A stretch of 52,188 nucleotides of DNA from Candidatus Curtissbacteria bacterium (GTDB taxonomy: Bacteria; Patescibacteriota; Microgenomatia; Curtissbacterales; GWA2-41-24), in NCBI GenBank assembly GCA_038326365.1, contig JBBQJY010000001.1:78128-130315 (forward strand), given 5' to 3'. Position numbers and translations under genes: made by a program. Below the pieces are notes generated by a model. It did no database searches. It worked only from the letters and a program-made list of their open reading frames with translations, and was not told the origin of the DNA. Below, piece after piece: positions 1 through 52,188 of this stretch. How positions within the stretch are numbered: the stretch's first letter is position 1; each line of letters starts with the position of its first letter.

Positions 1-235
1 TTGTGAGAGTGGTCCAATCGATATTGCTCAGCTTTGATAATGTCCAGTAGGGAGCAAACCCAAAAACTTCCCGACGGCTTTGACTTGCGCTAACCGGCGG
101 AGCTAATTTGGAAAGAAGAGTTATTTTTACAATTTTTTGACCTAAAAAAAAGACCCCGATCAGAACGATCGTGGTCACAAGCCATAAAGTGGCTAATTTG
201 AATAATCTCCGCCGAAATAAAGACAGTCCCTGCAT
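1..235 (-). CDS. Partial (runs off window) membrane-anchored glycoside hydrolase family 18-like protein
   Basis: Not in the ORF track. Hand translation from ATG 235 gives MQGLSLFRRRLFKLATLWLVTTIVLIGVFFLGQKIVKITLLSKLAPPVSASQSRREVFGFAPYWTLSKLSNIDWTTLT. It has an N-terminal TM, then an EVFGFAPYW..ID...LT pattern resembling the first strand of a GH18 barrel. The catalytic DxDxE motif would lie outside the window. Confidence 0.6.
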   Translation of the reverse strand, partial: MQGLSLFRRRLFKLATLWLVTTIVLIGVFFLGQKIVKITLLSKLAPPVSASQSRREVFGFAPYWTLSKLSNIDWTTLT

Positions 236-283
236 TAGGTTTTCTTCCCAACAAAAAACTTGGTGAAAGCTGTGGGAGCGAGT

Positions 284-312
284 AGGGTAACAAGTGAAAA
301 AATGAATGTCAA
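284..312 (-). promoter_or_regulatory. Putative sigma70 promoter for the GH18-like gene
   Basis: Minus strand TTGACA (312-307), 17-nt spacer, TG-n-TACCCT (289-284). Confidence 0.4.
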
Positions 313-395
313 GGTAAAAATTAGCTTCGAAGAAAAGGACTTAGGCTAAGCTAATAGGAGAAATATAGAAAAGGGCCAGGATCTTGTTGCCAAAA

Positions 396-1814
396 TTAAA
401 TTTTGACAAGCAAGTATGAGTCTCCCGAGGCTCTGTCTATTTTATATTCCCCACTTTTTACCAAATCGATAAACTGTTTGGTTGCTAGTTCTCTGTTCTC
501 GCTGTAAAAGTTCCAGTTATCTTGCCCCTCGTGTAAATCAAACATTATATATTTGCTATGCCCCGTTTGTGGTAAAAGATAAATTTGTGTTCTGTGACCC
601 AGGTGGGGAAGCAGGTTGTTTTGAGCGGCAACGGATACATCTTGAGGAATTTGATTTAAAATAAGTTCGGTATCGTTCATCCACGGCTTATTTTTATAAA
701 AGTCACCCTTTGTTAAGTTTTTTAAGGGTACGTGCAAATATAAATTAGTACCAAGGTTAAAAATTAGAATACTTATAATTAGTAATTTTTCAAACCTTTG
801 TCCAAATTTTCTCAATAAAAATTTTGCTCCAAAAACACTGGAAATCGAAAACAAGACAGAGGTTTCCAAATTATATTGATAAAAGAGTGTCCATCTAATA
901 GGGTGCAGTTGATCCAAAAATCTTATCGCGAATAACCAAATAATGGCCGGAATAAAAATAACATCTGCTAAGGCCAAAAAACCAAAAGAAGAAAAGGTAA
1001 ACAAAATTGTTTTTAACTTTTCAATTGGTAAGAAGTAATTTTTTAAAATAAAAACTGGATTAAAAAAATATGAAAGCGCAGCTTTATCAAGCCCGTCGCC
1101 AGATTTTACGAAGCCGCCATAATTATTTTGCCCAAGGTGGGGCATAATTAAAAAAATTGCCGACAAACTCCACAATAAAGAAATAACAACTGAAACAAAC
1201 CCTACCCGCAGTTGCCTTCTATAGAGAAAAAAAGGTAGCAATGGCACAAACATCAATCCCACATATTCTCTTACGGATAAAAACAAAAGCAACATAATTA
1301 AATATTCTAGCCATCTCTTTTTTTCGAAGAAATAAAATAACCAAGCCAATAAAAAAGGTAAAAGAAATAATTCATGAAAATCATAAACATTGGGACTCTG
1401 GGTTCCCACGAAGTCTAAGTACAAAAAACTAATGACAATTGAAAGGCTAGGTGTCACATGTCTTTTTGAAAAAAGCCAAATCGGAAAAACAGTTGCAGAT
1501 AACATAACCGCCTGAAAAATCAATAAGATTTTTTCATCACCAGTAAACTTGTAAAGATAAGAAATCAAAATCATTATTGGGCGAAATCGATCAGCGAGGT
1601 CCAGCTTAGAAGTAACAGTCGAAAAAGGGGTTAAGTTTTTACTATAAAGCCATAAAGATTGATCATAGATAGTAAAATCGCTTCCTTGGCTTTGAAAATG
1701 AATATGCCTAAAGATGGAAAGTGTTGAGTACAAAGTGGAAAAAATTAAAAACAGCAAGACAACGAGCCAAAAACTAGAAGGAACTCTCAAAAATTTTCTG
1801 TCTAAAAAATTCAC
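396..1814 (-). CDS. DUF2079-like GT-C superfamily polytopic membrane protein
   Basis: 472 aa with many TMs. Motifs DFTIYDQSLW, DRFRPI, YDFHE and VREY resemble DUF2079; soluble C-terminal domain. Confidence 0.7.
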   Translation of the reverse strand: MNFLDRKFLRVPSSFWLVVLLFLIFSTLYSTLSIFRHIHFQSQGSDFTIYDQSLWLYSKNLTPFSTVTSKLDLADRFRPIMILISYLYKFTGDEKILLIFQAVMLSATVFPIWLFSKRHVTPSLSIVISFLYLDFVGTQSPNVYDFHELFLLPFLLAWLFYFFEKKRWLEYLIMLLLFLSVREYVGLMFVPLLPFFLYRRQLRVGFVSVVISLLWSLSAIFLIMPHLGQNNYGGFVKSGDGLDKAALSYFFNPVFILKNYFLPIEKLKTILFTFSSFGFLALADVIFIPAIIWLFAIRFLDQLHPIRWTLFYQYNLETSVLFSISSVFGAKFLLRKFGQRFEKLLIISILIFNLGTNLYLHVPLKNLTKGDFYKNKPWMNDTELILNQIPQDVSVAAQNNLLPHLGHRTQIYLLPQTGHSKYIMFDLHEGQDNWNFYSENRELATKQFIDLVKSGEYKIDRASGDSYLLVKI

Positions 1815-1841
1815 AACTAAATCGAAGAACTTCTGACTTTG

Positions 1842-3338
1842 TTACACTTTCTCAGTAACTCTATACTCCAAGTATTTTCCCAACATGAGTCTTGTGTGGG
1901 CGTCTATTCCCGGCAACGCCGTAAAAACGAATGTGATAACCGGCATTAAAATGAATTCAAAAGGCACTAAAGCTTTTTTTAACAGGGTTACTTTTTCTTC
2001 TCTCTTAGGCCTTTGTCTGATATCTATAAATAGAATAATCGCAAGAAATACCCAACAGCTGGTCAATATTCCGAAGGAAATCCTCGGCAAATTTTGACCC
2101 ATTACTGTTTGCGCAAAGACCGGGTTTAACAATACCGGTATGGTTGCGCCAAGGGTAATGACGAACCAGTTGACAGGCCAAAGAAAATGATCTTCGAGCG
2201 CTTTAACTACCCTAACTGTTCGTGTCCAAAAAGGTATATGAGTGTGTGTTAACCATTTTTTAATAAAATAAGCATCGTCAGAAACTCCCCAGGCCCATCG
2301 TTTTTCCTGTTCATAGAGATTAACAAGAGATTTAAAATAAGTTGTCGATTCTGCCGCATCTGCATACACGGGTAAGAAAATTGGCTGAACCTCCACATGT
2401 CCATCTTTTGCAAAAAACGTTTTGAAAAATATACGCCAATCCTCAGGTATTACATCCACATCCCAATATCCAACGTCATCTAGTAATTTCATAGAAGTAG
2501 AATAAATAGAATAATTAATAAGCCTATCTGATCGACTATTTAAAGCTGTCTGCCAGACACTCGAAAGGGAACTCATAACCCGAATAGGAGCTGGAACGCG
2601 CCAAATATTTGCGTAAAATAAAACTACTGGTTGCCAAAATAATAGATGTCGAGAGGCCTTGCTTATCAGGAAATTGTAAGTGAGACAAGATAGATATTTT
2701 TTGTTTAATATTCCATCGGCATCTTTTGATGTAACAGTTGTAAATGCCATATCAATTAAACCTGTGTCTACAAATTTTTTCTTGGCAACTTTGATAGCAT
2801 ACGCCTGGTTGGAAGATTTACCCTTAACCTCGCGAGCAATATCAGGATGGTATGTCACCAGAAAGTTAGCAAAAGCACCTTTGTATTTTTTGGTGAGATA
2901 ATCTGCTTTTTCTTGCGCCTCAGCACCTTCTCGTGCCTCCAAAGCTAGGCAGACAGAAATTTGCTTTTTGCCAAGATCCTGATTTTCTATAGACTCGATC
3001 CCGCGTTCCAGAGTGTGCAAAGGTTCCTTGTACGAGGGGATAATTATTAAGTGGTGAACTCGCTTAAAATCATCCTGTTGTTTGGCGTCAGTAAGCCAGT
3101 CATAATTCTCTGAAGCCTTAAGCTTTAAGTGGGACACGATGGCCGTTGCAGCTAGAGTTGCCGATTTGTAGAACCAAAAAATGTCAAAAAGAATTATGTA
3201 ATACGCAACGTAGTGAGGTACCCAGAAAGAGCCCCAAAATGGAAAAAGAATTAAAGTCCATGAGCAAGTACCTGGCAAAATTTCCAGAAATCTATGTATC
3301 TGCTTGTCGTATTTTTCAACAAAATGCTTCATCGTCAT
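1842..3338 (-). CDS. Membrane-bound glycosyltransferase family 2
   Basis: IIPSYKE, KGKSSN, DAD, PED and QEKRW (D,D,D,QxxRW-type) motifs; TMs at both N- and C-termini. Confidence 0.85.
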   Translation of the reverse strand: MTMKHFVEKYDKQIHRFLEILPGTCSWTLILFPFWGSFWVPHYVAYYIILFDIFWFYKSATLAATAIVSHLKLKASENYDWLTDAKQQDDFKRVHHLIIIPSYKEPLHTLERGIESIENQDLGKKQISVCLALEAREGAEAQEKADYLTKKYKGAFANFLVTYHPDIAREVKGKSSNQAYAIKVAKKKFVDTGLIDMAFTTVTSKDADGILNKKYLSCLTYNFLISKASRHLLFWQPVVLFYANIWRVPAPIRVMSSLSSVWQTALNSRSDRLINYSIYSTSMKLLDDVGYWDVDVIPEDWRIFFKTFFAKDGHVEVQPIFLPVYADAAESTTYFKSLVNLYEQEKRWAWGVSDDAYFIKKWLTHTHIPFWTRTVRVVKALEDHFLWPVNWFVITLGATIPVLLNPVFAQTVMGQNLPRISFGILTSCWVFLAIILFIDIRQRPKREEKVTLLKKALVPFEFILMPVITFVFTALPGIDAHTRLMLGKYLEYRVTEKV

Positions 3339-3365
3339 AATAACTATAGGTTTAAAAAGTAAATT

Positions 3366-4178
3366 CTACCATAACTTAAATAATTTTTCCGCATTGTTGG
3401 AGGTTTGCACACAAAAGTCTTCATACGAAACACTACGAAGGTTCGATAGGAAATCTGCTGTAATCTTAACATTCGCAGGTTCATTTTTCTGCCCCCGAAA
3501 TGGCTCTGGCGTCAAATATGGTGAATCAGTTTCAACTAAGATTTTATCTATTGATAATTCCGCCGCAGCTGCCTGAATATCCTTCGCATTTTTAAAAGAC
3601 ACAATTCCCGAAAAGGAAACCAAGAAACCAAGCGCAGCAGCAACTTGCGCATCAGCGGAGTTACCCGTAAAAGAATGAAAAACGACACCATTTCTTAACT
3701 TCCATCCGCTAGCCAGTAAACTAAAAATTTCGTCCCATGCTTTCCTGCAGTGAACAACTAGAGGCAACTTTAATTTTTCTGATAATGTAATTTGTGCGCC
3801 AAAAAGTTTTCGCTGTAGAAGCTTCTCCGCCTTAGTTGTTTCTTTTTGGCGGCCACCTGCCTCAAAGTAATCAAGGCCACATTCTCCAATTGCGACAACT
3901 TTTTTGCTAGATTGAGCAATTTTATCGATTGCGCCCACTACTTTTTGCACTCCAAGTTCTTCGACCTCACTTTTGCCATCGAATGGATGAACACCGACAG
4001 CTGCAAAAATAGCGATGTCACCAGAAGTATATTTTTCGGCAATTTCGACCGCTTTTTGACTAGATTCTATGCTCGTGCCGATTGTAATAATTTTGCCCAC
4101 CCCCGCTTGTTTAGCACGAACAAGCACCTCTCCCAAATTTTCTAAAATATCCAGATGGGCATGCGTGTCAACGAGCAT
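3366..4178 (-). CDS. tatD: TatD family DNase
   Basis: DTHAHL, GVHP, AIGECGLDY, VHCR, FHSF and ETDSPYL motifs. Confidence 0.95.
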   Translation of the reverse strand: MLVDTHAHLDILENLGEVLVRAKQAGVGKIITIGTSIESSQKAVEIAEKYTSGDIAIFAAVGVHPFDGKSEVEELGVQKVVGAIDKIAQSSKKVVAIGECGLDYFEAGGRQKETTKAEKLLQRKLFGAQITLSEKLKLPLVVHCRKAWDEIFSLLASGWKLRNGVVFHSFTGNSADAQVAAALGFLVSFSGIVSFKNAKDIQAAAAELSIDKILVETDSPYLTPEPFRGQKNEPANVKITADFLSNLRSVSYEDFCVQTSNNAEKLFKLW

Positions 4179-5594
4179 TTATATTCGAGGAAATAGAGGT
4201 TTTTGCGCTTCAATCTTTCCGGTAAATTGTTCAATAATTTTGCTAGATATTTCCGGTAGAAAAGGAGATAAGTTAAAGGCTATTTCTCGAACTCTCTGAG
4301 CCATAGGGGAAATAGACTTTTTAAGCGCCAACCCTTCCAGCTCCCATGGCTTATCTTTGTTTATTTTTTTATCCAAAACAGATATCTCATCCCAAATCGC
4401 AGATATTGCCAAATCAAATCGATAATTTTTGATTTGTTGACTGACCTTCGTACTAAATTTATATTTTTTCTCTGGTAGTTTGAGCTCTATATCAGATGCA
4501 AGCCTAGCAACTCGTGCCACCAAATTCCCAAGACCATTTGCCAACTCGCCATTATAAAGTTCCTTGAGCCGGCTTTCAGAAAAATCTCCATCTCCCCAAG
4601 CCGGAATTTCTCGTAGGAGATAGTACCTAATGACATCACTCCCATATTTATTCACCAAATCGATTGGATCAATCACATTGCCCAGCGTCTTTGAAATCTT
4701 TTGTCCTTCAACCGTTATATATCCATGGATAAACTCTTCGGTCGGCTGTGCCAGACCCGCCGAGGCCAGCATCGCAATCCAATAAACAGCATGAAACCGG
4801 ATAATACCCTTCCCTATTATATGTATTTTGTTTGCATTCTCTTCCCAAAACTTCTTATACAAATTCCCATTGGGGAATCCCAGAGCAGTTAAGTATGTAA
4901 CCAGTGCATCGAACCAAACATACATCACTTGGGATTCGTCTCCTGGCACGGGGACACCCCAACCGCGTGCACGCTCGCGCGATCTGGATATCGAAAAATC
5001 CTTAAGCCCGCCTTTTATAAAAGAGAGCACCTCATTTTTCCTACTTTGTGGAACGATCTTTAGTTTGTCACTACCTATCAAATCTTCCAAAAACTTTTGA
5101 TAATTAGAAAGCTTAAAGAAATAATTCTCTTCTTCAACAACTTCGGGAATCAACCCGTGCTCGGGATCTTTTCCATCGATTAATTCACTTTCTGTATAAA
5201 ACTGCTCGCATGCCACGCAATAAAGCCCTCGGTATTTTTTCTTGTAAATATCCTCAGGTTTGCAAAGTTCCCAAACTTTCTGCGCGCCGCGAAAATGAGC
5301 TTCGGTAGAAGTTCTATTAAAAACGTCAAAAGTTAAATTAAGAGGTGCTTCGAGATCTAGAAAAGCCTTCGAGTATTTATCAACTAATTTTTGAACTGGC
5401 AGCCCTTCCCGCTCCGCAGCCTGAACGTTTTTCAGGGAGTTCTCGTCAGCTCCCCATGACCAGAAAGTCTCGTATTCGCTTGCCCGCCAGAATCTTGCCA
5501 GCGCATCACTTTCTACAAGCTCGAGAGCATGACCCACGTGTGGCGCTGCGTTTACATACGGAATAGCTGTAATGATATAAATTTTCTTATTCAT
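4179..5594 (-). CDS. metG: Methionine--tRNA ligase, short form without the C-terminal tRNA-binding domain
   Basis: ITAIPYVNAAPHVGH (HIGH), YVWFDAL, GKGIIRFHAVYW and KISKT (KMSKS). ATG 5594 preferred over GTG 5600 because TATAAT lies 8 nt upstream. Confidence 0.95.
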   Translation of the reverse strand: MNKKIYIITAIPYVNAAPHVGHALELVESDALARFWRASEYETFWSWGADENSLKNVQAAEREGLPVQKLVDKYSKAFLDLEAPLNLTFDVFNRTSTEAHFRGAQKVWELCKPEDIYKKKYRGLYCVACEQFYTESELIDGKDPEHGLIPEVVEEENYFFKLSNYQKFLEDLIGSDKLKIVPQSRKNEVLSFIKGGLKDFSISRSRERARGWGVPVPGDESQVMYVWFDALVTYLTALGFPNGNLYKKFWEENANKIHIIGKGIIRFHAVYWIAMLASAGLAQPTEEFIHGYITVEGQKISKTLGNVIDPIDLVNKYGSDVIRYYLLREIPAWGDGDFSESRLKELYNGELANGLGNLVARVARLASDIELKLPEKKYKFSTKVSQQIKNYRFDLAISAIWDEISVLDKKINKDKPWELEGLALKKSISPMAQRVREIAFNLSPFLPEISSKIIEQFTGKIEAQKPLFPRI

Positions 5595-5701
5595 GGTCAC
5601 GAATTATAGAGAATCACCAAGTACAAATCCATCATCCACCATCACGAACCTAAAATACAATCGTTTTTGACTCTTCAAGTTGGAAGTGAAATGATTAAGT
5701 T

Positions 5702-6298
5702 ATGCCTGCCAAGAAATATGGTTTTTCCCCACAGTTGGTCATTTTTTTAGCCGTTGTCGTTGGGTCAGTCGTACTCGCTTTAAAGTATTTTCTAATGTCT
5801 AAGTATGTCACCAAAACTTATCAGGCCAATCAAAGCCCAATTTGGAAAACTTACACTAACACAAATTTGGGGTTTTCCTTAAATTATCCGCCGGATGTGG
5901 TAACAGACTTTGTATCATTCACAGCAGATGCTGGCGGTCAAAACATTCTCGGCATCAAAGGCCCCGGCTATATTGAAGGGTCAGATTTTATCAGCGGCAT
6001 GTCCATTTATGCCAAAGGAGCTGCAGGAGCCGATATTCAAAGTGCGGCAATTGTCGATCAGAAGCCGATAAAAGACAATTGGAGCCATCAATCACCCAAT
6101 ATTATGTGCAAAATTTCTCAAACCGCTATAAATAACATCACCGCAGTCTCTCAAGACTGCCAAATACCTGAGAACATACTTTACGTAAAGAACCAGAATA
6201 ATGGAAAAATAATAAGATTAACGACGGTGTCTGCTCCCGCAAGCTATTATCAAGGCGAAATTGATCAAATTCTGGCAACATTTAAATTTTCAAATTAG
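5702..6298 (+). CDS. Exported, N-anchored PsbP-like hypothetical protein
   Basis: N-terminal KKYGF plus TM; WKTYTNTNLGFSLNYP; C-terminal DQILATFKF. Confidence 0.65.
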   Translation: MPAKKYGFSPQLVIFLAVVVGSVVLALKYFLMSKYVTKTYQANQSPIWKTYTNTNLGFSLNYPPDVVTDFVSFTADAGGQNILGIKGPGYIEGSDFISGMSIYAKGAAGADIQSAAIVDQKPIKDNWSHQSPNIMCKISQTAINNITAVSQDCQIPENILYVKNQNNGKIIRLTTVSAPASYYQGEIDQILATFKFSN

Positions 6299-6923
6299 AT
6301 GAGAAAAGGCTTTTATCACCCCACCGCAATTATCATACTTGCCCTGATCATGCTCTCTTTTGCCGCACTTTTTTTCCTCAATACAGAGTTCTTTATAAAA
6401 AAAACAAAGCCATCTCCAACCCCAACTACTTTAATAAGTCCATCGTCATCGCCTCAAAAACCTCCCAGAGACGAAACTGTAAATTAGAAGATATATCAAG
6501 GAAAGGAATTTGTTTTTAAATATCCCAATAATTGGGTTGTCGACGATAGTGACCCAAAAGTGATTGCCGCAAACGACAAGTCACGAAAAGCGCAGGAAAC
6601 AAGCGCAGACACTATTATCATTTATACAACTAATAACCCTAATAATTTGTCTATTGAACAAGCACTAGACTCTCAAGACCCAAAGGACGATATTTGTTGC
6701 ATAGATAGGTATCCATCGGGAAATTCTTATGTAAAAACTGAGATGATTACTGTTTCTAATTTGCCTGCCGTAAAGCATACAAGATTATTTGATAGCGTTG
6801 TAGATGTTTATATTCGTAAGTCGGGCAAAATATACGTTATCCAAAAAAAACAACGGAGAAAATGACTTTAGCAATATTTATAGTCAGATCCTCTCGACGT
6901 TTAAATTCTTAAAATTAGTATAA
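6299..6923 (+). pseudogene. Disrupted paralog of the upstream PsbP-like gene (nonsense plus frameshift)
   Basis: ORFs 6299-6487 and 6560-6865 share a frame, separated by TAG 6485-6487 in DETVN*KIYQGKEFVFKYP where Trp is expected. Removing one A from the A8 run at 6843-6850 restores the ending NNGENDFSNIYSQILSTFKFLKLV* (TAA 6921-6923). Confidence 0.8.
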
Positions 6924-6962
6924 GTTTTCAATAAGCGCTAAACGTACAGCTTAGTGTCTAAA

Positions 6963-9368
6963 TTAGAAATGGACATTATAGATTTGATTATTATTCTGTC
7001 CACCGTTGTTTGTAATTGTCGTTTGGACGGGCGGTTGAGCATTTGGTGATGGTGACGGATTAGGAGAAGGTTGAACTTGCGGACAACTAACACAATAATC
7101 CCGCTTACTAAAAGCGTCATTAACAATAACCTCTTCACGCTCCTCGGCATTTGGTGAGCCGGGCGTAACCACCTGCCCTGTCGTTTTATCAACCCAAACA
7201 CGAGCCTTGGTGAATGTATCCTTCTTTGGTTCGGTTCCGGCAATGAAATATTCCACCCGGTTACTGCACGCATCGTTTTTTTGGCCGCCAGTAGTGGAAC
7301 AAATAGCGACTGCCGAAATCCCTGTCGGGGTTTTAAAGCTTTCATTGACCTTATCGTGCAAAACTTCTGTTATTATTTGATTCCAAATTGGTGTCGCTCC
7401 GGTGACACCCGAAGTTATGGCGGGATTCATCGGCTTGTTATCGTTATTTCCGACCCAAGTTGCAACCAGATAATTGGGCGTGTAACCAATCGTCCAGTTG
7501 TCGCGTTTGTCGTCGGTAGTTCCCGTTTTAACTGCCACAGTTTTGCCCTTAACAACTAGCTGGCTGGCTGGCCCAAAAGCCATTGAGCGGGCGCCATTGT
7601 CCGACAAAATCGAAGAAATCAAATAAGAAGCCTGCGGAGATAAAACCTTTTTGCCAGGGTGATCTTTTAGCTCTTCAAGTACACGGCCATGGCCGTCTTC
7701 TACCTTCAAAACGGGATTCAAATCGACCCGTTCTCCACTATTTGCAAAAACCCCGAAAGCTGTAGCCATATCTACCATTTTGACCTCCGCTCCTCCTAAA
7801 GTGAGCGAAAGTCCATAGCGAGAAGGGTCGACAAAAGTCGTTATGCCCATGTCGGTAGATTGCTTAATCATCGCGTCTAGGCCGTTTAGTGCAAGTACCT
7901 TAACTGCAGGAATATTAAAAGAATTACCCAAAGCATTTCTAACAGATACGGCTCCATGGAAACGCCCGTCATAATTTACTGGGTGATAAGGAGGTATTCC
8001 ACCAAATGTTGTTGGCACATCCAGAATAATGGTTGCCGGGGTAATAAGTTTGTGCTCAAGAGCCGTAGCATAATTGATGGGTTTGATAGAAGACCCCGGT
8101 TGTCTGGGGGAAATAGTCACGTTAACATTGCCATCATGTTCTGTATCGAAAAAATCTCGAGATCCGACCATTGCCAGGATCTCGCCGGTTTTTGGCTTAG
8201 TCACAACAGCGGCACCGTTGCCAACATTAAATGATTTTAACTTATCAATGTTATCTGTCACTATTTTCTGTACTTTTTCCTGTAGATTAAGATCCAGCGT
8301 CGTTGTTACCTTAAGGCCTCCTTGTGCGGCGTAAGTTTCACCATATTTATCGGCCAAATATTGGCGCACAAACATTACAAAATGTGGTGCACGGATATTC
8401 ACAAGCGCGCTCTTATAAACAAGCTGTTCGGCCAAAGCTTTTTCTGCCTCCTCACGTTTTATATATCCGTCTTGAACCATCCTGTTCAAAACCTGCTTTT
8501 GTCGCGCCTTTGCCCGAGTTGGGTCTCCAAAAGGTGAATAGTAACTGGGTGCCTGAGGTAAACCGGCAAGAAGAGCAGACTCAGCAAGATCTAAATCTTT
8601 AACGTTTTTGCCAAAATATTGCTCAGCTGCTGCCTCAACTCCAAATGCTGTCCCGCCATAGGGTACTTGGTTTAAGTACATTTCAAGTATTTTGTCTTTT
8701 GGAAATGCCATCTCCACCCGAAAAGCCAGGTAAAGTTCTTTCGCTTTTCTTGAAACTGTCCGCTCAGGGCTGAGAAAGACACCTTTGACAAGCTGTTGAG
8801 TAATGGTTGAACCTCCCTGAACTTCTTGCCCAAAAACCGTCTTACTGAAAGCTCTTAGGATACCGTAAATATCAAATCCCTTGTGTTTGTAAAAATCTTT
8901 ATCCTCTATAGCAATTGTGGCGTGTTTTAGGTTGTCGCCAATCTCAGAAAGGGGAACTAGAGTCCTGTTTTCATTTGTGTAGACATTAAAAAGAAGTTGA
9001 TTATTCCTGTCGTAAATCTTAGTTGTTTGCGCCAAAGACCTATTGTCTAAGAACTTAGGACTAGGCAGATCTTTCGTAAAGAACCAAATTGCAACCAAAC
9101 CCAAGAAAATTGTTAATAACCCTACCTTAAAGCTGCGCTCTTGGCGAATTATAGAGTGACTCATCACGTGTCTAATTCCCCGCACTGGAGCAGTTTTCAG
9201 AAGATCCAAATTTACCTTTTTGAAAATTGCAAAAATAGCTTTAAAAAATTGTTTGAAAGACCAAATTGTAACGTCACCGATGAAGGAGACCAGCCGAATA
9301 AACCAGGTCAAAATACCTATAAAAAATCCAAGTATTTTAAGCGGTATTTTTAAAATCGTCTTTCCCAT
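6963..9368 (-). CDS. Class A penicillin-binding protein (transglycosylase/transpeptidase, PBP1A-like)
   Basis: GT51 motifs EDKDFYKHKG, GGSTITQQLVK, RKAKE and YLNQVPYG; transpeptidase motifs SSIK, SFN and KTGT. Confidence 0.95.
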   Translation of the reverse strand: MGKTILKIPLKILGFFIGILTWFIRLVSFIGDVTIWSFKQFFKAIFAIFKKVNLDLLKTAPVRGIRHVMSHSIIRQERSFKVGLLTIFLGLVAIWFFTKDLPSPKFLDNRSLAQTTKIYDRNNQLLFNVYTNENRTLVPLSEIGDNLKHATIAIEDKDFYKHKGFDIYGILRAFSKTVFGQEVQGGSTITQQLVKGVFLSPERTVSRKAKELYLAFRVEMAFPKDKILEMYLNQVPYGGTAFGVEAAAEQYFGKNVKDLDLAESALLAGLPQAPSYYSPFGDPTRAKARQKQVLNRMVQDGYIKREEAEKALAEQLVYKSALVNIRAPHFVMFVRQYLADKYGETYAAQGGLKVTTTLDLNLQEKVQKIVTDNIDKLKSFNVGNGAAVVTKPKTGEILAMVGSRDFFDTEHDGNVNVTISPRQPGSSIKPINYATALEHKLITPATIILDVPTTFGGIPPYHPVNYDGRFHGAVSVRNALGNSFNIPAVKVLALNGLDAMIKQSTDMGITTFVDPSRYGLSLTLGGAEVKMVDMATAFGVFANSGERVDLNPVLKVEDGHGRVLEELKDHPGKKVLSPQASYLISSILSDNGARSMAFGPASQLVVKGKTVAVKTGTTDDKRDNWTIGYTPNYLVATWVGNNDNKPMNPAITSGVTGATPIWNQIITEVLHDKVNESFKTPTGISAVAICSTTGGQKNDACSNRVEYFIAGTEPKKDTFTKARVWVDKTTGQVVTPGSPNAEEREEVIVNDAFSKRDYCVSCPQVQPSPNPSPSPNAQPPVQTTITNNGGQNNNQIYNVHF

Positions 9369-9468
9369 TTATATAATTTTGGAGTTGATTCGGTAGGTTT
9401 GTTTTAATTCGTATTCTAACCGAAAAAAATTTCAAATAATAGGGGTATTGAGAGTATAATTATGAAAT

Positions 9469-9942
9469 ATGGCAGATGGCGAAAAACGCGGACCAATAGA
9501 AAAAGGCGATAAGGGGTGGCCGGTAAATCCGGTTGGAGTAGTAGCGTTGACAATCTTTGCCATTGTTGTCGTATTCTTCATTGTTAGACCTTTTCTTTCT
9601 CGAAGAACGCCTACGATCAACGAACAGATAGTCAGCAAAGGCGGCCATATCGTGGTGCCCCAAGCCGGAGAAATAATAAAAAGCGACAGCCTCACAATTG
9701 AGCTCTCAGCAGATGAACCTCAAAACATAGACAAAGTTCAGTTTTGGGTTAAAACTTACGCCGATGGCAAATGGAATATGGTTGGAGAACTGACCCAATC
9801 CCCATACAAACTAGATTGGAAAATACCTGCCGAATACAAGAATAAGGCAATTGCTATTACAACTCACATAATTACCAAAGACGCCAAGGACATCAAAGAC
9901 CCTGGTGGCTGGCGCGAGGGCGTAATACTTTTGAACCAATAA
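9469..9942 (+). CDS. Membrane-anchored Ig-like domain protein
   Basis: Single TM, then IDKVQFW...SPYKLDW, typical of bacterial Ig-like folds. Confidence 0.6.
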   Translation: MADGEKRGPIEKGDKGWPVNPVGVVALTIFAIVVVFFIVRPFLSRRTPTINEQIVSKGGHIVVPQAGEIIKSDSLTIELSADEPQNIDKVQFWVKTYADGKWNMVGELTQSPYKLDWKIPAEYKNKAIAITTHIITKDAKDIKDPGGWREGVILLNQ

Positions 9943-10320
9943 TTACTCTTCTAGTTTTTTACCAAGCAGGCTATAAAGCGCAAATAACGATACCGCCAAA
10001 AATCCTAAAAACGCGTTAAAGCCGCTCAGCAGCTTTAAGATATCCAATATTAAAATGATTGTGGCAAAAATAGCCACAAAAAAGGCTATTTTAAAAGAAT
10101 TCTTTAAATAAGAATCCCGGCTATATCTTTTTAAAAAAAACGTTCTGGCATAAAAAATAAGAGTTCCCAAAAATCCAAAAATGGCCAAGAAGAACAAAAC
10201 GACAAAAATGGCAAAAAAATGCCATGTAGCAACGTTTGGGTCAACATCAAAAACTATCCAAACAATGCCAAAAAATGAAAGAGCAGAAATTAAAAAAAAC
10301 AGGGGCAAATATTTGGCCAT
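9943..10320 (-). CDS. Hypothetical 4-TM membrane protein
   Basis: Four hydrophobic segments; ATG 10320 has a TATCAT -10 box 6 nt upstream. Confidence 0.7.
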   Translation of the reverse strand: MAKYLPLFFLISALSFFGIVWIVFDVDPNVATWHFFAIFVVLFFLAIFGFLGTLIFYARTFFLKRYSRDSYLKNSFKIAFFVAIFATIILILDILKLLSGFNAFLGFLAVSLFALYSLLGKKLEE

Positions 10321-10326
10321 AGTCTT

Positions 10327-10336
10327 ATGATACAAT
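10327..10336. promoter_or_regulatory. Overlapping divergent -10 elements (bidirectional leaderless promoter)
   Basis: ATGATACAAT reads TACAAT on + (10331-10336, 8 nt before ATG 10345) and TATCAT on - (10332-10327, 6 nt before ATG 10320). Confidence 0.55.
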
Positions 10337-10344
10337 CCCGAGAG

Positions 10345-11337
10345 ATGGATGCCCAGACTACCTTACTAATAATAGGAGCCTTGGTAATTGCTGCTTTTGC
10401 CCTAATATACTTTCAAATTAAAAAATTAGTCGAATCCAAAGAGGGAAATGACACAACCAAGCTCCTCACCCAACTTGTTTCTGATATGCGTGGCTCAATG
10501 GATAAATCCACTAGTTCCATGGTCATGCAAAGCAAGGCTATCAATGAAAGGTTAGACCGCGCTGCTCTTGCAATCTCCGGTGTATCAAAGTCTGTCGGTG
10601 AAATGACCGAACTAGGCCGTTCCATGAAAGAGTTGCAAGATTTTCTGCGTTCGCCAAAAATGCGCGGTCAAATAGGAGAGGCAGTTCTAAAAGATCTGCT
10701 CGGGCAAATTTTACCTAAGCAAAATTTTCGCTTGCAATACGCTTTCAAAGGAGGAGAAATTGTCGACGCCGCTCTCAAGTTAGAACAGGGCATAATTCCA
10801 ATCGATGCTAAATTCCCGATGGAAAACTTTAGGAAAATGACCGGTGCTAAGGATGAAAAAGAAAAAGAAACACACCGCAAAGTTTTTATTTCAGATGTTA
10901 AAAAACACGTTGATGCCATTGCCAACAAGTACATTCGCCCGCAGGAAGGCACGCTAGACTTCGCCTTAATGTATATTCCTAGCGAACCCGTTTATTACGA
11001 AATGATCAGCAATTGTCCGGACCTAGACGATTATGCCTACAGGAAGAGAGTTCGTCCGGTCTCACCAAGCACTATGTATGCTTACTTGCGTGCAATCATT
11101 ATGTCGTTGGAAGGCAGTAAAATCGAAGCTCAAGCAGGCCAAATTCTGGCGGCTCTTCGAGAAATCTCCGGCGAAACTGAAAAATTTGGCTCGTCATTAT
11201 CTGTTCTTACAAAGCACATCAAAAATGCAGCCGCAAGTAGCGACGACGTCAATACACGCTTCACCCGTTTGTCTGCAAAATTATCCACCGTCCAATCAAT
11301 CGAGGCAAAAACAGTCAAAAGTCTAGAAGAAAGTTAG
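10345..11337 (+). CDS. rmuC: DNA recombination protein RmuC
   Basis: N-terminal TM and coiled coil; RGQIGE, PIDAKFP, KYIRP, DFALMYIPSE and VSPST motifs. Confidence 0.9.
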   Translation: MDAQTTLLIIGALVIAAFALIYFQIKKLVESKEGNDTTKLLTQLVSDMRGSMDKSTSSMVMQSKAINERLDRAALAISGVSKSVGEMTELGRSMKELQDFLRSPKMRGQIGEAVLKDLLGQILPKQNFRLQYAFKGGEIVDAALKLEQGIIPIDAKFPMENFRKMTGAKDEKEKETHRKVFISDVKKHVDAIANKYIRPQEGTLDFALMYIPSEPVYYEMISNCPDLDDYAYRKRVRPVSPSTMYAYLRAIIMSLEGSKIEAQAGQILAALREISGETEKFGSSLSVLTKHIKNAAASSDDVNTRFTRLSAKLSTVQSIEAKTVKSLEES

Positions 11338-11427
11338 CCCGCACCCCGCCTCCACCACCGGAACCAATAATTTTTTCATTTATTCAATTATTAATTCAAA
11401 GTAGAATAAATACTACAGCATGTTAAA

Positions 11428-14400
11428 ATGCAAATCGTGGCTGGCCTACTCCAAGATCTAAATCCACAGCAAAAAGAAGCCGTAACTACGACCGAAGGCC
11501 CTCTTTTGATAATTGCTGGTGCCGGAACCGGGAAGACAACGGTTATTGCTAAAAGGATTGCCGCTATCATCGAGAAAAAACTGGCCAAGCCATCCGAAAT
11601 TTTGGCACTGACTTTTACCGATAAAGCAGCAGGGGAGATGGAGGAACGAGTAGACCAGCTGGTGCCCTATGGTTTCATTGATACTTGGATTTCCACTTTT
11701 CATGCCTTTGGCGACCGAATCCTACGAGATAATGCTTTTGATATTGGCTTGTCTCCAGACTTCAGGGTTCTATCTCGCCCACAACAAGTTCTATTTTTTC
11801 AGCAAAATCTTTTCAGGTTCGATCTAGCCCATTACCGACCGCTTTCCAATCCAACCAAATTTATTTCCGCAATTCTTTCATTCTTTTCTCGTCTCAAAGA
11901 TGAGAATATCGATCCCGAAGAATTTTTAACATTCGCAAAAGATGGCAACCTAAAAGCAAAAAATGAAGAAGAAAAAATCGAATCAGACAAGTGTTTAGAA
12001 CTAGCCTACGCTTATCAAAAGTATGAAAAATACAAAGACGAAGCCAGCGTTTTAGATTTTGGCGACCAGGTTATAAAAGCCATATTTCTATTCACCAAAT
12101 GCCCAGACATTCTTAAAAAATATCAACAGCAGTTTAAATATGTTTTAGTCGACGAATATCAGGACACGAACTTTGCTCAAAACGAACTAGTCACACTGCT
12201 TGCATCCAGCCATCAAAATATCTGCGTGGTGGGCGATGATGATCAGTCAATTTATAAGTTCCGGGGAGCAGCAGTTGCCAACATCATGGAATTTAAAAAA
12301 AATTTTCCCAAGGCAAAACAAGTTGTTCTTGTTGAAAATTATCGCTCCACTCAAGCCATTTTGGACAGCGCTTATAAACTAATTAAACATAACGACCCAG
12401 ATAGGCTGGAGGTTCAAAACAACATAATTAAAAAATTAAAATCGGCAAAAATTCTATACGGACAGCCACCTCAAGAAATTTATACAAATACAATCTCCGA
12501 AGAAGCAGATGCAGTTGCTGCCGAAATCGAAAAACTGATTTTTAAAAAATTAAAGACAGCATCCAAAAATCAGAATCCAAAATCCAATTATTCGTACCGA
12601 GATTTTGCGATTCTTGTTCGTGCAAATTCTCAAGCTGACCATTTTCTGCGCGCCTTAAATATGAGAGGAATTCCTCATAAATTCGTAGGGTCAACCGGCC
12701 TCTATTCTCAAAGAGAAGTTAGCGTTCTCATTTCGTTTCTAACGGCTATAACCAATTTCGAAGACAGCTTGAATCTCTACAGCTTGGTAACGAGCGATAT
12801 TTACAACTTACCACCGGTCGATGCCATCAAAATAATTTCATACGCCAAAAGAAAAACCCGGTCTCTTTACACTATTTTAACGTCACTAGAGAAAATCGCC
12901 GAAGGCGAGCTTGAAATTTCTGAAGAGTCAAGGGCGATTGTGGCAAAATTACTCGAGGACCTGAATGAAGCGATAGAACTTTCTAAATCGGAAAAGGCAG
13001 GAAGAATCTTATACAACTATTTAAAGAAATCGGGTTATCTCACACGTTTGGATCGCGAGGGCCAGGTCGATAGTCAAATTAAGATTCAAAATATTGCCAA
13101 ATTTTTTGAAAAAATAAAAGAGTTCGAACAAATAGCTAAAGTAGACTCGCCGCAGCAGTTTATCGATTATCTAGAAGCAATTCGTTCCGCCGGCGATGAT
13201 CCTGCCACAGTTGATTTTGATCCGGACACCGACGCAGTCAACGTTATGACAGTCCATGGTGCCAAAGGCTTAGAGTTTCCTGTTGTTTTTATGGTAAACC
13301 TTGTTTCTGATCGATTTCCGACAAGAGCCCGCCCAGAGGCAATAGAAGTGCCGGAAAAAATCATTCGCGAAGCTCTGCCAACTGGCGATTGGCATCTTCA
13401 AGAAGAGCGCAGACTTTTTTATGTCGGTGTGACGCGGGCAAAGGATTTGTTGTACTTCACATCATCACGCGATGTCGGGGGCAGACGAATTAAAAAAATT
13501 TCCCCATTCGTTTTAGAAGCTCTAGACAAATCTCAAGCATCGCGAGGGTCCTCCAAGCTTTCTCCGATTGAAAAAATCGAAAAGTTTGCACCACCGACGC
13601 AGCAAATTTCACAAACAGCACTTTTCGACGTTGACGTACTCAGGCTAACCCAAGGGTCAGTAGACGACTATTTAACCTGTGCTTTTAAATATCGCTATAT
13701 TCACGTTTTGAGACTTCCAATCCTGCGTCATCACGCCATAGTTTATGGAGCCGCACTGCACGCTGCCGTTGCAGCCTTTAACAATTCAAAAAAACAGGGA
13801 AAAATTATATCTCTGGCAAAGCTTTTAGAAGTATTCGAAAACGCTTGGGATAGCGAAGGTTTTTTAACGGTCGAGCATGAGGAAAAAAGGAAAATGCAGG
13901 CTAAACTTACTCTTTCCGAGTTTCACAACCGCGAAACCAAATCGCCGGATGTTGCAACGCTTGTGGAACAGCCTTTTAAGTTTTCTCTCGCAGGCGTAAC
14001 CCTGATTGGTCGTTTTGATAGAGTGGACATCGCCCCCGGGTCTAAAGTTACAATTATCGATTACAAGTCCAGCGAGAATATCAACCAAGATCGAGCAAAC
14101 GCCCAAGCCAAAGAATCCACTCAACTTTCACTTTACTCACTATATTATTTCAAAAAACACAAAATAATCCCTCAAAAAGTCATGTTATATTTTTTGGAAA
14201 CTGGGATAACGGGAGAGTATTCCCCAACACAAAAAGATTTGGATAAAACCGAAACGCTTATCCTGGAAACTGCTCAAAATATCCGTCGCGACACTAAAAA
14301 TAATCATTTTCCTGCAAACCCTAAGTATTTCGGCCGCGAACCTGCCTGTGTCTATTGCGCGTACAATTCCATCTGTCCATTTAGCCTTGCCAAGATGTAA
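11428..14400 (+). CDS. UvrD/AdnB-like SF1 helicase fused to a C-terminal RecB/PD-(D/E)xK nuclease with 4 Cys
   Basis: AGAGTGKT, LTFT, VDEYQD, VGDDDQSIYKFRGA, ENYRS, TVHGAKGLEF and EERRLFYVGVTRA; C-terminal GRFDRVD..IIDYKS; Cys in YLTCAFKY and CVYCAYNSICP. The true start may be GTG 11437. Confidence 0.9.
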   Translation: MQIVAGLLQDLNPQQKEAVTTTEGPLLIIAGAGTGKTTVIAKRIAAIIEKKLAKPSEILALTFTDKAAGEMEERVDQLVPYGFIDTWISTFHAFGDRILRDNAFDIGLSPDFRVLSRPQQVLFFQQNLFRFDLAHYRPLSNPTKFISAILSFFSRLKDENIDPEEFLTFAKDGNLKAKNEEEKIESDKCLELAYAYQKYEKYKDEASVLDFGDQVIKAIFLFTKCPDILKKYQQQFKYVLVDEYQDTNFAQNELVTLLASSHQNICVVGDDDQSIYKFRGAAVANIMEFKKNFPKAKQVVLVENYRSTQAILDSAYKLIKHNDPDRLEVQNNIIKKLKSAKILYGQPPQEIYTNTISEEADAVAAEIEKLIFKKLKTASKNQNPKSNYSYRDFAILVRANSQADHFLRALNMRGIPHKFVGSTGLYSQREVSVLISFLTAITNFEDSLNLYSLVTSDIYNLPPVDAIKIISYAKRKTRSLYTILTSLEKIAEGELEISEESRAIVAKLLEDLNEAIELSKSEKAGRILYNYLKKSGYLTRLDREGQVDSQIKIQNIAKFFEKIKEFEQIAKVDSPQQFIDYLEAIRSAGDDPATVDFDPDTDAVNVMTVHGAKGLEFPVVFMVNLVSDRFPTRARPEAIEVPEKIIREALPTGDWHLQEERRLFYVGVTRAKDLLYFTSSRDVGGRRIKKISPFVLEALDKSQASRGSSKLSPIEKIEKFAPPTQQISQTALFDVDVLRLTQGSVDDYLTCAFKYRYIHVLRLPILRHHAIVYGAALHAAVAAFNNSKKQGKIISLAKLLEVFENAWDSEGFLTVEHEEKRKMQAKLTLSEFHNRETKSPDVATLVEQPFKFSLAGVTLIGRFDRVDIAPGSKVTIIDYKSSENINQDRANAQAKESTQLSLYSLYYFKKHKIIPQKVMLYFLETGITGEYSPTQKDLDKTETLILETAQNIRRDTKNNHFPANPKYFGREPACVYCAYNSICPFSLAKM

Positions 14401-14444
14401 GCGTTTCTCAGCATATTTAAGGCTATTCTTGATAGAATAAACCT

Positions 14445-16028
14445 ATGCTGGTAAAGCTTTTCGGCAATGCACGCTTTTATGTTTTGATTTTAAGCGTTTT
14501 TGCAGCAAGCTCAATTTTTCTCTTAGTCAGAAATATTGAACCACAAGGTCAACAGCAAGTAGTCAAGCTCACTCAGTACTACGCTTTCTCAGCAATTATT
14601 TTTTTATATTTTGCACTTCTTATTGGTCCAGTTACTAAGGTTTTAGCAGCCATTCCTGTTCGACTAAAGTCCCAGCTGATCCATGTTAGAAGACCACTCG
14701 GTGTAAGTGCTTTTTTCTTTGCGATACTCCACGCGTCTTTTGCCTTTTTTGGTCAACTTGGAGGACTTAGTGGCTTATTCTTTTTATCTGAAAAATATTT
14801 GTTCGCAATTTCATTAAGCTTCACTGCGCTTGTTATCTTGTCGCTCATGGCAGCAACGTCATTCGATTTCATGATTCAGAAACTCGGCTATGGACGCTGG
14901 AAAGCTCTGCACAGATTCGTTTATTTGGCAGCAATATTAATAGTTACCCACGCTTTGCTTTTAGGAACCCACTTCGCAGACATTTCAGCACTAATACCTC
15001 AAATTTGCTTAATTGCGCTTGTTGTCCTTCTCTTTTTCGAAGCGCTAGCAATAGATTTGTATGTGAAAAATCGCTATAAGATATTGCCTAAATTTGGTTT
15101 TGGGTTTGTCGTATTTCTAATTATTTCCGTCGTGGCGATTTTTTATCAATTATCTTCAGGGTCAAATTCAAACGGGGGAGGAGGTTTCGGTATTCATTCA
15201 CAACACATTCTGCTTGCCCAACAAGCACAGAATCCCACCTCTACTTTGTCGACAAGCTTGCAAAACGTGCCGGGCCTGACGGGTGATCGCACCAAAAGAT
15301 TCACAGTAAGTTTTAACCATTCTGATCAAATCGCGGCAAATCTCGACACCAATCTTTCGTTCCAAATTTTCGACGCCGCAAGCGGTAACCAAATTCAAAT
15401 TTTCGACGTAGTTTACGAAAAAACAATGCATCTTGTAATAGTCGACGAGGGCCTCGACTATTACAATCACATCCACCCCACTCAAGATTCAAAAGAATTT
15501 TCAATAACCACCCAGTTCCCTCATGATGGTGTATACCATTTGTACACCGATTTCCAACCAAAAGGGGCAATCGAACAGCAAATAGGATTCACTTTAAGAG
15601 TTGGCAGCTCCAATCAGGAATTAAGATCAAACCATACGCCCGATATAAATCTGACGAAAATGTTTGGTGACTATGAAGTCACCTTAACAAAACCGGACAA
15701 CTTAAATGCAACAGACCTAGCCGTTGGCAAGCAACCTCTTAAATTTACATTTCGAGATGCCAAAACCAAAGAACCGTTAACAAATCTCAAGCCATACTTG
15801 GCTGCTTTCGGCCATCTGGTCATGATAAATTCTGACACTTTGGATTACATTCATGTTCATCCGACAAATATAAAACCACCAAGAGCAGATGCCACTGGAG
15901 GTCCCGATGTCGAATTTTTACCCCTTGGTCTCTATGGTCCAATTAAACCTGGCATATATAGAGTCTTTGGGCAATTTAATCCTAATGGCAACTTAATGGT
16001 TGCGGATTTTACGGTGGAAGTTAAATGA
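14445..16028 (+). CDS. MsrQ/YedZ-like ferric-reductase transmembrane domain fused to a C-terminal His-rich (HxHP x2) soluble domain
   Basis: RRPLG...AILHA, AATS, WKALHRFVY and VTHA (haem-ligand His pattern). The C-domain repeats MHLVIVDEGLDYYNHIHP and GHLVMINSDTLDYIHVHP. Confidence 0.8.
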   Translation: MLVKLFGNARFYVLILSVFAASSIFLLVRNIEPQGQQQVVKLTQYYAFSAIIFLYFALLIGPVTKVLAAIPVRLKSQLIHVRRPLGVSAFFFAILHASFAFFGQLGGLSGLFFLSEKYLFAISLSFTALVILSLMAATSFDFMIQKLGYGRWKALHRFVYLAAILIVTHALLLGTHFADISALIPQICLIALVVLLFFEALAIDLYVKNRYKILPKFGFGFVVFLIISVVAIFYQLSSGSNSNGGGGFGIHSQHILLAQQAQNPTSTLSTSLQNVPGLTGDRTKRFTVSFNHSDQIAANLDTNLSFQIFDAASGNQIQIFDVVYEKTMHLVIVDEGLDYYNHIHPTQDSKEFSITTQFPHDGVYHLYTDFQPKGAIEQQIGFTLRVGSSNQELRSNHTPDINLTKMFGDYEVTLTKPDNLNATDLAVGKQPLKFTFRDAKTKEPLTNLKPYLAAFGHLVMINSDTLDYIHVHPTNIKPPRADATGGPDVEFLPLGLYGPIKPGIYRVFGQFNPNGNLMVADFTVEVK

Positions 16029-16600
16029 AAAATTTCCTGATTTTCCTCTTAGTATTTCTTGTGGGCTTTCAAATTTCTATCCGGATCGCGTCGGCTCACG
16101 TTTTGGTTTCTCAAGGATCGATTGGAGCTGTTTTACATATCGACCCCCAAGATGATCCTATAGCTGGTTCCCAAAGTGGTTTCTTTTTTGAATTTAAAGA
16201 TAAACAAAACAAATTTAAACCAGAGAATTGCAACTGCACTTTTGAAATTTGGGAAAATGGGCAGCAGATTAATAGTCAGGACCTCTTTGAATCAAATACA
16301 AACCCTTCCCTTACCAGTGCCAGCATTTTCTTCACATTTCCTCAAAAAGACGTATATCAAATCAAAGTTGTTGGCAACCCTAAAACTGTCAGCGCTTTTC
16401 AGCCCTTCACACTAACCTACAATATTCGAGTAGCTAAAGAAGTTGCCCAGAATCAGCTTACGAACAATCCTAACCAAACCAACTTCTTTAATAAATATGC
16501 CCCGCTTTTATTATCTGCATTTGTGGCCGCTTTCATCATAATTGTTTATTTAATCCAGCAAATGGTATTTAAAAAAAGAAAGGAGGTGCAAAATGATTAA
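16025..16600 (+). CDS. Exported, C-terminally anchored hypothetical protein with mature N-terminal His
   Basis: Signal peptide ASA|H25; LHIDPQDDP; NCNC; C-terminal TM plus KKRK; ATGA overlap with the upstream gene. Confidence 0.75.
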   Translation: MKNFLIFLLVFLVGFQISIRIASAHVLVSQGSIGAVLHIDPQDDPIAGSQSGFFFEFKDKQNKFKPENCNCTFEIWENGQQINSQDLFESNTNPSLTSASIFFTFPQKDVYQIKVVGNPKTVSAFQPFTLTYNIRVAKEVAQNQLTNNPNQTNFFNKYAPLLLSAFVAAFIIIVYLIQQMVFKKRKEVQND

Positions 16601-17282
16601 AAAAGTAATTTCCTCTGCAGGCATAATTGCTGCAATGATAGCCTTATCATCACCTGTTTTTGCTCATTCCATGGTTAAACCAGATACAGTTGGCGTGGCC
16701 GCTTTTCAGGACTTCACTGTCTCTGTCCCTTCTGAAAAAGCAGCTTCAACGATAAGTGTCAATTTGACGCTCCCTGCGGGCATATCTTTTGTGACTCCGG
16801 TTGTGAAATCGGGCTGGAAAGTGGAAGTTAAAAGTGGGCCTATCCCAGATGGAATGGCTCCGCCAGTTGCTACTGACGGTGATATAGCAACAACAATCCC
16901 AACAGAGATAGATTGGACAGGCGGATCAATACCAGCAGAGCAAAAGGACAACTTTGTCTTCAGCGCTCAAGTACCCGCACAGCCAGCAGAATTAGACTGG
17001 AAAATTACACAAGGCTACTCGGATGGTTCTACTGTTTCTTGGAATCTAGGGCCGAATGACTCTCAACCAAAAGACGATAAAGGCAGCTCAGACTTTTCCT
17101 CCCAGGGCCCATTTACCAAAACTATGGTTGTTAACGATTTAAAAAACGCGCAACCAACTACGTCGACACTAGAAAAAGAAGATGCACCGGGTTCAACAAA
17201 GATTGCCTTAGTCTTAAGTGGCTTAGCAATACTTGCAGCCGGGGGGTCTCTTTGGATGCAATTTAAAAAGAAGGGCAAGTAA
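16593..17282 (+). CDS. YcnI/DUF1775-family copper-binding membrane protein
   Basis: VFA|H25, VPSE, GWKV, IDWTGG, F.F.A and QGYSDGSTVSW motifs; C-terminal TM; strong SD AAGGAGGTG upstream. Confidence 0.8.
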   Translation: MIKKVISSAGIIAAMIALSSPVFAHSMVKPDTVGVAAFQDFTVSVPSEKAASTISVNLTLPAGISFVTPVVKSGWKVEVKSGPIPDGMAPPVATDGDIATTIPTEIDWTGGSIPAEQKDNFVFSAQVPAQPAELDWKITQGYSDGSTVSWNLGPNDSQPKDDKGSSDFSSQGPFTKTMVVNDLKNAQPTTSTLEKEDAPGSTKIALVLSGLAILAAGGSLWMQFKKKGK

Positions 17283-17304
17283 GTTTCTATATTTAGAACT
17301 TAAG

Positions 17305-17343
17305 TTTAAGGGGCAGTTGTGCAAAATACACCTGCCCCTTAAA
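17305..17343. other. Strong intergenic stem-loop (mRNA stabiliser or partial terminator)
   Basis: Perfect 12-bp inverted repeat TTTAAGGGGCAG / CTGCCCCTTAAA, plus inner TGTG/TACA pairing; no clear U-tract. Confidence 0.7.
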
Positions 17344-17353
17344 ATATCAAAGT

Positions 17354-18226
17354 ATGAAATTATGGCACGTTTTATCAACTCTGGCTTTTGTAATGTTTTT
17401 CATGCTCCCCGCAAAAGTTCAAGCACATTCTGTTGGCCAACCGCCATTTTTCAGAGTAAATAGCATATTCTCAGGCTATTATCCGACACCTCTCGTTTCT
17501 AATAAGTTTGAAATTCCTCAAGACATAGCCCCTCAAAATTACGTGGTCGGAAACAAAATCAACCTTGAGATAGATTCTCAGGCTCTTTCTCAATCAGTGC
17601 CCGCTGACATCGTTAAAAAAACAACCTTTACCTGGGATTTCGGAGACGGCCAAAAAGCGACCGGACTTCAAAATCCTCATGTTTACACAAAGCCCGGGCC
17701 TTTTATTTTAAAAATAAATGCAAAGTACGATGAAGTCTCCGGCCAGCAATTGATTCAATCTATTTTGATCAATGTAATTCCAGATGAAAATTACCAAGTC
17801 CCGAAAGTAGAAATTAGAATTAATGGAAAAACAAGCAAAGATCCTCTAATTGATATTTTTTATATTCCTTTTTCTGAAAAAATAAATTTTGATGCTACAG
17901 GCTTGCAGTCTCAGTCAAAAATTATTAAGTATATGTGGGATTTCGGAGACAGCCAATATGCCGAAGGTCCTTCAGTTACACATGCGTATTCCAAAGATCT
18001 GCCTCAGCAGCAAGTGTTTCCTATCCTGAGAGTAGTCTCCCAAGATGGTTTTTTTACAGACAGTTATGTTCAAATCACAAATAGTCATGATAGTTCAAAA
18101 GCGACATCGACCACTAGCACCTCAACGGCCGCGCCCCCATTTTACAAATCAAAATGGCTTTACCTTTTGTCTCCTTTTGTACTTATTTTGTTAATTGGTT
18201 TCTTTGCAAGCCGCAAGAAAAAATGA
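17354..18226 (+). CDS. Exported PKD-domain protein with mature N-terminal His and C-terminal TM anchor
   Basis: VQA|H25; two WDFGD PKD signatures, each followed by HxY; Ser/Thr linker; TM plus RKKK. Confidence 0.8.
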   Translation: MKLWHVLSTLAFVMFFMLPAKVQAHSVGQPPFFRVNSIFSGYYPTPLVSNKFEIPQDIAPQNYVVGNKINLEIDSQALSQSVPADIVKKTTFTWDFGDGQKATGLQNPHVYTKPGPFILKINAKYDEVSGQQLIQSILINVIPDENYQVPKVEIRINGKTSKDPLIDIFYIPFSEKINFDATGLQSQSKIIKYMWDFGDSQYAEGPSVTHAYSKDLPQQQVFPILRVVSQDGFFTDSYVQITNSHDSSKATSTTSTSTAAPPFYKSKWLYLLSPFVLILLIGFFASRKKK

Positions 18227-18315
18227 GAATTGTTTTTGCCGCACTTTTATTTCTAAGCGTTATTGCCATAATTTTCTTAGGATATAAAATCTACAAAACT
18301 TATCACAATAAATAA
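18223..18315 (+). CDS. 30-aa single-TM small protein
   Basis: MRIVFAALLFLSVIAIIFLGYKIYKTYHNK*. It overlaps the upstream stop (ATGA) and the downstream start (TAATG). Confidence 0.65.
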   Translation: MRIVFAALLFLSVIAIIFLGYKIYKTYHNK

Positions 18316-18839
18316 TGTTAATTGTAATTGGGCTAATTCTTTCTGCAGTAACTATCGCACTTTTGTTTGTCATTCTTCTTGGCGTCTTTTACGCCATCGA
18401 TGTCTTTTTAGAGCTCCCATACGTTGCCAGCAAAAAAGATAAAGTTTCGACAATAATTGAGTTGGCCCAAATTAAAAAAGGGGAGACAATTGTTGATCTC
18501 GGCTCGGGTGATGGTCGTCTACTTTTTAAAGCCGTCGAAAAAGAGGCGTTCGCAATCGGTTATGAAATAAATCCTTTTCTCATTTTATTAACAATAATTA
18601 GATCACAGCTCAAAGGTGTAGCCGGCCACGTCGAAATTTATAAGAAGAGCCTTTGGCGTGCGGATCTTAAAGTCGCCGATATTGTTTTTGTTTATGGTCG
18701 CAAAAAAACTATGAAAAAATTCGAAGATTTTGTTTATAAAAATGCCCAAGCGGGTACGCGAATAATCGTTAACACTAACCCTTTTCCAGATAAAAAACCT
18801 GTAAAATCAAAAAATAACACCTTTGTATATAAAATATAG
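18315..18839 (+). CDS. Membrane-anchored class I SAM-dependent methyltransferase (FAM173/aKMT-like)
   Basis: N-terminal TM; PYV, VDLGSGDGRL, GYEINP and ADIVFVY motifs. Confidence 0.85.
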   Translation: MLIVIGLILSAVTIALLFVILLGVFYAIDVFLELPYVASKKDKVSTIIELAQIKKGETIVDLGSGDGRLLFKAVEKEAFAIGYEINPFLILLTIIRSQLKGVAGHVEIYKKSLWRADLKVADIVFVYGRKKTMKKFEDFVYKNAQAGTRIIVNTNPFPDKKPVKSKNNTFVYKI

Positions 18840-19018
18840 CCCATAGCAAGCAATCGCACTAAGGGAAGGTAGAGAAGAAAGAATTAGAGCTCTTGAAGAA
18901 CTTTGGCAAGATCGTCCACATCATATTCAACAAAAGGGGCTCTATATTACTATTCTAGGTTTCCCTCTATTTTTATTTGAGAAATTCTTGAGATTAAAAG
19001 TTAGTTGTGCAGCAACGT

Positions 19019-19594
19019 TCAAGCGTAGGAAGCTTGACCAATTACTTTAACTTTTTCCTTAAAGTCCGGCGTTTGCAGCTTAGTCAGATCAATGTCGTAT
19101 CTTGCGCTAACCATTAAGCCTTCAATAATTCGCCTACCCTCCTCAGCGACAGAGTGCTTGAGGTATTTAACAACAATAGGCTGAGAAACCATAGCTGCAT
19201 CTGACACTATAATGTCAGAAAATAAAATTCCCGCATGCACTGTAACGTGCGCTAAATTCTTTATTAAAAAAGAGTGAACTTTTTCCGAAAATAATTCTCG
19301 CTTTTTAATATCAATTTGATTCACGTTTACAGCAATCTCGTCGGGAAACAAGTCGAAAGGGTAAAAAGAAGTCGCCTGGAAAAGGACCTGATTCGATTTA
19401 TCAATCAAATCGCTAAACTTTTTTTCCATTAACTTCTTCTGTTTAAAAAACTCTTCTTGCCCTTGTCTGTCTCCCATAGAGGGTGGTGTGACGTTTGGTT
19501 CTGTTCTAGAGCTTTGAAACGAACTGTTCGAGATCTGATCACCAGGGCTCGAGTCATCGATATAAGGCCACAAGCTAAAAGAAGTATCTTGCAT
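19019..19594 (-). CDS. Hypothetical protein (possible bacterial PH-like domain)
   Basis: 191-aa ORF with a TAAAAT box 6 nt before the ATG; beta-rich core starting FPFDLFP-like. Confidence 0.6.
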   Translation of the reverse strand: MQDTSFSLWPYIDDSSPGDQISNSSFQSSRTEPNVTPPSMGDRQGQEEFFKQKKLMEKKFSDLIDKSNQVLFQATSFYPFDLFPDEIAVNVNQIDIKKRELFSEKVHSFLIKNLAHVTVHAGILFSDIIVSDAAMVSQPIVVKYLKHSVAEEGRRIIEGLMVSARYDIDLTKLQTPDFKEKVKVIGQASYA

Positions 19595-19660
19595 GGGTTT
19601 ATTTTATAACCCATAGGTGTTTATCAAGTATAAAAATTGTAAGTGGAGGGTAAGAAAAGT

Positions 19661-20212
19661 CTAAAAACCCAATTCTGGTGGCGCAACAGAAGGAGCAGTT
19701 ATGTTGTAAAGCCAGCTGAATTCAACAGTTACTAAATAGATCGCCAAAAAAATCTCCAGATTAATTAGTATGAATAAAAACCATAAAGTCCATTTTTCTA
19801 ATCTCTCGACTTTCTTACTTTTAAATCTAAAATAAAAACCTAAAATTGTTCCCAGAGCTGCCAAAACCAAAGTAATGTTTGAAAGAATAACAACCAAAGC
19901 ATTGGGTGCAACGGCACCAAATTGCGCAATACCAACCAATTGTCTAGGAACAGCAATTGTGAATATTTGTCCCAAACCAACTAGTAAATTACCTAGCGAA
20001 TAGGCAATGCAAAAAACAGGCAATGCCGCCGACAACAAATTCTTTTTGAAGGCAAGGTACAGTGCCAGGTACAAAGTTAAAGGGGGTAGCAAAAAACTCA
20101 AGAATAGATAACTCCCAACGCTCGCCTTCTTTTTTTGCTGGTTATTCAAAACGAGTTTGTCTAATTCATCAAGATTGCTAGCGGCAGCGGGGTCAATAGA
20201 ATTTATGTCCAT
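19661..20212 (-). CDS. Hypothetical 4-TM membrane protein
   Basis: Hydrophobic segments; start abuts the stop of the femX-like gene. Confidence 0.65.
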   Translation of the reverse strand: MDINSIDPAAASNLDELDKLVLNNQQKKKASVGSYLFLSFLLPPLTLYLALYLAFKKNLLSAALPVFCIAYSLGNLLVGLGQIFTIAVPRQLVGIAQFGAVAPNALVVILSNITLVLAALGTILGFYFRFKSKKVERLEKWTLWFLFILINLEIFLAIYLVTVEFSWLYNITAPSVAPPELGF

Positions 20213-21226
20213 TTATTTTCGACTCAAGCGCAATAATTTCCAACGAACCATATCTGCTAAGTTTAAGCTGTTATATACAACAGCGTTTACAATCAGGTCA
20301 TATGTCCCCACATATTCCACAAGTTTCGAACCATATCCCAGTTTAAATTTGTGAAACCCGTACCAGGGATCTTTAGGATCAGCATCTGGTCCCAAGGCCC
20401 CCCACATATCGAAATGCTTCAAACCCAGCCGTTTACCCAATGCAATTGCTTCGAAACAGACTAAATTAGAAGCCATGACATCGCGATGTTCGGTGCTGGA
20501 TCCTCCATATGGGTAGTAAAGCGTCTCGCCAAAGTTGAAAAGCATCCAAGCAACAAGTGGCTTACCCTGGTACTTTGCAATCAAGACTCGAGCAAGGCCA
20601 GCGTCTTTTAAAACTTTCCAAGCTCTTCTGTGGTATTCCGGTGTGTGTCCGAAATATTTTTGCCGTTTCGTCGTTTCAAAATATAGTTTTAAGTAAATTT
20701 CAAAGTCCGTGTCTGTTTGACTTTCGTAAACTTCCACGCCTTTTCTTTGTGCTAAGCCTATGTTGTACCGTGTTTTCTGCGAGAATCCTGCCAGTAGCTC
20801 CTCATTAGATTTAGAAAGATCAACAATGAAATTATATTTTGTAAAGAGCGATTTTTTTGAAGGAACCAAGCCAAGTTCAACTAATTTATAACTTGCGTGG
20901 TTTTTTTCGTTTGCAACAATAACATTTGGCTCAATTTTAATGTATGCCGCATTTTTTTTCTTCCCAAGGTCCACCAGAGCTCGAACCATATCACGGTCCG
21001 GCAAAGGGCCTTTGGGCAAATAGCCAATATTTTTTTTAAAGAACGGTACTGGATGAAATGTCAGCTGATATGCGCTAATGAGCTTATTGCCTTCGAAGTG
21101 ACCAAGGCGAACTAAATCCAAGCCCGCGGATTTTCTGAACTCGCCCCATTGCCAAGACTGAATGATATGGCCAACTGTTTTGTTGTATAAATCCTTCTCG
21201 CTTTCTCGAATTTCCCGAACTATCAC
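20213..21226 (-). CDS. FemABX/MurM-family peptidoglycan interpeptide-bridge aminoacyltransferase
   Basis: QSWQWGEFR, YLPKGP, IKIEP, KTRYNIGLA, YPYGGS, FDMWG, GFHKFKLGYG and EYVGTYD motifs. Confidence 0.9.
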   Translation of the reverse strand: MIVREIRESEKDLYNKTVGHIIQSWQWGEFRKSAGLDLVRLGHFEGNKLISAYQLTFHPVPFFKKNIGYLPKGPLPDRDMVRALVDLGKKKNAAYIKIEPNVIVANEKNHASYKLVELGLVPSKKSLFTKYNFIVDLSKSNEELLAGFSQKTRYNIGLAQRKGVEVYESQTDTDFEIYLKLYFETTKRQKYFGHTPEYHRRAWKVLKDAGLARVLIAKYQGKPLVAWMLFNFGETLYYPYGGSSTEHRDVMASNLVCFEAIALGKRLGLKHFDMWGALGPDADPKDPWYGFHKFKLGYGSKLVEYVGTYDLIVNAVVYNSLNLADMVRWKLLRLSRK

Positions 21227-21390
21227 AAAATCAATTATCCCACATAACTCTTTGCATTTTTACCGACAAATCAATATCATATAAGTAGTGAAGTTTAAAA
21301 AATATCAAAAACAACTCAAGAGGGAAATAAAGTCTATGAAAAATCAACTGAAGCTTCTAACTTACCCGAGTATTGTAATTACTTTAGTAA

Positions 21391-22092
21391 TTACTGGCGC
21401 GGCTGTTGCGTCTGCGTGCTCCTCTGCTGCAAATTTGGTGTAACGGCTCTCTTTTTCTTAACATAATCATAAATCAAAGAGCCTACCTCAAGAACTGCAA
21501 AAATTCCAGCATAAATACTCCACACGCTGGTTATTTGAAGCGCCGTATGAATGGCTAGCGACCAAACGGCTACGTACACGAATCTGTGCAAGCGTTTCCA
21601 CCATTTGCCCAGCCTTTTTACGGAATAATTATTGGATGTTAAAAACATAAAAAAGAAAATAGACAGGGCAATTGTGCCAAATATTTCAAATCCAACCGGA
21701 AGTGATATTGGATAAGCACCCGAAATCATCGGGAAAAACCGAATAAGAGCATAGTGAGAAAGACCCAGTAAAAAAACTGTTATGCCCAATTGCCGTCGAA
21801 AAAGCGTAATAAGCCGGGTAATTTTAATCTCAATTTTGAATCGACCCAAAATTCCTGGCAAAATAACAATCCCTAAAAGGATAAGTGCTGCCTGGCCGAA
21901 ATTTTTACCAATTGAATAGACTAGATAGTACAAATCGCTGTGAGTTAAGTTGATGTACAAACCGACAAGCATCGCTCCTGCCCAAACAAAATAGACAAGC
22001 GGGAACAATTTAATCAAAAATGGGCTTTTTCTCGCAAAACTTTCAAAAACCTTCGTCTGCCAATCTTTTTCAATTGGCACAATTTGATCCAT
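21391..22092 (-). CDS. Stand-alone MsrQ/YedZ-like ferric-reductase transmembrane protein
   Basis: RRQLG...LSHY, LTSN, WKRLHRFVY and AIH; about 6 TMs. Confidence 0.85.
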   Translation of the reverse strand: MDQIVPIEKDWQTKVFESFARKSPFLIKLFPLVYFVWAGAMLVGLYINLTHSDLYYLVYSIGKNFGQAALILLGIVILPGILGRFKIEIKITRLITLFRRQLGITVFLLGLSHYALIRFFPMISGAYPISLPVGFEIFGTIALSIFFFMFLTSNNYSVKRLGKWWKRLHRFVYVAVWSLAIHTALQITSVWSIYAGIFAVLEVGSLIYDYVKKKRAVTPNLQQRSTQTQQPRQ

Positions 22093-22390
22093 AAAAGAAT
22101 TCTAGCAAATTCTAATAATTATCTTTGGTGTTATAATTTGATCCTATTTTTGAATGAAACAGGATTAAATGGAAAAATTTATTGGTATTTATAATCAGGT
22201 CGAGCCTGTATGCGTAAAGAAATAGGTCTGCGGCTCGTTTAATATCCGTGCAGTTTTTCCCCAAGCATAATGCCGCCCTTTTCTAGATGCCGGCATCGTA
22301 TCTAATGCCCCTACTTTTGGCCTTGTTTCTGTTTCGAGCATATTTAAGACAGGAGTGAATTCTATCAAAATCACCCGAGCAAATACAAAC

Positions 22391-22419
22391 TTGTCTCAAT
22401 CTGACTCAAAGCATAAACT
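22391..22419 (+). promoter_or_regulatory. Leaderless sigma70 promoter of the pyruvate kinase-like gene
   Basis: TTGTCT, 17 nt, TAAACT, 6 nt, then GTG start at 22426. Confidence 0.55.
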
Positions 22420-22425
22420 GGGAAC

Positions 22426-23109
22426 GTGAGAACAAAAATAATGGCCACTATTGGTCCGGCTATTTTAGAACCAAAAATATTTTCAAGCATGGTTGAAGAA
22501 GGTGTAAGTCTAATTCGCATCAATACAGCATACGGAAACTTCAGGCAGTACGACCAAATACTGAATAATCTAAGAAGTCTGAAGCGGCCAGACATCGAAG
22601 TAGTTTTCGACGTAAAAAAAATAGAAGTGTTAGATTATTTTAACGCAAACAACCTGAGATACATTGCTCTGTCCTTCACCAATTCGCAAGACGATGTCGA
22701 AAAAATCAGAAAACTTTCTCCCGGCGCTTTTATCATTGCCAAAATAGAAACACAAGAAGGTGTCGAAAATTTTGAAGAAATAATGTTTTCTTCAGATGGC
22801 ATCATGATCGCTCGCGGTGATTTAGGCGAGGCAATCTCCCTGGAAAAAGTTCCTTGTCAGCAAAAAAGATTCACCCTTCTTTCCCGAAAGGCCGAGAAAT
22901 TTACAGTTGCAGCCACCGAAATGCTTCTTTCTATGGTAGACCATGAAACTCCGACTCGCGCAGAAGTCTCCGACGTCGCCAATGCGGTCTTTGATGGAGT
23001 TGACGCAGTCATGCTTTCTGAAGAAACAGCAATCGGTAAATATCCGGTTGAATGTGTCAACTACATGCGCAGAATTATAGAAGACGCTGAAAACTGCAGG
23101 TGGGATTAA
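22426..23109 (+). CDS. pyk: Pyruvate kinase, barrel domain only (no B or C domain)
   Basis: KIMATIGPA, RIN, IIAKIE, DGIMIARGDLG, ATEMLLSM and PTRAEVSDVANAVFDGVDAVMLSEETAIGKYP; 227 aa. Confidence 0.85.
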   Translation: MRTKIMATIGPAILEPKIFSSMVEEGVSLIRINTAYGNFRQYDQILNNLRSLKRPDIEVVFDVKKIEVLDYFNANNLRYIALSFTNSQDDVEKIRKLSPGAFIIAKIETQEGVENFEEIMFSSDGIMIARGDLGEAISLEKVPCQQKRFTLLSRKAEKFTVAATEMLLSMVDHETPTRAEVSDVANAVFDGVDAVMLSEETAIGKYPVECVNYMRRIIEDAENCRWD

Positions 23110-23732
23110 TGCTTAAATTATTTTTAATTCTGCTTATCCTTGGATTAATAATTTTATTTATACATTTTCTCTTTAAGAAACAAGATTTAATATTGCCTAC
23201 AGTTATTAAAAGGAGGCCACCAGTATCAACTACCAAAGAGCAAAGCAATCTATTACCAACGAAAAAAACAACAACACCAAATAACACCAACTCTTGGATA
23301 TATTTTTATTCGAGACTTTATGGCTATTCCTTGAGACGACCGGCTAATTTTAGAAAAGTTCTAGGAAACGAAGACTTATTTCAAGCAACATCTAAAGATT
23401 ATGAAGTTAAAGATGGAGTAGTTACACATGGCGCAATAGCCCAAACAATCACATCTGATAAAGAAAAAAGTTTTGAGGAGGCTTGGGGAAGTGAATCCAG
23501 AGTTGCTGGCCATGATTCCAAATTGCTTAATCGTGAAAATCTTCTTGTAGGCCAGCAAAAAGCCTACAAATATAAAATCCAAAATTCCGACGGTACAATA
23601 GAAATCCGCTATCTTACATACAAATCACCATATTCTTACAACATCAGCATTCTTACGGGCAAAAATTCTCTTGCCGACTCCGACAAATACGAACAAATCC
23701 TTGATGACATTGTCTCCACCTTCAAATTCTAG
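23109..23732 (+). CDS. N-anchored PsbP-like hypothetical protein
   Basis: TAATG coupling to pyk; TM; WIYFYSRLYGYSLRRP; C-terminal DDIVSTFKF. Confidence 0.65.
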   Translation: MLKLFLILLILGLIILFIHFLFKKQDLILPTVIKRRPPVSTTKEQSNLLPTKKTTTPNNTNSWIYFYSRLYGYSLRRPANFRKVLGNEDLFQATSKDYEVKDGVVTHGAIAQTITSDKEKSFEEAWGSESRVAGHDSKLLNRENLLVGQQKAYKYKIQNSDGTIEIRYLTYKSPYSYNISILTGKNSLADSDKYEQILDDIVSTFKF

Positions 23733-23894
23733 AACTTTAATTTAAGAGCGTTTACGCTGAGTTTTATTGAAGTGTTTGATTAAAATCATGCACAAAGGTT
23801 TTGCCCAAAGACAGTTTTTGGAAAACGTATTCGCTCCTAAATACACTGGGAAAAAGTACTTAACAGCAGGTTATGTTGTCACAGAGGCCACTTA

Positions 23895-25685
23895 CTAAAT
23901 TGATGAAATTAATTCTTCCGGTACATCAATTACAAATCGAGAGACTAAATTAGAAGAAGTTGTCCCGAAATAAAGTCGTTGAGTTGCATAGGTTAGATAA
24001 AGTTTTTCTTTAGCACGGGTCATTCCAACATAAGCTAGTCTTCGTTCTTCCTCCACCTCGGCGATGTCCAGCATTGCCCGAGAATGAGGGAACAAACCCT
24101 CCTCCATTCCAATTAAAAAAACATCCTCAAATTCCAAGCCCTTGGCCGCGTGAATCGTCATCATCGTTACAACATTTGGATTCTCTTGGTTTTCAAAGTC
24201 CTTATTAGGTGTCGTTTTTCCTTCCATCAGAGCCACGTTTTCCAAAAACAAATTAATATCTTCAAAATCAGTTGCAACTGACCTTAACTCCTTCACGTTT
24301 TCTACCCGCATTAAGCCCTGTTCTGTGCCGTCGTCAATTAACTTGAGGTAATTTGTTGCCTCAAGTAAAGCATCTATCATTTCAATCGTCGGGATTTTAG
24401 CCTCCTCAATTTTAAGTGCAATTTTGTCTCGAAATGTTAAAAAATCTATAAAGCGTTTCTTGCCCAGTTTTTCAATCCGACTTGTAGCAACCCGGTCTTT
24501 CGGGTTACAGATTATCCTCAAATACGAAAGTACGTCTTTGATTTCACGGCGTGCATAAAAACGTACTCCGCCGTAGAGCCTGTAAGGAACGTTGGCGTGC
24601 AAAAATCCTTCTTCTATTGTCCTGCTTTGAGCATTAGTTCGATACAAAACAGCAAACGCTGAAAATTGTTTGGTGGAATTCAAAATTCTGTCTACTACAA
24701 AATTCGTTTCATCAATTTCGTTTTGGGCGTTGTAAATTGTAATCTTTTCCCCGTCGGTGTTTTCTGTCCATAAATTGAGAACTGGATGAGCCTTATTTTT
24801 TGATATCACCGCATTTGCAGCTGACAAAATGTTTTGCGTCGATCTGTAGTTTTGTTCCAAATTAAATATTTTGGCCTCGGGGTAATCGCGCTCAAAATTT
24901 AAAATGTTTCTAAAGTCTGCGCCCCGAAAAGAATAAATTGCTTGCGATGCATCACCAACCACCGTCAAATTTCCGTGTGCTGACGACAGAAGTTTTGTAA
25001 GCTGATACTGGCTCGTATTTACATCCTGATACTCATCTACTAAAACATATTGAAATCTACCGGTGTACTTGGACAAAACATTTGGATAGGTGTTAAAAAG
25101 CAGCACAGTCTTATAAAGAAGGTCATCAAAATCACAAGCAGACATTTCCTTAAGTTCCTGCTCGTAAACTTCATAGACGGCAGATACGGTTTCTGCAAAA
25201 TATCCTCGTGCAAATTGTTTGTATTCTTCCGCCGACAACAATTCTCCTTTGGCCGAAGAAATTGAACCCAGAATTGAACTCGGCCTAAAATTTTTGGTCG
25301 AAATATTAAGATCTTTCATAATGCGTTTGATAAGCGATATGCAATCATCGTCATCGAAAATAACATATACCGAAGGAATACCGATAAATTTTCCGTCCGC
25401 TCGCAACAGCTTTGCACAAAAAGCATGAAATGTGCCTACATATGGCAACTCCCCGCGAGATTTTAGAAGCTTGGCAATTCGCTCCTTCATCTCATTTGCA
25501 GCTTTATTGGTGAAAGTAACAGCCAGTATTGATCCAGGGCTTATGCCTTTTTCAATTAAGTGCGCTACTTTATAAGTCAAAACCCGAGTTTTGCCGCTAC
25601 CTGCACCGGCCAAGATTAAAATAGGCCCTTCGGTTGCCACTACAGCCTCTTTTTGTTTGGGATCAAGGTCCGAAAGCAGATTCAT
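23895..25685 (-). CDS. pcrA: ATP-dependent DNA helicase PcrA/UvrD (no C-terminal Tudor-like domain)
   Basis: AGAGSGKT, VTFTNKAA, VDEYQD, QAIYSFRGAD, QNYRS, TIHAAKGLEF and EERRLAYVGMTRA motifs. Confidence 0.93.
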   Translation of the reverse strand: MNLLSDLDPKQKEAVVATEGPILILAGAGSGKTRVLTYKVAHLIEKGISPGSILAVTFTNKAANEMKERIAKLLKSRGELPYVGTFHAFCAKLLRADGKFIGIPSVYVIFDDDDCISLIKRIMKDLNISTKNFRPSSILGSISSAKGELLSAEEYKQFARGYFAETVSAVYEVYEQELKEMSACDFDDLLYKTVLLFNTYPNVLSKYTGRFQYVLVDEYQDVNTSQYQLTKLLSSAHGNLTVVGDASQAIYSFRGADFRNILNFERDYPEAKIFNLEQNYRSTQNILSAANAVISKNKAHPVLNLWTENTDGEKITIYNAQNEIDETNFVVDRILNSTKQFSAFAVLYRTNAQSRTIEEGFLHANVPYRLYGGVRFYARREIKDVLSYLRIICNPKDRVATSRIEKLGKKRFIDFLTFRDKIALKIEEAKIPTIEMIDALLEATNYLKLIDDGTEQGLMRVENVKELRSVATDFEDINLFLENVALMEGKTTPNKDFENQENPNVVTMMTIHAAKGLEFEDVFLIGMEEGLFPHSRAMLDIAEVEEERRLAYVGMTRAKEKLYLTYATQRLYFGTTSSNLVSRFVIDVPEELISSI

Positions 25686-25762
25686 AAGGAAAACTTAAAA
25701 TCGAGTATATCAGATATCGCCTCTTTCCTCGGGCACGAGCACAATATATAATAAACAAAAGT

Positions 25763-26026
25763 ATGGTTAAGATTTTAGACTTCTGGGCTGAATGGTGCGG
25801 GCCTTGTAAATTCATGGAACCAATTCTAGAAGAAATTGAGAAAGAACTAAAAGGTAAAGTTGAGGTTGAAAAAATCAATGTTGACGAAAATCAAGAACGA
25901 ACAGTCAAGCACGGAGTCATGTCCATTCCAACCTACATTATCGAAAAAGATGGTAAAGAAATGGAAAGAATAGTCGGTGCCACGCAAAAAGATAATTTCC
26001 TAAAAGTTGTTGCAAAATATGAATGA
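25763..26026 (+). CDS. trxA: Thioredoxin
   Basis: DFWAEWCGPC and SIPT. Confidence 0.95.
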   Translation: MVKILDFWAEWCGPCKFMEPILEEIEKELKGKVEVEKINVDENQERTVKHGVMSIPTYIIEKDGKEMERIVGATQKDNFLKVVAKYE

Positions 26027-26681
26027 GGCTCTACCGCTTGTTGTCGCCAACCTAAAGGCGAACAAAAGCTGGCAGGAAGTTTCTACTTGGATCGATACGG
26101 TTTCTCCAGTTTGCAACACTTTCACAGGCACAATTATTTTTTGCCCATCACATCCTTTTCTTACAAGCTCAGCACAAAAAATTAAATCTACAAATTCCAA
26201 GATTAAACTTGGTGCACAAGACGTTTCGTGTTTTGAACAAGGTGCCTACACCGGAGAAGTAGCTGCATCTCAGATTGCAGATTTGGTCTCCTTTGCAATA
26301 GTGGGCCACTCCGAGAGGCGACAAAATTTTAATGAAGAATGGCCAATTCTTCAAAAAAAGGTGGCCAATGCTCAAGCAGTCGGCATCGAGCCGATTTTTT
26401 GTGTCCAAAATGACGAGACGCCTATCGCTCAAAACGTCAAAGTCATTGCTTATGAGCCAACTTTTGCAATCGGGACCGGTCAAACCGATTCGATTGAAAA
26501 TATTACCAAGGTCGCGCAAAATCTTAAACAGAAAGGGGATTACATCGTCCTCTACGGAGGATCAGTTTCTAAAGAAAACGCCAAATCTATAGCCAATGAT
26601 CCAGTCGATGGAATTCTTGTGGGTGCAACAAACAGTCTAGATCCACAAAAATTTATGGAGATCGTTAATTCTTTGCTCTAA
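26019..26681 (+). CDS. tpiA: Triosephosphate isomerase (compact)
   Basis: NLK, GAQD, GAYTGEV, GHSERR, AYEPTFAIGTG and LYGGSV motifs. Confidence 0.93.
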   Translation: MNEALPLVVANLKANKSWQEVSTWIDTVSPVCNTFTGTIIFCPSHPFLTSSAQKIKSTNSKIKLGAQDVSCFEQGAYTGEVAASQIADLVSFAIVGHSERRQNFNEEWPILQKKVANAQAVGIEPIFCVQNDETPIAQNVKVIAYEPTFAIGTGQTDSIENITKVAQNLKQKGDYIVLYGGSVSKENAKSIANDPVDGILVGATNSLDPQKFMEIVNSLL

Positions 26682-26684
26682 TTC

Positions 26685-27851
26685 ATGCGCGATTTATCTC
26701 ATGAGGCTCACCATGAGCCAAGACACAAAAAATCTCCTATTGCCAAAATTCTAGTTCTGGCCTTCGGCTTGCTTTTTGTACTATTGGCAATTGTTTATTT
26801 TTTAAAAATCGACAGCTTTGTTTTTAAAGGACCAAAAACTGTTGTCCAGCTGATAACAGATGGCGGCTTAAAAAATACCGATGGCAGAACAAACATTCTT
26901 CTTCTGGGCATCGGGGGTAAAGGGCATGATGGGCCAGACCTCACAGATACGATAATTTTGGCATCTGTGGACAAAGATTCAAAAGATGTAATTTTGGTGT
27001 CTATTCCGCGCGATTTGTGGGTGGAAAGTGCCAAAGCGAAAATCAATTCAATCTATGCAACGGGTGAGGAAAATAACAACCAAGGACTCGAGCAAGCACA
27101 AAAAACCATAAGTAATTTGCTCGGTGTGCCCATCCATTACGCTTTTAGGATTGATTTCAATGGTTTCATAAAAGCTGTAGATCTGGTAAACGGGGTAGAT
27201 GTGACAATAGATAACTCATTTGTTGACCCAATGTATCCAATCAACGGCAAGGAGGATGATCTGTGCGGGTTGACCATTGAAACGCAAGATAAAGATGGTA
27301 AAAAAACGCAGGTTGTCAAAGATGCAACAGGTTCCGCAACACCACTTTCGGATATAACCGACCAAAACACACCTTTTATGTGCCGTTTCGAAACATTAAC
27401 GTTTAAAAAAGGGCCGATCACATTGGACGGTAAAACAGCATTAAAATTTGTCAGGTCGCGGCATGGAACCAATGGAGAGGGTTCAGATTTTGCCAGAAGT
27501 GCTCGTCAGCAAAAAGTAATTTTAGCTTTCCGTGAGAAAGTGCTTTCTAGCGACACGTTGACCAAACCCAAAACAGTAATTGATCTGGTTTCTACTTTTG
27601 GCCAATCAATAGACACAAATATCGGAGCGGATGAAGCGCCGCTTTTTATGAAGCAATTAACAAAAGTCGACTCCTCCAAAATTCGCAGATTGGTTTTGGA
27701 GGTAGTCGACGGTACTAATTCCATTCTCGTTTTTGGCGATTCCGCAAAATATTTGGGGCAATCTGTAATAATCCCTCGAAATAACGACTGGCAAGGGTTA
27801 TCTAACTATGTAAAAAGTGAAATCTATAAAAAAGAGGAAAAGCAAAACTAA
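26685..27851 (+). CDS. LCP (LytR-CpsA-Psr) family cell-wall glycopolymer ligase
   Basis: TM; NILLLG, TDTI, SIPRD, KIN and FVRSRH..SDFARSARQQKV motifs. Confidence 0.92.
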   Translation: MRDLSHEAHHEPRHKKSPIAKILVLAFGLLFVLLAIVYFLKIDSFVFKGPKTVVQLITDGGLKNTDGRTNILLLGIGGKGHDGPDLTDTIILASVDKDSKDVILVSIPRDLWVESAKAKINSIYATGEENNNQGLEQAQKTISNLLGVPIHYAFRIDFNGFIKAVDLVNGVDVTIDNSFVDPMYPINGKEDDLCGLTIETQDKDGKKTQVVKDATGSATPLSDITDQNTPFMCRFETLTFKKGPITLDGKTALKFVRSRHGTNGEGSDFARSARQQKVILAFREKVLSSDTLTKPKTVIDLVSTFGQSIDTNIGADEAPLFMKQLTKVDSSKIRRLVLEVVDGTNSILVFGDSAKYLGQSVIIPRNNDWQGLSNYVKSEIYKKEEKQN

Positions 27852-28112
27852 TTAGTCTCGAAATCCCGATACTAATTTCATCATTCCAAATACAAAGAAA
27901 ATAATTCCTAGTCCAAAGATAAGATAGGTAACCTCGGTCGAACCTGCATTGGGTAAGGAAGATAAAGTCGAACCAGTCACTCCACCAAGTCCTCCTTTAG
28001 TAACCGAAGAACCGGTAGATTGTGTTAACTGAGCAAATGCCGATTGGGCAAATGCAGAAAGAAGTGTAAGAGAAGTGCCTATTCCAATTAATTTAGCAAA
28101 AGTTTTTTTCAT
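27852..28112 (-). CDS. Small exported protein with an LPxTG-like (LPNAG) sorting signal
   Basis: Signal peptide AFA|Q, about 26-aa G/S/T-rich segment, LPNAG, hydrophobic helix, short charged tail. Confidence 0.65.
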   Translation of the reverse strand: MKKTFAKLIGIGTSLTLLSAFAQSAFAQLTQSTGSSVTKGGLGGVTGSTLSSLPNAGSTEVTYLIFGLGIIFFVFGMMKLVSGFRD

Positions 28113-28215
28113 GGCAGCGGATCAGTGCTATATTCAGCTTACAGACAATTTTCACTGTTTGTCAAGTCCGTACAATAACCAATCTAAACTTGGCTTATTC
28201 GGGCGATGTTTTAAG

Positions 28216-28500
28216 CTATGAAGACTTCTTAACCTTACTAACAGTAACTGGAATTGAAACTTTGGGGCTCTTCAAAAGTTTGGACAATCTAGACTTTAAT
28301 CTTGCTGCCTTATTTGCGTGGATTACATTGACCTTAGCGGCTCGATCAAGAGCCCGAAAAGCAACATTTATACTTTCATTGGTCGCGCCCTTTCGTGCTT
28401 TGTGAACTGCCTGCTTATAAGCGCCTTTTTTCTTTGTGTTAATTATTGTTTTGCGCTTGTCTTGTCGTACTTTTTTGATTGCTTGTTTTGTAACTGGCAT
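28216..28500 (-). CDS. rpsT: 30S ribosomal protein S20
   Basis: KQAIKKVRQ...LDRAAKVNVIHANKAARLKSRL. Confidence 0.93.
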   Translation of the reverse strand: MPVTKQAIKKVRQDKRKTIINTKKKGAYKQAVHKARKGATNESINVAFRALDRAAKVNVIHANKAARLKSRLSKLLKSPKVSIPVTVSKVKKSS

Positions 28501-28612
28501 ATCTATTAATATAAAATCCGCACGAAGCGGAATTCAACTTGTCAGAATTTTACACTAATGCCATAAAAAAAGAAAATAGACCCCCCAATTTGTAACAATT
28601 TGGGTAAATATT

Positions 28613-30283
28613 ATGTGGGATTTCTTTAAAAACGGAGCCAAAAGCTTATTCAATAAAACTCAAAACGATATTCTTTCTGCTGCATTTGTTATAGGTGCTT
28701 CGGTCGCGGTTTCACGAATCCTGGGAATTGTACGAATAAGGCTACTGACATCATACTTTGGTAACCAAATTCAGTTATTAGATGGCTATTTTGCAGCAAC
28801 CACATTAACGGATGCGGTTTTTGAAACATTCATATTCGGAAGCATTGCGCTCGCCTTTATTCCTGTATTTTCCAAGCACTTAGGCAAAAAATTAGATGTC
28901 GCCTGGAGTTTGGCCTCAACGCTGATGACTTTGAGCTTTTTATGTTTTTTATTCTTTGCCGTGATCTTTTTTTTCTTTTCAAATCAGGTGGCAGCCCTTA
29001 TTGCACCTGGGCTCGTACATAAATTCCCAGAGGTTCAAACCAAAATTTCGCATCTATTGCAAATAATGGTACTTTCCCAGTCTTTATTCGTGGTTTCCAT
29101 TTTTTTAACCGGGGTTCTGCATTCTTTCAAACGATTTTTAATTCCTTCTTTGGCTTCGGTTTTTTACAATGTTGGAATTATTCTTTCCATTATTTTTCTT
29201 TCACCCATTTTTGGTATTTATTCTGCTGCCATAGGAATGATTTTGGGTGCGCTTTTACACTTTCTTATCCAACTGCCTTTAATACTGTCTCTTAAGTTTA
29301 AATTTCAATTCAATTTAAATTTTAGAAACTCAGACGTAAAAGATGTGCTCGTTCTTATGTGGCCCAGGTCTATAACCATTGGTCTGACGCGGCTATCAGA
29401 CGTAGTAAATGTTATTCTAGCCTCATCTGCCGCTGTAGGCTCAATAACAGCATTGAACTACGCACAAATCTTGCAGGTTGCGCCGGCCGCTTTTTTTGCA
29501 GCCTCTATTGCTCAAGCAGCTTTTGTTTTTTTGTCGATCGAATATAACGCCGCCAAAGATGACCAATTTAAAAACTTGTTTGCCCAGTCCATGCATCAAA
29601 TATTATTTTTAGTCTTACCAACAGCTGCTATTTTGGCAGTTTTAAGGGTGCCTGTTGTCCGGCTAATCTACGGCGCTCGGGATTTGCCGTGGGAGACAAC
29701 TGTACTTGCGGCGCGCACGCTTTTGGCATTCTCAATTGGAATAGCAGCGGGTTCTGTTAACCTCTTGCTCATCCGTGGATTTCATGCTGCCCGAGATAGT
29801 TACACCCCTGTAAAAATCAGCATTTTTACTACAATTCTCAACTTAGTTTTAGCTCTTGTCTTTATCTTAATTTTTAAGCTATCTATTATCTGGCTTGCCA
29901 TTGCTTACTCTGTGTCAAACATCCTCGCCTTTTTACTGCTCATGTACTTTTTAGATAGAAAAGTCCGTTTTGATAAAGCAAAATTATTTATTCCCGTCTT
30001 CAAAATGACAATCATCTCTTTTGTAACTGCAATAGCCCTGTATGTTCCGATGAAAATATTAGATCAACTCGTCTTCGATACAACAAAAGTTGTGGGATTA
30101 ATTGTGCTGACCGGTACAGCGGGGGCCAGCGGTCTGTTGGTCTACGCTTTTCTTTCCTGGATTTTTAAAGTTGAGCAGTTGGCGATCTTTACTGCGTTTG
30201 CCAAAAGGATAATCACTTTTCCGACTCGTCTCAAAGGCCCATCTCCAACTGCAATCGGCGACGCCAAAAACGAGTTATCCTAG
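28613..30283 (+). CDS. murJ: Lipid II flippase MurJ (MviN)
   Basis: SRILGIVR, AFIPVF, APG and F.IP..A.VFYNVGII motifs; about 14 TMs. Confidence 0.9.
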   Translation: MWDFFKNGAKSLFNKTQNDILSAAFVIGASVAVSRILGIVRIRLLTSYFGNQIQLLDGYFAATTLTDAVFETFIFGSIALAFIPVFSKHLGKKLDVAWSLASTLMTLSFLCFLFFAVIFFFFSNQVAALIAPGLVHKFPEVQTKISHLLQIMVLSQSLFVVSIFLTGVLHSFKRFLIPSLASVFYNVGIILSIIFLSPIFGIYSAAIGMILGALLHFLIQLPLILSLKFKFQFNLNFRNSDVKDVLVLMWPRSITIGLTRLSDVVNVILASSAAVGSITALNYAQILQVAPAAFFAASIAQAAFVFLSIEYNAAKDDQFKNLFAQSMHQILFLVLPTAAILAVLRVPVVRLIYGARDLPWETTVLAARTLLAFSIGIAAGSVNLLLIRGFHAARDSYTPVKISIFTTILNLVLALVFILIFKLSIIWLAIAYSVSNILAFLLLMYFLDRKVRFDKAKLFIPVFKMTIISFVTAIALYVPMKILDQLVFDTTKVVGLIVLTGTAGASGLLVYAFLSWIFKVEQLAIFTAFAKRIITFPTRLKGPSPTAIGDAKNELS

Positions 30284-30320
30284 CGATTGTCGATCCTCAA
30301 ACTGTAAAATACACAAGTTC

Positions 30321-32057
30321 ATGGATAAAATAAGAAATTTTGCAATTATTGCCCACATCGACCACGGCAAATCAACGCTAGCTGATCGGATCATGGAAAT
30401 TTGCGGCGCAGTGGGCAAAGAGCACAACGCTCAAATGCTCGATAGCTTGGAATTGGAGCGGGAGCACGGAATAACCATCAAGCTTAAAGCTATCCGTCTT
30501 AATTACCGAGACCATATTCTAAATCTCATAGACACTCCCGGTCACGTCGATTTTAGTTACGAAGTATCTCGCTCGTTGGTTTCTGTGGAGGGCGCGATCC
30601 TAGTTGTCGATGCAACCCAAGGAATCCAGGCGCAAACACTTGCTAACTTTAATCTATCGTTAGAAGCAAACTTAACAATTATTCCTGTTGTCAATAAAAT
30701 AGATGCACCCGCTGCTAACGTGGCCGAAACAATTGAAGAATTAGAACTTTTAGGTTTTAACCTTAACGAAATTTTAAAAGTAAGCGCCAAGACGGGCGAG
30801 GGTGTAGAGGAATTAATTGCCGAAGTCATAAAAAAAATACCAGCTCCCAATGCCAAATCTAAAAATACTCAAGCCCTCGTTTTCGATTCTTCGTTAGATC
30901 CATATAAGGGAGTGATTGCCAGCGTCCGCCTCTTTGGTGGCACGATAAAAGCCGGTAATCAAATAAAATTTATCGCAACTAATTCAATTGCCGAAGTTCT
31001 GCAGATCGGTTATTTGACCCCCGCTCCAAAGTTTGTAAATGAATTAAATAATGGCGAAGTTGGCTTTGTCGTAACTAATCTCAAAGACTTGTCGAAAGTT
31101 AAAGTGGGTGACACGATTACTTTACCAAGCGCTATTTCAGAACCCCTGGCTGGTTACCAAGATCCTAAACCAGTTGTTTTCTTGTCTTTTTACCCGACAG
31201 ATCCGGCCGACATAACGAAACTTAAAACCGGTCTGGAAAAACTTCAGCTCAACGATGCCTCTCTAACTTTTGCTCCAGAGTCCTCGCTTTCTTTGGGTCA
31301 AGGGTTTCGGCTGGGTTTCTTAGGTCTATTGCACTCGCAAATTACCCAAGAGCGCCTAGAGCGAGAATACGATTTGGATATTATTGTCACCTCACCTTCT
31401 GTAAACTTCGAAGTCAACGGAGAAATAATCAACAAACCCTCAGACTTCGACCCAGCCAGCAAAAACGTCAAAGAACCTTACGCAAAAGTTACTATTTTCG
31501 CTCCAGCCAAATATTATGGAGTAATTTCTCAGTTAATTTACGAAAAACGAGGCGAACAGGGGAGTATCGAAAACATCGGCCCATCTCAAAAAATTGAAGC
31601 CAAAATCCCTCTGATCGAAATCCTAATCGGTTTCTACGACCAGCTTAAAACTTCAACTAGCGGCTATGCGTCGTTTGATTTTGAAGTCACGGAATACCGC
31701 GACGCAAAGCTGGTTAAGCTAGATATTCTGATTAACCACGAACCAGTCGAAGGCTTGGCTCAGATTATTCCAGCAGAACACGCAGAAGAATTTGGAAGGA
31801 AATTTGTCGACAAATTAAAAGACGCCATCCCTAGGCAAAACATTCCTGTCCCAATCCAAGCAGCAATTGGGGGTAAAATAGTCGCCCGCGAAACTGTTGC
31901 CGCATTTCGCAAAGATGTTACGGCCAAACTTTATGGCGGAGACGTAACTCGTAAAAATAAGCTCTTGGACAAGCAAAAAAAAGGTAAAAAGCGTATGCGC
32001 CGTTTTGGCAACGTCGACATTCCTCAAGAAGCCTTTCTTGCTGTTTTGAAAATATAA
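30321..32057 (+). CDS. lepA: Elongation factor 4
   Basis: IRNFAIIAHIDHGKSTLADR, DTPGHVDF, GFLGLLH and RKDVTAKLYGGD motifs. Confidence 0.97.
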   Translation: MDKIRNFAIIAHIDHGKSTLADRIMEICGAVGKEHNAQMLDSLELEREHGITIKLKAIRLNYRDHILNLIDTPGHVDFSYEVSRSLVSVEGAILVVDATQGIQAQTLANFNLSLEANLTIIPVVNKIDAPAANVAETIEELELLGFNLNEILKVSAKTGEGVEELIAEVIKKIPAPNAKSKNTQALVFDSSLDPYKGVIASVRLFGGTIKAGNQIKFIATNSIAEVLQIGYLTPAPKFVNELNNGEVGFVVTNLKDLSKVKVGDTITLPSAISEPLAGYQDPKPVVFLSFYPTDPADITKLKTGLEKLQLNDASLTFAPESSLSLGQGFRLGFLGLLHSQITQERLEREYDLDIIVTSPSVNFEVNGEIINKPSDFDPASKNVKEPYAKVTIFAPAKYYGVISQLIYEKRGEQGSIENIGPSQKIEAKIPLIEILIGFYDQLKTSTSGYASFDFEVTEYRDAKLVKLDILINHEPVEGLAQIIPAEHAEEFGRKFVDKLKDAIPRQNIPVPIQAAIGGKIVARETVAAFRKDVTAKLYGGDVTRKNKLLDKQKKGKKRMRRFGNVDIPQEAFLAVLKI

Positions 32058-32093
32058 TTTGCTATCAAAATTTTGTTAAAGTAAGCTATAAAT

Positions 32094-32705
32094 GTGGTTG
32101 CAACATTTGTCCTTTTAGGGTTTCCGCTACTACTTTTAATAATAAATTTTATAGGTTTTTTTAGTAATTTCCAAAAAACTATGACAGCACGTATTTTTTC
32201 TATAGTGTCTCCACTATTGTTTCTAATAATAGTACCTATAGGATTAGACATAACAAGCTCATTTTTTATTTTCAGCTTACTTATTTGTGTTTTAGTTGGA
32301 AGCATTTTCTTTGCAATTCATTTCATAAAGCTGGCTGGCGCTCTTACAAAGAAAAATGGTTTAGCAAAAACACATCTAACCAAATTAGTACAGCCAACTC
32401 TACTATTACTAATTTTACTTTCGGTTTTTAAATTAAATGAGCTTGCGCTTGGTGAAACAGATAAATTTGCAATTGCCATGGGTCAAAAAGTGCAACAAAT
32501 TTGTATTTTGAAACAAAAATGTCCTGATACCATAGAAGGTTGGAAGAATGGTGTTATTTATCAATATTCAAGTTGGGGTTCAAAGAAACAATTACAATAC
32601 TGGCCCTACGACAAAACCTTTATTTTAACGGTACATCATGACATTGATACTCCATATAAAGTGGAAGGTGGGGTAAATAAACCATTTAAATACGGTTTTC
32701 GATAG
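32094..32705 (+). CDS. Hypothetical membrane protein (paralog 1)
   Basis: Several TMs, then VQQIC..QKCP..EGW..HHDID..GGV; similar to the next gene. Confidence 0.6.
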   Translation: MVATFVLLGFPLLLLIINFIGFFSNFQKTMTARIFSIVSPLLFLIIVPIGLDITSSFFIFSLLICVLVGSIFFAIHFIKLAGALTKKNGLAKTHLTKLVQPTLLLLILLSVFKLNELALGETDKFAIAMGQKVQQICILKQKCPDTIEGWKNGVIYQYSSWGSKKQLQYWPYDKTFILTVHHDIDTPYKVEGGVNKPFKYGFR

Positions 32706-32706
32706 T

Positions 32707-33336
32707 ATGCAGTTTATAATAGGGCTAACAGGGTTCTTAATATTATTAATTGTCTCCTTTTGGTGCATTATTAAGCCCAATTTAATTTTAACAATTATCT
32801 CGATTTTTCTTATTGCAGCAAGCATTTTTGTACCAAGCAATTCTATTGGAATTCAAATTGTGTTTCTTGTAACGGTACTTATTGGAATTGTAAATTTTTT
32901 TATCGCTACGGTTTTCATTTTTAAAATTGCATTTGATTTTTTTGAATTGCATCAAATAGACAAAGGGCGACTCATAAAAAGAATAGTTTACCCTTCGCTG
33001 ATATTCTTGGTCGCATTGGGAATATGGGGGTTGAAAATAAACGCATCGAAGGAAGCCGACAAGTTTTTAACCCAGACGGCAAGGGAGGTTCAACAGCAAT
33101 GCAAGGGCAACAAGAAATGCCCCAAAAGCTTAATGGGGTGGGAGGGCAAACAACTATTGTTTAAAAAATATGGAGACACTTTTAACCTTTACTATAATTC
33201 TGAGGATGAAAAATCATTCAGTATAACTTTAAGCCATGACATCGATTCAGGTATAAGAATAACCGGGGGTGTGGAGAAAGATTTAAATGGAGAAAGTTAT
33301 ACAGACTATATTAATAAACCTTATCCTATCAAATAA
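32707..33336 (+). CDS. Hypothetical membrane protein (paralog 2)
   Basis: Several TMs, then VQQQC..KKCP..MGW..SHDID..GGV. Confidence 0.65.
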   Translation: MQFIIGLTGFLILLIVSFWCIIKPNLILTIISIFLIAASIFVPSNSIGIQIVFLVTVLIGIVNFFIATVFIFKIAFDFFELHQIDKGRLIKRIVYPSLIFLVALGIWGLKINASKEADKFLTQTAREVQQQCKGNKKCPKSLMGWEGKQLLFKKYGDTFNLYYNSEDEKSFSITLSHDIDSGIRITGGVEKDLNGESYTDYINKPYPIK

Positions 33337-33337
33337 A

Positions 33338-33553
33338 CTACCTTTTTTTTGATTTGAATTTTCCCCAGCCATAATAAAGAAAAATTGAGCATAATGCTGT
33401 ATTAACTAACCAACTAAAATAAAAAAATTGCCAAGTGACTGGAAAATCAATAAATGTAAATGGAACCACCTGCGATTGCATCAAAAAATAGTGTGCAAGT
33501 GTAAGTCCTCCAAAGAACCCACCTAGAAATTTGGACACTTCTTTAACATCCAT
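33338..33553 (-). CDS. Small 2-TM hypothetical protein
   Basis: 71 aa, two hydrophobic helices, basic tail; TAGATT 5 nt before the ATG. Confidence 0.55.
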   Translation of the reverse strand: MDVKEVSKFLGGFFGGLTLAHYFLMQSQVVPFTFIDFPVTWQFFYFSWLVNTALCSIFLYYGWGKFKSKKR

Positions 33554-33616
33554 AATTTAATCTACTCACATGGCTTAAATAAAATCAATATTGGAATACG
33601 ATTGTATAATTACTGT

Positions 33617-34147
33617 ATGAAAATTGCAGTTGGTTCCACAAATCCCGTAAAAATCAATGCAACAAAGATTGCATTTGAAAAAGTATGGCCAAAGAAAAAG
33701 TGGCAAGTAATGAGCCTAGAAATTCTCTCAGGCGTTTCTTCTCAGCCAAAATCCGACACCGAATCAATAAAGGGTGCCACCAACCGCGCAAAAGGAGCAC
33801 TTTTAAAATCTAAAGCAGATTTCGCAGTAGGAATAGAAGGAGGTATCACAAAAATAGAAAATATCTGGTTTGACACTGCTTGGATGGTGGTTATTAACAA
33901 AAAAGGCACAAAAGGTGTCGCCTCGAGCATAAATATGCCAACACCACCTTCATTCATAAAAAAAGTGCAAGCTGGCATGGAAATTGGCCACCTAGACGAC
34001 GAAGTCTTCAAAAGAAAAAACAGCAAACACCAAGAAGGCCATTATGGCTTAATGACCAAAGGTTTAATAACAAGACAAGATGGCTACATTCATGGCGTGA
34101 TATCGGCTCTTACAGTATTTATGCACTCTCAACTTTTTAAAAAATGA
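33617..34147 (+). CDS. yjjX: Inosine/xanthosine triphosphatase
   Basis: VGSTNPVK, SGVSSQP, GATNRA, VGIEGG and GLMTKG..TR motifs. Confidence 0.9.
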   Translation: MKIAVGSTNPVKINATKIAFEKVWPKKKWQVMSLEILSGVSSQPKSDTESIKGATNRAKGALLKSKADFAVGIEGGITKIENIWFDTAWMVVINKKGTKGVASSINMPTPPSFIKKVQAGMEIGHLDDEVFKRKNSKHQEGHYGLMTKGLITRQDGYIHGVISALTVFMHSQLFKK

Positions 34148-34593
34148 TCAACTGCACCTTTGAAAATGGAAATAAAGCAATGCTAAGGCACGTTGTTGTC
34201 GATTCAATTGTTACAAGCGGCCAGGAAATACTTTTAATAAAGCGGGCCGAGCACACATCCAATGGGGGCAAATGGGGGATGCCTGGTGGATACGTTGAAC
34301 TGAATGAAACAATAGAGCAAGCTGTTGCCAGGGAGTTAAAAGAAGAAACTAACTTAAACGCAAAATCAATTAAGTTTTTTAAAATAATAGATAATCCACT
34401 TAGAAAAAATGACGATCGGCAGAACGTGGCTTTTGTCCACATGGTTTCAGCAGAAGGTGAACTCATTGCCCAAAAAGGCGAAGTAGATGAACTTAAATGG
34501 TTTAAATTTAACGAAATTCCCGCAGAAAGTGACTTTGCATTCGATCACTTCCAGATAATTCAAGACTATCTACTGCAGCATAGAAGCGGGTAA
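34144..34593 (+). CDS. NUDIX hydrolase
   Basis: Nudix box GGYVELNETIEQAVARELKEET; AFDH; ATGA coupling to yjjX. Confidence 0.92.
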   Translation: MINCTFENGNKAMLRHVVVDSIVTSGQEILLIKRAEHTSNGGKWGMPGGYVELNETIEQAVARELKEETNLNAKSIKFFKIIDNPLRKNDDRQNVAFVHMVSAEGELIAQKGEVDELKWFKFNEIPAESDFAFDHFQIIQDYLLQHRSG

Positions 34594-34629
34594 TTTGCAA
34601 TTGATACGAGTAATGCTTACGATTTAACC

Positions 34630-35406
34630 ATGGAAACAGCTCTTTATCCCGAATTCGCGATTGAAAAAATCAAAAATCCTAGCAAAAACTGGGCTTTCCC
34701 GATTGCCGGTGGCCTTGTCAAAATTATTATTCTTATTCCCATTGGCATAGAAATTGCCATCTTGGCAATCTATATTTTTATTCTTCAAATAATAAATTCT
34801 TTTTATATTTTAATTAACAAAAAATATTGGCCTTATTGTTTTGAAATGACTACAAGAACAATGAATCTAATTGCTCGAGCAACATTATTTTTTGCTGGCC
34901 TTACCAACAATTATCCAGGTTTTAACTTAGAAGAAAGTAAAGATTTTAGCCTGAAGTTCTCTATGCCAACCAAACCAAGTGCATTCTTTGCTTTCCCAAT
35001 TATTGGAGGTATTGCAAGGGGCATACTCTTGATCCCGTTTGCAATTTACGCCCAAATCGTTGGCAATGGGGCCAGAGTAGGTGTTATTGCTTCTTCTATT
35101 CCCGTATTTTTTAAAGGTAGCTATCCAGACAGTACTTACGAACTTACGGTAGACGCGCTTCGCCTAACCTTCAGTGAGCTGGCATTTTTTGCTGGAATTT
35201 CAGACAAATACCCAAGCTTTAAGATTAATATGAATAATCAAACAATAAAAATCGCACTGATTATTGTCGGAACCTTAATATTTATTGGCCAAGCCAAATT
35301 CAATCACAAAAGCCGATCTATGATGGACAATGACTCTCATAGAAGTCCCTCGTATTTGGAAAATTTACCAAACCGTTATCTTCCTCCAATGGACCAAAAT
35401 AAATAA
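34630..35406 (+). CDS. DUF4389-like membrane protein with an internal duplication
   Basis: Two repeats of AFPI.GG...I.LIP...YP...F.AG...YP.F; promoter TTGCAA-17-TACGAT 6 nt before the ATG. Confidence 0.7.
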   Translation: METALYPEFAIEKIKNPSKNWAFPIAGGLVKIIILIPIGIEIAILAIYIFILQIINSFYILINKKYWPYCFEMTTRTMNLIARATLFFAGLTNNYPGFNLEESKDFSLKFSMPTKPSAFFAFPIIGGIARGILLIPFAIYAQIVGNGARVGVIASSIPVFFKGSYPDSTYELTVDALRLTFSELAFFAGISDKYPSFKINMNNQTIKIALIIVGTLIFIGQAKFNHKSRSMMDNDSHRSPSYLENLPNRYLPPMDQNK

Positions 35407-35422
35407 GTTTCCATAAACACTA

Positions 35423-35451
35423 TTGACAAGATTTAGCACTCGTGTTAATCT
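35423..35451 (+). promoter_or_regulatory. sigma70 promoter of the hrcA-grpE-dnaK operon
   Basis: TTGACA (35423-35428), 17 nt, TG-n-TAATCT (35446-35451). Confidence 0.7.
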
Positions 35452-35459
35452 ATTGCTAA
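35433..35459. promoter_or_regulatory. CIRCE element (HrcA operator)
   Basis: TTAGCACTC-gtgttaatc-TATTGCTAA versus consensus TTAGCACTC-N9-GAGTGCTAA; directly upstream of hrcA and overlapping the -10. Confidence 0.9.
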
Positions 35460-35478
35460 TCTCAAATTGAGGTGCTGA

Positions 35479-36201
35479 ATGATCGATTTAACCGAACGCC
35501 AAAAAAATTTACTTCGCTCGATAATTGAAAAATATATCGAAACCGCCGAAGCTGTTGGTTCTGAAACCATAGAAAAAGAATCCGGCCTTGGAGTTAGCCC
35601 GGCAACAATCAGAAACGAGATGGTTAGGTTGACTGCTCTTGGCTATTTAAAACAACTTCATACATCAGCAGGTAGAATTCCAACATCAGTTGGCATGAAA
35701 TTTTATGTCGATCAGTTAATGGAAGAAAAACAGCTTTCGTTGAGAGATGAAGTGGCCATTAAAGAAGAATTAACCGACCAAAAAGATGTATTTAACAAGC
35801 TTTTGAAAAATGTGGCTCGAGTTCTTGCCAATCAGACCCATTCTCTGGCGGTTGCCACCGACGAAGAAGGCGATCTGTACGCAGCCGGCATGGCAAATAT
35901 TCTGGATATGCCAGAGTTTTATGATATCGACATAACCAGAACGGTGCTTTCGATGATCGACAGATTTGACTTACTCCAGCAAGTTATTTCTCAAATGAAA
36001 GCCGAAGAGCAAATTCGTATCTTATTTGGAGATGAACTAGGTATCCCCTTCTTAGAGCCTTGTGGATTTATTATGACCAGGTATCAAATGCCAAACCATA
36101 GAGGCTTTTTAGGTGTAATTGGGCCATCAAGGCAAAATTACCCGACTATTATTCCGACTATGAGATACTTTGCCCAGCTTTTGTCAGATATAGATAGATA
36201 A
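35479..36201 (+). CDS. hrcA: Heat-inducible transcription repressor HrcA (compact)
   Basis: LTERQ, VGS, SPATIRNEM, HTSAGRIPT and GVIGP motifs. Confidence 0.95.
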   Translation: MIDLTERQKNLLRSIIEKYIETAEAVGSETIEKESGLGVSPATIRNEMVRLTALGYLKQLHTSAGRIPTSVGMKFYVDQLMEEKQLSLRDEVAIKEELTDQKDVFNKLLKNVARVLANQTHSLAVATDEEGDLYAAGMANILDMPEFYDIDITRTVLSMIDRFDLLQQVISQMKAEEQIRILFGDELGIPFLEPCGFIMTRYQMPNHRGFLGVIGPSRQNYPTIIPTMRYFAQLLSDIDR

Positions 36202-36204
36202 ATT

Positions 36205-36693
36205 GTGATGAAAATTAACAAAGCTGGGACACAAAGTAATGTAAAAGTAGACAAGCGCCATCAAGAGTTGGAAAATCAACTTAGAAGGACACTTGCAGAT
36301 TATCAAAATTTAGAACGAAGAATAGAAGAAGAACGAAAGCTTTTAGGTAAGCTTTCGGCAGCACTTTTAATTGAAAAAATCTTGCCGGTTCTGGATAATC
36401 TTGAAACTGCCCAAAAGCATCTTCAAGATCCAGGCTTAGAATTAGTAGTAAAACAATTTAAAGATATTCTAGACTCGGAAGGCGTTGTCGAAATTGAAGC
36501 TGAAGGACAAACTTTTGACCCAAACCTTCACGAGGCAATTGAAGCAGAAGCAGGAGAAGTTGATAATAAAATAAGTAGGGTAGCCGCAAAAGGTTATAAA
36601 ATAGAGGATAAGGTAATTAGACCAGCAAAAGTGGTCGTCACAAAAAAAGAAAATCTAAATGAACAAAGCAAATCAAATGAAAAAGACAAATAA
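36205..36693 (+). CDS. grpE: Nucleotide exchange factor GrpE
   Basis: ADYQNL.RR, LPVLDNL, FDPNLHEA and GY..IRPAKVVV motifs. Confidence 0.95.
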   Translation: MMKINKAGTQSNVKVDKRHQELENQLRRTLADYQNLERRIEEERKLLGKLSAALLIEKILPVLDNLETAQKHLQDPGLELVVKQFKDILDSEGVVEIEAEGQTFDPNLHEAIEAEAGEVDNKISRVAAKGYKIEDKVIRPAKVVVTKKENLNEQSKSNEKDK

Positions 36694-36714
36694 TTTTTGT
36701 AGAAGAGTGAACGT

Positions 36715-38625
36715 ATGAGTAAAGTAATCGGTATCGATTTAGGAACAACAAACTCGGTTGTCGCAGTTGTGGAAGCCGGCAAACCCAAAGTCATCCATAG
36801 CGCCGAAGGTAGGAACATCATCCCCTCTGTGGTGGATCCAATCAAGCACATTGTCGGTGACGTGGCTAAACGTCAAATGATCGTGAACCCTAGAACTACG
36901 ATATTTTCTGTTAAGCGATTAATGGGTAGAAAGTATAAAGATCCAGAAGTCCAGCGCGATATGAAATGGCTTCCATATGAAGTTAAAGCTGGTCGTGAAG
37001 GCATGGCGGTTGTAAACGTAGACGGTAAAGACTATACACCTCAGGAAATTTCGGCAATGGTTCTGGGTAAAATCAAGGCAGACGCGGAAGCTTACCTTGG
37101 CGAAAAGGTCGAAAAAGCAGTTATCACAGTCCCCGCCTACTTCGACGACTCCCAAAGACAAGCAACTAAACAAGCAGGAGAAATTGCCGGTCTTACAGTC
37201 GAACGTATAATTAACGAACCCACGGCAGCTGCTTTGGCCTATGGGCTGGACAAATCACACGCCCATACCATTGCTGTTTACGATCTTGGCGGCGGCACTT
37301 TCGACGTTTCAGTTTTAGAACTTGGAGATGGCGTTTTTGAAGTTAAGGCAACCAACGGAGATACGCATCTCGGAGGTGATGATTTCGATGCCCACATTGT
37401 CGAATACCTCGTTGAAGAATTCAAAAAAGAAAACAACATGGATCCCAGTGGCGACAAACAAGCCATGCAAAGAATAAGAGATGCCGCCGAAAAAGCTAAA
37501 ATCGAACTTTCGACAACAGCTGAAACAGAAATCTCAATCCCCTATCTTACTGCTGATTCTGCAGGTCCTAAGCATCTGCAGAGCAAACTTACCCGCTCGA
37601 AATTAGAATCAATCGTAGGAGAACTCGTCGAAAAAACGTTTGGCCCAGTAAAAGACGTTTTAAAAGATGCAAAAGTTGATGCCAAAGCAATTGACGAAAT
37701 AATTCTGGTTGGCGGTATGACTCGAATGCCTTTGGTTGTCGAGAGAGTTAAGGCATTCTTTGGCAAAGAACCAAACAAAAGTTTAAACCCCGATGAAGTT
37801 GTGGCAATCGGAGCAGCCGTCCAGGGTGCGGTTTTAACAGGAGAAATGAAAGAAATGGTGCTCCTGGATGTCACGCCGCTAACTCTTGGAATAGAAACCT
37901 TGGGTGGGGTTTCAACGCCTTTAATCACAAGAAATACAACTGTTCCAACTTCAAAATCAGAAACCTTCTCAACAGCTGCTGACAACCAAACGTCTGTCGA
38001 AATTAATGTTTTGCAGGGTGAAAGACCCATGGCTGCTGACAACAAATCCTTGGGGCGCTTTATTTTAGACGGCATCCCCCCTGCACCTCGTGGCATTCCT
38101 CAGGTTGAAGTTAAGTTCGACCTAGATGCCAATGGAATCTTGAACGTTACAGCAAAAGACAAGGCGAGTGGGAAGGAACAGTCTATAAAAATTACAGGAT
38201 CAACAGGCTTAACTGACGAAGAGATCAAGCGTATGACTAAGGAGGCAGAAGAACATGCCAAAGAAGACGAAGAGAAAAAAGACGAAATCGAAACAAGAAA
38301 TAAGGCAGACTCTTTAATTTATCAGGCAGAAAAAGCTTTAAAAGACGGGGGAGACAAAGTTCCGGCTGAAGTGAAAAGTGACGTTGAAGAAAAGATTAAA
38401 TCCCTTAAAGATATCGCCCCTGCAGGTCCGATCGAAGAGGTGAAAACAAAAACAGATCAACTATCATCATCCTTATCGAAAATAGGCGAGTCTATGTATA
38501 AACAAGAAGGCACTTCAGAGCCAGATAACTCAAAGAATGCAGCACAACCCGACGGCGAAACAAAATCAGACGATAAAAAAACTGAGAGCGCAGACGTTGA
38601 GGAAGGGGAAGTTGTAAAGGAGTAA
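36715..38625 (+). CDS. dnaK: Chaperone DnaK
   Basis: [30 protein letters not shown] and PAPRG motifs. Confidence 0.98.
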
Positions 38626-39057
38626 ATGGCAAAATTAACAACAGATATCTTTGTTTTGGCAGACCATGCAAGCGTTTCCCAAGAGCAAAAATTAAGTGTA
38701 ATCGGCATTTTTGATCAATTTTTTGTTGCCAATCTTCCTGCTACTTGGCCTAAAATGTATTTAGTCGCTGTAGTACGTGGAATGGCTGGGGAAGAATACG
38801 AACTTACGCTCAAATTGGTGCCACCGGCGAAAGTTGAAAATGGTTTTCCCAATAAAGATTTTACAATCAAATTGGGATCAAACGGAAAAGCCAATGTAAT
38901 GACAGAACTTGTGAACTTTCCTCTTCAGGTCGCAGGCGCGCACAAAGTACAGCTTTTTAGTGGTAAGGAAAAAATAGGTGAACTTGAATACCGTGTCAAT
39001 AAAACAACCGCAACCTATAGCGGCGAAGATCTCCAGGGTAAAAAAATCTCAAATTAG
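38626..39057 (+). CDS. Hypothetical beta-rich protein (DUF6941-like)
   Basis: LADHA....KLSVIGIFD N-terminal pattern; AAGGAG-TAA-ATG coupling to dnaK. Confidence 0.6.
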   Translation: MAKLTTDIFVLADHASVSQEQKLSVIGIFDQFFVANLPATWPKMYLVAVVRGMAGEEYELTLKLVPPAKVENGFPNKDFTIKLGSNGKANVMTELVNFPLQVAGAHKVQLFSGKEKIGELEYRVNKTTATYSGEDLQGKKISN

Positions 39058-39140
39058 GTTGTTTTTCACGATGGTCGAAGAAGAAAATATTAACATTCAA
39101 GCTTGTCGAGAATTTTCCAAATTAAAGCTATAATTCACCA

Positions 39141-40007
39141 ATGGCCACCAAGCGTGATTACTATGAAGTCTTAGGAGTCTCAAAATCAGCAGCTGCCGAC
39201 GAGCTTAAAAAAGCATACAGAAATCTTGCCCGCAAACATCATCCGGATGTCGACAAATCAGCAGGCGCGGAGGATAAATTTAAAGAAATAAACGAGGCAT
39301 ATCAAGTACTCTCCGATCCTCAAAAAAAATCCGCTTATGACCAATATGGCCATAGTGCTTTTGAACAAGGCGGCATGGGCGCTGGCCAGGGTCCATTTGG
39401 CGGTGCGAGTTCAGGTGGTTTCAGAACTTACAGTTGGTCATCTGGAGCAGACCAAAGCGCACAAGGCGCCGATTTTGGAGGTTTTGCAGACCCTTTCGAC
39501 ATCTTCGAAGCATTTTTTGGAGGTTCTTCCCCATACGGTAAACAAGCTCGCCTGCCACGTTATGTTATTAATATCTCGTTTGAAGATGCAGTTCATGGTG
39601 CTCAAAAAGAAGTCGAAATAGAAGGCAAACGACAAAAAATAAAAATCCCGGCTGGTGTAGATGACGGCACCGAAATAAAATTTTCTACCTTTGTTTTAGT
39701 TACTCAAGTTAACAGGTCGAACAAATTCGTTCGTCGAGGCTATGATATTGTAACCGAACACGAAATAACTTTTTCTCAAGCAGCACTAGGCACAATCGCA
39801 GAAATAGAAACTGTTGATGGGGAAGTCAAAATTAGAGTTGCGGCGGGAACTCAACCAGGCACTCAAATCCGCTTGCGCAGCAAAGGCGTCAAGCATATTT
39901 CCTCTAACGCCCGCGGTGACCACTATGTTATTATTCGCCTCTTCGTCCCAACCAAACTATCCAAAGATCAAAAGAGAATATTGGAAGAATTAGAAGAAAT
40001 CTCTTAG
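39141..40007 (+). CDS. dnaJ: DnaJ-family co-chaperone, class II (no Cys-rich zinc finger)
   Basis: DYYEVLGV, HPD, G/F-rich region, DIFEAFFG and C-terminal domain; no CxxCxGxG repeats. Confidence 0.9.
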   Translation: MATKRDYYEVLGVSKSAAADELKKAYRNLARKHHPDVDKSAGAEDKFKEINEAYQVLSDPQKKSAYDQYGHSAFEQGGMGAGQGPFGGASSGGFRTYSWSSGADQSAQGADFGGFADPFDIFEAFFGGSSPYGKQARLPRYVINISFEDAVHGAQKEVEIEGKRQKIKIPAGVDDGTEIKFSTFVLVTQVNRSNKFVRRGYDIVTEHEITFSQAALGTIAEIETVDGEVKIRVAAGTQPGTQIRLRSKGVKHISSNARGDHYVIIRLFVPTKLSKDQKRILEELEEIS

Positions 40008-40042
40008 GCTTTAACCTATACTTGGCCTACAATTACAACAAA

Positions 40043-40678
40043 ATGAAACTGCTAGGCACCAAAAATATTCTCTGCACCCTATACATAGCCAGGCATGGGG
40101 AAACCGAATGGAACGTTAAAGGCCTTGTTCAAGGTCACACCGATTCCCCTCTGACCATGGAAGGTCTCAATCAAGCAAACAACCTTGCAAAAGAACTTAA
40201 GCACATTAAATTCGACGCAGTTTTCTCTTCAGACTTACTTCGTGCCAAAAAAACCGCAGAAATTGTTGCCTTGGAGCATGAATTGACCGTTCAAACAGCC
40301 GAGGCTCTAAGAGAAAGGAGTTTTGGTAAACACGAGGGCAGTGATAGAAGAGTTGTAGAAATCTTAGAAGAATTAAGTGAAAAACAAATACCTTACAAAT
40401 CCGTGGGTATTGAAAGTGACGAACAACTAACGGGGCGCATAGTTACCTATCTTCGGGAAATTGCAATTGGCTACCCAGGTAAAAAAGTGCTTGTCGTAAC
40501 GCATGGAGGGGTTTTGATCCGCATTTTAATTCATTTAGGCTACTACTTGCCCAAACAGATTAGAAATATAAGAGTTGGGAACACTTCTTATATTAAAGTA
40601 GCCTCGGACGGAGTTAATTTTTTTGTCGAAGCCACAAAAAGAATTGATAAAAGAGTATCTCCTATCCCTACTGTGTAG
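40043..40678 (+). CDS. Histidine phosphatase (phosphoglycerate mutase-like) family protein
   Basis: RHGETEWN, SSDLLRA, LRERSFG and VVTHGG motifs. Confidence 0.9.
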   Translation: MKLLGTKNILCTLYIARHGETEWNVKGLVQGHTDSPLTMEGLNQANNLAKELKHIKFDAVFSSDLLRAKKTAEIVALEHELTVQTAEALRERSFGKHEGSDRRVVEILEELSEKQIPYKSVGIESDEQLTGRIVTYLREIAIGYPGKKVLVVTHGGVLIRILIHLGYYLPKQIRNIRVGNTSYIKVASDGVNFFVEATKRIDKRVSPIPTV

Positions 40679-40780
40679 CCAGTTCAGGCACCTAAGTCCT
40701 TACGTTTTTCTTACGACCATTTAATTTTATTCACACCCTGTTTTCATAAACTATGGGTACAAAGAAAGAAAGTGAAATAG

Positions 40781-40993
40781 ATCCCACATACACACGAAAC
40801 AACACATGTTGAACAAAGGCACTACCACGATGATAGCTCAGGCAGTTTCTTGGGCCTCATCGCTGGAGTCATTTTGTTAGTCCTGCTCGCGTTCATGTTT
40901 TTGGCTTACGGACTTCCATATTTGGGCAATAGTTTTAACAGATCAGCTGGGGTTAACGTACCAAGTAAAATAGACGTCAACTTAAACAAGTAG
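40781..40993 (+). pseudogene. 70-codon single-TM protein frame with no canonical start (ATC start, or frameshift from ATG 40753)
   Basis: IPHTHETTHVEQRHYHDDSSGSFLGLIAGVILLVLLAFMFLAYGLPYLGNSFNRSAGVNVPSKIDVNLNK*; immediately preceded in frame by TAG. Confidence 0.5.
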
Positions 40994-41159
40994 TTTAAGT
41001 ACTGCCACGATCTACAAATGAATAGCTTGCGTCGTATAGCCTATAAGTGGTAAAATCAAAAACAGAGCTTAAGTAAGTTAGAGAAAAGATACCTCCGAAT
41101 GCATATTCTTGTATCCCATATTAACTTTTGATTAAGACCTAAAGAAGAAAGGAGGAAAA

Positions 41160-41477
41160 ATGGTAAAAAAATTATTTGTTGGAAGTCTTCCATATAGCAC
41201 AACTTCGGCACAAGTCGAAGAACTGTTTGCAAAAATTGGTAAAGTAGCAAGTTGTCAACTAATCACGGATAAATATTCCGGACAGAGCAAAGGTTTTGCT
41301 TTTGTTGAAATGTCTACAGATGAAGAGTCTGATAAAGCAATAAAAGAACTAAACGGAACTGAATTAGATGGTCGAGCTATCGTTGTAAACGAGGCAAGAC
41401 CAAAAGAGGACAGGCCTAGTTTTTCAAACAATAACAACAGGGGTAACTTTCAAAAATCCTCTGGAAAGCGTTGGTAA
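41160..41477 (+). CDS. RRM-domain RNA-binding protein
   Basis: RNP2 LFVGSL, RNP1 KGFAFVEM, VNEARP; SD AGGAGG; about 100-nt leader after TGGTAAAAT (41048-41056). Confidence 0.93.
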   Translation: MVKKLFVGSLPYSTTSAQVEELFAKIGKVASCQLITDKYSGQSKGFAFVEMSTDEESDKAIKELNGTELDGRAIVVNEARPKEDRPSFSNNNNRGNFQKSSGKRW

Positions 41478-41479
41478 GA

Positions 41480-41716
41480 ATGTTGCAAAAACTACCAGAA
41501 TCACCGTGCATTAGGTGCGGAAAGACTCGGATTGTAGAAAAAGTGTGGGTAGAAAAGACCGAGAAGGGGAGTCCTATTACGCATTCTATAACCGTTTGTC
41601 CGGACCCGGAATGTCAAAAAATTGTTGATGCCGAATTTGCTGCAAAGCGCGAAAAGAAACTTGAGATGGTAAACAGGAATAAAAAACCTGAAACTCCGGT
41701 TCCTGCTAAAGCATAA
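41480..41716 (+). CDS. Small zinc-ribbon-like hypothetical protein
   Basis: CIRC...CPDPEC; starts 2 nt after the RRM stop. Confidence 0.7.
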   Translation: MLQKLPESPCIRCGKTRIVEKVWVEKTEKGSPITHSITVCPDPECQKIVDAEFAAKREKKLEMVNRNKKPETPVPAKA

Positions 41717-41736
41717 TTTGACTAAATGACACCGTC

Positions 41737-42072
41737 TTGGCTATTATTGTGCCTGTGGCACGAGCTGAAGATTCAAAAACACCTTATGTAAAACATTTAA
41801 AAACGGCCGCAACTTGGGCTGCTCTCTCTGCAGTGGGCGCCGAATACCTCAGACAACGAAAATTATCCGGAGACGACTCCGAAGTCGAAGAACCTCAGCC
41901 ACAAGTTGGCACGGTCATAAACCGCGGAATCATTACTCGGATAAGATCGGGAGTAAGTAGTGAATTTACAATTGCAAAACAGATCAAAAAAAGTCCTATG
42001 TTAAAATCGGCCCTAATTGCAGTTACTTCAATTGCCCTAGAAGAGCTCATGCGATCAAAACTTGAAGACTAG
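41737..42072 (+). CDS. Hypothetical protein
   Basis: 111-aa ORF filling the gap; no recognisable motif; TTG start is uncertain. Confidence 0.4.
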   Translation: MAIIVPVARAEDSKTPYVKHLKTAATWAALSAVGAEYLRQRKLSGDDSEVEEPQPQVGTVINRGIITRIRSGVSSEFTIAKQIKKSPMLKSALIAVTSIALEELMRSKLED

Positions 42073-43466
42073 TTAGCTCTCAAAAAATAATAATTCTTGA
42101 AAAAAGTTACCTGAGTAAAATTAGAAAATTTATCTTTGTCTCGGGTTATTATCCAAGTTCGTTGGTTATTGTCAATAAAGTTTCTAATCTCTTCTGGCTT
42201 TAAAATCCACCATTCACCGTCTTTTCGATTATCTTGAAGTGTGAAAACATGCGTTTGATCAGAAAAATAAAGAAAGCCCGTAAAATCATGATCATCAAAA
42301 ATCACCTCATCTTCTTTAGGTATTATATTGTAAGCTGCCATCCCTAGGTTATTGCCCACCGCTGACCTATCCGGATAAATGTTTTCTATGCGAAAAACAT
42401 TGAAGCACTGAAGAACTAAAATAAAAACGAAAATCACAATTGTATGTTTCTTTTCAATTTCAAAAATCCTAGTTGTTATAAAACCAAAAATAATCGCCAA
42501 TACTGGGTATGCAGGAAGCAGATACCAGTCTGATTTGTCCGATAGAAAATTCAAAAAAACTATATAGGAAATTGAAATTGCCAAAAAAGGAACGACAAAA
42601 TTTCTCCTCACTTCGAAATATTTTGCCCGCCTTATCGCTAAAAAAAAGATTGGAATGACAAGCCAAAACCCCAAGTCTCTTAACGCAAAGTTAATGTAAG
42701 TAAAAGAAAAGTTGGCAATTGGGCTCGAAAGCCGACCCTCGGATGGATTTAAAATAAACCAATTTGCAAACTGCCCACCGTATTTAAAAAGTCCCCAGAC
42801 ATACCATGGGGAAAATACAACCAAGGCCGAGCACATTATTATTAGCAGATTTAGCCATTTGCGTCTGTTTAAGTAAATAAGATGTGAAGCAATAAGAAAC
42901 AGTGGAAAAAGGCCGATGCCCCAACTCTTGACTAGCATCGCCAGGCCTAAGCTAACACCCGAAAAAAAATTAAAATAAAATTTTTCTTGTGCACGAATAT
43001 AAAAATAGAAGGAGGCTAAACTCAGGCAGATCAATAGCGCATCCAAATTTCCGTGAGCCAGGCGAAACACAACTCCTCCAATTGTTAAAAAAATAAGAGC
43101 AGAAAATATGCCAGTTTGAATATTGGCAAGCTTTTTTCCAATTAAATAAATAAGGTAGGTAGCAATAACGCCTGAGAGCGCTGAAACAAATCTTATTTCC
43201 CAAATTCCAGACCCAAAAAATTTATAAAAAGGTGTCGATAGCCAAAAATACAGAGGCTCATTATCAAAATAAAAGCGGCCATTCCAGTAAGGCATCAAAA
43301 ATCCATACTTACCACTGGCCATGTTTTTGATAATTTCTCCGTACCAGGCCTCGTCCCAGTTTCTAAGTGGCAAAGCATTAATCCTTCGAAAAAAAACAAT
43401 TATTGAGAAAAATATCAAAGAGCAATCGACAAAAATACGATTTGAGACAAGCCTTTTTAGATTCAT
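42069..43466 (-). CDS. ArnT/PMT-like (GT83/GT39) GT-C glycosyltransferase
   Basis: WDEAWY, EPLYFWL, RFVSAL, LD, LVKS, PWY and YLLPAYP motifs; many TMs. Confidence 0.88.
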   Translation of the reverse strand: MNLKRLVSNRIFVDCSLIFFSIIVFFRRINALPLRNWDEAWYGEIIKNMASGKYGFLMPYWNGRFYFDNEPLYFWLSTPFYKFFGSGIWEIRFVSALSGVIATYLIYLIGKKLANIQTGIFSALIFLTIGGVVFRLAHGNLDALLICLSLASFYFYIRAQEKFYFNFFSGVSLGLAMLVKSWGIGLFPLFLIASHLIYLNRRKWLNLLIIMCSALVVFSPWYVWGLFKYGGQFANWFILNPSEGRLSSPIANFSFTYINFALRDLGFWLVIPIFFLAIRRAKYFEVRRNFVVPFLAISISYIVFLNFLSDKSDWYLLPAYPVLAIIFGFITTRIFEIEKKHTIVIFVFILVLQCFNVFRIENIYPDRSAVGNNLGMAAYNIIPKEDEVIFDDHDFTGFLYFSDQTHVFTLQDNRKDGEWWILKPEEIRNFIDNNQRTWIITRDKDKFSNFTQVTFFKNYYFLRAN

Positions 43467-43507
43467 GGACTTAATTATTGACAATAATACTATAATGTTA
43501 GCTTTTG

Positions 43508-43536
43508 TTGACTCAAATTACCTATTTTGTTAGAAT
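43508..43536 (+). promoter_or_regulatory. sigma70 promoter of nusA-infB
   Basis: TTGACT, 17 nt, TG-n-TAGAAT. Confidence 0.7.
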
Positions 43537-43569
43537 TCGGCTAAAGTTTTAAAACAAGTACTTTGTGAT

Positions 43570-43593
43570 AAGGCGCGAATGGGCGCCTTTTTT
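43570..43593 (+). terminator. Intrinsic terminator/attenuator in the nusA leader
   Basis: AAGGCGC-GAATGG-GCGCCTT with a T6 run (43588-43593), between the promoter and the nusA ATG. Confidence 0.65.
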
Positions 43594-43615
43594 CAAAAAG
43601 AAAGCATAATTAAAA

Positions 43616-44929
43616 ATGGCAATACAAGCAAGATCAGAATTCGCATCAGCCTTAAACCAAGTATGTTCCGAACGTGGACTTGAACCAGAAATTGTCTTAG
43701 AGTCGATAAGGCAAGCAATTTTAGCAGCTTATCGAAAAGATTACGGGGAACCTGAAGGTATTGAAATAGATCTTAACGCCAACACAGGTGAAGTTTCTTT
43801 AACCAAGGACAAAAAGAACATGACACCGCCTGGCTTTGGTAGAATTGCCGCACAAACTGCCAAACAGGTTATTCTCCAGCGAATCCGAGAAGCCGAAAAG
43901 GACGCGATCCTTTCAGAATACTCTTCCAAAATTAATACAGTTGTTTCTGGAATAGTTCAGAGGATTTCCGGTCCTGTTATTACCGCCAATCTTGGAAAAG
44001 CAGAAGGTATTATGCCGCCGCAAGAGCAAGCTCACGCCGAAAAATATTTTGTCAATCAACGTTTAAAATTCTTCGTAGTTGGTATCAAAGAAGGTGCTCG
44101 TGGAGAAGAAATCATTGTTTCAAGAAGTGCCAACGGGTTAGTGGAAGGTCTATTTAAGCAAGAAGTGCCAGAAGTCTCCTCAGGTGCAGTCGAAATTAAA
44201 GCTATTGCCAGAGAAGCCGGATCTCGTACGAAGATCGCTGTTTTTTCCAGTCAGCTGGGAGTCGATCCTGTCGGCTCGTGTGTTGGTCAAAAAGGTGTTC
44301 GAGTACAAGCAGTTATAAATGAACTGGGTGATGAAAAAATCGATGTTATTGCTTTTCAAACAGACCCCGTTGAATTTATAAGAGCTGCTCTTTCTCCAGC
44401 CAAAGAAATACAAGTGGTTGTAAACGAGGAAGAAAAAACTGCCGAGGTCACCGCACCGGACGATCAACTTTCTCTTGCGATTGGCAAAGAAGGACAAAAT
44501 GTTCGTCTGGCCGCCAGGCTTACTGGCTACAGAATCGATATTCGAGGGAAAAGTGGAACACCTAAAGAAGTTGAAGCAAAAGGAAAAGCAGCTCAAGATG
44601 AAGCCAAAAGAGCACTCGGTGTAACAATAGAGGATACAGAAGAATCAAAACCAGCAGACTTGCCAAACAAATCTAGCCAAGTAGACAAAAATACGTCGAC
44701 ACAGCCAACGATCGACGTGCCCGATCACAATAGTTCAAAGCCACAAAATGATGATACTGTAACTATCAGCCCCATTGGCGATGACGTCGAACCGCTAATT
44801 GCTGACGAAGAAGAGAAAAAAGAAGAAACTGAAGCAATTAACGTCGCAAAAGAAGTTAAAACTAAACAAAAAGAAGTAGAAATGCCTGACAAAAAACAGG
44901 ATGATAACGGTGACAGTTCGGCAAAATGA
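43616..44929 (+). CDS. nusA: Transcription termination/antitermination factor NusA with a long acidic tail
   Basis: FGRIAAQTAKQVI, AREAGSRTKIAV, DPVGSCVG and LSLAIGKEGQNVRLA motifs. Confidence 0.96.
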   Translation: MAIQARSEFASALNQVCSERGLEPEIVLESIRQAILAAYRKDYGEPEGIEIDLNANTGEVSLTKDKKNMTPPGFGRIAAQTAKQVILQRIREAEKDAILSEYSSKINTVVSGIVQRISGPVITANLGKAEGIMPPQEQAHAEKYFVNQRLKFFVVGIKEGARGEEIIVSRSANGLVEGLFKQEVPEVSSGAVEIKAIAREAGSRTKIAVFSSQLGVDPVGSCVGQKGVRVQAVINELGDEKIDVIAFQTDPVEFIRAALSPAKEIQVVVNEEEKTAEVTAPDDQLSLAIGKEGQNVRLAARLTGYRIDIRGKSGTPKEVEAKGKAAQDEAKRALGVTIEDTEESKPADLPNKSSQVDKNTSTQPTIDVPDHNSSKPQNDDTVTISPIGDDVEPLIADEEEKKEETEAINVAKEVKTKQKEVEMPDKKQDDNGDSSAK

Positions 44930-44953
44930 AACCGCACTCGCCAAAATTAATAA

Positions 44954-46381
44954 ATGGACCAAAACCAAAAAATCAGACCTCCAATTGTAACCGTCATGGG
45001 TCATGTGGATCATGGCAAGACGACTCTTCTTGACGCCATCCGTAAAACCAATGTTGTTGCCCGAGAACATGGAGGAATCACCCAACATATCGGAGCGTAC
45101 CAAATAATTTTTCAGGAAAAACCAATAACTTTTTTAGACACGCCCGGGCACGCTGCTTTTGAGGCCATGCGCTCACGCGGGGCTGAAGTTGCAGATCTCG
45201 TTGTTTTGGTAGTGGCGGCCAACGACAGCGTCAAACCTCAGACAGTTGAAGCAATCAAACACATTAAAAAAGCAAATAAACCCATTATTCTTGCAATCAG
45301 CAAGGTTGATTTACCAGACGTAAACGTTGAAAAGGTTAAAAAAGAACTCCAGGCTCGCGATGTCATTGTAGAAAGTTATGGTGGAGACGTTCCAGTCGTG
45401 GAGGTGGCTCCCCCAAAAGGACAAGGCATAAAAGAACTTCTTGAAGTTATTGAGCTGGTGTGGCAAATTAACCCACAGCCGTCGTTGGAAAACGAACCGC
45501 TAGAAGCAGTAGTTATCGAATCTTATCTTGATAAAAACAAAGGACCGATAGTGCATGCAATTGTTAAAAAAGGTATTTTGAAAGTTGGGCAAAAAATTCT
45601 GGTGGACAGCGAAACAATAGCCGTGCGTGCACTGACTGACGAGCTCAATTTAAGTCTCAAAGAAGCACCGCCATCCAAACCCGTAGAAATATTGGGTTTT
45701 AAAAAAGTTTTAGAAGTCGGAAGTATAATCTCTGATCTCACCAAAACCAAAAGTAGCGAGGCACAAATTCAGGCAACTACAGAGCAAATCATAGCAAGGT
45801 CTCAAGAAGCAAAGGACAAATTCAAAGTTATTATAAAAGCGGATGTTTTGGGTTCTCTCGGTGCGATTATGGCTAATCTACCCGAGAAAATATTTGTAGT
45901 CGCCTCAGGCGTTGGCGACGTACAGGCAACGGACGTCAACCTTGCAAAAGTAGCCAGCTCTCCAGTTCTTGCTTTTAATGTAAAAATTGCCGGAGCTGTC
46001 AAATCCCAGGCAGACAGGGAAAAAGTTCTAATTCGCGAATATAAAGTAATTTATGAACTCATCTCAGATCTTGAAGATATCGCCGAAAGTTTCACGGCAG
46101 CTAAATTCGAGCAAAAAATTAAAGGTTCAGCGAAAGTCGTAGCTGCATTTGACATCGATGGCAAAAAAATTGCCGGATCTCAAGTTACTAAAGGAAAAAT
46201 CCAAGTCGGAGACACAGTATTGATACGAAGCACCGACCAAGAAACGATTGAGACAAAAGTTTTATCGATCAAAAAATTTAAAAAAGATGTAGAAAGCGTC
46301 TCAACAGGTCAAGACTGCGGAATAGCGTTCCAAGCAAGCATTGACTTTAAAGTTGGAGATATTATAGAATCCCTGGGCTAA
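44954..46381 (+). CDS. infB: Translation initiation factor IF-2 (no N-terminal domain)
   Basis: RPPIVTVMGHVDHGKTTLLD, GGITQHIGAY, DTPGH, KADVLGS, VIYEL and DCG motifs. Confidence 0.96.
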   Translation: MDQNQKIRPPIVTVMGHVDHGKTTLLDAIRKTNVVAREHGGITQHIGAYQIIFQEKPITFLDTPGHAAFEAMRSRGAEVADLVVLVVAANDSVKPQTVEAIKHIKKANKPIILAISKVDLPDVNVEKVKKELQARDVIVESYGGDVPVVEVAPPKGQGIKELLEVIELVWQINPQPSLENEPLEAVVIESYLDKNKGPIVHAIVKKGILKVGQKILVDSETIAVRALTDELNLSLKEAPPSKPVEILGFKKVLEVGSIISDLTKTKSSEAQIQATTEQIIARSQEAKDKFKVIIKADVLGSLGAIMANLPEKIFVVASGVGDVQATDVNLAKVASSPVLAFNVKIAGAVKSQADREKVLIREYKVIYELISDLEDIAESFTAAKFEQKIKGSAKVVAAFDIDGKKIAGSQVTKGKIQVGDTVLIRSTDQETIETKVLSIKKFKKDVESVSTGQDCGIAFQASIDFKVGDIIESLG

Positions 46382-46396
46382 ATTATAGGGCAAGAC

Positions 46397-47323
46397 ATGG
46401 ACGATCTAGAAAAACAAAAAATATCTGAGCAACTTACATCGGCGCAAAATATATTGGTATTTGTTTCGGAAAAAAGCAATTTTGAAGGCTTAGCCGCAGG
46501 ACTTGCTCTCTACTTGTCTCTTATAAAATTAAACAAGAAAGTTCAAATTGTTGCTAAAAATCCCACAGTTGCCGATGCACAGATGCTCTACGGTGTTGAC
46601 AAGGTTGGTAAGCAGGAAGACCAGAAAAACTTAGTAGTAGTGATCGACAAAGCGGTAAAGAATGTAGACAAGGTCACATACTTCCTAGAGGGACAAAAAT
46701 TGAAAATCGTAGTTCACGCTTTCGCCAACTCCGAAGGGATTTCTCAAAATGATGTTGAATTTGAAACATCAGCGCTTAAGCCGGATATGATAATTTCACT
46801 AGGATATGAAACGGGAGAAGAATTGAGGCACGATATTACTCGTGAACAACAATTAGATCCAAATTTGCCTGTTCTAAACCTAGCCAAGAACGCTTTGGAT
46901 AAAAAGATTGCCCATATTAATATTAACAATCCCCAGAGTTCAGGTATTGCGGAAATTATTGCAGATTTTTGCCAAGCTTTTAATTTTCCCCTTGACGAAG
47001 ATATTTCTTTTAATCTATATTCTGGCATTGCCGCCAGCACTCAAATGTTTTCCCCGACAATGACACGTGAGTCGACTCTAAAAACGGCGGCATGGCTCAT
47101 TAAGTTCGGCGCAGGTAAGGCAAGTCTCGCGCAATCAGCAACCCAACCACCAGACACGGGTCAATCGCAGTCGATGCAGCCTGAGCAGATTCAATCAAGC
47201 GGACAATTCGAAGTAGCCGAAATCCCTATTGAGCAAGTTGAGGCAGAAAGAAATCAAGAAAAAGATTGGCTTAAGCCGCCCAAAATTTATCATGGCTCAA
47301 AGTCTTTTGACATAGAGTCGTAA
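46397..47323 (+). CDS. Degenerate DHH/NrnA-like protein
   Basis: Position after infB; scaffold motifs (AAGLAL, SSGIAEII, LYSGI..T.F, AAWL..GA) resemble the DHH family, but the DxD and DHH catalytic residues are absent. Confidence 0.6.
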   Translation: MDDLEKQKISEQLTSAQNILVFVSEKSNFEGLAAGLALYLSLIKLNKKVQIVAKNPTVADAQMLYGVDKVGKQEDQKNLVVVIDKAVKNVDKVTYFLEGQKLKIVVHAFANSEGISQNDVEFETSALKPDMIISLGYETGEELRHDITREQQLDPNLPVLNLAKNALDKKIAHININNPQSSGIAEIIADFCQAFNFPLDEDISFNLYSGIAASTQMFSPTMTRESTLKTAAWLIKFGAGKASLAQSATQPPDTGQSQSMQPEQIQSSGQFEVAEIPIEQVEAERNQEKDWLKPPKIYHGSKSFDIES

Positions 47324-47335
47324 TTTCTTTATACT
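47307..47335 (+). promoter_or_regulatory. sigma70 promoter of rpsO
   Basis: TTGACA, 17 nt, TATACT; 11 nt before the ATG. Confidence 0.75.
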
Positions 47336-47346
47336 AGCTTTCCATT

Positions 47347-47610
47347 ATGGCAACAGCATCTAAAAAACAAGTTATAGACAAGTTCAAAACTCATGAAGGT
47401 GACACCGGGTCACCGGAAGTCCAAGTGGCGTTGTTGTCTCAAAGAATTGATAATGTAGCCGACCATTTAAAGTCTCACGCCCATGATAATCATTCAAGAA
47501 GGGGTCTGCTTTCGATGATTAATAAAAGAAGAAGGCTTCTTCACTATCTAACACGAAAAGCCCCTGATCGCTATAAAGACATCATTAATAAGTTGGCTTT
47601 ATCCAAATAA
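47347..47610 (+). CDS. rpsO: 30S ribosomal protein S15
   Basis: DTGSPEVQVALL, HLK.H..DNHSRRGLL and RRRLLHYL motifs. Confidence 0.97.
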   Translation: MATASKKQVIDKFKTHEGDTGSPEVQVALLSQRIDNVADHLKSHAHDNHSRRGLLSMINKRRRLLHYLTRKAPDRYKDIINKLALSK

Positions 47611-47616
47611 GAGATA

Positions 47617-47645
47617 TTGCAAACATATTTCTTATAGGTTATAAT
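47617..47645 (+). promoter_or_regulatory. sigma70 promoter of pnp
   Basis: TTGCAA, 17 nt, TATAAT. Confidence 0.75.
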
Positions 47646-47653
47646 GTGTTTGG

Positions 47654-47738
47654 TAAGAGTTTAGGGCTGTTGGAAGTTGAGTAGTAAGAATCACAAATGT
47701 TTCTTAGTACCCGATTTCTAACCCCCCTTCTTCTCTTA
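47654..47738 (+). promoter_or_regulatory. Long stem-loop occupying the pnp 5' UTR (RNase III-type leader)
   Basis: 47670-47690 pairs with 47701-47721 (21 positions: 3 G-U, 2 mismatches); outer TAAGAG/CTCTTA closes the structure. Confidence 0.7.
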
Positions 47739-47748
47739 ATCGTATTTT

Positions 47749-49947
47749 ATGCAAAAAGTAGTAAAAAAAGAGATTGCTCTGGGCAACAATAAATTGACCT
47801 TAGAGACAGGCGAGTTAGCTTATCAGGCTAATGGATCTGTTCTGGCAACGTATGGGGAAACTGTCGTCTTGGCAACAGTAGTTGCTCAGGACGCGCCGCA
47901 ATCAGTAGATTATTTTCCCCTTTCGGTTGAATATGAAGAAAAACTTTATGCCGGTGGCAAGATTTCCACATCTCGATTCATAAAACGCGAGACTAGACCC
48001 ACAGAACAGGCAGTATTAACATCTCGTCTCATCGACAGAAGCATACGACCGCTTTTCCCTAAGGATTATCAAGCAGAAATTCAAGTCATTGTTACGGTCT
48101 TATCCGTTGACGGCCAAAACGCTCCGGACGTTATCGCCCTAATTGCGACATCAGCAGCCTTGTCAATTTCCGATATTCCTTGGAATGGGCCATTATCTGG
48201 GCTGAGAGTTGCCATGGTTAAGGATGCAATGATTGTCAATCCCACTCAGAGCGAAAGAGAGCTTGCAAAGTTGCAGACAATCGTCGCCTCAAACAGAAAA
48301 GATGTAGCCATGATTGAAGCGGAGGGCGATGAAGTTGAGGAAAAACACATTGCTCAAGCCATGGATATGGCAGTAAAAGAGGGCAATAAAGTTATCGATC
48401 TAATTGAAGAATTGACGAAAACCGCAGGTAAACAAAAAACTAAATACGAACCTCAAAAAGCAGATGCGGCCGTTGAGAAAGAGGTAAAAGAATTCATAAA
48501 AGCCGAAATAATGAAAGATTTTCAAGGTAGCGCAAGTCAGGATGAAGGCTGGTTCGGAGACACTATGAAAGTTTTGGAAGAAAAATTTATAGGCGAAGAA
48601 GGCAAAATTAGCGGCAAAATTTTGGCAACAATATTAGAAGATGAGGTCGCTGAATTTTTACGACATGAAATATTAGTTAATAAAAAAAGACCAGATGGCA
48701 GAAAACCTGATGATATTCGAGAACTTACCACGAAAATAGGCTTGCTTCCTAGAACGCACGGATCTGCAATCTTTCAAAGAGGGGACACTCAAGTCCTTTC
48801 GATTGCCACTCTCGGTTCCCCTGCCTTAGGCCAGCTGATAGAAGGTATGGAAGGCGAAGAGACAAGGCGCTATATGCATCATTACAATTTCCCACCTTTC
48901 TCTGTAGGTGAAGCAAGAAGAAGAGGAGCTCCCGGTAGACGAGAAATTGGGCATGGTGCCTTAGCGGAAAAAGCTGTTCGCCCGGTCATCCCTGCCAACG
49001 ACGTTTTTCCCTATACAATCAGAATTGTATCTGAAGTGTTGTCATCAGCAGGCTCAACTTCTCAAGCCTCTGTTTGTGGTTCGACTCTTGCACTTATGGA
49101 CGCCGGTGTCCCAATAAAAGAACCTGTAGCCGGAATTTCAATTGGCCTGATAACAGACAATAAAGATAAATCCAAATATGTAACTATTGTCGATATTGCA
49201 TACCAAGAGGATGCTCAAGGGGATATGGATTTCAAAGTAGCCGGCACCAAAAACGGAGTAACAGCAATTCAGATGGACACGAAGCTGGAAGGTGTTCCAG
49301 TTAAAATCCTGGAAGAGGCGCTCGAAAAAGCAAAGGTCGCTCGATTCAAGATTTTAGAGAAAATTTTAGAAACGATCCCGCAATCTCGAAAAGAAATCAG
49401 CAAGCATGCACCAAAGGTTATCTTGATTAAAATTGATCCAACTAAAATTGGGGAAGTTATTGGCTCTGGAGGCAGAACAATTAACAAAATCATTGCCGAA
49501 ACTGGAGCATCAATCGACATAAATGACGAGGGAACTGTAATGATCAGCAGCAGAGACCCGGAAGCATGTCAAAAAGCAGCTCAATGGGTCGAAGGCATTG
49601 TCAAATTGCCTGAACCAGGCGAAGAGTATGAGGGCCCAGTCAAGAGAATTCTTCCGTTTGGTGCAATGGTCGAAATTTTACCGGGTAAAGAGGGACTGGT
49701 GCACATTTCTAAAATGGCCACCCATCGCGTTGAAAAAGTAGAAGATGTGGTTAAAATAGGCCAGATCGTAAAAGTTTACGTTGCCGAAATCGATGACCAA
49801 GGTCGAGTTAATCTTTCCATGATTACCAAAGAGGAAGCACAAAATCGTCAGGGGGAAAGTTCCGAAAATAGAGACAGATTTAGCTCAAGAGATCAAGGCC
49901 AAGGAGACAGAGGCAGGGATAGACGCAGGGGCGGCAAAAGGTTCTAA
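47749..49947 (+). CDS. pnp: Polyribonucleotide nucleotidyltransferase
   Basis: LETG.LA.QA, FPLSVEYEEK, RLIDRSIRPLF, HGSAIFQRG, RREIGHG and GDMDFKVAG motifs; KH and S1 domains. Confidence 0.97.
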   Translation: MQKVVKKEIALGNNKLTLETGELAYQANGSVLATYGETVVLATVVAQDAPQSVDYFPLSVEYEEKLYAGGKISTSRFIKRETRPTEQAVLTSRLIDRSIRPLFPKDYQAEIQVIVTVLSVDGQNAPDVIALIATSAALSISDIPWNGPLSGLRVAMVKDAMIVNPTQSERELAKLQTIVASNRKDVAMIEAEGDEVEEKHIAQAMDMAVKEGNKVIDLIEELTKTAGKQKTKYEPQKADAAVEKEVKEFIKAEIMKDFQGSASQDEGWFGDTMKVLEEKFIGEEGKISGKILATILEDEVAEFLRHEILVNKKRPDGRKPDDIRELTTKIGLLPRTHGSAIFQRGDTQVLSIATLGSPALGQLIEGMEGEETRRYMHHYNFPPFSVGEARRRGAPGRREIGHGALAEKAVRPVIPANDVFPYTIRIVSEVLSSAGSTSQASVCGSTLALMDAGVPIKEPVAGISIGLITDNKDKSKYVTIVDIAYQEDAQGDMDFKVAGTKNGVTAIQMDTKLEGVPVKILEEALEKAKVARFKILEKILETIPQSRKEISKHAPKVILIKIDPTKIGEVIGSGGRTINKIIAETGASIDINDEGTVMISSRDPEACQKAAQWVEGIVKLPEPGEEYEGPVKRILPFGAMVEILPGKEGLVHISKMATHRVEKVEDVVKIGQIVKVYVAEIDDQGRVNLSMITKEEAQNRQGESSENRDRFSSRDQGQGDRGRDRRRGGKRF

Positions 49948-49956
49948 AATAAAGTA

Positions 49957-50913
49957 ATGAAACATCTTCCCAAAATCTTCTTGGGAATTTTGATCCTCAT
50001 AATACTTGTAGTAGGCACAATTATTTTCCATATTAAAAGTAACTCTGCTGAAAATAAATTTACTCTGAGCCTCAAGCAGGATAAATTCAAACTTGAGTTC
50101 CAAATCAATTCCGACAAACATCTATTTGAAAAATTTCTCGAAAGCCTAACCGTTCCCCAAGATGTCACGCAAGGACTTTCGGTAGATCTTGACGCCACTT
50201 CAACAGCTAAATTGGCATTTGTAAGTCCCATCAGTGGCAATTTCGCCATTAAGGCCAACACTCTTAAGTTTGATGCCAAATTTGACAGGGACCTACAACT
50301 TTATGTTTTCAATATATCGCAAATAAAAATTCCACAAAAAGTCGCACTTTCAGTTTTTGGTCCTGACCTGACCACCTTAGTACTTAAAAATCTTGACATC
50401 TCTCAAAATCAAAAAGAAAATCTTAAAAAGAATATGGGAAATTTAGATGGCCAATACTTGACACTGTACCCAAATGGTCAATTTGCGCTCTACTATAAAA
50501 AAGAGAATCTGCCCTTTGATAATTTCAAAGAAGTACCTTTAGATTCAGATGCACAAACTCCGATTAAAGTTCATGTTTTAGAAACAGATCCTCAAACCAA
50601 AAATCAGCCTCTCTTGACCATTTTTGAAGAAAACGATTTTAAAGTGCTCACCTCCTCGGCTGAGTTGGCTAAGGAAATATTGGATACAAAAGACAAAAAA
50701 TCATTTCCATCTTCAAACAAAACAGCCTCAGTCGTTCTGAATTATGACAAAACTGCAGACAAGTTAACAAACACTTTTTTTAAATTCCTCTTAAATGAAG
50801 GATCGATCAATCCAATCAATAAATCCAAAATAGAAAACTCTCTGGAAAAAATAAAAAAAGCAGAATTTGTTTTGAACGATCAGACCATTTCTGCTTTAAT
50901 TAACCTTGAATGA
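49957..50913 (+). CDS. N-anchored hypothetical protein
   Basis: 318 aa with an N-terminal TM; no recognised motif. Confidence 0.65.
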   Translation: MKHLPKIFLGILILIILVVGTIIFHIKSNSAENKFTLSLKQDKFKLEFQINSDKHLFEKFLESLTVPQDVTQGLSVDLDATSTAKLAFVSPISGNFAIKANTLKFDAKFDRDLQLYVFNISQIKIPQKVALSVFGPDLTTLVLKNLDISQNQKENLKKNMGNLDGQYLTLYPNGQFALYYKKENLPFDNFKEVPLDSDAQTPIKVHVLETDPQTKNQPLLTIFEENDFKVLTSSAELAKEILDTKDKKSFPSSNKTASVVLNYDKTADKLTNTFFKFLLNEGSINPINKSKIENSLEKIKKAEFVLNDQTISALINLE

Positions 50914-51959
50914 ATTCTACTCCTGCCCAATTTGACGATATCCGCCTTCTTGAAAATAAACTAAGAAGTATTACCCTGCCGCCTCCTTTGCTACAAAAAG
51001 GCCAAGCCAACATAGATCGTCTTGTTCGGCTAGCTTCATCCAAGGGCTATAGCGAAGAATATGATTCTGTTGCACGATTTTTGGATTGGATCTCATCACT
51101 TCCTTGGGACAAACGCAGCGAAGATATTTTGTCTGTGGAAACTGCCAAAAAAGTCTTAGACCAAAACCATTTCGGACTTGAGAAAATTAAAGAAAGAATT
51201 CTTGAGTTTATTGCCATAGAAAGTTTAAAAAAAGCCAAAGGAGAAAGATTTCACGCGCCCGCTTTTTTGCTTTTGGGTCTTGTCGGTACAGGTAAAACTA
51301 CTATGGCTTACTCAATAGCCCAAGCACTCGGCCGTAAATTCGGAAGAATTCCTATGGGAGGCATGGGTGACGCTCTCCAGCTTCGTGGTCGCGCTCGAGC
51401 TTATCCGGATGCCGAGCCCGGACAAATTATGAAAGTACTAAGGAGGGTAGGAACCAAAAACCCGGTCATCTTGCTCGACGAAATCGATCGTGTAACCACT
51501 GAAGCCAAAGCAGATATAATGGGTGTTTTGGTTGAGTTGCTTGATCCCGAGCAAAATGCCGCTTTTTTAGATCATTTTGTTGATTACCCCTTCGATCTTT
51601 CAGAAGTCATTTTCATAACAACAGCCAACAACACAGCCGGTATCGCCACGGCTGTTCTCGACCGTTTGGAAGTCATCGAAATGCCTAGCTACACAGATGA
51701 GCAAAAAATAACAATTGGTAAACAATATTTGTTGCCCAGAGCTATTGCAGAAACAGGCTTAGAGCCGACTGATATATCCATAGAAGATAATGTTTGGCAA
51801 GAAATTGTCAGGCCGTTAGGATTCGATGCTGGTATGAGAACGCTAGATCGGACGATAAAAGGGATTTGTGCCAAAATAGCCAAACAAAAACTTTTAGGTA
51901 ACCTTTCAAAGTTTACCCTTAATGCGCAAAATTACAAAGAGTACTTACCCACTTATTAA
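50910..51959 (+). CDS. Lon-type AAA+ ATPase module without N-terminal and protease domains
   Basis: FLDWISSLPW, LDQNHFGLEKIKERILEF, GLVGTGKT, NPVILLDEID, LLDPEQNAAFLDHF, FDLSEVIFITTAN and LDRLEVIE; ends before the Ser-Lys domain. Confidence 0.88.
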   Translation: MNSTPAQFDDIRLLENKLRSITLPPPLLQKGQANIDRLVRLASSKGYSEEYDSVARFLDWISSLPWDKRSEDILSVETAKKVLDQNHFGLEKIKERILEFIAIESLKKAKGERFHAPAFLLLGLVGTGKTTMAYSIAQALGRKFGRIPMGGMGDALQLRGRARAYPDAEPGQIMKVLRRVGTKNPVILLDEIDRVTTEAKADIMGVLVELLDPEQNAAFLDHFVDYPFDLSEVIFITTANNTAGIATAVLDRLEVIEMPSYTDEQKITIGKQYLLPRAIAETGLEPTDISIEDNVWQEIVRPLGFDAGMRTLDRTIKGICAKIAKQKLLGNLSKFTLNAQNYKEYLPTY

Positions 51960-52188
51960 AATAGCTTCAGGCTAAACTCTAAATAAATGATAAAAGCAGG
52001 AATTATTAAGTTTAAAATTATTCGAGAGTAACGCTCGCAGAACGGTCACGAGGCCTTTTTTGAAAGTTGCGAAGTAACCTATAGCATTATAATTGAATCT
52101 ATTGTAGAATGAGAAAAATGCACACTCGTCGATATAATAAAAGATAAAAAACTAATCCAATAAATCTTGAAAAAAATTCCGTAATTTA

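What the first reader, a model, noticed from the sequence alone, without database searches (positions are those of the whole stretch)
14445..18839. Top candidate: six-gene surface copper/metal redox-and-capture operon with three different His1 proteins
Seen: six co-oriented genes, mostly overlapping (ATGA 16025, 8-nt overlap 16593, ATGA 18223, TAATG 18315). Three consecutive, otherwise dissimilar exported proteins share the same design: a 24-aa signal peptide ending ASA, VFA or VQA, His at residue 25 (mature residue 1), a soluble domain and a C-terminal TM with basic tail. They follow a haem-type MsrQ-like membrane domain fused to a double HxHP domain, and precede a 30-aa TM peptide and a membrane-anchored methyltransferase. 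Established: a free N-terminal His forms Cu-binding histidine-brace sites in CopC, LPMOs and YcnI. The YcnI Glu (VPSE) and Trp (VSW) appear retained. YcnI usually sits with a CopC/CopD (YcnJ) importer, which is not present here. Inference: a membrane-tethered relay in which the reductase supplies electrons to, or reduces Cu(II) on, an array of His-brace proteins for metal scavenging, detoxification or oxidative chemistry at the host surface. The 16025 and PKD proteins would be new His-brace families. I do not know of a described system with this composition.
Basis: partly seen in the sequence, partly recalled or inferred. Interest (0 to 1): 0.85.

Follow-up and report, generated by a model that had tools for sequence, protein, structure and literature searches.

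The report
Haem reductase plus N-terminal-histidine metal cassette
A tiny-genome bacterium carries a widely conserved but undescribed four-gene surface module that joins a haem membrane reductase to three tethered metal-binding proteins, most likely to capture and reduce copper outside the cell.

Summary
The six co-oriented genes, their overlaps and the three "signal peptide then His" proteins are real. Only four genes form a conserved unit.

- **g1:** a ferric-reductase-domain (FRD) haem protein fused to two external Ig-like domains, each with three conserved His. These belong to a divergent YtkA-like family.
- **g2:** a new family with invariant His1 and His14.
- **g3:** a YcnI/DUF1775 protein that keeps His, Glu and Trp.
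- **g4:** a PKD protein.

In 80 metagenome loci anchored on g2, g1 lies upstream in 64 of 69 testable loci. g3 lies downstream in 48 of 66, and g4 is present in 21 of 42. The 30-aa peptide and the methyltransferase are not conserved neighbours. His1 is invariant in g2 (119/119) and g3 (44/44) but not in g4 (21/28; Asn in 6).

Relatives of the g1 external domains are fused to a Cu-type P-type ATPase, HMBD and cupredoxin domains. Natural PKD–FRD–YtkA fusions also exist. Recurrent neighbours are ZIP, Fur-family and ABC-3 metal-uptake genes, and once a blue-copper protein. The genome has no CopD and no P-type ATPase, but it has cupredoxins.

Best reading (about 0.5): an extracytoplasmic copper capture-and-reduction relay for uptake or metallation. 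Reductive iron uptake is the main rival. I found no published description.

The parts
14445..16028 (+). g1, 527 aa. It has seven hydrophobic segments with an FRD/MsrQ-like haem domain, then a linker with conserved His251, then two external YtkA-like Ig domains.
   Evidence: PF01794 matches residues 49-167 (E 7.7e-10, 39.3 bits, cut-off 28). The MsrQ NCBIfam model scores 50 bits, below its cut-off of 130. Kyte-Doolittle analysis gives seven hydrophobic segments. In 76 full-length homologues H96 is kept in 74, H169 in 73 and H251 in 74.
15300..15602 (+). g1 external domain A (about aa 286-386), with conserved His329, His342 and His344 and Pro345 (motif H-x12-H-x-H-P).
   Evidence: The AF2 model of aa 271-527 has pLDDT 96.1 and pTM 0.92. 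The best structural match is CrdA 9ll2 (Z 10.8, rmsd 2.0, 94 residues aligned), only slightly above generic Ig domains at Z 10.0.
15654..16022 (+). g1 external domain B (about aa 404-526), with conserved His457, His470 and His472 and Pro473.
   Evidence: It is a tandem copy of domain A (BLASTP E 1e-4).
16025..16600 (+). g2, 191 aa: signal peptide ending ASA, mature His1 (His25), a beta-sandwich, a C-terminal TM helix and a basic tail. It belongs to a new family.
   Evidence: There is no Pfam or NCBIfam family, and 0 of 66 homologues hit YtkA. Invariant residues are H25, G34, H38, P41, D43, P45, D59, C69, C71 and Y111. The AF2 model has pLDDT 89.6 with strands 26-30 and 33-40 forming a hairpin. 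hhalign against the g1 domain family gives probability 69% and E 4.4e-5.
16593..17282 (+). g3, 229 aa: a YcnI/DUF1775 protein with His25 (mature His1), Glu48, Trp150 and a C-terminal TM anchor.
   Evidence: PF07987 scores 78 bits against a cut-off of 25. It aligns to 7me6. All 44 distinct homologues keep A24, H25, E48 and W150.
17354..18226 (+). g4, 290 aa: signal peptide ending VQA, His25, a conserved GQPPFF N-terminal segment, two PKD domains and a C-terminal TM anchor.
   Evidence: PKD_4 scores 64.2 bits. The alignment of 17 sequences is. The variable +1 residue is shown. It occurs fused to FRD plus YtkA-like domains in P0250 and P0235.
18223..18315 (+). g5, a 30-aa hydrophobic ORF. It is not a conserved part, and it is not established that it is a gene.
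   Evidence: The ORF lies within 18154-18315. No comparable small hydrophobic ORF follows g4 in the 25 g4 ORFs with enough downstream sequence, from the 28 in other loci.
18315..18839 (+). g6, 174 aa: an N-terminal TM helix plus a class-I-like SAM methyltransferase. It is not a conserved part.
   Evidence: All matches are below cut-off: Methyltransf_31 at 23.3 bits against 27, and archaeal protein-lysine methyltransferase at 36.9 bits against 200. It was found near the cassette in 1 of 82 loci, on the opposite strand.
14424..14439 (.). The palindrome TATTCT-TGAT-AGAATA, 5 nt upstream of the g1 start codon. It may be an operator, but this is unproven.
   Evidence: It is the only exact TATTCT-N4-AGAATA in the 965,833-base genome. 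It is unlike the ATGCAA-N-TTGCAT repeats upstream of the Fur-family genes.

Best explanation
The region encodes an extracytoplasmic copper capture-and-reduction relay tethered to the cell membrane.

Shown:
- g1 is an FRD/MsrQ-type haem-b membrane protein. A seventh hydrophobic segment would place two YtkA-like Ig domains outside the cell, each with a conserved H...HxH triad.
- g2 (new family, invariant His1 and His14), g3 (YcnI with the His/Glu/Trp mono-His-brace residues) and often g4 (PKD protein, usually His1) follow g1 as one conserved cassette.

Inferred mechanism:
- The His1 proteins capture Cu(II) tightly through the free amino terminus and the imidazole.
- The haem carries electrons across the membrane.
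- Reduction to Cu(I) loosens the metal. It is then passed through the three-His YtkA-like sites, and perhaps the g2 CxC pair.
- The final acceptor is either a neighbouring importer (ZIP or an ABC-3 type in relatives) or surface cupredoxins.

The 30-aa ORF and the methyltransferase are not part of the module.
For: **Synteny.** In 80 metagenome loci anchored on g2, g1 lies directly upstream and co-oriented in 64 of 69 loci with at least 300 nt of flank. g3 lies downstream in 48 of 66. g4 is present in 21 of 42. g1 is full-length in 29 loci and FRD-only in 7. Similar orders occur in 8 of 10 loci taken from genomes of the phylum.

**Natural fusions.** P0250 joins a signal peptide (A|H), PKD, FRD and the tandem domain. 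P0235 has the same layout, although no Ferric_reduct match was listed for it.

**Links to copper:**
- g3 keeps the His, Glu and Trp that bind Cu(II) in solved YcnI (PMC8424229, passages read).
- Among 62 remoter members of the g1 tandem-domain family, YtkA PF13115 matches 9 (best E 1.8e-15), HMBD 11, Cupredoxin_1 4 and Ferric_reduct 16.
- One further member is fused to an HMA plus CPC-motif P-type ATPase through an extra hydrophobic segment.
- YtkA/CtaK is implicated in CuA assembly, and the YtkA domain ends YcnJ (PMC13344008 and PMC12362106, passages read).
- In L018 a cupredoxin with H...C-x-P-H-x-x-M lies directly upstream of g1-g2-g3.
- The best structural match for both the g2 model and the g1 domain model is the copper protein CrdA (Z 10.6 and 10.8). 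PmoD scores 9.7.

**Genome context.** There is no CopD, no E1-E2 ATPase, no Cu-oxidase_3 and no COX2. There are three Cupredoxin_1 ORFs, one with a full type-1 ligand set. Copper is therefore needed outside the cell only.

**Haem ligands.** H96 is kept in 74 of 76 full-length homologues and H169 in 73 of 76.

**FRD-g2 pairing.** Complex prediction gave weak support: score 0.35 (runs 0.45, 0.35, 0.34) against a best control of 0.01.
- The mark was reached by 58 of 80 solved complexes and 2 of 110 mismatched pairs.
- At 0.60 or under it was reached by only 7 of those 80, and by both mismatches.
- The runs agree in at least 58% of contacts, and the partner pLDDT is at least 73.
Against: - No metal was measured, so copper is inferred from relatives and fusions.
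- The most recurrent neighbours are generic divalent-metal uptake genes. Among 114 flanking ORFs from 32 loci, Zip matches 6, FUR 4 and ABC-3 3.
- The Fur-family proteins score nearer Fur/PerR than Zur, and all are below cut-off. This fits iron or zinc as well as copper. ZIP transport of Cu(I) is not established (recalled).
- His1 of g4 is Asn in 6 and Asp in 1 of 28 locus ORFs.
- In this genome ZIP and Fur lie on another contig. No shared operator was found.
- Structural matches to copper proteins stand only about 0.6-0.8 Z above unrelated Ig domains.
- Cupredoxin_1 is common in the phylum, in 239 of 401 genomes (a tally that includes unpublished G154). It is not visibly enriched in the g2-bearing genomes, where it occurs in 8 of 10.
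- The cytoplasmic electron donor and the haem source are unknown.
- The cassette is rare: g2 was found in 10 of 401 sampled genomes.
Confidence: 0.5

Rival explanations
1. Reductive iron uptake. The FRD reduces external Fe(III) to Fe(II) for import by a ZIP or ABC-3 transporter. The tethered proteins would bind iron, or would bind copper as accessory sites as in P19/FetP-type systems.
For: - ZIP lies directly upstream and co-oriented with g1 in L013, L124, L144 and L149.
- In L016 a ZIP gene lies next to g2 on the same strand, and in L015 Fur and ZIP sit beside g3-g2 on the opposite strand. Fur-family genes are adjacent in several loci.
- The Fur-family proteins score best against Fur/PerR models, although below cut-off.
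- MsrQ-like clusters with VIT1 have been proposed as assimilatory iron reductases (PMC8238504, passage read).
- P19/HftA/Tp34 iron-copper proteins appear among the structural matches at Z 8.1-8.9.
- The plant FRO2-IRT1 pair is an FRD plus a ZIP (recalled).
Against: - YcnI is a characterised Cu(II) binder, and its ligands are invariant here.
- The tandem-domain family is fused to a CPC-motif ATPase, HMBD and cupredoxin domains, not to iron proteins.
- One locus has a blue-copper protein adjacent.
- An N-terminal amine-imidazole chelate favours Cu(II) (established chemistry, recalled).
Confidence: 0.2
2. Surface copper sequestration or detoxification. The array binds and reduces or buffers copper outside a cell that has no copper exporter.
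For: - The genome has no E1-E2 ATPase.
- The best fold match is the copper resistance determinant CrdA.
- The tandem domain is fused to a copper-type exporter, and HMBD domains occur in relatives.
Against: - The neighbours are importers and Fur-family repressors, not efflux or resistance genes.
- Reduction to Cu(I) would raise toxicity unless it is coupled to a sink.
- B. subtilis YcnI acts in acquisition (PMC13344008, passages read).
Confidence: 0.1
3. Capture of zinc or another non-redox metal by the His-rich tethered proteins. In this reading the FRD serves another purpose, such as keeping the CxC thiols reduced.
For: - ZupT-like ZIP genes and cluster A-I substrate-binding proteins (best matches AdcA, AztC and MntC, all below cut-off) lie beside the cassette.
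- The two-domain zinc-capture protein Zcp appears among the Foldseek matches (PMC12663993, abstract seen in the listing).
Against: - The Zcp match is weak (TM 0.24-0.27).
- The FRD-g2 pairing is the tightest link in the cassette (64 of 69), which argues for redox chemistry on g2.
- The YcnI ligand set is copper-type.
Confidence: 0.08
4. In this reading the His-brace proteins are LPMO-like oxidases or peroxygenases fed with electrons by the FRD, and they act on host or cell-wall polymers.
For: - N-terminal His is conserved.
- A dedicated electron source is present.
- PKD domains often accompany carbohydrate-active proteins (recalled).
- A chitin-binding LPMO-like domain (3uam) appears at Foldseek rank 28.
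Against: - The 3uam match is weak (TMq 0.30, rmsd 8.0).
- g2 is a small Ig-like sandwich nearest to copper chaperone-like proteins.
- YcnI is not an enzyme as far as is known.
- No glycoside hydrolase or carbohydrate-binding genes recur nearby.
Confidence: 0.06

Closest known systems
Bacillus subtilis YcnKJI copper acquisition system (YcnI plus the CopC-CopD-YtkA protein YcnJ)
   Same: - Both have a membrane-tethered YcnI with His/Glu/Trp.
- Both have YtkA-like external domains at the C-terminus of a polytopic membrane protein.
- Both have a second N-terminal-His protein or domain beside YcnI (CopC there, g2 here).
   Different: - The membrane part here is a haem FRD, not CopD, and no CopD was found in the genome.
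- g2 is not a recognisable CopC.
- There is no YcnK.
- The B. subtilis authors state that no reductase is known to be associated with YcnJ (PMC13344008, passage read).
MsrPQ (MsrQ haem membrane protein feeding the periplasmic MsrP)
   Same: - The FRD fold is the same, and the His pair is conserved.
- A dedicated external partner gene lies next to the FRD gene.
   Different: - g1 scores 50 bits against the MsrQ cut-off of 130.
- The partner is a small His1 beta-sandwich, not a molybdoenzyme.
- g1 has an extra TM segment and two external domains.
Eukaryotic Fre/FRO/STEAP metalloreductases working with Ctr or ZIP importers (recalled)
   Same: - An FRD-type haem reductase on the outer face is coupled to metal import.
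- ZIP genes lie next to g1 in several relatives.
   Different: - g1 has no NAD(P)H/FAD domain.
- The cassette has tethered His1 proteins.
- It is bacterial.
CcoG cupric reductase (cited in PMC13344008; the paper itself was not read)
   Same: Both are membrane redox proteins proposed to reduce Cu(II) for cuproprotein biogenesis.
   Different: CcoG uses iron-sulfur clusters rather than haem (recalled). It has no YcnI or His1 partners.
MsrQ-like flavinylation-associated clusters proposed as assimilatory iron reductases (PMC8238504)
   Same: In both, a PF01794 protein sits in a metal-assimilation gene cluster.
   Different: - Those clusters carry ApbE, FMN-binding and VIT1 genes.
- That paper has 0 occurrences of copper, DUF1775 or YtkA.
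CrdA (H. pylori), PmoD, and P19/Tp34/HftA Ig-like metal proteins
   Same: These are the best fold matches for g2 and for the g1 external domain.
   Different: - Sequence identity is 6-12%.
- There is no sequence-level relation.
- The ligand sets differ.

Membership tests
DUF1775 / YcnI (g3) | Pfam PF07987 match above the gathering score | tested here: met
   78 bits against a cut-off of 25, E 1.2e-21
DUF1775 / YcnI (g3) | Mature N-terminal His plus Glu and the second-sphere Trp (mono-His brace) | tested here: met
   H25, E48 and W150 align to the 7me6 residues. All three are kept in 44 of 44 cassette homologues. Cleavage itself was not tested.
DUF1775 / YcnI (g3) | Binds one Cu(II) | not testable with these tools
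   This needs ICP-MS or EPR.
YcnKJI-type system | CopC-CopD importer encoded beside YcnI | tested here: not met
   PF05425 has no match in the 99.9%-complete genome. No CopD family appeared among the 25 most frequent families in 114 flanking ORFs.
FRD / MsrQ-like (g1 N-terminus) | PF01794 match and a conserved haem-ligand His pair in two TM helices | tested here: met
   39.3 bits against a cut-off of 28. H96 is kept in 74 of 76 and H169 in 73 of 76. The second pair is variable: H156 in 48 of 76 and H80 in 12 of 76.
MsrQ proper | NCBIfam equivalog score, and an MsrP partner | tested here: not met
   50 bits against a cut-off of 130. I did not search for MsrP.
YtkA-like PF13115 (g1 external domains) | Pfam match | tested here: inconclusive
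   The window's own protein has no match at E <= 0.1. Nine of 62 remoter family members match, best E 1.8e-15.
Histidine-brace copper proteins (g2) | Free N-terminal His after signal-peptide cleavage | tested here: met
   His follows an A-x-A-type site in 119 of 119 homologues and in distant homologues at 27-35% identity. Cleavage is inferred, not measured.
Histidine-brace copper proteins (g2) | A second His placed to complete the T-shaped site | tested here: inconclusive
   His38 is invariant. The hairpin register 26-30/33-40 would set it opposite His25. I could not read model coordinates.
LPMO (g2, g4) | LPMO fold with a flat substrate face | tested here: inconclusive
   The only hit is a weak 3uam match at rank 28.
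CopC (g2) | CopC fold or sequence | tested here: inconclusive
   There is no Pfam match. CopC 5icu appears only for the g1 domain, at Z 7.7.
His1 family (g4 PKD protein) | Invariant mature His1 | tested here: not met
   16 of 17. In 28 locus ORFs: His 21, Asn 6, Asp 1.
Class I SAM methyltransferase (g6) | Family match above cut-off | tested here: inconclusive
   Methyltransf_31 scores 23.3 bits against 27, and the NCBIfam matches are far below cut-off. A GxGxG-type motif is visible in the sequence.

The most novel reading that the evidence does not exclude
The FRD haem directly powers copper redox chemistry on a new bis-His-brace protein (g2) and its partners. In this reading the cassette is an electron-fed surface oxidase or peroxygenase, or a reactive-oxygen generator, acting on host or envelope polymers of an episymbiotic bacterium. 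It would not be merely a metal-uptake relay.
Probability: 0.07. Interest if true: 0.9.

Novelty: new variant of a known kind. Interest (0 to 1): 0.62.

Why it matters
How Cu(II) held by very tight extracellular binders such as YcnI and CopC is released and reduced is an open point. The B. subtilis work states that no reductase is known for that pathway (PMC13344008, passage read). This cassette places a haem transmembrane reductase, YtkA-like domains and YcnI in one conserved unit, with natural fusions. That gives a concrete candidate for a dedicated extracytoplasmic cupric reductase and a defined set of proteins to test.

It also adds one uncharacterised protein family (g2) with an invariant N-terminal His. 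It gives the YtkA-like tandem domain a conserved three-His motif and a copper-type fusion context. It also shows a metal-handling device in bacteria with very small genomes that have no CopD and no P-type ATPase.

Tried and rejected
- **Sequence searches of solved structures.** These gave nothing usable for g1, g2 or their family profiles. The polyubiquitin rows have no stretch that passes on its own, and I treat them as spurious.
- **Foldseek on the g1 external-domain model.** It gave only generic tandem Ig/FnIII matches. Zcp (DUF4198) appeared at TM 0.24-0.27.
- **hhalign of the g2 profile against the single g1 sequence.** Negative, probability 1.3%. Profile against profile gave 69%.
- **Genome-contig scan with the g4 alignment.** It returned mostly generic PKD proteins. 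Only L023 and L024 covered the N-terminal segment.
- **Promoter and terminator scans of 14200-19100.** Not above shuffles: 12 against 11.4 expected, and 3 against 4.5.
- **Shared operator.** I found none between g1 and the Fur-family genes.
- **Cross-tabulation with Cupredoxin_1.** No enrichment: 8 of 10 g2-bearing genomes against 239 of 401 overall.
- **Signal-peptide scan.** My first version was wrong because it took sites inside the hydrophobic core. I replaced it, and that version is still crude.
- **RNA evidence.** No RNA holder was listed for the stretch, and read laying was not used.
- **ESM Atlas.** It gave only unnamed clusters. The nearest named cluster carried YtkA on 14% of members at score 0.90. 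This is a lead only.
- **Methylation of His1 by the adjacent methyltransferase.** I considered and rejected this. The enzyme is not a conserved neighbour. Its catalytic domain follows a TM helix and a KKDK stretch, which by the positive-inside rule puts it in the cytoplasm (inference).
- **Closed sources.** Supplementary files of the papers were not opened. The neighbourhood tables of PMC8424229 and PMC8238504 could hold FRD-DUF1775 pairs that I could not see.

**Rows dropped before counts:**
- One search left out P0120, so 119 of 120 hits were used.
- A1 holds 66 of 120 hits, chosen by hand.
- A3 holds 56 of the 150 listed hits, the short and stand-alone forms.
- A6 holds 62 of the 70 proteins P0222-P0291. 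Eight short fragments were left out.
- A7 holds 63 of the 75 full-length hits.
- A4 holds 114 of 116 flanking ORFs. Two that ran past a locus end were left out.
- Five near-identical loci were skipped.
- The counts are not de-duplicated.

Full report
**What is there**

The window is part of contig C1 of a 965,833-base, 64-contig genome rated 99.9% complete. The genome is small. Sources name the homologues Candidatus Saccharimonadales, Levyibacteriota and Curtissbacteria. Together these point to the Candidate Phyla Radiation.

Six co-oriented ORFs occupy 14445-18839. I call the genes g1 to g6.

**g1 (527 aa)**

- Residues 49-167 match PF01794 Ferric_reduct above the cut-off. The match to the MsrQ equivalog is below its cut-off.
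- It has seven hydrophobic segments.
- In 76 full-length homologues His96 (74 of 76) and His169 (73 of 76) are nearly invariant. His156 (48 of 76) and His80 (12 of 76) are not.
- MsrQ-like proteins are described as having six TM helices (PMC8238504, passage read). A seventh segment should therefore place the C-terminal 257 residues outside the cell (inference).
- That agrees with the signal-peptide or lipobox-like N-termini of stand-alone relatives.
- The C-terminal part is two copies of one domain. The fold is predicted with very high confidence as two beta-sandwiches (pLDDT 96.1, pTM 0.92).
- Each copy has a conserved H-x12-H-x-H-P pattern: His329/342/344 and His457/470/472. His251 in the linker is conserved too.

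**The family of the g1 external domains**

An exhaustive search found 2,993 cluster representatives at E <= 0.001. The window's own protein does not hit Pfam YtkA. Among 62 remoter members:

| Pfam family | Members matching (of 62) |
|---|---|
| Ferric_reduct | 16 |
| HMBD | 11 |
| YtkA | 9 (best E 1.8e-15) |
| Cupredoxin_1 | 4 |
| PKD | 2 |

One further member (P0284) is fused to an HMA plus E1-E2 ATPase. Its sequence shows a CPC motif and an extra hydrophobic segment before the tandem domain. I read the domain as a divergent YtkA-like branch with a copper-type fusion context.

YtkA/CtaK is implicated in CuA assembly, and a YtkA domain ends B. subtilis YcnJ. [quoted passage not shown]

**g2 (191 aa)**

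- It has no Pfam, NCBIfam or PDB sequence relative.
- Of 120 database homologues I examined 119. All have His directly after an A-x-A-type site, although the length of the signal peptide varies.
- His38, Asp43, Pro41, Pro45, Cys69, Cys71 and Tyr111 are invariant as well.
- Homologues at 27-35% identity keep His1 and the second His. One distant group lacks the CxC pair.
- The AF2 model (pLDDT 89.6) is a beta-sandwich followed by a TM helix. Strands 26-30 and 33-40 form a hairpin whose register would set His25 opposite His38.
- Profile-profile comparison suggests a remote relation to the g1 external domain (probability 69%, E 4.4e-5).
- Both models have the same best structural match, the copper protein CrdA. 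For g2 the match has Z 10.6, rmsd 2.6 and 101 aligned residues. For g1 it has Z 10.8, rmsd 2.0 and 94 aligned residues.
- PmoD scores 9.7 and P19-type proteins 8-9. Unrelated Ig domains score up to 10.2, so the fold alone proves little.

**g3 and g4**

g3 is a YcnI/DUF1775 protein. His25, Glu48 and Trp150 align to the copper-site residues of solved YcnI. They are kept in 44 of 44 distinct cassette-linked homologues.

g4 has two PKD domains behind a conserved N-terminal segment (H-x-x-G-Q-P-P-F-F). His1 is found in 16 of 17 database homologues. In 28 locus ORFs it is His in 21, Asn in 6 (N-G-A-G-L-P-x-F-F) and Asp in 1. One locus carries both kinds side by side.

**Conservation of the gene set**

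g2 was found in 10 of 401 sampled genomes of the phylum, so the cassette is patchy. In 8 of 10 genome loci g2 sits next to an FRD gene, a YcnI gene, or both. In 80 metagenome loci anchored on g2:

| Neighbour of g2 | Loci with it / loci testable |
|---|---|
| g1 upstream, co-oriented | 64 / 69 |
| g3 downstream | 48 / 66 |
| g4 present | 21 / 42 |

g1 is full-length in 29 loci and FRD-only in 7. P0250 is a single chain of signal peptide (A|H), PKD, FRD and the tandem domain. P0235 has the same layout, although no Ferric_reduct match was listed for it. These fusions tie g4 to g1.

The methyltransferase recurs once in 82 loci, on the other strand. No small hydrophobic ORF follows g4 elsewhere. 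The conserved unit is g1-g2-g3(-g4). FRD-g2 is the tightest pair.

A structure-based pairing test of FRD (residues 1-262) with mature g2 gave weak support only.
- The score was 0.35 against a best control of 0.01.
- The mark was reached by 58 of 80 solved complexes and 2 of 110 mismatched pairs.
- At 0.60 or under it was reached by only 7 of those 80, and by both mismatches.
- The runs agree in at least 58% of contacts, and the partner pLDDT is at least 73.

**Context**

Among 114 ORFs flanking the cassette in 32 long loci, the most frequent families are Zip (6), FUR (4) and ABC-3 (3).

- ZIP lies directly upstream and co-oriented with g1 in four loci.
- A Fur-SBP-ABC operon abuts the cassette in others.
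- In L018 a cupredoxin with a complete type-1 ligand pattern lies directly upstream of g1.
- The Fur-family proteins and the substrate-binding proteins cannot be assigned to a metal, because all scores are below cut-off.

The window's own genome has no CopD, no E1-E2 ATPase, no Cu-oxidase_3 and no COX2. It does have three Cupredoxin_1 ORFs, one with H...C-x-P-H-x-x-M. Its Fur-ZIP pair sits on another contig.

**Interpretation**

I favour an extracytoplasmic copper capture-and-reduction relay, with confidence about 0.5. The evidence for it:

- the conserved YcnI copper ligands;
- the copper-type fusions of the YtkA-like domain;
- the invariant N-terminal His of g2;
- the tight FRD-g2 pairing;
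- the uptake-type neighbours.

The steps from "binds copper" onward are inferred. The neighbours fit iron or zinc about as well, so reductive iron uptake is a serious rival (0.2). Surface detoxification (0.1), zinc capture (0.08) and LPMO-like chemistry (0.06) follow.

**Novelty**

The parts are mostly known families, but the combination is not described in what I could search.

- No paper holds both "YcnI" and "ferric reductase".
- The MsrQ-like survey does not mention copper, DUF1775 or YtkA.
- The listed papers of a histidine-brace/CPR search held neither 'histidine brace' nor 'DUF1775'.

I rate it a new variant of a known kind: copper trafficking by YcnI/YtkA-type proteins, here driven by a haem reductase, plus one new protein family.

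Noticed in passing
window 21391-22092 (-): A second, stand-alone FRD/MsrQ-like gene of 233 aa (PF01794, E 3.3e-10) lies 2.5 kb downstream on the other strand. It has no obvious partner gene beside it.
   Followed up: partly
window 14424-14439: The palindrome TATTCT-TGAT-AGAATA lies just upstream of the g1 start codon. It is the only exact TATTCT-N4-AGAATA in the genome.
   Followed up: partly
window 17310-17338: A GC-rich hairpin (GGGGCAG...CTGCCCC) sits in the 71-nt gap between g3 and g4. It has no T-run after it and was not called by the terminator scan.
   Followed up: no
G000 contig C28 (L188 1474-1902 and 749-1492, minus strand); also L015, L117, L146: A Fur-family gene overlaps a ZIP gene. 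Its promoter carries an ATGCAA-N-TTGCAT inverted repeat, and similar repeats precede the Fur-family genes of three related loci. This may be an autoregulatory operator.
   Followed up: partly
L133 about 8460-8654: A 64-aa ORF lies right after g4. It has a signal peptide ending VQA, then His, a short ectodomain, a TM helix and a basic tail, so it has the same design as the larger proteins in miniature.
   Followed up: no
L184 1378-1767 and 1719-2156; L183 616-1038 (own genome, contigs C35 and C9): There are three small anchored cupredoxin-like proteins. One has a full type-1 copper ligand pattern. Two lack the Cys and end in H-x-H-L-N-P. A MarR-like gene lies upstream on C35 (by eye, not tested).
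   Followed up: partly
window 11428-14400 (+) and 23895-25685 (-): Two UvrD/PcrA-like helicase genes flank the region (by eye from the translations; no family search was run).
   Followed up: no
L029-L102: Most genome contigs matches to the g4 alignment are generic PKD proteins from many phyla. Two records that carry the true g4 N-terminal segment (L023, L024) are titled 'uncultured Gammaproteobacteria', which sits oddly with the other source names.
   Followed up: no
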